Source: a virus (taxonomy: Duplodnaviria > Heunggongvirae > Uroviricota > Caudoviricetes). From it: a DNA stretch of 10,339 nucleotides. The number at the start of each line of letters is the position of its first letter. Within the stretch, counting starts at the first letter, position 1. A model generated the notes under the pieces. It was not told where the DNA came from. It made no database searches and was given only the letters and a program-made list of their open reading frames with translations. The position numbers were made by a program, and so were the translations under genes. The stretch is taken from IMG/VR virus record IMGVR_UViG_2671180710_000010, positions 1 through 10,339 of that record; one strand, given 5' to 3'. Positions 1-10,339 of this stretch are shown here, one piece after another.

Positions 1-232
1 TAGCGCCCGCTGACCGCTGCCAGCCTTTCAGCATGTAAATCGCATCCACACAACGAATCATTGCCATGCAAATATCCATGTAGTGCGGCTGTGTCAGCCC
101 GTCCGGAAGTACTGCCGGGTTTAAGACGGTATGCCCTTCCCGTTTCAGTTCCTCTTCCGCCTTGTGAAACGCCTCACGGTTGAAATTTTCATATCCCGTC
201 ATTGGACCGGCAATATAAACTCTCACCCTCAC
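1..232 (-). CDS. DUF4406-like (nucleoside 2-deoxyribosyltransferase-like) protein, N-terminal part only; gene runs off the window start
   Basis: Minus-strand translation from GTG at 232 gives MRVRVYIAGPMTGYENFNREAFHKAEEELKREGHTVLNPAVLPDGLTQPHYMDICMAMIRCVDAIYMLKGWQRSAGA with no stop to position 1. AGGAGG SD (245..240) lies 7 nt upstream and the start overlaps the stop of the upstream gene. The YIAGPMTG...NF..F motif matches my recollection of DUF4406 proteins. Start could instead be GTG 226 or ATG 202. Confidence 0.5.
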   Translation of the reverse strand, partial: MRVRVYIAGPMTGYENFNREAFHKAEEELKREGHTVLNPAVLPDGLTQPHYMDICMAMIRCVDAIYMLKGWQRSAGA

Positions 233-621
233 TCCATCACCTCCTGAAAGTTTCCCCGATAGAACGCCAGCACACGCTGCATAACTTCGCTCTGGCGGCA
301 CTCACGACAAATTATGTTCTGCCGTCTGTTGTAACGACGTATTTCTCCGTCAGGTAACTTTCGAATCAGTGTCGGGTCAGCAGCCTTCTCCGGTGTCTTA
401 CGCCATACGCGATACGCCTGCTCTGATGGAAATACCCCGCAATCAGAGAGCCAGACATCACCACTGACCGCAAGCGCACCAGATAAACGACGAATAGCGG
501 TCTTACTGACACCCGTTTTATCTGCCAGTTGTCGAAAAGTTTCTCGTCCGCTCAGGCGCACGAATTCCACAATGCGCGCCTTCACTTCTTCCCGCTCTTC
601 TGGTGTAAATACTTTTGCCAT
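229..621 (-). CDS. Hypothetical phage protein with a predicted helix-turn-helix (about 130 aa)
   Basis: Listed ORF 229..636 begins at a TTG. ATG at 621 has a GGAGG SD 5 nt upstream, giving MAKVFTPEEREEV.... HTH-like segment TFRQLADKTGVSKTAIRRL; C-terminal CRECRQ. Sits 15 nt after the upstream gene in the same operon. Confidence 0.55.
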   Translation of the reverse strand: MAKVFTPEEREEVKARIVEFVRLSGRETFRQLADKTGVSKTAIRRLSGALAVSGDVWLSDCGVFPSEQAYRVWRKTPEKAADPTLIRKLPDGEIRRYNRRQNIICRECRQSEVMQRVLAFYRGNFQEVME

Positions 622-636
622 AAGCGCCTCCGGCAA

Positions 637-1398
637 TCACTTTTCCGATACAACACGGCGGGAAGAATCAGTAATCTGTCGAACAATATCCCGGTGCTTG
701 TTCAGCTCCCGCAGCGCGGCGCAGACTCGCTCCCACTTCTGAACATCACTTTTCGCCCTGCGCAGCGCCAGGTTTGCCCTGCGCAGGGACGGAAAAATCA
801 GCTCATCTGCTTGCGTTTCGGTAAACGATGGCAACGACTGCACAATGTCCGCCACAGTTTCTGTTTTAATTTCTTCCTGTGTTGCGGCTTCCCGGACTGG
901 TAACGCAGCACCTGCTGGCTGAGGAAAGGCCTTACCATCACTTTCCGTTACCGATGCTGCTTTCGGCTCTGCTGGTAAATTATCGCCCGGCATGCAGTAA
1001 CGAAATTTACCGTTCTGATTAACGCGAATCAGACGACCTTTACTGATTGCCATTGCCAGCTTTGAAGCCACTTTGCGTGATGTGATGCCGAAAAACGTAG
1101 CCAGTTCATCCGCCGTTTGTGGGCCACGTTGTTCAATCGTCGCAGTTAAATCGCTCTCCGAAATTTTAGCGACTGTTGCCGTGGTGGTTTCTTCCGACAG
1201 TTCTGCCGGCGCTGGCTGTTCCCGCTGAACGTTGTTATAAGCCACACGCCAGGTGTACGCGCTTTTATCAACGAAACCAGCCTTTTTCAGTTCCCATAGT
1301 TCGTTCAGCACTTCTTCACGACTGATATCAAGTCGCGCAGCCAGTTCTACCGACGTGGCTTTTCCCATCGCTTTCAGTGCGTCAAAAACAGTCTCCAT
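637..1398 (-). CDS. Phage protein with two predicted winged-helix segments (DUF1627-like, recalled family)
   Basis: 253-aa ORF. ATG at 1398 has GGAGG 6 nt upstream. Two similar HTH-like segments ([26 protein letters not shown] and [29 protein letters not shown]). Family name is from memory only. Confidence 0.6.
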
Positions 1399-1430
1399 AA
1401 ATTTCCTCCCGGTAAAAATTACTTCTCAAC

Positions 1431-2096
1431 TCAAACAAACCCAGCCGCTTTCCGGCGTTCATATTCCTGTTTCAGCAACTCAATTGGCGTTGGCCCCGAC
1501 GGGCGTTTGGGTGCCGCCAGTTGTCGCCGGACTGGCGGAACGCTCAGGCCGTTACTAACATGCTTTGCCCATTTCGCCAGCTGCCGTTCTGCAAGCCGTT
1601 TTAATTCCCCTTCGGTCATCTGGCGCTCAATCCCCTTTGAACGCATCTCGAGGCAAATGTGATACAGCACAGGCTGAGACCACGGGTACTTATCACTTCC
1701 GTCATATCGCCAGGACTCATTGCGCCAGCGGCGGTACTCCTCCATCACAGCATCCACCGTCAGACCGAATGGATTGGCTCCGCTTTCCGAAATCAGTGCC
1801 ACAAACTCAGCCAGGTCCGGAGGCCATGTTTCACCCGCCCGGCAGCGGTCCATGCACTGGCGGCAGACCTGTCGGATTTGCTGCTCAGTCATCGCGCCAA
1901 TCTGTGCAATCCAGAGCTTCGAAGGTGCGGCCCCGTTCTTCTGGGTCCAGCGGTTCGAATAAACCTCCCCCATGAGTTCCCACAGCTTCCAGACCGTTTC
2001 CGTCGCTGATAAATCCGTTTTCACGTTCCCACTGCTCACGTGCTGCCCGAATTTCCTGAACTGCCCGTGATGCGGTGCCACCTGGTGCTGCTGCAT
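1431..2096 (-). CDS. Replication protein P-like (DnaB helicase loader family)
   Basis: 221-aa ORF. C-terminal region (..EYRRWRNESWRYDGSDKYPWSQPVLYHICLEMRSKG..TEGELKRLAERQL..) aligns by eye with the recalled lambda P C-terminus (..YEYCRKRGLYPDAESYPWKSNAHYWLV..TDAELRRKAADEL..). ATG 2096 has AGGGGG 6 nt upstream but overlaps the O-like gene by 212 nt; alternative starts at 1973 or 1892. Confidence 0.65.
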   Translation of the reverse strand: MQQHQVAPHHGQFRKFGQHVSSGNVKTDLSATETVWKLWELMGEVYSNRWTQKNGAAPSKLWIAQIGAMTEQQIRQVCRQCMDRCRAGETWPPDLAEFVALISESGANPFGLTVDAVMEEYRRWRNESWRYDGSDKYPWSQPVLYHICLEMRSKGIERQMTEGELKRLAERQLAKWAKHVSNGLSVPPVRRQLAAPKRPSGPTPIELLKQEYERRKAAGFV

Positions 2097-2925
2097 GGTT
2101 TACCCCCTTGCTGACTGGTTTAACCTGCGCCCTGACGTGATTTACGTGACGGGCGAATTTCTGCTCCCACTGAATCTGCGTAAACACTTTCCCCTCCGCT
2201 GCCCAGTAGTCCCGGAAGGCGGCAAGTTCAGCAGGTGTAAATTCTGTCTCCGGCAAAGCCATCCCCCACAACGCAGCCCGTCGTCGAAAATCCCGTGACG
2301 GATACCAGCTATCGGTCATCGGAAATTTTCCGATGGGTTCGCTCAGGCCATCCAGGAATACAAGGGGTGCTGCCTGTAACGACAAAACTTCCTGCTCACT
2401 GGTCGGAGCACTCTCGCGTGCGTTATGTGTGGGGTTTAGATCTTTGGGTTCCTTTGGGTTCCGTGATCCGTTTTTGGGTGTCTTTGATGGAAAATTTGGG
2501 TGTCTTTGGTTATTTTCCATGCAGCTAAGAGTTCCGTTTTTGGGTCTGTTTTGTGCTGAAACATAACCATTTTCGGTACTGTTTTTATTAACAGCACCAA
2601 TTTTACCCACCTTTAAAGACTCCCGTTTTTGGGTGTATTCAGGCTCGGCAACACTTTCTTCTACACCGATAAGTCGGTACACCACAATTTGCTTTGTTCT
2701 GCCTTTTCTCTCACCGGTATCAACAATTAACCCAATCTCCATCAGGTGTCGTAAGCTGTCCTGCACAGTCTTTTTGTTCAGTTCCGTTACTTCTGCCAGT
2801 GCAGATACAGACGGGTATGCACACAAATCGGCACCGCACATATCAGCAAGCCAAGTCAATACAGACTTACTGGATGAACTGCCGGTTTTCACCTTTTTAG
2901 CCCATCGTAGTGCATCGATACTCAT
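1885..2925 (-). CDS. Replication initiator (lambda O position): N-terminal HTH domain, central low-complexity linker encoded by the iterons, C-terminal DnaT-like region
   Basis: ORF is open 1885..3000. ATG at 2925 (MSIDALRWAKKVK...) has AGGGG 5 nt upstream and overlaps the upstream gene end by 29 nt. N-terminal HTH (LAEVTELNKKTVQDSLRHLMEIGLI), Pro/Lys/Asn-rich linker, C-terminal FTPAELAAFRDYWAAEGKVFTQIQWEQKFARHV. Position between the CII-position gene and the P-like gene. Confidence 0.65.
   Translation of the reverse strand: MSIDALRWAKKVKTGSSSSKSVLTWLADMCGADLCAYPSVSALAEVTELNKKTVQDSLRHLMEIGLIVDTGERKGRTKQIVVYRLIGVEESVAEPEYTQKRESLKVGKIGAVNKNSTENGYVSAQNRPKNGTLSCMENNQRHPNFPSKTPKNGSRNPKEPKDLNPTHNARESAPTSEQEVLSLQAAPLVFLDGLSEPIGKFPMTDSWYPSRDFRRRAALWGMALPETEFTPAELAAFRDYWAAEGKVFTQIQWEQKFARHVNHVRAQVKPVSKGVNHAAAPGGTASRAVQEIRAAREQWERENGFISDGNGLEAVGTHGGGLFEPLDPEERGRTFEALDCTDWRDD
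2441..2640. repeat. Iteron cluster plus AT-rich tract inside the O-like gene (putative replication origin)
   Basis: Same-orientation copies with a TTTGGGT core: CCGTTTTTGGGTGTCTTTG (2468-2486), AAAATTTGGGTGTCTTTGG (2491-2509), CCGTTTTTGGGTCTGTTTTG (2534-2553), CCGTTTTTGGGTGTATTC (2623-2640), plus tandem CTTTGGGTTCC x2 (2441-2462). AT-rich stretch 2554-2620. Same arrangement as ori-lambda inside gene O. Confidence 0.5.
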
Positions 2926-3448
2926 ACGAACCCCTGGCAGACATTTGTTTATCTGCAAAGTAATATTGATATTGCTGACGATACGCATGCTTGAAAGCAA
3001 TAGCTTTTTCTATAAGCTCGTCAGTCTCACGTTCCACAACAGATGGATCCGCAAAAAGCAGCCCGGACTCCACCACATCGCCATATTCTTTGTTTAACCC
3101 GGCGATCATGTACGTAATGCTTTTTCCGTCAGTAATTTCACAATACAACCTGAAATCGCTGATCCGGATAGCCTCCATAATTGCCGGAATCAGCGCCGTG
3201 AATTTTTCCCGCTTATCCCTGGTGTCGATAGCTTTCCAGCGTTCGAATATCTTCACCCGGTTAACGCCCAGCGCCCGTTGATCAACCTCGCCATCATTAA
3301 ACGTGACGCGTTGAACATCGATGTTCGGGCGTTCTTTCAGAGCCCAGAATGCTTCCGTGATTAATATCGTCGCCTGCTCCTGTGTCATTCCTGGTCGGCA
3401 TACCCAGGCATCCAGAGCCTCACAAACCTGTTCAGGGGTGATTTTCAT
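2897..3448 (-). CDS. YdaT-like regulator in the CII position (183 aa)
   Basis: ATG at 3448 overlaps the end of the cro-like gene by 17 nt. Motif TRDKREKFTALIPAIMEAI resembles the REK..LIPAI segment I recall in Rac YdaT. Position immediately downstream of cro-like and upstream of the replication genes. Confidence 0.45.
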   Translation of the reverse strand: MKITPEQVCEALDAWVCRPGMTQEQATILITEAFWALKERPNIDVQRVTFNDGEVDQRALGVNRVKIFERWKAIDTRDKREKFTALIPAIMEAIRISDFRLYCEITDGKSITYMIAGLNKEYGDVVESGLLFADPSVVERETDELIEKAIAFKHAYRQQYQYYFADKQMSARGSYEYRCTTMG

Positions 3449-3659
3449 TGTTCAACCGCCCCGCCCGCTTCGTCTTACGATATTCGTCATAAACTTTGGG
3501 ATCATACTGAAGCTCACCGCCAGATGCCTCCTGTAGACGCATCGCGCGACCTTCAGGAACCAGTTTCCCCCATGCAGCAACGCTTGCCAGCCTAACTCCT
3601 GCGGCATTGGCAAGCTTTGTTTTGCTGCCAAAAAACGCTATAGCATCAATTTTCAACAT
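3432..3659 (-). CDS. dicC: Cro-like repressor DicC
   Basis: 75 aa (MLKIDAIAFFGSKTKLANAAGVRLASVAAWGKLVPEGRAMRLQEASGGELQYDPKVYDEY...). AAGGAG SD 6 nt upstream of the ATG. Divergent from the dicA-like gene across a 76-bp operator region. Matches recalled DicC/YdaS-Cro family proteins. Confidence 0.8.
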   Translation of the reverse strand: MLKIDAIAFFGSKTKLANAAGVRLASVAAWGKLVPEGRAMRLQEASGGELQYDPKVYDEYRKTKRAGRLNNENHP

Positions 3660-3735
3660 ATCGAACTCCTTAGATTTTCCTAAGGAAACTAGATCGTAGA
3701 GAAACCTAAGTCAAGAAAAATTAGAATTACCTAAT
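3660..3735. promoter_or_regulatory. Divergent promoter/operator region between dicC and dicA
   Basis: Inverted repeat CCTTAG-N6-CTAAGG (3668-3685). AACCTAAG (3703-3710) overlaps a minus-strand -35 TTGACT (rc of 3709-3714). Plus-strand -10 TAGAAT (3722-3727) sits 8 nt before the dicA ATG, which has no SD. Confidence 0.6.
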
Positions 3736-4143
3736 ATGAAAAACGAAACCTTCGGTGCTCGCCTCTTATACAGGCGTAAAAAATTAAAACTGTCTCAGGC
3801 CGCATTAGGTAAGCTGGTCAAAGTGGCTCACGTAACAATTTCTCAATGGGAAAGAGATGAAACACAGCCAGCGGGGAAGAGATTATTCGCACTGAGCCAG
3901 GCGCTTCAGTGCTCGCCGACTTGGCTTCTTTTTGGAGATGAAGATAAGCAACCAGGCGAACCGATCCCAGATAATCAGCCAGTTAATCTGACAGAAGATC
4001 AAAAAGAGTTGCTTCAACTGTTCGACGCACTGCCTGAGTCAGAGCAAAAGGCTCTGTTGTCAGAGATGCGTGCTCGAGTTGAGAATTTCAACAAACTTTT
4101 TGAAGAACTACTCAAAGCTCGCAAAAGAAGCGCAAATAAATAA
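3736..4143 (+). CDS. dicA: Immunity repressor DicA (XRE-family HTH)
   Basis: 135 aa. N-terminal HTH (LSQAALGKLVKVAHVTISQWERDE). Motifs FALSQALQCSPTWLLFGDEDKQP and EMRARVENFNKLFEELLKARKR match my recollection of E. coli K-12 DicA, also 135 aa. Confidence 0.85.
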   Translation: MKNETFGARLLYRRKKLKLSQAALGKLVKVAHVTISQWERDETQPAGKRLFALSQALQCSPTWLLFGDEDKQPGEPIPDNQPVNLTEDQKELLQLFDALPESEQKALLSEMRARVENFNKLFEELLKARKRSANK

Positions 4144-4214
4144 CCCCCCCTTTTTTCGCCACTCTCTGTAATAAAAATCACAAACTTTCAAATGCTTGTG
4201 TTTTTTACATCAAA

Positions 4215-4271
4215 AAACTTAGGTTTTTCTACACAAAAAGCTTGACCACAATTCTTAGGTTATTCTAAATT
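4215..4271 (+). promoter_or_regulatory. Candidate promoter of the downstream ydfA-dicF-dicB operon with overlapping operator-like repeats
   Basis: -35 TTGACC (4242-4247), 18-nt spacer, -10 TAAATT (4266-4271). Two direct CTTAGGTT copies (4218-4225, 4254-4261), the reverse complement of AACCTAAG in the dicC-dicA intergenic region. Confidence 0.4.
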
Positions 4272-4347
4272 CTACTCATCAAGACACCGCACGGTGTTCT
4301 CAGCAAACAGTTCCGCTACCCTGGCGTTAAGGGGAAATGAGGTCAGC

Positions 4348-4500
4348 ATGGATACTATCGATCTTGGCAACAACGAATCTCTGGTATGCGGCGTGTTTCC
4401 CAACCAGGACGGCACGTTTACCGCGATGACGTATACCAAAAGTAAAAAGTTTAAAACCGAAGCTGGCGCGCGTCGCTGGTTAGCCAGAAACACTAACTGA
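4348..4500 (+). CDS. ydfA: Small protein YdfA-like (50 aa)
   Basis: ATG 4348 has GAGG 5 nt upstream; MDTIDLGNNESLVCGVFPNQDGTFTAMTYTKSKKFKTEAGARRWLARNTN. The listed ORF starts at GTG 4294 without an SD. Same position and size as K-12 Qin ydfA (51 aa, recalled). Confidence 0.55.
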   Translation: MDTIDLGNNESLVCGVFPNQDGTFTAMTYTKSKKFKTEAGARRWLARNTN

Positions 4501-4750
4501 TTAGCACCAGTAAAAACAGGTTGCCACTGGTTAATTTACCCTGAAAAGTCAGGGCATAACACGAAAGCGCACGGAGAAGCTCGTCTCTCTGTACTTTGTC
4601 GTTAAATTTAATTCGACCGTGCGCTTCCGGTTGTGGCAATCCGCGAAATGGCGCGGCGGTAAGTATGGCGGGGTTATTCCTTCCCCTTGAGGACACCGGG
4701 TTGTCAGGCTGACCATACGCTTAAGTGACAGCCCCGCCACAATATCCATG

Positions 4751-4803
4751 TGTAGTCTTTGGTGGCATCAGTTCTACTCCGTGACTGCTCTGCCACCCTT
4801 TTT
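4751..4803 (+). ncRNA. dicF: DicF small RNA (ftsZ-targeting sRNA of dicB operons)
   Basis: TTTGGTGGCATCAGTTCTACTCCGTGACTGCTCTGCCACCCTTTTT closely matches recalled K-12 DicF (..GGCGGUAUCAGUUUUACUCCGUGACUGCUCUGCCGCCCUUUUU). Ends in an intrinsic terminator. 5' end approximate. Confidence 0.7.
4761..4803 (+). terminator. Intrinsic terminator forming the DicF 3' end
   Basis: Perfect 7-bp stem GGTGGCA (4761-4767) / TGCCACC (4791-4797) with inner CAGT/ACTG pairing, followed by TTTTT (4799-4803). Confidence 0.65.
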
Positions 4804-5010
4804 AAAGTGAATTTTGTGATGCGGTGAATGCGGCTAAGCGCACGCGGAACAGTTAAAACCGTAAAGTGGTCTTTTACGGGGCGTAACGGGCATACTTCTG
4901 TATTCCGGCGTTAATTGTTAACTGGTTAACGTCACCTGGAGGCACCAGGCACTGCATCAACAAAGTTCACTTCGGTGATGAAAGGTAAGAGAAAATGTTG
5001 AATGTAGCTA

Positions 5011-5039
5011 TTGAAAACCAGAACGGGTGGAATTATAGT
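5011..5039 (+). promoter_or_regulatory. Near-consensus sigma70 promoter upstream of rha
   Basis: -35 TTGAAA (5011-5016), 17-nt spacer, -10 TATAGT (5034-5039). Predicted start near 5046. Confidence 0.4.
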
Positions 5040-5094
5040 GCACCTGCACCTCATAAAACGGGTGCCGGGATTGCTACCCCGATGTTCATCATGG

Positions 5095-5127
5095 CGCATA
5101 ACCGCGCTCAGGCGGTTTTTTTATGCG
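5095..5127 (+). terminator. Intrinsic terminator-like hairpin with U-tract
   Basis: Stem AACCGC (5100-5105) / GCGGTT (5112-5117), 6-nt loop, T-run 5116-5122. An alternative outer stem CGCATAA (5095-5101) / TTATGCG (5121-5127) is also possible. About 75 nt downstream of the predicted start. Confidence 0.5.
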
Positions 5128-5288
5128 TAATGCACAGCCACATTCAGATTATGGTGGGGCGTGCAGGGCAGCCGCAAGGCTGGCCGGGTTCCATGATGAC
5201 CGGTTGTAGCAACCCTGTGCGTCTCACCACCCATGAGATTGCTACCTCCGGTGGTGAGTTAATGAAATTCATCATGGAGGCTGCCATC

Positions 5289-5846
5289 ATGGCTACTATC
5301 CCTGCCCTTTCTCACCCTGAAATTACTATCGCCAATGGGCGTGCTGTTACATCCTCTTTAGCTGTTGCCGAGTATTTCCGGAAACCACACAAAGATGTAC
5401 TGGCAAAAATTTCACGTCTAGACTGTTCAGCGGAATTCACTGAGCGAAATTTTTCGCCCAGTGAATATACCGACTCAACCGGGCGCAAACTCCCTATGTA
5501 CCAAATCACCAAAAACGGCTTCGTTTTCCTGGTGATGGGCTTCACCGGCAAAAAAGCCGCTGCATTTAAAGAAGCCTACATCGCTGAGTTCGATCGCATG
5601 GAGAAAGAACTGCGCCAGAATAACGCCCCGTCTCCCGACAAAATGATTCACGGGGACGGACGTACCCTGGTTATCCGTCTCGACGAACACGGCAATATCA
5701 AATTCACTGAAACCGTTCCGGACGGCGCAATGGTCTGCACCCTGGATACCTTCCAGTTTTATCTGGAAAAACAAGGCTGGACTCTTGTAAACCGGAGCGC
5801 AATTAAAAATATGACTGTGGAGCAATTACTAAAAATTCATTGTTGA
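5289..5846 (+). CDS. rha: Phage regulatory protein Rha family
   Basis: ATG 5289 has GGAGG 8 nt upstream. N-terminus MATIPALSHPEITIANGRAVTSSLAVAEYFRKPHKDVLAKI fits the Rha N-terminal domain pattern. The listed ORF extends in frame to 4995, but that extension contains the promoter and terminator above and has atypical composition. Confidence 0.75.
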   Translation: MATIPALSHPEITIANGRAVTSSLAVAEYFRKPHKDVLAKISRLDCSAEFTERNFSPSEYTDSTGRKLPMYQITKNGFVFLVMGFTGKKAAAFKEAYIAEFDRMEKELRQNNAPSPDKMIHGDGRTLVIRLDEHGNIKFTETVPDGAMVCTLDTFQFYLEKQGWTLVNRSAIKNMTVEQLLKIHC

Positions 5847-5856
5847 GGACGCGATA

Positions 5857-6045
5857 ATGGAAACGTTATTACCAAACGTTAATACGTCTGAAGGGTGTTT
5901 TGATATTGGTGTTCTGCTCAGTAACCGGGAGTTTACTGAAGATGCCATTAAGATGAGAAAATATGAGCCTTATCTTCTCAATGATAATTCCATACTCTCC
6001 AGAATTGCCCTTCTTGAACTTGGTATTTTCGGGGGGCAGCAGTGA
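5857..6045 (+). CDS. dicB: Cell-division inhibitor DicB
   Basis: 62 aa, METLLPNVNTSEGCFDIGVLLSNREFTEDAIKMRK..., matching recalled K-12 DicB (MKTLLPNVNTSEGCFEIGV...; 62 aa). GAGGA SD 7 nt upstream. Downstream of dicF. Confidence 0.8.
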   Translation: METLLPNVNTSEGCFDIGVLLSNREFTEDAIKMRKYEPYLLNDNSILSRIALLELGIFGGQQ

Positions 6046-6230
6046 CTTCTGCATTTGCACTGGTAATGACTGTTTTTCTTATAACGGGTGAATCACAGAA
6101 TGTGATTACCGGAATTTATGCCAGTAAAGAATCCTGCCTCCAGGCAAGAGACGAGCAAAAAATTTCTGGTGAATGCCTCCCGTTAAAAAAAGTATCGCTG
6201 TACCTGAATAACGAAATACCGGCTGGATAA
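6042..6230 (+). CDS. ydfD: Small membrane protein, YdfD-like (62 aa)
   Basis: GTG start overlaps the dicB stop (GTGA), with a G-run 5 nt upstream. N-terminal hydrophobic segment AFALVMTVFLITG. Position matches ydfD after dicB in K-12 Qin (recalled). Confidence 0.55.
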   Translation: MTSAFALVMTVFLITGESQNVITGIYASKESCLQARDEQKISGECLPLKKVSLYLNNEIPAG

Positions 6231-6322
6231 CCCACCAGCCATATTAACGCCATACAAACGGATTAAAAATGCCAGCAATGGCAGGGATTCGCACAACCTT
6301 AAAATAGTAATGAGGTTTATCA

Positions 6323-8866
6323 ATGAGCACTGATAAAGAAACTTTTGCACTATATTGCGAAGCAAAAAATGACAAGGTCAGAAAACGCCTTGGGATTAAA
6401 GGTGGTTTTTACTGGACTACAGCAAAAAAATTATCTGTTGCCATCTCCCGCTGCATTACCGCAATGGATGATAATGATTATGACGAGGACGACTTTAAAA
6501 AACCTGTTCGCGTCCATTTACCCGTTGTGAATGACCTTCCTCCAGAAGGCGTGTTTGATACTGAATTCTGCAACCGTTACGAAAAAGGCGGGGAAGATGG
6601 TATCACAATGATATTTATAGCTCCTTCCCCTTCAGCTCAGGACAAACCTGCCAGCACTGACAATACCAGCGGCGAAGCTGTTACAGGTGTCAGCCGTGAC
6701 TGCGATGAACAAAGTGACTCTCAGACAGAGAACGCAGATAAAAGCGAATCCCCGGACAGCAACGATGACTGCCCTGAATGTGAAATCCCCGTCTCCACCC
6801 TGAGTCTTACCCATCGCTTCCTGCACCTCTACTTCTTTGGTCAGGAGTTCGACGAGAAATACAAACATCACGCCACACCAGAACAACGCAAGGACGTGAT
6901 CCGCATCGAAATGGATATGGAAGATGGAAACATACAGAGCCTGCTTACTGCAGTACGTTCGCATCCTGAGCTGGATAAGCTGACAAACCATCATCTTGGA
7001 AGACTGGCGCATTCGGTGGAAAAGGCATTCACTCACGCAACAACACGCCGTATCAGCCCGGCAGAATTCGACAAGTTCATTTCCACCTGGATGAAGACTG
7101 ACTACCTTGATCAGGGGCTGTTGACAAAAGAGTGGGCAAAGGGAAATTGCGTATCTGAAATCAATCGCACCCCGTCCGGCGCTAATGCTGGCGGAGGAAT
7201 TCTTACCGATCGCGGTGAAGGTTTTGTCCACGATGATGCGTCAGTGGAACGTGACGTTGCCGCTGGCGTTCTGGCCCGTTCAATGGACATCGATATTTAC
7301 AATCCACATCCGGCACACGCCAAACGCATTGAAGAAATCGTTTCAGAGAATAAGCCGCCCTTTTCTGTTTTTCGTGACAAACTCATCGCCATGCCTGGTC
7401 ACCTGGATTATTCCCGCGCGATAGTAGTTGCGTCCGTGAAAGAAGCACCAATTGGTATCGAGGCTACTCCCCACCGTGTTACCGAATATCTGAACAAAGT
7501 ACTGACCGAAACCGACCATGCCAACCCTGATCCAGAAATCGTGGATATTGCCTGCGGTCGCTCCTCTGCTCCAATGCCGCAGCGTGTAACAAAAGAAGGA
7601 AAACAGGATGATGAAGAAAAACCGCAGCCAACTGGCGCAATGGCAGATGAACAGGCAACGACTGAAGCAGTGGAACCGGATACAACTGAACATAATCAGG
7701 ACACGCAGTCGATGGATGCTCAGCCACAGATAAATTCTGTTGATGCGAAATATCAGAAACTGCGTGCAGAACTCCATGAAGCCAGGAAAAACATTCCACC
7801 CAAAAATCCTGTCGATGCAGATAAATTACTGGCTGCTTCTCACGGAGAATTTGTTGAAGGGATTAGCGACCCGAATGATCCGAAATGGGTGAAGGGGATT
7901 GAAACCCGCGATTCTGTGAACCAGAACCAGCACGAATCGGAACAAAACGACCAGAAAGCGGAACAAAACAGCCCAAATGCGTTACAAAACGAGCCAGAAA
8001 CGAAACAGCCTGAACCAGAAGAGCAACAAGAACCGGAAAAAGTCTGCACCGCCTGCGGTCAGACCGGCGACGGCAACTGTCCTGACTGTGGCGCGGTAAT
8101 GGGCGACGCAACATACCAGGAAACATTCAACGAAGAAAGCCAGGATGAAGCCCGGGAGAAAGATCCAGAGGAAATGGAAAGTGCCGTATACCCGAACAAG
8201 GAGTGCACCGAAGGCGATCAACATGCCAATGGCAATAATGAAACAGGCGAGACAGCAAATCCCTTAATTAAGGTGAACGGTCATCACGAAAGCACATCCA
8301 CCAGCAGGTTGTGGCACCATCTGATGATTGACCTTGAAACAATGGGCAAAAATCCTGATGCCCCAATAAACGCTCTGGCCGGTAAGTTTTTTGATCCGGC
8401 AACCGGAGAGATGGGGCCAGAATTCAGCAAAACTATCGATCTGGAAACCGCAGGCGGAGTCATCGATCGGGACACCATTAAGTGGTGGCTGAAACAGTCA
8501 CGGGAAGCACAATCAGCCATTCTGACCGATGAAATCCCGTTGGATGACGCACTGTTGCAATTACGGGAATTTATCGACGAAAACTCCGGTGAATTTTTTG
8601 TTCAGGTCTGGGGAAATGGAGCCAACTTCGACAACGTGATTTTACGCCGTTCATATGAACGGCAGGAGATCCCCTGCCCGTGGCGTTACACCAATGATCG
8701 TGATGTAAGAACGATTGTTGCCCTGGGGCTGGTGATGGATTTCGATGCTCGAAGTGTCATCACATTTGAGGGTGAACGCCATAATGCCCTGCACGATGCG
8801 CGTTACCAGGCAAAATACGTTTCAGCTATCTGGCAAAAACTGTTCCCGAATCAGGCTGATTTTTAA
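6323..8866 (+). CDS. Large multidomain protein with C-terminal DEDDh (DnaQ-like) 3'-5' exonuclease domain, in the recE/ydfE position
   Basis: 847-aa ORF with GAGG SD 7 nt upstream. C-terminal exonuclease motifs: MIDLETMG (D670, E672; nt 8324-8347), GANFDNVIL (D770; nt 8630-8632), HNALHDA (H820, D825; nt 8780-8797). Cys clusters CPEC (aa 150-153) and C-x2-C-x7-C-x2-C (aa 575-589, nt 8045-8089). Long acidic/Gln-rich low-complexity linkers. Confidence 0.8.
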
Positions 8867-8932
8867 TGTTCAACCCATATCGCCGCCCACCAGCTATAGT
8901 GGCGGCGGTCATGCTGTAAGGCACGTGACCAC

Positions 8933-9184
8933 ATGTACGAATTAACTCTATCGCCAGCAGAAATTCAAGAGATCACGAGATACGAACGGTATACAAAACA
9001 GCAACAACAGTTAAGGTTGCACGGTATCCCATTTGTACCCGGTCCTAAAAACGAACCAATAGTTCTTCGCAGTGATGTCCCGCGCGGACTGACTGCGATA
9101 CCGAAAGTATCTGAACTGGTTTCTGCTGACCCCGATTTTGAGGCGCTGAACAATGGGAAGACCAAGAAAAAACAAAAAAGATAA
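8933..9184 (+). CDS. xis: Excisionase (Xis-like)
   Basis: 83 aa; N-terminus MYELTLSPAE and basic C-terminus NGKTKKKQKR resemble lambda Xis (MYLTLQEW... / ..RNGKKAKS, recalled). 3' end overlaps the int start by 32 nt, as in lambda. Confidence 0.6.
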   Translation: MYELTLSPAEIQEITRYERYTKQQQQLRLHGIPFVPGPKNEPIVLRSDVPRGLTAIPKVSELVSADPDFEALNNGKTKKKQKR

Positions 9185-10172
9185 TGCACTACCGCCACGT
9201 GTTAGATCGAATGGTTACAGTTACGTATGGAAACCCGAAGGAAGCACAAAAACTATAGGGCTCGGAAGAGTGCGGGAAACCACCATAGCTAAAGTCTGGC
9301 AGAATTATGAACTGGAAAAAGCAAAACGCCACAACATAATGACCGTCGCTAAATTATGGCACATGTTTATGGATTCCCCCGCATTTACAGAACTGGCCCC
9401 CAGAACCCAAAAAGATTATCGGCAACATCAGAGGGCGTTGCTGGCAGTCTTCGGAAAAGTACTGGCTGATAATGTAAAAATTGAGCAGGTAAGAATTTTC
9501 ATGGATAAACGGGGGATTGAGAGCAAGACCCAGGCAAACCATGAACTGGCAAGTCTCAGTCGTGTATACGGGTGGGGATATGAACGTGGATATGTGAAGA
9601 ATAACCCATGCAAAGGAGTCAGGAAATTTACGCTTAAAGCCCGCACTGTTTACATCACAGATGAACAGTATGCGGCGATATATGCGGAAGCAATACCACA
9701 GTTACGCATTGCAATGGAGATATCCTATCTTTGTGCGGCAAGACTCGGTGATGTGCTCGAGCTGAAATGGCAGGATATTATGGATAAAGGGATCTACATT
9801 GAGCAAAACAAGACCGGCACCAAACAAATCAAGGAATGGTCTCCACGATTACGAACCGCGATCCAGTTAGCCAGAAATGTATCTTCAGGCACATGTGAAT
9901 ATGTGATCAACACAACCAAGGGCGGGAAGGTCATAGCTAAAACGCTAAACAACTGGTGGAACCAGGCTAAACACGCAGCCGAGAAAAAATCCGGCGTCCC
10001 GTTTGGGTGCAATTTCCATGACATAAAAGCCAAAGGGATATCAGATTACGAAGGAAGCAGTCGCGACAAACAGATTTTCAGTGGACATAAAACAGAAAAT
10101 CAGGTGTTGATTTATGATCGTAAAACAAAAATCACGCCGACACTGGATTTGCCACTTGTGGTCAGCAAGTAG
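9153..10172 (+). CDS. int: Tyrosine integrase (lambda Int family)
   Basis: 339 aa. N-terminus MGRPRKNKKDNALPPRVRSNGYSYVWKPEGSTKTIGLGR resembles the lambda Int arm-binding N-terminus. C-terminal ..FHDIKAKGISDYEGSSRDKQIFSGHKTENQVLIYDRK aligns with lambda HELRSLSARLYEKQISDKFAQHLLGHKSDTMASQYRDDRG (recalled), including the catalytic Tyr. Lies next to the att core. Confidence 0.9.
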   Translation: MGRPRKNKKDNALPPRVRSNGYSYVWKPEGSTKTIGLGRVRETTIAKVWQNYELEKAKRHNIMTVAKLWHMFMDSPAFTELAPRTQKDYRQHQRALLAVFGKVLADNVKIEQVRIFMDKRGIESKTQANHELASLSRVYGWGYERGYVKNNPCKGVRKFTLKARTVYITDEQYAAIYAEAIPQLRIAMEISYLCAARLGDVLELKWQDIMDKGIYIEQNKTGTKQIKEWSPRLRTAIQLARNVSSGTCEYVINTTKGGKVIAKTLNNWWNQAKHAAEKKSGVPFGCNFHDIKAKGISDYEGSSRDKQIFSGHKTENQVLIYDRKTKITPTLDLPLVVSK

Positions 10173-10311
10173 GCAACTCAGGAAATTTTCTGGCAAAAAA
10201 AGACTTGGTATACTAACTCTGAAAGCTCCCTAACAGCCTGATTTTTCTAGGTGTTAAGTTTGGTTAATTTTTCAGCAGTTTTTTGTATTGCATTGATTTT
10301 TATTTGTTTTT

Positions 10312-10339
10312 CATCGGTCTTGAAAACCGGCGACCCGAA
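10312..10339 (+). other. Attachment-site core: 3' portion of a tRNA-Ser(UGA)-like sequence, truncated by the window end
   Basis: CATCGGTCTTGAAAACCGGCGACCCGAA forms an anticodon stem-loop (stem TCGGT/ACCGG, loop CTTGAAA, anticodon TGA). It matches my recollection of E. coli tRNA-Ser(UGA) from the anticodon stem onward (..CACCGGUCUUGAAAACCGGCGACCCGAAAGGG..). Upstream sequence is unrelated to a tRNA 5' half. Confidence 0.45.

Follow-up and report, generated by a model that had tools for sequence, protein, structure and literature searches.

Iterons that lie inside the initiator gene are a textbook feature of phage lambda, and the question raised here is whether a Rac-like prophage of Escherichia coli keeps its replication origin in the same way, as a set of repeats within the gene for its own initiator. 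The window that we analysed is a 10,339-nucleotide stretch of a Caudoviricetes record in IMG/VR (IMGVR_UViG_2671180710_000010), in which an earlier note, made from the letters alone, had singled out TTTGGGT-core repeats in an O-like gene as a putative phage origin.

Genomic setting of the initiator gene

The window covers the early region of a Rac-like E. coli prophage. A cI-like repressor gene stands on the plus strand (3736–4143), and the minus strand carries a Cro-like gene (3432–3659), a YdaT/CII-like gene (2897–3448), the initiator gene of 346 codons (1885–2925, an ORF for which RefSeq has the same 1041-bp CDS) and a lambda-P-like helicase-loader gene (1431–2096, matching Pfam PF06992 and phrog_109), with DUF1627 and DUF977 genes on the same strand beyond it. 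Genes for Rha, an exonuclease VIII-like protein and an integrase follow farther along the window on the plus strand. Downstream of the repressor gene, the ORF at 4995–5846 joins an Ash-family N-terminal part to a Rha regulatory domain. When 1300–4300 was scanned for promoters and terminators, nothing rose above shuffle expectation, and the minus strand showed no site resembling pR.

The initiator gene is 98.9% identical to that of the PPompW prophages of O145:H28 strains, and these PPompW relatives excise and circularise after mitomycin C while being defective in late functions (PMC8112680). At a coverage of at least 80%, the gene is found in 907 of 5,426 complete E. coli genomes, where its alleles are at least 95% identical and the module is nearly invariant; variation among these E. 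coli alleles is too low for a site-conservation test.

An array of repeats in the linker-coding part of the gene

The word ACCCAAA (reverse complement TTTGGGT) has 10 matches in the 10.3-kb window, against a mean of 2.35 in both-strand shuffles of the whole window. Six cores, at 2443, 2453, 2473, 2495, 2539 and 2628, fall within 2443–2634, and all six are on the minus strand, in the single orientation previously described. When any 7-mer was counted per 200 bp, the observed maximum was 6 and belonged to this word, while 4 copies of any 7-mer were never exceeded, either in 500 dinucleotide shuffles of the window or when the synonymous codons of the gene were shuffled 500 times with the protein kept. 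The repeats are thus real, beyond what either kind of shuffle produces. An exact 11-mer, CCCAAAAACGG, occurs three times (2468–2478, 2534–2544 and 2623–2633), and is absent from the rest of the window and from the rest of the 17 kb of a near-identical prophage. The array takes up codons 96–161 of 346 (nt 292–483 of 1041), which is the linker-coding part of the gene, where the earlier reading had placed it.

All copies are on the minus strand and are given here in gene order. The first iteron, TGAATACACCCAAAAACGG (2623–2641), holds an exact CCCAAAAACGG, is read T-Q-K-R, and is identical in the Edwardsiella phage EPP-1. Two degenerate iterons follow, one of them GTGGGTAAAATTGG (2597–2610), which aligns with the EPP-1 iteron ACACCCAAAAACGG, and the other containing ACCGAAAATGG (2567–2585), which belongs to repeat family D1 at 79% and also aligns with an EPP-1 iteron. 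The next copy has an exact CCCAAAAACGG read P-K-N-G (2534–2552; repeat finder and 11-mer scan), followed by a variant that is ACACCCAAATTTTCC in gene sense and is read H-P-N-F (2490–2508; aligned with EPP-1 ACACCCAATTTTGG), and by a further exact CCCAAAAACGG read P-K-N-G (2468–2486; again from the repeat finder and the 11-mer scan). At the end of the array the repeat finder returned a perfect 10-bp tandem of two units, TTTGGGTTCC, or GGAACCCAAA in gene sense (2443–2462). The earlier count of four long and two short copies was therefore recovered, with the long copies at 2623–2641, 2534–2552, 2490–2508 and 2468–2486 and the short ones in the tandem, and the repeat finder gave the same repeat families. 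The two short copies may not be iterons (see below).

The AT-rich tract that was said to follow the repeats exists at 2553–2620 (35% GC), though it lies within the array, between iteron 1 and the other iterons, and consists in part of decayed iterons, as it holds both degenerate copies (2597–2610 and 2567–2585). It ranks in the lowest 5% of 68-nt windows and contains the GC minimum of the gene, and is a candidate unwinding region, if a weakly AT-rich one. No DnaA box lies near the array; the window has one match with a single mismatch, at 9779. The short tandem stands between two GATC (Dam) sites, at 2438–2443 and 2465–2468; the first of them sits within an AGATCT at the module junction (2441–2445, see below), and the same AGATCT is found at the junction in Rac-SA53 and EPP-1.

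Domain architecture of the initiator and its P-like partner

The initiator has three parts, namely a predicted winged helix, a linker of low complexity and a C-domain like that of DnaT, plus a tail of about 70 aa. The winged-helix DNA-binding domain (aa 1–95; 2641–2925, minus strand) is assigned from AlphaFold and Foldseek, and is conserved in phages of six genera. Its model has the order helix-helix-helix-helix-strand-strand at medium confidence (AlphaFold pLDDT 75), and the top Foldseek matches, although weak (E ~3e-3, TM ~0.5), are all winged-helix DNA binders of the MarR, ArsR and TubR types. Pfam HTH_36 (PF13730) matches at 20.8 bits (E 3e-4), below its curated cut-off of 25, and close homologues carry a precomputed match to the same family. 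Searching PDB sequences with a profile of the domain returned nothing significant, and a homologue search with the 95-aa domain found 28 proteins, close or truncated, that give a shallow alignment; truncated forms of 130–170 aa that end after the linker are common among database proteins. This domain is the presumed reader of the iterons. The linker (residues 96–170) is rich in N, K, P and S, and residues 201–267 match the C-terminal single-strand-binding domain of the primosomal protein DnaT (Pfam PF17948: E 6.5e-17, 61.5 bits against a cut-off of 25; DnaT C-domain entries 6aep and 4ou6 in the PDB: E ~1e-19 to 1e-18).

Several replication-initiation or O-like PHROG families were matched, with phrog_1032 at E 1.7e-90, and the N-domain matches the "O-like" PHROG families 678 and 345 over the same part of the profile that is covered by the N-terminal region of lambda O. 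HHpred results have also linked the N-domain to the lambda O N-domain (PMC5509034). The Pfam lambda O family (Phage_rep_O) gave no match at E up to 0.01, PHROG 277, the best family of lambda O, is absent from the PHROG matches of the initiator, and direct hhalign of the two proteins gave a probability of 10%. From these matches the gene is predicted to encode a replication initiator, and the earlier label of an O-like gene holds in so far as the PHROG families, the DnaT C-domain and the P-like neighbour point to initiation, but not as membership in the Pfam lambda O family; by sequence the protein appears O-like in action and only a remote relative of lambda O.

The product of the neighbouring P-like gene matches PF06992 (E 1e-16, 61.6 bits against a cut-off of 26) and phrog_109, the P-like helicase loader (E 7e-64). 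Its ORF overlaps the 3′ end of the initiator gene by 211 nt, that is its last 70 codons, in another frame. Across the overlap (1885–2096), each frame is about 48% identical to its homologue in viral contig L055, and the overlap is also present in contig L130. The ORF starts with an ATG at 2096 that has a strong Shine-Dalgarno sequence, AAGGGGG, ahead of it; PGAP and GenBank give P only 140–153 aa, with a start at the stop codon of the initiator. Both the O-like and the P-like frames are open and have the lengths annotated in hundreds of genomes, so that the replication module, which had been called intact, is intact and conserved at the level of its ORFs.

The repeats accompany the winged-helix domain across phages

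By tblastn, the 95-aa domain has homologues in phages of Edwardsiella, Burkholderia, Acinetobacter, Vibrio, Escherichia and Moraxella, at 37–75% identity. The earlier note had named absence of repeats from homologous initiator genes as one finding that would count against an origin. Arrays were found in all 8 of the phage homologues that were read, at the same place, beginning at about nt 260–350 of the gene and directly after the domain, and a core resembling CCCAAA or CCCGAAAACGG is common to 7 of the 8. The repeat is ACACCCAAAAACGG in Edwardsiella EPP-1 (4–6 copies), ATCCCAAAAACGGGAT in Escherichia phiV10, ATCCCAAAATTGGGAT in Edwardsiella Edno5 and GAACCCAAA(A/T)... in Acinetobacter AB1 and LZ35; Vibrio Her has CCCGAAAACGG within 24-bp tandems, and in Burkholderia Bcep176 AACAGTCCCAAA recurs every 22 bp, using all three frames. 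Moraxella Mcat8, in which the wing sequence diverges from the family, has AAAGGGGGTACAATTTTG repeats, with AAAGGGGGTRCAATTTTG as a distinct unit in 8 copies. When the linkers of the window and EPP-1 were aligned, six EPP-1 iteron positions were matched by position in the window, and the iteron columns were 82% identical, compared with 57% for the spacer columns.

The association was also recovered in the reverse direction, by scanning viral contigs for two exact copies of CCCAAAAACGG placed 5–35 nt apart, which gave at least 120 loci. Among the matches listed, 110 of 120 have the pair within an ORF with an upstream match to the winged-helix domain HMM, and in these 110 the first copy lies anywhere from 3 aa before the end of the domain to 55 aa beyond it. 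The 110 listed loci fall into 37 clusters when the domains are grouped at 80% identity, and into 26 at 60%; the C-terminal parts belong to several unrelated kinds, among them DnaT-like and lambda-O-C-like ones. In 96 non-identical linkers, the median count of a loose version of the motif is 4 per 360 nt versus 0.08 elsewhere in the loci, a roughly 50-fold higher density that is inflated because the loci were chosen for two motif copies, an inflation that does not extend to the domain association. The family consensus is ATCCCAAAAACGGGAT, and the 96 linkers give AATGATCCCAAAAACGGGATGTTGA, with the dyad ATCCC-N6-GGGAT.

Some alleles of the gene, of the ydaU type, have a different N-domain. Their DnaT part and P gene are 85–93% identical to the window, and this homology, as with the Rac-SA53-type ydaU, ends at 2441–2445, the edge of the array. 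Rac-SA53, the one Rac-type phage examined when oriJ of K-12 Rac was weighed as a possible known counterpart, has DUF1376 as the N-domain of its YdaU and no repeats in the ydaU gene. A homology break at the array edge argues that the DNA-binding domain and its sites move as one cassette. Edno5 (contig L008, 1429–2271) is a natural chimera in kind, with the winged helix and iterons of the family fused to a lambda-O-type C-domain and a P gene downstream. Joint movement of the DNA-binding domain and its sites was established for lambda O by work on hybrid phages. In phages of many hosts, then, the repeat unit goes together with the winged-helix domain, irrespective of the C-domain behind it.

Reading frames of the repeats

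A repeat within a coding sequence could reflect selection on the protein, and a PKNG-like peptide motif in a disordered linker would leave such repeats as a by-product. The composition of the linker, low in complexity and rich in N, K, P and S, agrees with this, as do the many relatives with in-frame 24-bp tandems that code for NDPKNG: sorted by frame, the 405 family sites divide into 326, 56 and 23, the 326 being those in the PKNG frame. Yet a repeat within a gene must be an in-frame tandem to survive, and the six cores of the window are spread over all three frames (0, 2, 1, 2, 1 and 2), where the core word is read variously as part of TQKR, PKNG, HPNF and NPKEPK. In the family as a whole, one and the same 11-mer yields PKNG, QKR or PKT, with 40 of the 96 loci using two or three frames, and protein-preserving shuffles of synonymous codons never recreate the DNA repeat. 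Because the cores occupy all three frames, we consider that the repeat is selected as DNA, and regard the peptide by-product explanation as very improbable. As most sites of the family (326 of 405) fall in the PKNG frame, the linker may in addition have a role as a peptide.

A second short tandem at the array edge

Relatives of the window carry a second kind of repeat, an 11–12-nt tandem with a GAACC-like core, within 70 nt after the last iteron. Examples are AACCAGTCATAT in three copies in phiV10 and GAACCTATCAA in three copies in viral contig L048, and similar tandems are found at 1810–1850 of contig L007 and 1970–1994 of L006, as well as in L034, L031 and other viral contigs. A tandem score of at least 8 was reached in 68% of 95 loci, as opposed to 2% of control windows, and the tandem is present in 17 of 36 clusters, against 0–2% of control windows. 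The two copies of GGAACCCAAA in the window stand at exactly this position, and the tandem at 2443–2462 could be either a set of iteron half-sites or the counterpart of the GAACC-type tandems of the relatives. In E. coli 7_12_15B (contig L133, about 700–710), one TTTGGGTTCC unit is deleted, which leaves a stand-alone HTH protein and a DnaT-like pseudogene.

One guess at the function of the GAACC-type tandem is that of an unwinding element. A larger and rather speculative proposal is that the winged helix, the CCCAAAAACGG iterons and the GAACC tandem form one portable origin cassette of temperate and lytic phages of Proteobacteria, set on at least three helicase-recruiting C-domains, in which the DnaT-type C-domain would open the origin through a single-stranded DNA filament at the GAACC repeats. 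We think this proposal doubtful as it stands; if it is true, opening by a DnaT filament would be a melting mechanism undescribed for lambda-type origins.

A putative replication origin and its alternatives

Our preferred reading, to which we give a probability of about 80%, is that the array at 2443–2641, within the stretch of the initiator gene that codes for the linker, is where the initiator binds in the replication origin of a Rac-like or PPompW-like E. coli prophage. The computational tests able to count against this reading came out in its favour, although of a strongly AT-rich element directly after the last iteron, as in lambda, there is only the 35% GC tract inside the array, which speaks somewhat against it; origin activity as such is what we infer. 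Under the proposed mechanism, rightward early transcription (Cro, the CII-like YdaT, O-like and P-like genes) would make the initiator, whose winged helix would bind the iterons, probably as dimers on CCC-N6-GG(G) dyads, to form an O-some-like complex. The complex would then destabilise nearby DNA, for which the 35% GC tract in the array and the GAACC-type tandem at the downstream edge are candidates. The DnaT-like C-domain may hold single-stranded DNA, contact the P-like protein, or both, and the P-like protein would deliver host DnaB.

A hint that the module may be active comes from NZ_CP148379.1 (pZ1323HEC0067-2), an 8,461-bp E. coli record labelled as a circular plasmid and 96.8% identical to 1181–3573 of the window. 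Its core genes are cI, cro, ydaT and the O-like and P-like genes, with all iterons intact, and its cargo comprises an AAA_21-type ATPase with an HNH nuclease, a DUF5677 gene, hokD and rem; a search of the whole record for a further replication gene found none. The record may be a replicon like lambda-dv or an artefact of assembly. Our literature search found no experiment in which this element, or any member of the winged-helix family, was assayed for binding, unwinding or replication, and no paper that names the CCCAAAAACGG site or tests an origin of this initiator family; a text search for the 11-mer returned only unrelated primer sequences.

There are other possible explanations for the array. 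The repeats could bind the initiator or another early protein for autoregulation, copy control or superinfection exclusion by titration and not serve as an active origin here. Such inhibition of replication by titration is known for plasmid iterons and for ectopic copies of ori-lambda (PMC4488673, PMC3349717), and the PPompW relatives are defective prophages that have been kept for long (PMC8112680); the module is nearly invariant in the 907 E. coli genomes. A titration role is, however, compatible with an origin role, as both coexist in lambda, and the same arrangement is found in lytic Acinetobacter phages, while the O-like and P-like frames of the window are intact; we therefore hold this explanation to be unlikely, if the least unlikely of the alternatives. 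The array might instead be a slippage- or recombination-prone tract that serves mainly for module exchange or for switching the initiator on and off, and one could cite for this that homology to other ydaU alleles breaks off at the edge of the array, that loss of one unit from the 10-bp tandem splits the gene in some strains, and that many database proteins end after the linker. The gene-splitting events look more like the decay of defective prophages, and slippage fails to explain why a specific 11-mer is kept beside a specific DNA-binding domain across genera, so that we give this explanation as little credence as that of the peptide by-product.

Comparison with known replication modules

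The likeness to ori-lambda that had been proposed agrees with the annotation of NC_001416 in placement and in the mixing of frames. As in lambda, iterons of one orientation lie in the linker-coding middle of the initiator gene in mixed frames (0, 2, 2 and 1 in lambda), at nt 349–433 of a 900-nt gene there and nt 292–483 of 1041 here. The style of the dyad is also alike (ATCCC-N-GGGAT here, and ATCCCTC-N-GAGGGAT, ATCCCTCAAAACGAGGGA, in lambda), a P-type helicase loader follows downstream, and cro and a CII-like gene precede the module in the early-right operon. Unlike lambda, the C-domain here is DnaT-like and not that of lambda O, and the sites are 11–16 bp long rather than 18–19 bp. Four good, two degenerate and two short copies at irregular spacing compare with the four 18-bp iterons of lambda, the AT-rich tract is weak (35% GC) and inside the array whereas that of lambda has 22% GC, and O and P share 211 nt instead of 4 nt.

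The initiators of phages of the phiV10/epsilon15 type, Obolenskvirus (AB1, LZ35), EPP-1 and Edno5, and the Vibrio 'Her' type (PHROG 1032, 6643 and 391) have the same winged helix with CCCAAAAACGG-type repeats directly after it. These differ from the window in their C-domains and partners, which are a DnaB-like helicase, a P-like loader or a lambda-O-type C-domain, and most of them have in-frame 24-bp tandems where the copies of the window are scattered across frames. For Obolenskvirus, the repeats in the replication gene have independently been suggested as an origin (PMC10888812). In P22 and phage L, iterons lie within gene 18, the initiator gene (PMC8022706); the principle is the same, each initiator type having its own repeats in its own gene, but the phage L repeat, TGTCCAACGGA, differs, and the P22 and phage L initiators were not retrieved as winged-helix homologues at E <1e-3. 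Iterons within initiator genes are thus known already, from lambda, P22, phage L and, as suggested, Obolenskvirus, and thinking on such origins is unchanged by the present case. The domesticated O/P-like helicase 'matchmaker' pair DopC/DopE (Brezellec et al. 2017) combines an HTH_36-type N-domain and a DnaT C-motif with a P-like partner, and its authors found no iteron-like sequences at dopC loci (PMC5509034); the protein architecture is the same, with iterons and a prophage setting only in the module described here.

The analysis locates a probable origin for a prophage module carried by about one sixth of complete E. coli genomes, including O157, O145 and O111 strains. In CCCAAAAACGG repeats that follow a winged-helix domain, it also gives a simple signature for annotating origins in a widespread and uncharacterised initiator family, and it presents the module as the phage-borne, iteron-bearing counterpart of the domesticated DopC/DopE pair.

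Follow-up and report, generated by a model that had tools for sequence, protein, structure and literature searches.

Candidate DicA operators on both sides of dicA in a Qin-like prophage

A short palindromic sequence recurs on both sides of the repressor gene dicA in the prophage DNA examined here, which raises the question of whether one repressor controls both the cro-side promoter and the promoter that drives ydfA, dicF, and dicB. The window (the whole stretch of DNA analyzed, 10,339 nucleotides of IMG/VR record IMGVR_UViG_2671180710_000010) is the early-left arm of a lambdoid, Qin-like prophage. Its minus strand carries replication genes, a ydaT-family gene (2897–3448), and dicC (3432–3659; called from the ORF list, NCBIfam, and Pfam), which encodes a Cro-like regulator of 75 amino acids. 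DicC scores 167.5 bits in a profile search against NCBIfam NF007282 (cutoff 130), matches Pfam P22_Cro, and shares 85% identity with K-12 DicC. Divergent from dicC across an intergenic region of 76 bp, dicA (3736–4143, plus strand) encodes a 135-aa helix-turn-helix repressor that lacks a peptidase domain. DicA scores 241.6 bits against NCBIfam NF007257 (cutoff 101) over its full length (residues 1–135), matches HTH_3 alone in Pfam, and is 63% identical to K-12 DicA. The plus strand continues with ydfA (DUF1391; 4348–4500; Pfam PF07151, 101.2 bits), the first gene of the repressed operon, and the DicF small RNA (4747–4798; Rfam RF00039, 61.1 bits, gathering score 48). These are followed by a 283-aa open reading frame with Rha and Ash domains (4995–5846, plus strand; the Rha-type gene), inside which matches to isrK RNA (5046–5122) and C4 RNA (5147–5234) are found, and by the cell-division inhibitor gene dicB (5857–6045, plus strand; Pfam DicB, 125.3 bits; NCBIfam NF049927, 111.4 bits, cutoff 100). 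A DUF1482 gene, a large exonuclease gene, xis, and int are listed after dicB on the same strand. The nearest complete E. coli genome is that of strain 7/2 (96.7% identity over 3400–4800), and the immunity region is 97% identical in the 'PPompW' prophages of Shiga-toxin E. coli.

The sequence-only reading had placed CCTTAG-ATTTTC-CTAAGG at 3668–3685 and AACCTAAG at 3703–3710, together with two copies of CTTAGGTT downstream of dicA (4218–4225 and 4254–4261), and every one of these coordinates is correct on direct reading of the sequence. On both strands of the window, CTTAGGTT has three matches against 0.20 expected, a count reached in 0 of 200 shuffles, and all three are confined to the dicC–dicA intergenic region and the region downstream of dicA. 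The 6-mer CCTAAG alone is not enriched in the window (4 occurrences against 2.77 expected), and thus the signal resides in the longer word. When up to two mismatches are allowed, CTTAGGTTNNTCTA has six matches against 0.49 expected, again with none of 200 shuffles reaching this number. These matches fall at five sites, because a palindrome is counted twice, and all are in the same two regions. The pattern TTAG-N6-CTAA with at most one mismatch (5 matches against 2.71 expected) likewise finds these five sites and nothing else. The copies reported earlier are therefore present, but the 8-mer is not the unit: each 8-mer is the stronger half of an imperfect dyad of 16 bp, xTTAG-N6-CTAAx. Three of the five dyads lie between dicC and dicA (Oc, Om, and Oa) and two at the promoter downstream of dicA (OL1 and OL2). 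Spacing is 25–26 bp in the upstream set and 36 bp in the downstream set, compared with about 24 bp for lambda operators, and about 550 bp separate the two clusters.

When a weight matrix is derived only from Oc, Om, and Oa, the next-best matches in the 10.3-kb window are OL1 and OL2, at 17.9 and 14.6 bits, respectively, and the top unrelated match reaches 8.5 bits. This check is not circular, because the downstream sites were left out of the matrix. A chance origin, with an AT-rich word recurring in intergenic DNA that is itself AT-rich, could draw on the counts of CCTAAG and of TTAG-N6-CTAA, which are not far from expectation. However, it is refuted by the 8-mer and 14-mer statistics, the cross-validated weight matrix, and the conservation in 57 of 57 related loci described below, and its probability is negligible. 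Searches by pattern and weight matrix found no operators elsewhere in the window, including the surroundings of dicF, the Rha-type gene, and int. The same holds for a third downstream operator, as the top remaining match in the whole window after the five sites scores 9.0 bits; the literature speaks of three operators per cluster, whereas only two are detectable downstream of dicA in this window.

Downstream of dicA, the promoter scan predicts dicBp from a −35 element TTGACC (4242–4247, plus strand) and a −10 element TAAATT (4266–4271, plus strand), with an 18-nt spacer and 9 of 12 matches. The TTGACC hexamer has the same sequence and the same place in K-12. The CATC that follows the −10 element is invariant in 14 loci, and transcription from dicBp would likely start near A4278, inside this motif. 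OL1 (4218–4233, plus strand; CTTAGGTTTTTCTACA; 24.8 bits by weight matrix) starts 24 bp upstream of the −35 element. OL2 (4254–4269, plus strand; CTTAGGTTATTCTAAA) starts 12 bp past the start of the −35 element. The two copies had been described as flanking the promoter; they do lie around its −35 element, but they do more than flank it, as OL2 overlays the spacer and reaches four bases into the −10 element.

Among the upstream sites, Oc (3669–3684, no strand assigned; CTTAGATTTTCCTAAG) is a perfect dyad within an extended 20-bp palindrome (3667–3686), and its position is that of K-12 Oc (TTGTTAGTCATAACTAACAA). Positioned immediately past the predicted dicC −10, Oc spans the likely start of dicC transcription, near 3679 on the minus strand, as well as part of the ribosome-binding site (CTCCTT on the plus strand, 3666–3671). 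The predicted dicC promoter has its −35 element, TTGACT, at 3709–3714 and its −10 element, TAGTTT, 17 nt away at 3686–3691, both on the minus strand. In minus-strand order, the region reads TTGACT, 17 nt, TAGTTT, one base, Oc, GAGTTCGAT, and ATG. We infer this promoter because its −10 element is weak and under the promoter-scan threshold. The geometry of the K-12 dicC promoter is alike (TTGACT-17-TATCTT), and AGTCAA in the dicC −35 region is nearly invariant in a 14-locus alignment. Om (3695–3710, minus strand; CTTAGGTTTCTCTACG) has zero mismatches to CTTAGGTTNNTCTA, scores 23.5 bits by weight matrix, and overlies the spacer of the dicC promoter together with the final 2 bp of its −35 element. 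The proximal half of Om (ACCTAAGT) persists in loci whose operators carry GTTAG half-sites too, and thus part of the conservation of Om may stem from the adjacent dicC −35.

The sequence-only reading had recognized two of the upstream sites, both of which stand, but had missed the third. This dyad, Oa (3720–3735, no strand assigned; ATTAGAATTACCTAAT; 17.5 bits), is perfect and abuts the dicA ATG. It includes TAGAAT (3722–3727), 8 nt before the ATG, no Shine-Dalgarno sequence is found at the dicA start, and the K-12 dicA mRNA is leaderless (PMC4681348, Fig. 2A). Taken together, these observations suggest that TAGAAT is the likely −10 of a leaderless dicA mRNA and that Oa most likely lies over the −10 and start of dicA, where transcription would begin at about 3734–3736. 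Oa hardly varies among loci whose DicA and DicC belong to different types. Of the five candidate operators it is the weakest, and it could be conserved simply as the −10/start block of dicA. A role for Oa as a DicC-preferred site, analogous to OR3, was considered and rejected, as co-variation gave it no support and Oa is near-identical across differing DicC recognition regions.

The sequence-only reading had staked its proposal on the motif copies keeping their positions across homologous dicA loci, and they do so. The comparison covered K-12 Qin, further E. coli loci, ten loci that are intact in other enterobacterial species, and 240 IMG/VR loci, with two decayed copies (L012 and L013) left out. 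Among 57 non-identical loci of the same type from IMG/VR and genomes, the downstream pair is present in all 57 at a distance of 35–36 bp, and a TTGnnn hexamer lies between OL1 and OL2 in 56. Upstream, Oc is found in 57/57 of these loci, Om in 56/57, and Oa (with at most two mismatches) in 28/57. The layout extends to four other specificity types from eight genera: that of K-12 Qin, a second type with GTTAG half-sites, one from Yersinia, and one with TTGAG half-sites. In 12 of 12 loci that represent the five types, Oc starts 64–69 bp before the dicA ATG and OL1 and OL2 are 34–36 bp apart. In 11 of these, all but Yersinia, OL1 starts 24–25 bp before the −35 element and OL2 starts 11–12 bp after the start of this element.

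Pairwise comparisons indicate where conservation is concentrated. Relative to Pantoea, the five operators are 88–100% identical (Om and OL2 both 100%), compared with 63% for dicC, 66–80% for dicA, and 25–50% for the spacers around the dicBp −35 element. Relative to E. coli RM8082, similar and divergent segments alternate: identity is 89% in dicC, 75% in Oc, 30% in the Oc–Om spacer, 88–100% from the proximal half of Om through Oa, 50% in codons 1–30 of dicA, 75% in OL1, 94% in OL2, and 97% in the ydfA leader.

The half-sites that distinguish the types are matched between the two regions. CTTAG is found both upstream and downstream of dicA in this window, Pantoea, Enterobacter, and Erwinia; GTTAG(T/C)CAT in both regions of K-12 and relatives; GTTAG...CTAAC in both regions of the second type (E. 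ruysiae, E. albertii, Citrobacter, and Buttiauxella); and GTTAG/GTTAA in both regions of Yersinia. The fifth type has TTGAG-N4-CTCAA upstream, and TTGAG and CATGAG downstream. Between types, the half-site switches together in both regions with the −35 hexamers unchanged. A matrix of Oc sites against downstream regions is block-diagonal, with scores of 12–14 out of 16 within a type and mostly 9–12 between types; the exception is the Buttiauxella downstream region, which scores 13 once between types. The change can be as small as a single base, as OL2 reads CTTAGGTTATTCTAAA in the CTTAG type and GTTAGGTTATTCTAAA in the second GTTAG type.

These patterns bear on a reading in which the repeats are promoter-associated sequence, derived from common descent or from duplication of a promoter block, with no protein bound to them. 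The sites do overlap promoter elements: Oa holds a good −10, and the half of Om that adjoins the dicC −35 is conserved across specificity types. However, neither dyad symmetry nor a coordinated half-site switch next to constant −35 hexamers is expected from promoter function. Moreover, K-12 Oc is bound by DicA in vivo, and single-base changes in it abolish both binding and DicA-dependent repression (PMC3441716). This reading is very improbable.

The variable outer base of the half-site also co-varies with the repressor. The co-variation table includes 166 non-identical loci, of which a few rows are uncertain or miscalled. Across this table, loci whose DicA helix 2 is SQ(A/S)AL have CTTA(G/A) as the Oc half-site and (C/T/A)TTA(G/A) downstream, never GTTAG. 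Where helix 2 has TQR, every confidently called site carries GTTAG or, in one case, GTTAA. DicA proteins with SQN(D/G)LSK and the recognition helix VSGSSISLWE go with TTGAG and CATGAG. The DicC proteins are distributed differently: of the loci with the signature VRLASVAAW, 12 have CTTAG and 39 have GTTAG, and at least eight DicC signatures are represented among the loci with CTTAG operators. As one DicC signature is found with both half-sites, the outer base follows helix 2 of DicA and not DicC. The co-variation is the strongest protein-free evidence that DicA would read both clusters, although the 166 loci are not phylogenetically independent. Because dicA lies between Oc and the downstream sites, co-inheritance as one block could give part of this association without any function.

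Alternatively, the sites may be primarily operators of the Cro-like DicC, with DicA acting elsewhere or only at Oc. In K-12, the strongest DicC ChIP-seq signal is at this locus, where sites are inferred on both flanks of dicA, and the palindromic motif derived from these data, TT(A/C/T)G...C(G/A/T)AA, fits the TTAG/CTAA core (PMC11430063). In addition, isolated K-12 Om and Oa are not bound by DicA (PMC3441716), and thus not every dyad need be a DicA site. Against this, the base that varies in the operators tracks DicA helix 2 rather than the DicC recognition region. The genetic evidence agrees: in the portion of PMC10448788 that cites Bejar 1988, deletion of dicA is described to derepress dicBp in K-12 22-fold, whereas deletion of dicC is described to have no effect. 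Control by DicC as the primary regulator is improbable. Joint use of the sites by DicA and DicC, as in lambda, is likelier, and the DicC reading is therefore more a complement than a rival; DicC very probably also binds these sites.

In our preferred explanation, the motif copies serve as operators for the repressor DicA. This short, CI-like protein with a helix-turn-helix would bind each 16-bp dyad xTTAG-N6-CTAAx as a dimer; we consider this reading to have a probability of about 0.85. For the five sites of the window, we infer binding by its own DicA from the co-variation and from the K-12 experiments. The earlier proposal that the repressor controls both the cro-side promoter and the ydfA-dicF-dicB promoter, in a split similar to OR and OL, is likewise supported by the conserved positions, the co-variation of half-sites with DicA, and the work on K-12.

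For K-12 Qin, the OR/OL-like model is already published and accepted; what this window contributes is an allele whose half-site differs. Operators like those of lambda PR and PL are described for the dicA-dicC and dicA-dicBp regions of K-12 in the same portion of PMC10448788 (citing Bejar 1988). A Reg-Seq survey from 2020 lists the DicA site for dicB as low-evidence with its location unknown (PMC7567609), and the text of the Lally 2025 compendium mentions neither DicA nor DicC. With its DicA, divergent DicC, Oc, and like operators downstream at the ydfA-dicF-dicB promoter, the window appears to carry a Qin-type DicA/DicC immunity module. It shares with K-12 Qin the gene order (dicC, divergent dicA, dicBp, ydfA, dicF, and dicB), the TTAG-N6-CTAA core, a dyad that precedes the dicA ATG by about 59 bp, two dyads at 35–36 bp spacing around a TTGACC −35 element downstream of dicA, and a 135-aa repressor that has no cleavage domain and whose gene starts without a ribosome-binding site. 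In contrast, the half-site is CTTAG(G) in the window and GTTAG(T/C) in K-12, and helix 2 of DicA is SQAALGK in the window and TQRSLAK in K-12. Om of the window fits the consensus much better than K-12 Om. Finally, ydfB and ydfC are missing from the operon in the window, in which isrK, C4 RNA, and the Rha-type gene separate dicF from dicB.

A working model can be drawn from K-12, in which DicA represses dicBp and dicC, and DicC represses dicA. In the window, Oc (at the dicC start and ribosome-binding site) and Om (at the spacer and the edge of the −35 element) would together shut off dicC. Oa, situated at the dicA −10 and at the start of the leaderless mRNA, may mediate autorepression or DicC-mediated repression of dicA. 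At dicBp, OL1 would be occupied upstream of the −35 element, and DicA bound to OL2, over the spacer and the start of the −10 element, would exclude RNA polymerase. The downstream cluster would in this manner silence ydfA, DicF, the Rha-type gene, and dicB.

This arrangement resembles the action of CI/C2 and Cro at OR and OL of lambda and P22 in several respects. Two operator clusters flank the repressor gene, one acting on the divergent repressor and cro promoters and the other on the leftward early operon, the dyad operators overlap promoter hexamers, and the repressor mRNA is leaderless. However, both OR and OL are tripartite in lambda, whereas the window has three dyads upstream and two downstream. 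The window also differs from lambda in that the operon in the position of PL encodes cell-division inhibitors, not N and recombination functions. The repressors differ as well: the 135-aa DicA has a helix-turn-helix Pfam domain only and lacks the C-terminal S24 (LexA-like) autocleavage domain, and thus no RecA-driven cleavage is expected. K-12 DicA similarly has no Ala-Gly cleavage site, and induction in K-12 proceeds via the antirepressor Rem (PMC10448788).

The value of these results is mostly confirmatory, as the window is a textbook Qin-type immunity module. The gains are modest: the precise placement, in five specificity types, of two conserved dyads around the −35 and at the −10 of dicBp, and a simple, testable specificity rule that separates reading by DicA from reading by DicC. 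Under this rule, a single helix-2 position of DicA, Ala23 in this window, could read C before TTAG when it is Ala/Ser and G when it is Arg, with the recognition helix (AHVTISQWE) identical. IMG genomes 2778261068, 2617270997, and 2869924733 each carry several DicA-type prophages, whose types may coincide or differ. It is possible, albeit speculative, that DicA types differ by this single protein-base contact and that co-resident prophages form a partly cross-reactive repressor network. If so, the DicA of one prophage would help to silence the cell-division inhibitors of another. The rule may be of use in predicting cross-immunity among the many DicA-type prophages of pathogenic E. coli that control the division inhibitors DicB and DicF.

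Two other features of the region downstream of dicA are of minor interest. A weak hairpin followed by a T-run (4172–4207, plus strand), just before OL1, is a weak, low-confidence candidate for a dicA terminator. Its folding energy is −6.8 kcal/mol, and the scan puts the same stem on the minus strand. The fold is significant in the window (z −3.27) but not in K-12 or Pantoea, in which the hairpin is not clearly conserved. The conserved 5′ leader of ydfA (4274–4350) was considered as a structured element, such as a nut-like hairpin, and this candidate was rejected because it folds no better than shuffled sequences (z −0.03). The leader is 96–97% conserved within E. coli, apparently as the margin of a flanking block that the loci share.

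The repressor gene dicA (3736-4143, + strand) lacks a ribosome-binding site upstream of its ATG, where the motif TAGAAT lies 8 nt before the start codon (region 3720-3736). At this position, every locus in a 14-locus alignment carries TAGAAT, TAGCAT, or TAAGAT. The combination of these two features in the window implies that the dicA mRNA would be leaderless, as is the lambda cI mRNA transcribed from PRM. Published transcription-start data for K-12 agree with this reading (PMC4681348).

The segment between the dicA stop codon and OL1, a predicted operator (4218-4233) at the promoter dicBp, contains a hairpin that is preceded by an A-run and followed by a T-run (4172-4207; dG -6.8, z -3.27). 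This element is possibly a weak terminator and may act in both directions. The terminator-like element has no clear conservation in K-12 or Pantoea. Further downstream, the 5' leader of ydfA (4274-4347), which includes a small hairpin (CACCG-CA-CGGTG), shares 96-97% identity among E. coli loci that differ in immunity type. The predicted fold of this leader showed no gain over shuffled sequence (z -0.03), and the conservation therefore probably marks the edge of an exchangeable immunity cassette rather than an RNA element.

The predicted DicA-repressed operon also contains a 283-aa ORF with Ash and Rha domains (4995-5846). The 5' third of this ORF harbors Rfam matches to isrK (5046-5122; 65.5 bits) and to C4 antisense RNA (5147-5234; 77.9 bits), and the Pfam Ash match spans residues 14-109. 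The Ash match may represent translated RNA genes, and the true coding sequence may start later. This region looks like an antirepressor module of the P1 immI-like or Gifsy isrK type that was inserted between dicF and dicB, which places the candidate module within the operon that DicA is predicted to repress. An antirepressor at this location would provide positive feedback upon derepression. On the other side of dicA, the end of the Cro-like gene dicC shares 17 bp with a ydaT-family gene (2897-3448; Pfam YdaT_toxin, 26.5 bits), which holds the position that cII occupies in lambda.

Among the comparison loci, two or three distinct DicA-type loci were found within single IMG genomes (L128 and L192; L116, L130, and L159; L048 and L052). 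By operator half-site type, genome 2778261068 has one TTGAG-type and one GTTAG-type locus, all three loci of genome 2617270997 are of the TTGAG type, and both loci of genome 2869924733 are of the CTTAG type. Given such co-occurrence, a single repressor pool may act on several co-resident prophages. Finally, the loci from E. coli ECMA0423 (L012) and Shigella flexneri SFBU0723 (L013) are decayed versions of the DicA module, in which dicA is disrupted by stop codons and frameshifts and the operators are partly degraded.

Follow-up and report, generated by a model that had tools for sequence, protein, structure and literature searches.

A probable P4-type RNA-immunity cassette with a Rha-family putative antirepressor between dicF and dicB of a Qin-like prophage

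Introduction

What separates the small RNA gene dicF from the division-inhibitor gene dicB when the two are not direct neighbors? In the Qin prophage of E. coli K-12 only 174 nt lie between them (dicF at 4383-4435 and dicB at 4610 of the K-12 locus, L001), and dicB is described there as controlled through DicA, through Rem and through processing by RNase (PMC10448788). In the viral DNA analyzed here (10,339 nt from IMG/VR record IMGVR_UViG_2671180710_000010, below called the window) the distance is about 1058 nt. An earlier note, made from the sequence alone, had rightly placed dicF next to dicB in K-12 and explained the longer interval by an accessory gene inserted into a modular operon, namely a complete rha with promoter and terminator of its own. 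Alignment shows that the two arrangements indeed differ, and a Rha-domain ORF (4995-5846) does separate dicF from dicB. We wondered whether this ORF is all that the additional DNA contains and what its presence might mean for dicB. In the literature searched, an earlier description of a cassette between dicF and dicB was not found.

Results

The framing genes are those of a Qin-type locus

The features of the locus are collected in Table 1. DicF matched Rfam RF00039 with 61.1 bits (gathering 48) over the full length of the model (1-52) at 4747-4798, with the T-run reaching 4803, which leaves the previously proposed 4751-4803 essentially right, and its site fits a dicA-controlled operon upstream of dicB. 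Its 5' region is unlike that of K-12, as had been suspected: alignment shows a divergent 5' end (CCATGTGTAGTC in the window, TTTCTGGTGACG in K-12) and a conserved 3' part. From TTTGG to CCCTTTTT there are four differences, three at paired stem positions where the changes compensate each other (GGTGGC/GCCACC in the window versus GGCGGT/GCCGCC in K-12) and one T-to-C change at the stem/loop border. The 3' end of DicF pairs with ftsZ and pykA, the 5' end with xylR (PMC5069750); judged by its sequence, the ftsZ-pairing 3' region is conserved in the window.

DicB was recognized by Pfam PF05358 over its full length (125.3 bits, cut-off 27) and by NCBIfam NF049927 (111.4 bits, cut-off 100) and is 61% identical to its K-12 counterpart. 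The ydfD-like product belongs to DUF1482 (PF07358, 58.5 bits, cut-off 25) and is 47% identical to YdfD; the GTG start of its gene and the stop of dicB have 4 nt in common (GTGA), as they do in K-12. The gene identifications of the note were all correct. The DicA ortholog (63% identity to K-12 DicA), encoded about 1 kb upstream, is the likely repressor of the dicBF operon, and the window also encodes a DicC ortholog (85% identity). Gene order is that of K-12 Qin, with divergent dicC and dicA followed by a ydfA-like gene, dicF, dicB, the ydfD-like gene, a ydfE-like exonuclease gene and int. The window differs in lacking ydfB and ydfC, in having intact exonuclease, xis and int genes where ydfE and intQ of K-12 are pseudogenes, and in an 860-bp cassette 27 nt upstream of dicB.

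Table 1. Features of the dicF-dicB locus (positions in the window)
Feature	Position	Strand	Remarks
DicA ortholog	3736..4143	+	135 aa; context, outside the finding
DicF sRNA	4747..4803	+	variant 5' end, conserved 3' part, terminator hairpin, T-run
dicF-dicB spacer	4804..4969	+	common to K-12 Qin; ends in left junction repeat
Left junction repeat ACAAAGTTCA	4960-4969	+	
Inserted cassette	4970..5831	+	~860 bp; missing from K-12-type loci
Long nested ORF ('Ash'+Rha)	4995..5846	+	283 aa; P4 eta-like frame
P_isrK sigma-70 promoter	5011..5039	+	TTGAAA-17-TATAGT, 10/12; P4 P_LE equivalent
isrK RNA	5046..5122	+	77 nt; P4 seqA / P1 a1-b1 decoy equivalent
a1 TTGCTAC	5071-5077	+	within isrK
b1 TCATCATGG	5086-5094	+	within isrK
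isrK intrinsic terminator	5100-5117	+	plus T7 run
C4 antisense RNA	5147..5234	+	P4 CI RNA / Gifsy-1 STnc1160 equivalent
b' TCCATGATGA	5190-5199	+	within C4
a' GTAGCAA	5206-5212	+	within C4
Target / translation-initiation region	5239..5291	+	downstream of C4
a2 TTGCTAC	5239-5245	+	
Anti-SD CCUCC	5245-5249	+	
Stem-mimic GGTGGTGAG	5250-5258	+	
b2 TCATCATGGA	5269-5278	+	overlaps SD
SD GGAGG	5276-5280	+	N8, then conserved start ATG 5289
Short nested gene	5289..5846	+	185 aa, MATIPALSHPE...; Rha-family putative antirepressor
Right junction repeat TAAAAATTCA	5830-5839	+	
dicB	5857..6045	+	62 aa; starts 10 nt past rha stop; own SD (GAGGA)
ydfD-like DUF1482 gene	6042..6230	+	62 aa; GTG start

The additional DNA is a discrete insert

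Apart from positions 4865-4895, the spacer downstream of dicF (4804-4969) aligns with K-12 Qin at about 95% identity. A comparison of 72 empty with 11 filled loci gave exact junctions: homology to the empty loci ends at 4969 and picks up again at 5832. Empty sites carry a single hybrid sequence, ACAAAATTCA, and this junction is identical in all 72 empty loci. The direction of the event can be read both ways. In the empty junction the two flanking repeats are joined into an exact hybrid, which fits a deletion. An insertion fits the distribution over the DicF backbones, both of which carry this empty junction but only one of which carries the cassette.

Of 5426 complete E. coli genomes, 396 (about 7%) carry the filled junction, so that the arrangement is not rare, and 3838 carry the K-12-type direct junction without cassette. 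Among 80 DicB-anchored IMG/VR viral contigs the slot exists in two states only, empty or holding the cassette, and no other cargo was seen in it. Of the loci that seemed to lack dicF, one had a deletion (L088) and one a differing upstream region (L093); the others were artifacts of filtering. The proposal of a modular operon with an inserted accessory gene therefore holds as far as a discrete accessory module with exact junctions is concerned, while 'modular' overstates a slot that shows two states in 80 contigs.

The first third of the rha ORF consists of two RNA genes

The Rha assignment of the 283-aa ORF is based on Pfam Phage_pRha (PF09669; aa 119-204, E 8e-31, 106.8 bits, cut-off 29.9) and NCBIfam TIGR02681 (104.5 bits, cut-off 45.95). 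Upstream of this domain, two Rfam families matched the DNA itself, isrK (RF01394, 65.5 bits, gathering 50) and, over its full length, C4 (RF01695, 77.9 bits, gathering 45). Together they fill the first third of the ORF (aa 18-80), and because they do, we regard the insert as an RNA-immunity cassette of the type known from P4, P1 and Gifsy-1. The two Rfam families serve to detect relatives of the P4 RNAs CI and seqA (PMC10111431). By Rfam matches the isrK-C4 pair is present in P4 (at the seqA/CI positions) and Gifsy-1 (IsrK/STnc1160), and also in ST64B, SfV (in the 'immunity region'), phiP27, several Stx phages, the P2-like P88 and the P1-like D6 and RCS47.

The signals that had been ascribed to rha belong to the upstream RNA. 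The near-consensus promoter at 5011-5039 is located within the annotated ORF, ends 6 nt before isrK +1 and drives IsrK; hexamers matching it stand at equal distance from isrK +1 in 15/15 related loci. The + strand of the insert has a single good intrinsic terminator (5100-5117), which is that of IsrK and precedes the Rha domain. As a terminator for rha itself, the + strand of the insert offers besides this one only a weak 5-bp hairpin in the coding region (5742-5756), which we rejected. From the stop of rha (5846) to the start of dicB (5857), a scan for intrinsic terminators found nothing that resembles one.

These data bear on a rival reading of the insert, a stand-alone rha moron with its own promoter and terminator that encodes a 283-aa protein without control at the RNA level. 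Annotation takes this side: in the closest relative, PGAP calls a Rha family protein from exactly this ORF (283 aa) and no RNAs, and for phrog_995 and Pfam Phage_ASH the N-terminal part is protein. The boundaries of the insert also match the ORF plus its SD. However, two RNAs above gathering level cover aa 18-80, strong signals are limited to one promoter, within the ORF, and one terminator, upstream of the Rha domain, and the variable 'Ash' positions are exactly the complementary a and b segments described below, a constraint of RNA pairing and not of protein. We find a stand-alone rha gene hardly credible. The 283-aa PGAP 'Rha family protein', Pfam 'Ash' and the N-terminal region of PHROG-995 are rather, to a large part, two RNA genes in conceptual translation; in E. 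coli N51, the closest relative, DicF, IsrK and C4 are all unannotated.

Complementary segments covary between specificity types

C4 of the window carries a segment b' with exact complementarity to b1 (9 nt) and to b2 (10 nt) and a segment a' with exact complementarity to a1 and a2 (7 nt each). The motif GGAGGCTGCCATNATGGCTAC recurs in most sampled cassettes, including upstream of P4 kil and of the P1-like icd. In 15/15 related phage loci the a and b segments covary; the b'/b2 match averages 8.8 nt within a locus against 4.2 nt between loci, and for the window the values are 10 nt against at most 5. The dicF-dicB slot alone holds at least four specificity types, which differ in a coordinated manner and mainly within a1, b1, b', a', a2 and b2. 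The exact b'+a' string of the window occurs in 4 IMG/VR contigs only, all of them dicF-dicB loci. At least four coordinated variants in a single slot imply continuing selection on the pairing.

In the minimum free energy fold of the leader, a1:a' and b1:b' are paired in cis and SD and AUG are buried (z = -3.9), in agreement with 'structure A' of the Gifsy-1 leader (PMC4825925). By analogy with the known systems, processing of C4 from a longer transcript (by RNase P/E) and its action as a repressor are candidate features of the locus.

The same data speak to the idea that the cassette is an inert relic, a decaying passenger of a Qin-like prophage with no regulatory role for dicB or the host. 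Cryptic states are frequent in Qin-type prophages, truncating changes affect 3 of 11 slot cassettes, and 3838 genomes carry the direct junction, which lacks the cassette. On the other hand, no part of the cassette is damaged in the window: promoter and terminator, the two RNA folds, the six a/b segments, SD-ATG and the Rha ORF are all intact, as are int, xis, the exonuclease gene, dicA and dicC. The coordinated specificity variants in the slot, with the selection on pairing that they imply, also speak against a relic. We judge a mere relic to be very improbable.

Two nested reading frames share the Rha domain

The start of the long ORF precedes isrK +1 by 51 nt and the -35 element by 16 nt, and the ORF crosses isrK and C4 in frame with Rha. 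Within it, the short gene starts at the conserved ATG 5289 of the C4 target region. In its product the Rha domain spans aa 21-106, and the C-terminal ~80 aa form a separate domain that weakly resembles AnrP-type antirepressors. Orthology of Rha to Gifsy-1 AnrP was considered and dismissed, the similarity being weak and C-terminal only (E = 0.007). PHROG labels Rha as 'transcriptional regulator' or 'anti-repressor'; neither a solved structure for short Rha (PDB, E <= 0.1) nor a tested homolog was found.

Is the long frame translated at all? In P4, full-length eta is described as translated once an upstream late promoter is active. Suppression of immunity-dependent termination by translation of such a long ORF is known for P4 only, and the nested eta/kil logic is summarized in the same work (PMC10111431). 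A long ORF was found in 9/16 sampled loci, P4 eta included. Of 31 non-redundant cassettes, 27 have an ATG frame free of stops over 290 nt or more upstream, past both RNAs and the promoter, compared with 0/31 and 5/31 for the other two frames. A 3-nt in-frame indel between specificity types leaves the long frame intact, and in the versions that sit in PR operons it overlaps the stop of the upstream gene. In 3 of 11 slot cassettes the long ORF is truncated.

These observations have to be weighed against a purely Gifsy-1-type arrangement, in which the long ORF is an untranslated by-product of RNA conservation and only short Rha is made, activated in trans by IsrK and started either at ATG 5289 or, in the manner of orf45, at 5130 or 5151. 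Avoidance of stop codons in the long frame may indeed stem in part from the conserved RNA sequence and not from selection for translation. The Gifsy-1 mechanism is established experimentally (PMC4825925), Gifsy-1, the P1-like D6/RCS47, TL-2011c and F765 keep isrK and C4 without the long ORF, Gifsy-1 and the P1-like phages operate without it, and the in-frame ATGs at 5130 and 5151 of the window stand at the position of the orf45 starts. Yet the openness of this one frame beyond the RNAs and the promoter, its overlap with an upstream stop in PR operons, the frame-keeping indel and the translated P4 counterpart eta all argue against a by-product. We regard the purely Gifsy-1-type arrangement as unlikely.

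Discussion

A working model of the cassette

Taken together, the insert is probably an RNA-immunity cassette of the P4 type with a Rha-family putative antirepressor under its control. Placed where it is, it may also decide whether transcription enters dicB-ydfD and the genes farther on. The following scheme is modeled on P1/P7 c4, P4 and Gifsy-1. As long as a DicA-like repressor holds the operon off, transcripts from P_isrK would mostly end at the IsrK terminator, and those that read through would be processed into C4. C4 would then close the Rha start site, either in trans, through pairing with a2/b2, or in cis, through the fold in which SD and AUG are buried; the two may also act together. 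Untranslated rha would be prone to Rho-dependent termination, and dicB is proposed to stay silent for this reason. Surplus IsrK would titrate C4 or remodel the leader and thereby turn Rha on. Once transcription arrives from the upstream dicBF promoter, ribosomes may begin at AUG 4995 and translate past the IsrK terminator and C4, which would override the RNA gate and yield 283-aa Ash-Rha, DicB, YdfD and the downstream products. Rha itself probably antagonizes a short, non-cleavable repressor of the DicA/Gifsy type. Since IsrK of Gifsy-1 is described as an activator that refolds the leader and not as a simple titrator of C4 (PMC4825925), mechanistic details may differ. It could also be that dicB, which has its own SD, is expressed mainly from the upstream operon promoter; the cassette would then be a passenger and not a gate.

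Antirepressors are known to control DicA-type repressors (PMC10448788). We speculated that Rha might be the antirepressor of the DicA-type repressor whose gene lies 1 kb upstream, which would make the dicBF operon an RNA-addressable switch, open in trans to RNA cross-talk with prophages and phages. We consider this a long shot. If true, firing of the operon in its entirety (DicF, Rha, DicB, YdfD, exonuclease, xis and int) would depend on the balance of IsrK and C4, and matching C4 or IsrK RNAs from resident prophages, satellites or incoming phages could turn division arrest and phage exclusion by DicB off or on. Such effects in trans are conceivable because a and b segments of several specificities occur within one slot, and they would amount to an RNA-coded network of cross-talk or sensing among prophages.

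Returning to the cassette as such, in about 7% of complete E. coli genomes, many STEC isolates among them, dicB is immediately preceded by a putative antirepressor with an RNA gate of the P4 type, and control of dicB in these strains therefore likely differs from the K-12 paradigm (PMC10448788). The coordinated specificity variants in one slot also provide a compact natural system for the evolution of RNA-based heteroimmunity.

Comparison with known systems

The principle is not new: cassette type, RNAs and the logic of nested ORFs have been described for P4, P1/P7 and Gifsy-1. What we report is a known kind of switch at dicF-dicB, a place for which the literature searched gave no earlier description.

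With the immI locus of P1 and P7 (c4 - icd - ant1/ant2), the window shares a'/b' within C4, a1/b1 upstream and a2/b2 downstream of it, as well as the placement of b2 over the ribosome binding site of the first gene, a layout that the P1-like D6 and RCS47 also have. Coordinated substitutions in the a and b segments reportedly set P1 apart from P7 in specificity, as Citron and Schuster are said to have found in 1990. Unlike immI, the window has no separate icd, no ORF of icd size ending before the effector; only the first ~11 codons of the short gene (MATIPxxxHxE) resemble the start of icd in D6/RCS47. The effector is of Rha type instead of P1 Ant, and the long ORF is missing from the P1-like loci.

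The Gifsy-1 locus (isrK - orf45/STnc1160 - anrP - isrJ; PMC4825925) resembles the window in the isrK and C4 pair with a spacer of 24-25 nt, in an IsrK terminator with read-through mRNA, in a predicted cis helix between mid-IsrK and the C4 region that sequesters the start site, and in a putative antirepressor as downstream effector. It differs in that the window has no separate orf45, the frame being fused to the effector and extending upstream of the promoter, and in that the N-domain of Rha is unrelated to AnrP, with the weak C-terminal similarity given above. An Rfam search gave no match to isrJ in the window. The surroundings differ as well, the Gifsy-1 locus adjoining antQ and the window cassette lying between dicF and dicB.

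Compared with P4 (P_LE - seqA - CI RNA - seqC, with nested eta and kil), the window encodes a Rha-domain protein in place of the 65-aa Kil, has a spacer of 24 nt between isrK and C4 instead of 107 nt, and belongs to the early-left operon of a lambdoid Qin-like prophage, whereas the P4 cassette is part of a replication operon. The long ORF of the window has its own SD, whereas that of P4 is coupled to an upstream alpA-like gene (PMC10111431). Common to both are the isrK and C4 matches at the seqA and CI positions, a constitutive internal promoter inside a long ORF that starts at -120 in P4 and at -51 in the window, segments of CI/C4 with one complementary site on the upstream and one on the downstream side, and a short nested gene that begins at the shared conserved motif GGAGGCTGCCATCATGGCTAC.

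The dicF-dicB interval carries an accessory insert

The earlier note had recognized DicF, DicB and a ydfD-like gene whose start overlaps the dicB stop, and had placed dicF directly upstream of dicB in K-12, without rha. Profile matches and alignment to K-12 bear this out (see the table): the GTG start of the ydfD-like gene overlaps the dicB stop as it does in K-12, and the distance from the end of dicF to dicB is about 1058 nt in the window versus 174 nt in K-12 Qin. Alignment also agrees that the DicF variant differs from K-12 DicF in its 5' region, while its 3' part is conserved and the hairpin stem carries compensatory changes. The 3' part of DicF pairs with ftsZ and pykA, the 5' end with xylR (Vanderpool's group, PMC5069750).

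Features of the dicF-ydfD region (window positions)
Feature	Position	Strand	Evidence or remark
DicF sRNA	4747-4798, then T-run	+	Rfam, 61.1 bits, full-length match
Rha-domain ORF	4995-5846	+	Rha domain by profile match
P_isrK, sigma-70, TTGAAA-17-TATAGT	5011-5039	+	sole strong promoter in region
isrK RNA	5046-5122	+	Rfam, 65.5 bits
a1	5071-5077	+	IsrK site, exact complement of a'
b1	5086-5094	+	IsrK site, exact complement of b'
IsrK terminator, with T7	5100-5117	+	sole strong + strand terminator
C4 antisense RNA	5147-5234	+	Rfam, 77.9 bits
b' TCCATGATGA	5190-5199	+	C4 segment
a' GTAGCAA	5206-5212	+	C4 segment
a2	5239-5245	+	downstream site, exact complement of a'
b2	5269-5278	+	downstream site, exact complement of b'
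DicB	5857-6045	+	Pfam 125 bits; NCBIfam above cut-off; 61% identical to K-12 DicB
YdfD-like, DUF1482	6042-6230	+	47% identical to K-12 YdfD

The surroundings are those of a Qin-like early-left operon, with orthologs of DicA (63% identical to K-12, 135 aa in both) and DicC (85%) upstream and an exonuclease, xis and int, all intact, downstream of dicB-ydfD. The divergent arm (minus strand, 2897-3659) encodes the DicC/P22-Cro-like protein followed by a YdaT-family protein at the cII position, a YdaS/YdaT-type pair also seen in Rac-like prophages. The ORF at 4294-4500 (68 aa, GTG start) is YdfA-like (DUF1391), its N-terminal extension probably being spurious. K-12 Qin ydfB and ydfC are absent from 4500-4747, K-12 homology skipping from just after ydfA (K-12 locus ~3652) to ~4103-4155. 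An 847-aa protein (6323-8866) resembles Exonuclease VIII in its N-terminal region and has an Rv2179c-like 3'-5' exonuclease domain at its C-terminus, joined by a long, acidic linker of low complexity; the ydfE pseudogene remnant holds the counterpart position in K-12.

Window and K-12 align collinearly at about 95% identity as far as 4969, and homology resumes at 5832; the insert therefore measures ~860 bp, with its right edge 25-27 nt upstream of the dicB ATG. An imperfect 10-nt direct repeat lies at its two ends (ACAAAGTTCA at 4960-4969, TAAAAATTCA at 5830-5839), and empty loci carry a single exact hybrid of both, ACAAAATTCA, in 72 of 72 examined. This pattern fits either deletion between the repeats or microhomology-guided insertion.

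The insert is an RNA-immunity cassette

The insert had been read as rha with its own promoter and terminator. A Rha-domain ORF in an accessory insert is indeed present, but the promoter and terminator are those of IsrK, and a terminator scan of the region found none between the rha stop and dicB. The observation thus stands and its interpretation only in part, since the insert is a complete and apparently functional RNA-immunity cassette of the P4/P1/Gifsy-1 type, comprising promoter, IsrK decoy, C4 repressor, a2/b2 over the ribosome binding site and a nested long/short Rha ORF. Both RNA genes lie within the first third of the "rha" ORF, and P_isrK ends 6 nt before isrK +1, therefore inside the annotated ORF. 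Pfam Phage_ASH (PF10554) "Ash" (aa 14-109) and the N-terminal third of phrog_995 are the conceptual translation of isrK and C4 (window 4995-5288, aa 1-98). In E. coli N51, the closest relative, PGAP calls the 283-aa ORF Rha and leaves DicF, IsrK and C4 unannotated, an annotation that lacks three RNAs and presents RNA sequence as protein.

The b2 site overlaps the Shine-Dalgarno sequence GGAGG (5276-5280) serving ATG 5289. Most sampled cassettes, among them those preceding P4 kil and P1-like icd, share GGAGGCTGCCATCATGGCTAC and the initial ~11 codons (MATIPxLSHPE), so the 185-aa Rha starting at 5289 is taken to be the regulated gene. The a/b segments differ among all phages examined, their three copies changing in concert; on average, the longest complement between b' and b2 measures 8.8 nt in self and 4.2 nt in non-self pairs (window: 10 versus at most 5). 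The dicF-dicB slot alone holds at least four specificity types, which depart from the window mainly in the six a/b segments. Coordinated variation of this kind is a classical hallmark of RNA heteroimmunity, the textbook example being P1 versus P7.

The unprocessed leader (5046-5310) has an MFE fold z-score of -3.9. The predicted fold pairs a1:a' and b1:b' in cis and buries the Shine-Dalgarno sequence (against CCUCC 5245-5249) and the AUG, and so corresponds to "structure A", which in Gifsy-1 was demonstrated to be translationally inactive (PMC4825925). Separately, the 5' strand of the closing stem of C4 recurs 3' of C4 as GGTGGTGAG (5250-5258), a complement of the 3' strand CTCACCACC (5223-5231). 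This pair covaries (P4 GGCGATAGC; D6/RCS47 GCGGTAGC; TL-2011c GCGGTGG), which suggests that the transcript may form an alternative helix before processing.

A long reading frame spans both RNA genes

The long ORF starts 51 nt upstream of isrK +1, also upstream of the -35, and passes through both RNA genes in frame with Rha. Of the 16 loci in the first sample, 9 have this design. P4 is one of them, its matching frame being eta, whose terminal part is kil; within that sample it was absent from Gifsy-1, P1-like phages and some Stx phages. When cassettes were anchored solely on the conserved SD-ATG motif, a less biased set (n=31, non-redundant), the ATG frame ran uninterrupted for 290 nt or more upstream in 27/31, the other two frames in 0/31 and 5/31. 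A 3-nt in-frame indel between slot specificity types keeps the long frame. Among other slot cassettes, IMG/VR 2617271340_000013 has T8 instead of T7 at the end of the IsrK terminator, a frameshift that leaves a long ORF of 88 aa, and two (L025, L074) have a truncated Rha part (264 and 198 aa); these changes may be sequencing errors or real decay.

According to a secondary account of P4 (PMC10111431), transcripts from the constitutive eta-internal promoter are quickly terminated via CI/seqA interactions and processed to CI, Kil is made solely on occasional read-through, and full-length Eta is translated solely from an upstream promoter, its translation preventing termination. Given this scheme and the shared nested-ORF design, we propose the same logic here. 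IsrK and C4 would gate P_isrK transcripts. Transcripts that start at the operon promoter under DicA control would escape this gate by being translated from AUG 4995, and RNA polymerase would run on into dicB, ydfD and the genes after them.

Direct evidence on the effector role consists solely of the Rha domain and PHROG labels ("transcriptional regulator", "anti-repressor"). A structure search found no solved structure related to the short Rha, and the protein resembles AnrP weakly and in its C-terminal part alone. DicA is a short repressor of the non-cleavable Gifsy type, and the K-12 antirepressor Rem relieves its repression (PMC10448788); because of this, one may speculate that an antirepressor within the DicA-controlled operon could give positive feedback.

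Distribution and relation to known systems

Among 5426 complete E. coli genomes (at least 80% query coverage), the K-12-type dicF-dicB stretch occurs in 3838, the filled left junction (4900-5300) in 396 and the whole 4500-6330 stretch in 249. The slot has two states across 80 DicB-anchored IMG/VR contigs, empty or filled with this cassette. The cassette is found only on the variant-DicF backbone, which also occurs empty, and within IMG/VR the window's exact specificity is restricted to dicF-dicB loci. We found no literature description of this cassette in the dicBF operon; a survey of dicBF contexts (PMC5069750) mentions varying contexts, this arrangement not among them. By analogy, about 7% of E. 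coli genomes may have their dicB expression gated by heteroimmune antisense RNAs.

The Rfam isrK and C4 matches fall on the seqA site and CI immunity RNA of satellite phage P4 and on IsrK and STnc1160 of Gifsy-1; the pair lies upstream of icd-ant in P1-like D6 and RCS47. It also occurs in ST64B (sb41), SfV (orf37, annotated "immunity region"), phiP27, several Stx1/Stx2 phages and P2-like P88. The Rfam family for "a1, b1 targets of C4" overlaps isrK, and c4 and c4-a1b1 motifs are widespread in proteobacteria and phages (Weinberg et al., PMC2864571). N51 has a second pair of different specificity (its locus 11621-11822, with a c4-a1b1 match) immediately beyond the prophage integrase, adjoining an ORF6N-domain gene and probably belonging to an adjacent element. 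An sRNA-Xcc1 match (79.6 bits, 5023-5106) lies just downstream of rha in TL-2011c, and an ALIL pseudoknot match (IS3-type frameshift element, 4066-4182) near the Stx2_131990 cassette.

Members of the family sit between cII and O in the PR operons of ST64B, SfV, Stx2a_1447 and Stx1_132418, after the restriction-modification unit following cI in TL-2011c (the same restriction-modification pair is in F765), upstream of the derepression gene in P88 and in immI of P1-like phages. What is new is the member and its location; the kind of system is already well known and the mechanism is not new.

Follow-up and report, generated by a model that had tools for sequence, protein, structure and literature searches.

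An IsrK-family RNA and a C4-type antisense RNA upstream of rha and dicB in a Qin-like prophage

Introduction

Between the small RNA gene dicF and the regulatory gene rha of a Qin-like prophage lies a short stretch that has a promoter at one end, an intrinsic terminator at the other and little sign of a protein in between. What does such a unit make, and what would it do to the genes that follow? The first-pass annotation of the window, by which we mean the whole 10,339-nt stretch of DNA that was analyzed (positions 1 to 10,339 of IMG/VR record IMGVR_UViG_2671180710_000010), had left two readings side by side: an independent sRNA next to DicF, or a terminator-controlled leader for rha and dicB. 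We compared the stretch with curated RNA families, with homologous loci in phages and Escherichia coli genomes, and with the characterized systems of Gifsy-1 and P1/P7. Taken together, the sequence comparisons make it very likely that positions 5046-5122 belong to the IsrK family and form the a1-b1 half of a C4-type antisense module. Both the family and its mechanism, as known from Gifsy-1 and P1/P7, are already described and curated, and the element reported here is an ordinary representative rather than a new one.

Results

A 77-nt IsrK-family RNA between dicF and rha

Searched in full against Rfam at gathering thresholds, the window gave three matches, all on the plus strand: DicF (4747-4798), isrK and C4. 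The isrK match (RF01394) covers 5046-5122 from model position 1 to 77 of 77, with 65.5 bits against a gathering score of 50. The transcription unit of about 75 nt postulated earlier is hence 77 nt long, and its anticipated start near 5046 and end near 5122 are exactly the ends of the family match. A covariance model purpose-built from nine IsrK sequences scored the window element at 89.7 bits; the RNAalifold consensus of the nine had mis-registered the terminator, and a hand-set structure was imposed for the model. The question of sRNA or leader appears to have been a false choice, as homology backs both roles at once, and the Gifsy-1 prototype has been shown experimentally to be both a released sRNA and the leader of a read-through mRNA (PMC4825925).

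The predicted structure consists of two 5' hairpins and a terminator. Hairpin 1 (5046-5065, -7.7 kcal/mol) is formed by GCACC(U)/(G)GGUGC and is present in the minimum-free-energy fold, in agreement with the GCACC/GGTGC stem noticed in the first reading. Hairpin 2 (5066-5081, -5.0 kcal/mol) presents the sequence UUGCUAC, which we call a1, in its loop at 5071-5077. A second segment, b1 (UUCAUCAUGG, 5085-5094), lies just 5' of the terminator, which is an AACCGC/GCGGTT hairpin at 5100-5117 (-9.2 kcal/mol) with a run of seven T's at 5116-5122, again as had been proposed. The 77-mer as a whole folds no better than shuffled sequences (z = -1.5), and since folding alone carries no signal, we judged the structure by covariation. 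All six pairs of hairpin 1 show compensatory changes, and 99.4% of the cells in the alignment are paired, compared with 36-55% in slid controls. Hairpin 2 is paired in 100% of cells. The terminator is present in all aligned sequences, with only 61% of cells paired and a register that differs between subfamilies. Covariation among homologous prophage regions, which had been suggested as a check, therefore supports two 5' hairpins and an intrinsic terminator, and it extends to the pairing sites described below.

The same stretch also resembles the c4-a1b1 family (RF03163), which a permissive search placed at 5033-5085 below threshold (19.6 bits against a gathering score of 46.7, E = 0.014). The layout is that of a1b1: two hairpins, a1 in the loop of the second, b1 immediately 3', and both segments complementary to the a' and b' sequences of C4. 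We withhold formal membership on account of the score, and the window element is a functional counterpart of a1b1 rather than a formal member of RF03163.

A C4-type antisense RNA and a second pair of target sites precede rha

The third Rfam match, a C4-type antisense RNA (RF01695, 77.9 bits against a gathering score of 45), occupies 5147-5234 and starts 25 nt downstream of the IsrK unit. The first-pass annotation had correctly drawn the promoter-terminator unit and overlooked C4, without which the unit cannot be understood. C4 has a predicted fold energy of -46.3 kcal/mol and displays b' (UUCCAUGAUGA, 5189-5199) in the loop of its second hairpin and a' (GUAGCAA, 5206-5212) in the single-stranded joint beside it. 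Downstream of C4, both IsrK segments recur: a2 (UUGCUAC, 5239-5245) repeats a1 at a distance of 168 nt, and b2 (UUCAUCAUGG, 5268-5277) repeats b1 at a distance of 183 nt and overlaps the Shine-Dalgarno sequence GGAGG (5276-5280) of rha. The segments a1 and a2 are complementary to a', and b1 and b2 are complementary to b', which places a C4 target directly at a downstream ribosome-binding site. IsrK thus sits upstream of a complementary C4 and of an antirepressor-type gene on the same strand.

Energy predictions favor these pairings over all others that we compared. Among 60 variants of the specificity sequences, the window's own combination ranks first for the duplex of C4 with a1b1 (-32.6 kcal/mol) and for that of C4 with a2b2 (-35.6 kcal/mol). 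When the read-through transcript is folded to minimum free energy, a1 and b1 are bound to a' and b' (z = -3.9), which corresponds to the inactive "structure A" of Gifsy-1 (PMC4825925). A local hairpin at 5230-5300 (-29.2 kcal/mol) is predicted to be able to sequester the Shine-Dalgarno sequence without C4, so removal of C4 alone may be insufficient for rha to be translated.

The pairing sites change together across a large family of modules

Homologs of the module occur in 3,128 of 5,426 complete E. coli genomes and in 219 phage records, where they precede genes annotated as Rha, Ant, Ash or Icd-like. In an alignment of the window with six phage loci, a1, a' and a2 change together, as do b1, b' and b2. 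Three near-identical scaffolds differ almost solely in these six segments and in the P2 hairpin of C4.

We also assembled 119 IMG/VR loci, chosen solely by a C4-derived pattern, which contain 60 distinct a'b' variants. In nearly all of the 119, C4 is preceded by an isrK-model match at a distance of about 25-30 nt. When each C4 variant was paired with the IsrK a1b1 sequences, the predicted duplexes had a median energy of -33.8 kcal/mol for cognate and -19.6 kcal/mol for non-cognate combinations; the cognate partner was the best or tied for best in 44 of 60 cases and fell within the top 10% in 58. The corresponding medians for a2b2 were -27.4 and -18.4 kcal/mol, with the cognate partner best or tied in 23 and within the top 10% in 55 of the 60. 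The window's exact a1b1 is rare, occurring in 4 of 5,426 E. coli genomes, and the matching a'b' is found in the same 4.

Relationship to the Gifsy-1, P1/P7 and P4 systems

The prototype of IsrK comes from the Salmonella prophage Gifsy-1 (Hershko-Shalev et al. 2016, PMC4825925). Its promoter drives both a terminated 77-nt sRNA and a translationally silent read-through mRNA, isrK-orf45-anrP; the sRNA, which accumulates at a length of about 77 nt and binds Hfq, acts in trans to activate the read-through mRNA of its own locus, raising translation of anrP more than 100-fold (PMC4825925). Activation requires translation of orf45, and in the published model the effect passes through orf45 translation and its coupling to anrP; the antirepressor ribosome-binding site is not unmasked directly (PMC4825925). 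Pairing was confirmed there with the compensatory mutants G28A/C162U and G31A/C159U (PMC4825925), whose positions align to a1 and a' of the window. In our Rfam search, the Gifsy-1 IsrK overlaps a c4-a1b1 match that does pass the gathering score (48.1 bits) and is followed by C4 and then anrP, and the P1-like phage D6 carries isrK, C4, icd and ant in the same order.

The window and Gifsy-1 share a 77-nt RNA with three hairpins, the last of them an intrinsic terminator, a sigma-70 promoter of its own whose -10 hexamer ends 6 nt before the start site, a spacing of about 25-30 nt between IsrK and a C4-like RNA (STnc1160 in Gifsy-1) ahead of an antirepressor-type gene, complementarity of the middle of IsrK to the C4-like region, and a conserved AUG at the 5' end of C4 that opens a reading frame. 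That AUG, at 5151 in the window, is the counterpart of the first start codon of orf45. The two modules differ in hairpin 1 and in the a and b specificity sequences. They also differ in location and neighbors: the Gifsy-1 module follows antQ in the late region, whereas ours lies between dicF and dicB of a Qin-like prophage, with a Rha-family gene and then dicB downstream where Gifsy-1 has isrJ. Finally, orf45 (first start at +107) ends in an AUGA overlap with anrP, while the frame opened by AUG 5151 runs into rha.

The immunity region immI of P1 and P7 has the same order of elements (a1 b1, c4, a2 b2, icd, ant; RF01695 and RF03163), as laid out in the supplement of Weinberg 2010 (PMC2864571). 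Both systems have a' and b' sequences complementary to one pair of sites upstream and another downstream, the latter overlapping a ribosome-binding site, together with hypervariable specificity and an operon that contains a cell division inhibitor and an antirepressor-type gene. In the published outline of the phage system, C4 pairs near the ribosome-binding site, which represses synthesis of the antirepressor and sets heteroimmunity, and the C4 RNA of P1 is described as processed from a precursor, repressing translation and exerting polarity on downstream genes. The promoter of P1 immI is controlled by the phage repressor C1. The window departs from this arrangement in that b2 lies directly on the rha ribosome-binding site with no intervening icd homolog, in that its division inhibitor is dicB, which has no relationship to icd and follows the regulator gene instead of preceding it, and in its sub-threshold c4-a1b1 score (19.6 bits). 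In the supplement of Weinberg 2010, Citron and Schuster 1990 are further credited with the proposal that a1/b1 compete with a2/b2 for C4, which would allow ant to be expressed (PMC2864571). A third relative is the seqA-CI RNA-seqC region of phage P4, which we liken to the window through the description in the Gifsy-1 paper alone; its authors call IsrK a structural homolog of P4 SeqA, with CI as the C4-like partner, and note that CI causes premature transcription termination, not a translation block (PMC4825925).

A putative switch and the case for action in trans

These comparisons suggest how the module could work. Transcription would begin at about 5046 from the conserved promoter at 5011-5039, and most transcripts would end at the terminator (5100-5122) as the 77-nt sRNA. 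The remainder would read through into C4 (5147-5234) and then into a2 and b2 over the rha ribosome-binding site, where pairing with a' and b', which the co-variation supports, would leave rha untranslated; dicB would probably be kept silent as well, by polarity. IsrK carries a1 and b1, the same sequences as a2 and b2, and would therefore compete for a' and b' both from within the long transcript, in cis, and, once released as the short sRNA, in trans. Such competition, judging from the shared sequences and from Gifsy-1, would shift the leader to a translatable form. By analogy with P1, C4 would repress in this prophage, and by analogy with Gifsy-1, IsrK would activate in trans through the pairing of a1 with a'; the balance between terminated and read-through RNA, any part played by Rho and Hfq and the consequence for dicB are inferences. 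The regulated step may differ from that of Gifsy-1, given that the equivalent of orf45 is fused in frame to rha in the window.

An alternative is that the element acts purely in cis as an attenuator leader, for example with C4 modulating termination in the manner of P4 CI, and that the released 77-mer is an inert by-product. The read-through fold described above, with a1/b1 bound to a'/b' as in structure A, would fit such a leader, and the authors of the Gifsy-1 study themselves raise a P4-like termination role for STnc1160 (PMC4825925). The same study argues the other way, however, since the short Gifsy-1 RNA, when provided in trans, boosts translation by a factor of 100 or more and in vitro binds to the long RNA, and since co-expression of STnc1160 failed to relieve IsrK toxicity (PMC4825925). 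In the window, 5 nt separate the end of b1 from the terminator stem, so the two do not overlap and no obvious antiterminator pairing exists. We consider an exclusively cis-acting leader improbable and favor an IsrK RNA that would act both as leader and as sRNA.

The open frame through the module does not evolve like a gene

One objection to an RNA module is that the region is annotated as protein. An open reading frame of 283 codons, 4995-5846, runs through the module into rha, and it could be a real gene with an N-terminal "Ash" portion fused to Rha, in which case the promoter and terminator would be incidental. RefSeq/PGAP annotates this frame in the 100% identical strain N51 and in its relatives, PHROG families include its N terminus, and residues 14-109 match Pfam Phage_ASH (PF10554) over the full model length at 67.2 bits against a cut-off of 26. 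The family is named after the ash locus of phage P4. In some phages, the long frame abuts the preceding gene. The long frames of two phages (L003 and L005) gave no Pfam domain in their N-terminal ~116 residues, a result that speaks neither for nor against those frames.

The pattern of variation points to RNA instead. Column entropy across 5046-5288 is 0.742, 0.754 and 0.713 at the three codon positions, showing no periodicity, compared with 0.97, 0.83 and 1.30 in the adjacent rha coding sequence, where periodicity starts at 5289. The third-position variation across 4995-5288 that the first-pass annotation had named as evidence for a genuine extension of Rha is thus lacking over the 5046-5288 part where it was computed. 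The Phage_ASH model still awards 44.4 bits to a conceptual translation of a module that has four in-frame stops, which argues that it recognizes a translated RNA scaffold, not a coding sequence; a pass of the HMM cut-off by the window frame is not matched by evolution as protein. Stops interrupt the Ash frame in 37 of 98 distinct modules, Gifsy-1 and the window have different reading frames across the C4 3' half, and conservation sets in at the transcription start rather than at the ATG at 4995. Every conserved or co-varying feature is accounted for by RNA pairing. The Gifsy-1 authors likewise found orf45 conserved in its nucleotides and variable in its amino acids (PMC4825925).

One observation is only partly accounted for. 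Of the 98 distinct modules, 61 are free of stops in the Ash frame between the IsrK 5' end and the rha start; the other two frames are open in 17 and 7, and shuffling of the variable blocks leaves 14.2 +/- 3.4 modules open. Stops touching these blocks number 72 in the Ash frame against 162 expected, and the other frames are undepleted. We treat the signal as suggestive, since a1/a2 and b1/b2 share a frame and their constraints are not independent, and the depletion varies from block to block once the count is restricted to unique variants. The earlier statement that the unit holds no convincing reading frame therefore stands as regards codon periodicity and has to be tempered as regards openness, one frame being open more often than expected. 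The data suggest selection to keep the Ash frame open and that translation through the module matters in some phages. A stronger form of this idea, that the module is kept open in the frame of the C4 AUG and Ash, from the IsrK 5' end to the downstream gene, such that ribosomes coming from an upstream gene or start codon translate through the terminator and C4 and override both, strikes us as rather unlikely; if true, the override would apply to transcription that enters the region from an early promoter upstream, and an N-terminally extended regulator would be made. Translation is known solely for the part from the C4 AUG onward (orf45), and only in Gifsy-1 (PMC4825925). As an outright Ash-Rha gene with incidental signals, the 283-codon frame has very little left in its favor, and we retain the RNA module as the better account of 5046-5234.

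Where, then, does rha begin? The Rha domain and TIGR02681 both start about 10 residues after the methionine encoded at 5289, and the phrog_518 alignment starts at residue 12 of the protein counted from there. The stretch GAGGCTGCCAT.ATGGCTAC is nearly invariant across the alignment of the window and six phage loci, in keeping with a nearly invariant Shine-Dalgarno sequence and ATGGCTAC at the rha start. From the onset of periodicity, the domain starts and this near-invariance, the ATG at 5289 is most likely the start of rha (5289-5846, plus strand), a Rha-family regulator of antirepressor type, rather than the RefSeq start at 4995.

A positionally conserved promoter at the predicted start of IsrK

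A consensus scan found five promoter-like sites in the window, of which TTGAAA-17-TATAGT (5011-5039, plus strand) ranks first with 10 of 12 matches; its -35 hexamer occupies 5011-5016 and its -10 hexamer 5034-5039, and the predicted start is G5046. The claim of a near-consensus sigma-70 promoter was well founded in this respect. Neither class of signal goes beyond chance in the window: shuffles lead one to expect 11.4 promoter-like and 12.4 terminator-like sites, and 5 and 19 are present, so on sequence alone the promoter and terminator could be fortuitous. Comparison with homologous modules is far more informative. Of 68 distinct upstream sequences, 67 place the end of their best -10 hexamer precisely 6 nt ahead of the RNA 5' end, the geometry also seen in Gifsy-1. 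Spacers measure 17 or 18 nt, and most scores fall at 8-11 of 12, compared with mostly 5-7 in a control window shifted upstream by 55 nt. Homology to other phages and prophages begins at 5046-5047, which coincides with the predicted start, and extends to the start of the downstream gene. IsrK accordingly has its own promoter, which would set its 5' end. The notion that these signals are a functionless coincidence, which the lack of enrichment would have allowed, has next to no probability left and is refuted by comparison: the Rfam match is full-length and exceeds the gathering score, the promoter is conserved in position, and there are compensatory changes and three-way co-variation.

Other candidate features of the region fared less well. 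A palindrome upstream of the promoter, put forward as a possible regulator-binding site at about 4917-4930, is indeed found there on the plus strand as GTTAACTGGTTAAC, two direct copies of the palindromic hexamer GTTAAC, in the dicF-dicB spacer and outside the module. We reject it as an operator on grounds of conservation: it is 100% conserved in the Qin prophage of K-12, which is without the promoter and cassette, and it is absent from the sequences upstream of the isrK promoters of other modules that we compared. A sub-threshold STnc100 match (4810-4964; 30.8 bits, gathering score 47) encloses it, and there it folds into an RNA hairpin. A minus-strand frame of 55 codons (4932-5099), antisense to the promoter and IsrK, has no PHROG match and spans the onset of homology, and we do not regard it as a gene. 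A 28-codon frame at 5123-5209 gave no Pfam match.

The module and rha form a cassette that K-12 Qin lacks

Relative to K-12 Qin, the promoter, isrK, C4 and rha form a cassette of about 870 bp (4962-5831, plus strand) that sits between dicF and the dicB ribosome-binding site and is absent from the K-12 prophage at that place; its limits were drawn from blastn and alignments against MG1655. Strain 7/2 retains a 5' fragment of dicB to the left of the cassette. In a Rac-like prophage of O157:H7, a near-identical cassette precedes kilR. The cell division inhibitor gene dicB (5857-6045, plus strand), taken from the list of open reading frames and from the RefSeq annotation of the identical strain N51, begins 10 nt past the rha stop, and the consensus scan found no terminator-like site in the gap. 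We conclude that dicB is probably co-transcribed with rha from the promoter of the module.

Discussion

The short unit between dicF and rha is thus best read as the first part of a larger RNA module, and its meaning extends to annotation, to specificity and to the genes under its control. RefSeq Rha is probably about 98 codons too long and hides two RNA genes. For Pfam Phage_ASH and several PHROG families, the underlying sequences seem to be in large part conceptual translations of the same RNA module.

The a and b sequences constitute a highly diverse specificity code, and the code of the window is found in 4 of 5,426 E. coli genomes against more than 3,000 for the module itself. Such diversity is relevant to cross-talk or insulation between prophages that reside in the same cell. 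For the prophage studied here, the cassette places rha, and probably dicB too, behind a promoter and an RNA switch of their own, downstream of the DicF terminator. Expression of DicB in this prophage may therefore not depend solely on the DicA-controlled dicB promoter described for K-12.

The C4 antisense RNA and the promoter region of the module

The IsrK-like RNA has as its functional partner a C4 antisense RNA, which lies without annotation on the plus strand at positions 5147 to 5234 of the window (Rfam RF01695, 77.9 bits) and begins 25 nt 3' of the IsrK-like RNA. The first-pass annotation did not include this second RNA.

Most homologous modules have a CCGGG/CGGG motif in their promoter spacer, immediately 5' of the -10 element; examples are TCCGGGGCTATATT and TTCCGGGACGTTACACT in homologs and ACGGGTGGAATTATAGT at positions 5022 to 5028 of the window. 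The motif may be a binding site for a common regulator or may simply reflect common ancestry. Farther upstream, the conserved spacer 3' of DicF carries a subthreshold plus-strand match to the Rfam family STnc100 (positions 4810 to 4964; 30.8 bits, E = 5e-5, with the gathering score set at 47), within which RNA stems are formed by a GTTAACTGGTTAAC repeat and a CACCUGG/CCAGG hairpin.

The cassette, its copies, and their specificities

The promoter, isrK, C4, and rha make up an 870-bp cassette (approximately 4962 to 5831) that is missing between dicF and dicB in the Qin prophage of K-12 (locus L129, approximately 3085 to 3092). The left edge of the cassette in strain 7/2 (L130, 2669 to 2752) is marked by a truncated dicB 5' pseudogene, and positions 4962 to 5010 of the window resemble a decayed dicB ribosome-binding region, from which the ATG at 4995 may derive.

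An almost identical cassette, differing in a/b pairing specificity, lies in a Rac-like prophage of Escherichia coli O157:H7 G5295 (L131, 2494 to 3610) and is directly followed on its 3' side by kilR, like dicB a cell division inhibitor gene. The arrangement recalls that of icd in the immI operon of P1 and that of dicB in the window. In phage P14437 (L006), the annotated antirepressor gene antB2, located 3' of the Rha-like gene, is overlapped by a plus-strand match to the Rfam family sRNA-Xcc1 (2223 to 2306; 79.6 bits).

In several viral contigs, the entire module, consisting of isrK, C4, and a short Rha-like gene, is present in tandem as two or three copies (L043, 9289 to 11266, minus strand, with a period of 656 nt; also L015, L028, L029, L087, L101, and L107). 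The a/b specificity differs in each copy, and the long open reading frames (ORFs) of successive copies share a 4-nt overlap. The exact a1b1 (IsrK) and a'b' (C4) blocks of the window are present in only 4 of 5,426 genomes. Each occurs twice in the E. coli N51 genome (NZ_CM165887.1), so that a single cell may harbor a pair of modules with the same specificity.

Protein annotations over the RNA genes

The promoter, IsrK, and C4 all fall inside long ORFs annotated by RefSeq and in phage genomes (window, 4995 to 5288; L003, 844 to 1995; L005, 854 to 1999; L007, 973 to 1995). Across positions 5046 to 5288 of the window and 98 homologous modules (L002 to L128), the hypervariable specificity blocks are depleted of stop codons in the frame of the conserved C4 AUG, with 72 observed versus 162 expected; no depletion was seen in the other two frames of these blocks, and the strength of the C4-frame depletion is uneven from block to block. 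The translated module matches Pfam Phage_ASH (PF10554) and several PHROGs. Since the Phage_ASH model also matches a module translation interrupted by four in-frame stops, these protein families appear to have been built largely on translated RNA genes.

Follow-up and report, generated by a model that had tools for sequence, protein, structure and literature searches.

A RecE-type N-terminal region joined to a predicted DEDDh exonuclease domain in the early left operon of a lambdoid prophage

The 847-residue protein encoded between dicB-ydfD and xis-int in the window (the whole 10,339-nucleotide stretch of viral DNA that was analysed) is, judged from its sequence, a RecE in which only the PD-(D/E)XK nuclease head has been replaced, and the new head is a DEDDh domain with predicted 3'-5' exonuclease activity. 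We are highly confident of this identity and architecture, a RecE-type N-terminal region with a DEDDh head. As the best overall explanation, to which we give a probability of roughly 0.45, the protein would be a modular early-left exonuclease, made up of a RecE-type platform and a DEDDh head and constituting a nuclease-only module of the type described for phage Tritos. The gene itself is unremarkable within a large family that is already annotated, and proteins of this type are catalogued and very common in E. coli prophages. Literature searches returned no experimental characterisation of the fused protein, in keeping with a preliminary description of this DNA, in which the full-length protein was taken to be probably uncharacterised. 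Table 1 lists the features discussed below.

Table 1. Features in and around the gene, in window coordinates
Feature	Position	Strand	Remarks
dicB	5857-6045	+	upstream
ydfD-like DUF1482 gene	6042-6230	+	upstream
Chi site (GCTGGTGG)	6232..6239	-	one of three in window
GAGG Shine-Dalgarno sequence, 7 nt 5' of ATG	6312..6315	+	sequence inspection
RecE-type N-terminal region fused to predicted DEDDh exonuclease, complete ORF, 847 aa	6323..8866	+	ATG start
Small alpha/beta domain, aa 1-100	6323..6622	+	pLDDT >90 (AF2 model)
Mostly helical domain, aa 150-420	6770..7582	+
Two helices and SDPNDPKW motif, aa 472-530	7736..7912	+	AF2 model, BLASTP; dN/dS 0.06
Zinc-ribbon-like motif C-x2-C-x7-C-x2-C, aa 573-592	8039..8098	+	kept in K-12 RecE
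Head-swap junction, codon 649	8267..8269	+	final RecE-aligned residue (RecE residue 591); BLASTP
Chi site inside ORF	8298..8305	-
DEDDh (DnaQ/DexA/Rv2179c-like) domain, predicted 3'-5' exonuclease, aa 665-837	8315..8833	+	D670, E672, D770, H820, D825
Chi site just past stop codon	8887..8894	-
xis-like DUF4224 ORF	8933-9184	+	directly downstream
Tyrosine integrase	9153-10172	+	downstream

The RecE-type N-terminal region

BLASTP aligned residues 58 to 649, including the zinc ribbon, with residues 50 to 591 of K-12 RecE at 56% identity overall, and the identity was much higher from about residue 260 onward. Past RecE residue 591 no similarity was found by BLASTP, PF12684 was not matched in the Pfam search, and at the DNA level blastn homology to recE ended at nucleotide 1946 of the gene. 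Because some 650 N-terminal residues are homologous and the similarity ends just before the RecE nuclease domain, we describe the protein as RecE with a swapped head; the preliminary description, which had treated it as unlike RecE, is contradicted on this point. Profile comparison of the N-terminus with RecE families, which had been proposed earlier, agreed in part: PF06630 matched residues 57-196 (E = 5.4e-12) and the NCBIfam RecE model NF007259 aligned with the protein, but over model positions 1-602 of 877 only and with a score of 863.5, below the cut-off of 1269.

The resemblance to RecE (exonuclease VIII of the Rac prophage) covers the SDPNDPKW motif, the zinc ribbon and the acidic linkers within the N-terminal ~590 residues of RecE, and extends to gene position, since recE too occupies the early left part of a lambdoid prophage, flanked by the immunity region and by xis-int. 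The two systems differ in that RecE carries a PD-(D/E)XK 5'-3' nuclease domain where this protein has the DEDDh 3'-5' domain, and in that recE is paired with recT in Rac whereas no recT follows the present gene. Elsewhere this platform is joined to a PD-(D/E)XK head or has no recognisable head, so it appears to be an independent module. To our knowledge, no function has been assigned to it since work on RecE began. A review places the RecE nuclease domain at residues 564-866, ascribes no known function to the N-terminal region and reports that RecE in its full-length form stimulates linear-linear recombination (PMC11611040).

The length of 847 residues is shared by four database homologues (P0001-P0004). 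An internal start at M668, which would give a stand-alone head, was rejected since no Shine-Dalgarno sequence precedes M668. Within the N-terminal region, the small alpha/beta domain had a dN/dS of 0.09 in the comparison with L002, and the helical domain contains the core that is conserved most widely in this family, residues ~280-435 with the motifs SGANAGGG-x-TDR and PGxLDYSRA. Residues 472-530 form the start of a linker module common to RecE and the Tritos-type protein. Structure comparison gave no informative fold relative for the helical domain and none for the N-terminal region as a whole, and for this reason the targeting role that we assign to the region below is a guess. The acidic and Gln/Pro-rich low-complexity stretches pointed out previously are present and are predicted to be disordered; dN/dS was 0.2-0.8 in the linkers and about 0.1 in the folded parts.

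Two Cys clusters had also been pointed out, and both are there, but their standing differs. The second (C575/C578/C586/C589) was present in all 120 close homologues; the Pfam DZR match to it was weak (E = 0.22) and AF2 modelled this part with low confidence. The first, CPEC at residues 150-153, is incidental. As a zinc finger of the form C-x2-C-x10-H-x3-H it was rejected as a family feature: of 120 close homologues only 20 show the C-x2-C...H-x3-H pattern, and in distant homologues its cysteines are rare.

The DEDDh head

The C-terminus is a complete DEDDh exonuclease domain which, on the evidence of sequence and of the AF2 model, has an RNase H-like fold, and 3'-5' activity is predicted for it. 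The Rv2179c-like family PF16473 (Pfam) was matched over its full length (model positions 1-177 of 177, protein residues 665-837) with E = 4.2e-60 and 202.9 bits against a cut-off of 27, so that alignment of this domain with DEDDh families, on which the preliminary description had staked its assignment, is secure. The catalytic set had been read correctly as D670/E672 in MIDLETMG, D770, and H820/D825 in HNALHDA. These residues align with D7/E9, D119 and H186/D191 of T4 DexA; across aligned DEDDh relatives D670, H820 and D825 are invariant and E672 and D770 nearly so, and among close homologues D-x-E was found in 117 of 120 and H-x4-D in 119 of 120.

DexA was the best match in the PDB both in sequence (E = 3.4e-5) and in fold (Foldseek E = 2.3e-10). 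RNase T and the oligoribonucleases came next after it in the fold comparison, and DexA, RNase T, oligoribonuclease and Cap18 all had a Foldseek probability of 1.00. Mean pLDDT of the modelled domain was about 64-95 per 10-residue block and exceeded 80 in most blocks. Together, PF16473 and the DexA matches bear out the earlier view that the head belongs to a polarity class opposite to that of the RecE nuclease and has a different fold. T4 DexA (PDB 8KEL, 8KEN), which scavenges host DNA and acts in intron homing, has the DEDDh fold and the catalytic residues in common with the head, but the identity is only about 22-28%, and DexA is a stand-alone protein of 227 residues from a virulent phage with extra loops. 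Rv2179c of M. tuberculosis, the founder of PF16473, shares the Pfam family but is a small stand-alone exoribonuclease; it was absent from the PDB sequence matches and from the top 50 fold matches. Closer relatives are the stand-alone DnaQ-like exonucleases of the lambdoid phages g341c (gene 29), LLS (gene 34) and vB_EcoM-720R4, members of the same Pfam family that show 51-56% identity to the C-terminal domain but lack the N-terminal region.

DNA resembling the DEDDh domain was found in 4192 of 5426 complete E. coli genomes (77%), often in several copies, a count that takes in stand-alone and YdfE-type copies, whereas the RecE nuclease domain was found in 1743. The domain is thus detected in these genomes more often than RecE's own head, and its fused form comes without an annealase. 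The 2023 PADLOC defence catalogue contains no model for this exonuclease domain, although roughly three in four of the complete E. coli genomes have some form of it.

Gene neighbourhood, Chi sites and the Tritos type

The order dicB then ydfD-like gene upstream of the nuclease gene is also that of phage Tritos and K-12 Qin, and the operon additionally encodes the processed small RNA DicF. Downstream, the xis-like ORF follows directly and is followed by the integrase, as had been stated before; xis-int is found directly after the gene in four distant fused relatives and in Tritos as well. A search for a promoter belonging to the gene itself yielded only a weak 9-of-12 match at 6278-6305, promoter-like sites being fewer than in shuffles, and this candidate was rejected. 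Sharing its strand with dicB and ydfD, and with a dicA-like repressor gene upstream, the gene would probably not be expressed in lysogens.

In the usual account of phage recombination, a 5'-3' exonuclease works together with an annealase. The absence of a recombinase partner noted in the preliminary description was borne out here: the other window ORFs scanned with Pfam matched no annealase, SSB or anti-RecBCD family, tblastn with K-12 RecT found nothing in the window or in related loci, and no annealase was found in a complete 45-kb related prophage or beside the four distant fused relatives. In that related prophage, no annealase, SSB or anti-RecBCD gene is annotated.

Such an arrangement has a precedent in the 'Tritos' nuclease-only Rec modules, described in lambdoid phages that apparently rely on host RecBCD/RecA (PMC12315714); the class has a nuclease, neither an annealase nor an anti-RecBCD gene, and plentiful Chi sites, the majority of them on the late-gene ('top') strand (PMC12315714, Genome Res 2025). 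The window likewise contains an early-left nuclease gene and no annealase, SSB or anti-RecBCD gene. In the 10 kb of the phage that it covers, the three Chi sites are in one orientation, that of the late-gene strand, where 0.34 would be expected, and only 1 of 200 shuffles reached three; the related prophage and Tritos each have nine Chi sites on the late-gene strand and two on the other. Retention of oriented Chi sites points to a phage that profits from RecBCD-RecA recombination.

The Tritos protein TRITO_27 occupies the same slot, with CI, ydfA/B/C-like genes, DicF, dicB, ydfD, the exonuclease, xis and int as neighbours, and no annealase or anti-RecBCD gene is annotated in that phage. Its last ~350 residues (linker, zinc ribbon and DEDDh head) are held in common with the present protein, but its N-terminal ~470 residues are of the YdfE type and unrelated by BLASTP to the RecE-type N-terminus. 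The window also differs from Tritos in an extra isrK/C4/Ash-Rha insert between DicF and dicB. In K-12 Qin the slot is held by the pseudogene ydfE, cut by IS2E. The earlier statement that Qin carries a truncated gene here is therefore correct, but what remains of ydfE is a different N-terminus, that of the Tritos type, whose similarity to the present protein is confined to the last ~350 residues. This remnant shows no similarity to the present protein (BLASTP E = 7), ruling out for the remaining part that Qin YdfE is a truncated copy of it.

Two other phages place the head in different settings. Gene 34 of LLS is a stand-alone copy of the same exonuclease directly before xis-int, and LLS has no recognised Rec module and is aided in growth by RecBCD (PMC12315714). 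In the P22-like phage g341c, a 51%-identical stand-alone homologue is located between erf/ssb and abc2, inside a full Rec module. The DEDDh gene is thus also found in Chi-poor phages with an anti-RecBCD gene, such as g341c, and is therefore not specific to a RecBCD-dependent lifestyle. DnaQ genes near int were not counted among Rec-module genes in the published survey (PMC12315714).

Possible functions of the fused protein

Under the modular-exonuclease reading, the protein would be made together with DicB and YdfD after derepression of the early left operon of a lambdoid prophage. The head would remove nucleotides from the 3' ends of DNA in a metal-dependent manner, while the RecE-type region might keep it in place on DNA ends or on a partner protein; trimming of 3' tails or flaps on phage DNA could then allow host RecBCD-Chi-RecA recombination in place of a phage annealase. 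We infer the substrate (DNA or RNA), the polarity and the cooperation with RecBCD, and we put forward a 3'-5' DNA-end exonuclease working alongside RecBCD/RecA only tentatively, with the odds somewhat against it. The role of a 3'-5' version of RecE bears on how Chi-rich lambdoid phages without an annealase use RecBCD, and on what the RecE N-terminus contributes to linear-linear recombineering. Both can be addressed experimentally, since Tritos is a viable phage that has this C-terminal module and the assays are well established.

The preliminary description favoured defence, anti-defence or host takeover rather than recombination. This runs against the context, given that RecE is the recombination nuclease of Rac and that the g341c homologue is part of a Rec module. 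Because a stand-alone E. coli homologue of DexA has been reported to protect against T4, we nevertheless retain, as the main rival though an unlikely one, the reading that the protein is a prophage defence or superinfection-exclusion nuclease which degrades modified (for example 5hmC-containing) incoming phage DNA, the RecE-type region serving as a sensor or tether. The homologue in question, EcD ('HREX'), belongs to the DexA family of DEDDh exonucleases and is encoded in E. coli genomes; it is reported to digest the DNA of T4 while sparing unmodified DNA, and to give cells protection against T4 (PMC12153337). DexA is the closest solved relative of the DEDDh domain, and DexA D169, implicated in 5hmC recognition, aligns with D806; yet D806 is not kept in more distant fused relatives, and the other 5hmC-recognition residue, DexA W152, aligns with T790, with W787 lying three residues upstream. 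Unlike in EcD, the Asp credited with tetramer formation (D90 in DexA, Ala in EcD) is retained here as D742; DexA S87 aligns with P739.

EcD, known here from the paper and from its primer-encoded termini, is a different, stand-alone protein with other ends (the primers encode a start MIDTET... and an end ...TIPETY), and its 5hmC residues are only partly matched in the present head. A 20-mer from its reverse primer gave one apparently chance match each in viral contigs and in genome contigs. The abundance of the DEDDh domain in E. coli genomes and the position of the gene after dicB would suit a defence role, since DicB excludes some phages. Against this, a search of PADLOC-DB 2.0 at E<=0.01 matched 0 families, the sequence directly upstream of the gene, which is probably silent in lysogens, shows no strong promoter-like site, and in viable phages the slot is occupied by the same module. 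That the fused protein represents a widespread, unrecognised prophage defence, in which a RecE-type platform would put a DexA-like exonuclease on incoming phage DNA, we consider quite unlikely.

Little weight attaches to two further readings. In one, the protein would act as an exonuclease on RNA, as do Rv2179c, RNase T and oligoribonuclease, and would trim or degrade host or phage RNAs during lytic growth. The naming of PF16473 after the 3'-5' exoribonuclease Rv2179c, the place of RNase T and the oligoribonucleases as the next structural matches and the presence of DicF in the operon would be consistent with this, but the DNA exonuclease DexA is the best match in sequence and fold, close stand-alone homologues have DNA recombination genes as neighbours, and the N-terminal region is shared with the DNA exonuclease RecE; we judge an RNA substrate improbable. 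In the other, the enzyme would counter recombination, repair or defence by removing 3' single-stranded tails or small DNAs, damping RecA loading and SOS or a DNA-based defence. RecE reportedly acts on retron msDNA, and no annealase is present here that could make use of a resected end. Homologous recombination is usually inhibited by exonucleases of the DnaQ type with 3'-5' polarity, as the 2025 survey notes (PMC12315714), a point that also counts against the modular-exonuclease reading. The oriented Chi sites, however, speak for a benefit from the host pathway, so the chance that the nuclease acts in this way seems slim.

Lambdoid genomes are highly mosaic, and the present allele is itself a recombinant: in the comparison with the UTAK-6 allele, each segment of the first 530 codons had a dS of ~0 to 0.02, and the stretch that begins with the zinc ribbon and runs to the end had one of about 0.65. 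That the gene is merely a functionless mosaic of recE and a DnaQ-like gene produced by illegitimate recombination is nonetheless scarcely credible, given full-length ORFs that are intact in many genomes and viable phages, the low dN/dS of the folded parts, the conserved catalytic and zinc-ribbon residues, and an architecture and position that persist in relatives with as little as about 30% N-terminal identity.

Architecture of the 847-aa protein

The exonuclease gene is preceded by a GAGG Shine-Dalgarno sequence 7 nt upstream, and Pfam placed a complete Rv2179c-like domain at aa 665–837 of its product (E 4.2e-60), in agreement with the DEDDh exonuclease assignment made in the preliminary description. 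The residues named there (D670/E672, D770, and H820/D825) and the cysteines (CPEC, 150–153; C575/C578/C586/C589) were all located as reported, and the active site is intact and conserved. The best solved relative of this C-terminal domain (the head) by sequence was T4 DexA (PDB 8KEL, E 3.4e-5), with which the catalytic residues align, and DexA was also the top fold match of an AlphaFold2 model of aa 560–847 (Foldseek E 2.3e-10), followed by RNase T, oligoribonuclease, and Cap18.

The view that the protein is distinct from RecE proved only half right, as BLASTP aligned aa 58–649 with residues 50–591 of K-12 RecE, with 56% identity over the whole alignment and a far higher value beyond about aa 260. 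The aligned part takes in the SDPNDPKW motif, the C-x2-C-x7-C-x2-C motif, and the acidic linker. PF06630 (Exonuc_VIII) matched aa 57–196, and the NCBIfam RecE equivalog covered aa 1–649, but only over model positions 1–602 of 877 and with a score below the cut-off. Because of these matches, and because DNA homology to recE stops at nt 1946 of the gene (codon 649), we conclude that the protein is very probably a RecE-type N-terminal region whose nuclease head was exchanged for a DEDDh head near the start of the nuclease domain. Two Cys clusters had been singled out earlier; the second is kept in RecE and in 120 of 120 close homologues, but CPEC is lineage-specific (20 of 120). Across the whole family, conservation is most widespread in aa 280–435 (nt ~7160–7627), a stretch that contains the motifs SGANAGGG-x-TDR and PGxLDYSRA and lies within a helical domain predicted with confidence; no known function or structural relative was found for this stretch.

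Related proteins and their heads

When aa 1–656 were used as the query, only 222 clusters were recovered at E≤0.001 among 1.84 billion representative proteins. Heads were typed with local profiles in the best 150 of the 222 clusters; among members of at least 450 aa, the PD-(D/E)XK head of RecE was detected in 19, a DEDDh head in 14, and fused RecT sequence in 2, and a recognisable head was absent from 46, some of which have unassigned tails of 250–400 aa. The headless members are probably the nuclease-less 'RecE-2' proteins that a survey of lambdoid recombination (Rec) modules mentions (Genome Res 2025, PMC12315714). Five family members (P0144, P0172, P0192, P0207, and P0246) have tails of 350–400 aa that match neither nucleases nor Pfam families, and the P0144 gene is followed by a Sipho_Gp157 gene (locus L017, 8442–8996). 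P0124 (703 aa), in which the RecE N-terminal region through the zinc ribbon is joined straight to RecT residues 83–269, looks like a deletion product fusing recE to recT. The head of P0152 (752 aa), a DEDDh-headed relative, may be catalytically dead, since Lys stands in place of the Exo I Glu and Ala in place of the Exo II Asp.

A third arrangement was seen in phage Tritos (L014, 26518–28989; 823 aa), where a YdfE-type N-terminus is joined to the same linker and zinc ribbon and to a DEDDh head. This architecture explains ydfE of K-12 Qin (L004, 5079–5999), a pseudogene that is interrupted by IS2E and retains a truncated N-terminus of the Tritos type. Qin has a truncated gene in this slot, as had been proposed, but what remains of ydfE shows no similarity to the 847-aa protein, so that for this part a shortened version of the latter was rejected.

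Of 5426 complete E. coli genomes, 4192 contain head-like DNA (median, two copies), a count that takes in stand-alone and YdfE-type copies of the head; DNA of RecE's own nuclease domain was found in 1743 genomes of the same set. A protein search gave at least 8000 matches, the best 120 of which all carry PF06630 and PF16473 and are named in their sources 'exonuclease', '3'-5' exoribonuclease', or, misleadingly, 'exodeoxyribonuclease VIII', and PHROGs holds families for the protein type. The description of the protein as probably uncharacterised holds insofar as our literature search found no experimental study of the type, but this is a very common and already annotated and catalogued prophage kind. 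The exchange of heads as modules on this N-terminal platform is a reasonable target for experiments.

Gene neighbourhood without an annealase

The gene order of the window, assigned by Pfam and Rfam, is repeated in phage Tritos and related E. coli prophages; the insert between DicF and dicB is missing from K-12 Qin and from Tritos.

Features of the window in gene order, with Chi sites
Feature	Position	Strand	Remark
DUF1627 gene, P-like gene, DnaT-like replication gene, then YdaT, Cro	first in order	-	Pfam
dicA-like repressor gene	3736-4143		next in order after YdaT/Cro
DicF	4747-4798		
Insert with isrK, C4 RNA, Ash/Rha ORF	between DicF and dicB, within 4747-5846		
dicB	5857-6045		
ydfD-like gene	6042-6230		
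Exonuclease ORF	6323-8866	+	ATG start, 847 aa
DUF4224 xis-like ORF, then int	directly 3' of exonuclease gene		
Chi sites (GCTGGTGG)	6232-6239, 8298-8305, 8887-8894	-	late-gene strand of phage

An isrK-like RNA (5046–5122) and a C4 antisense RNA (5147–5234) both lie within the 5' part of ORF 4995–5846 (283 aa, Ash and Rha domains), and isrK is framed by a 10-of-12 promoter-like site (5011–5039) and a terminator-like hairpin (5100–5117). The 'Ash' part of this ORF may belong to an RNA leader instead of encoding protein.

The reported lack of a recombinase partner was confirmed for annealases, as none was matched by Pfam among the scanned ORFs of the window, tblastn with RecT gave no match in the window or in five related loci, and none is annotated in a complete 45-kb related prophage, where only RusA is listed. 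Whereas recE of K-12 is followed by recT, xis-int comes directly after the studied gene, and Exc and Int directly follow three distant DEDDh-headed relatives (~30–35% N-terminal identity) where the contig reaches that far; the position without an annealase is conserved. In contrast to the DEDDh-headed proteins, a PD-(D/E)XK-headed RecE relative (L008) is followed, where recT would stand, by a 271-aa gene without an assigned family. This gene (8565–9380, phrog_3657), which lacks tblastn similarity to RecT, may encode an unrecognised annealase.

Possible roles of the exonuclease

DnaQ-like 3'-5' nucleases occur inside lambdoid Rec modules, and further DnaQ genes are located near int; the same survey defines a 'Tritos' functional type, with a nuclease and abundant Chi and without annealase, SSB, or anti-RecBCD, and proposes that a large, Chi-rich class of phages without Rec modules depends on RecBCD (PMC12315714). 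A stand-alone homologue 51% identical to the head lies between erf/ssb and abc2 in the P22-like phage g341c, and phage LLS has a stand-alone copy of the exonuclease directly 5' of xis-int. Chi is enriched and oriented in the window (three sites observed, all on one strand, versus 0.34 expected); two of the three closely flank the exonuclease gene, and the strands are split 9 versus 2 in a related prophage and likewise in Tritos.

The head would act on DNA as a metal-dependent 3'-5' exonuclease, since DexA is the closest of its characterised relatives and recombination genes are linked to each half of the protein. The protein would be co-produced with DicB and YdfD upon derepression, because the genes share a strand, the exonuclease gene lies downstream of the repressor gene, and a promoter scan found no strong promoter of its own. 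RecBCD requires ends that are almost blunt, and it has been proposed that single-strand exonucleases of the host ready them. We infer, with a probability of roughly one in three, that in phages whose recombination is left to the host's RecBCD, Chi, and RecA the protein conditions the 3' ends of DNA.

The main rival is a defence nuclease such as EcD, a stand-alone E. coli DexA homologue that is reported to digest 5hmC DNA and to confer protection from T4 (PMC12153337). EcD is, however, a different protein, and only one of the two residues with a reported role in 5hmC recognition aligns (DexA D169 with D806, but W152 with T790); moreover, the Asp lost in EcD is still present (D742), PADLOC gave no match, and lysogens probably keep the gene repressed. 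Defence, anti-defence, or host takeover had been preferred to recombination in the preliminary description, but the context is at least as suggestive of DNA-end metabolism and recombination as of defence. An exonuclease acting on RNA, or a nuclease that counters recombination or defence, is a lesser alternative to the conditioning of DNA 3' ends. A dead mosaic is contradicted by the conservation data. Selection on the gene is purifying, with dN/dS of ~0.1 in the folded parts and 0.2–0.8 in the linkers. The allele is itself recombinant: an intragenic breakpoint lies near codon 530 (window ~7900), dS against the UTAK-6 allele of E. coli stays at ~0 to 0.02 throughout the segments of codons 1–530 and is ~0.65 in the terminal part that starts with the zinc ribbon, and the last 555 bases of the gene match E. 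coli STEC435 at 100% identity.
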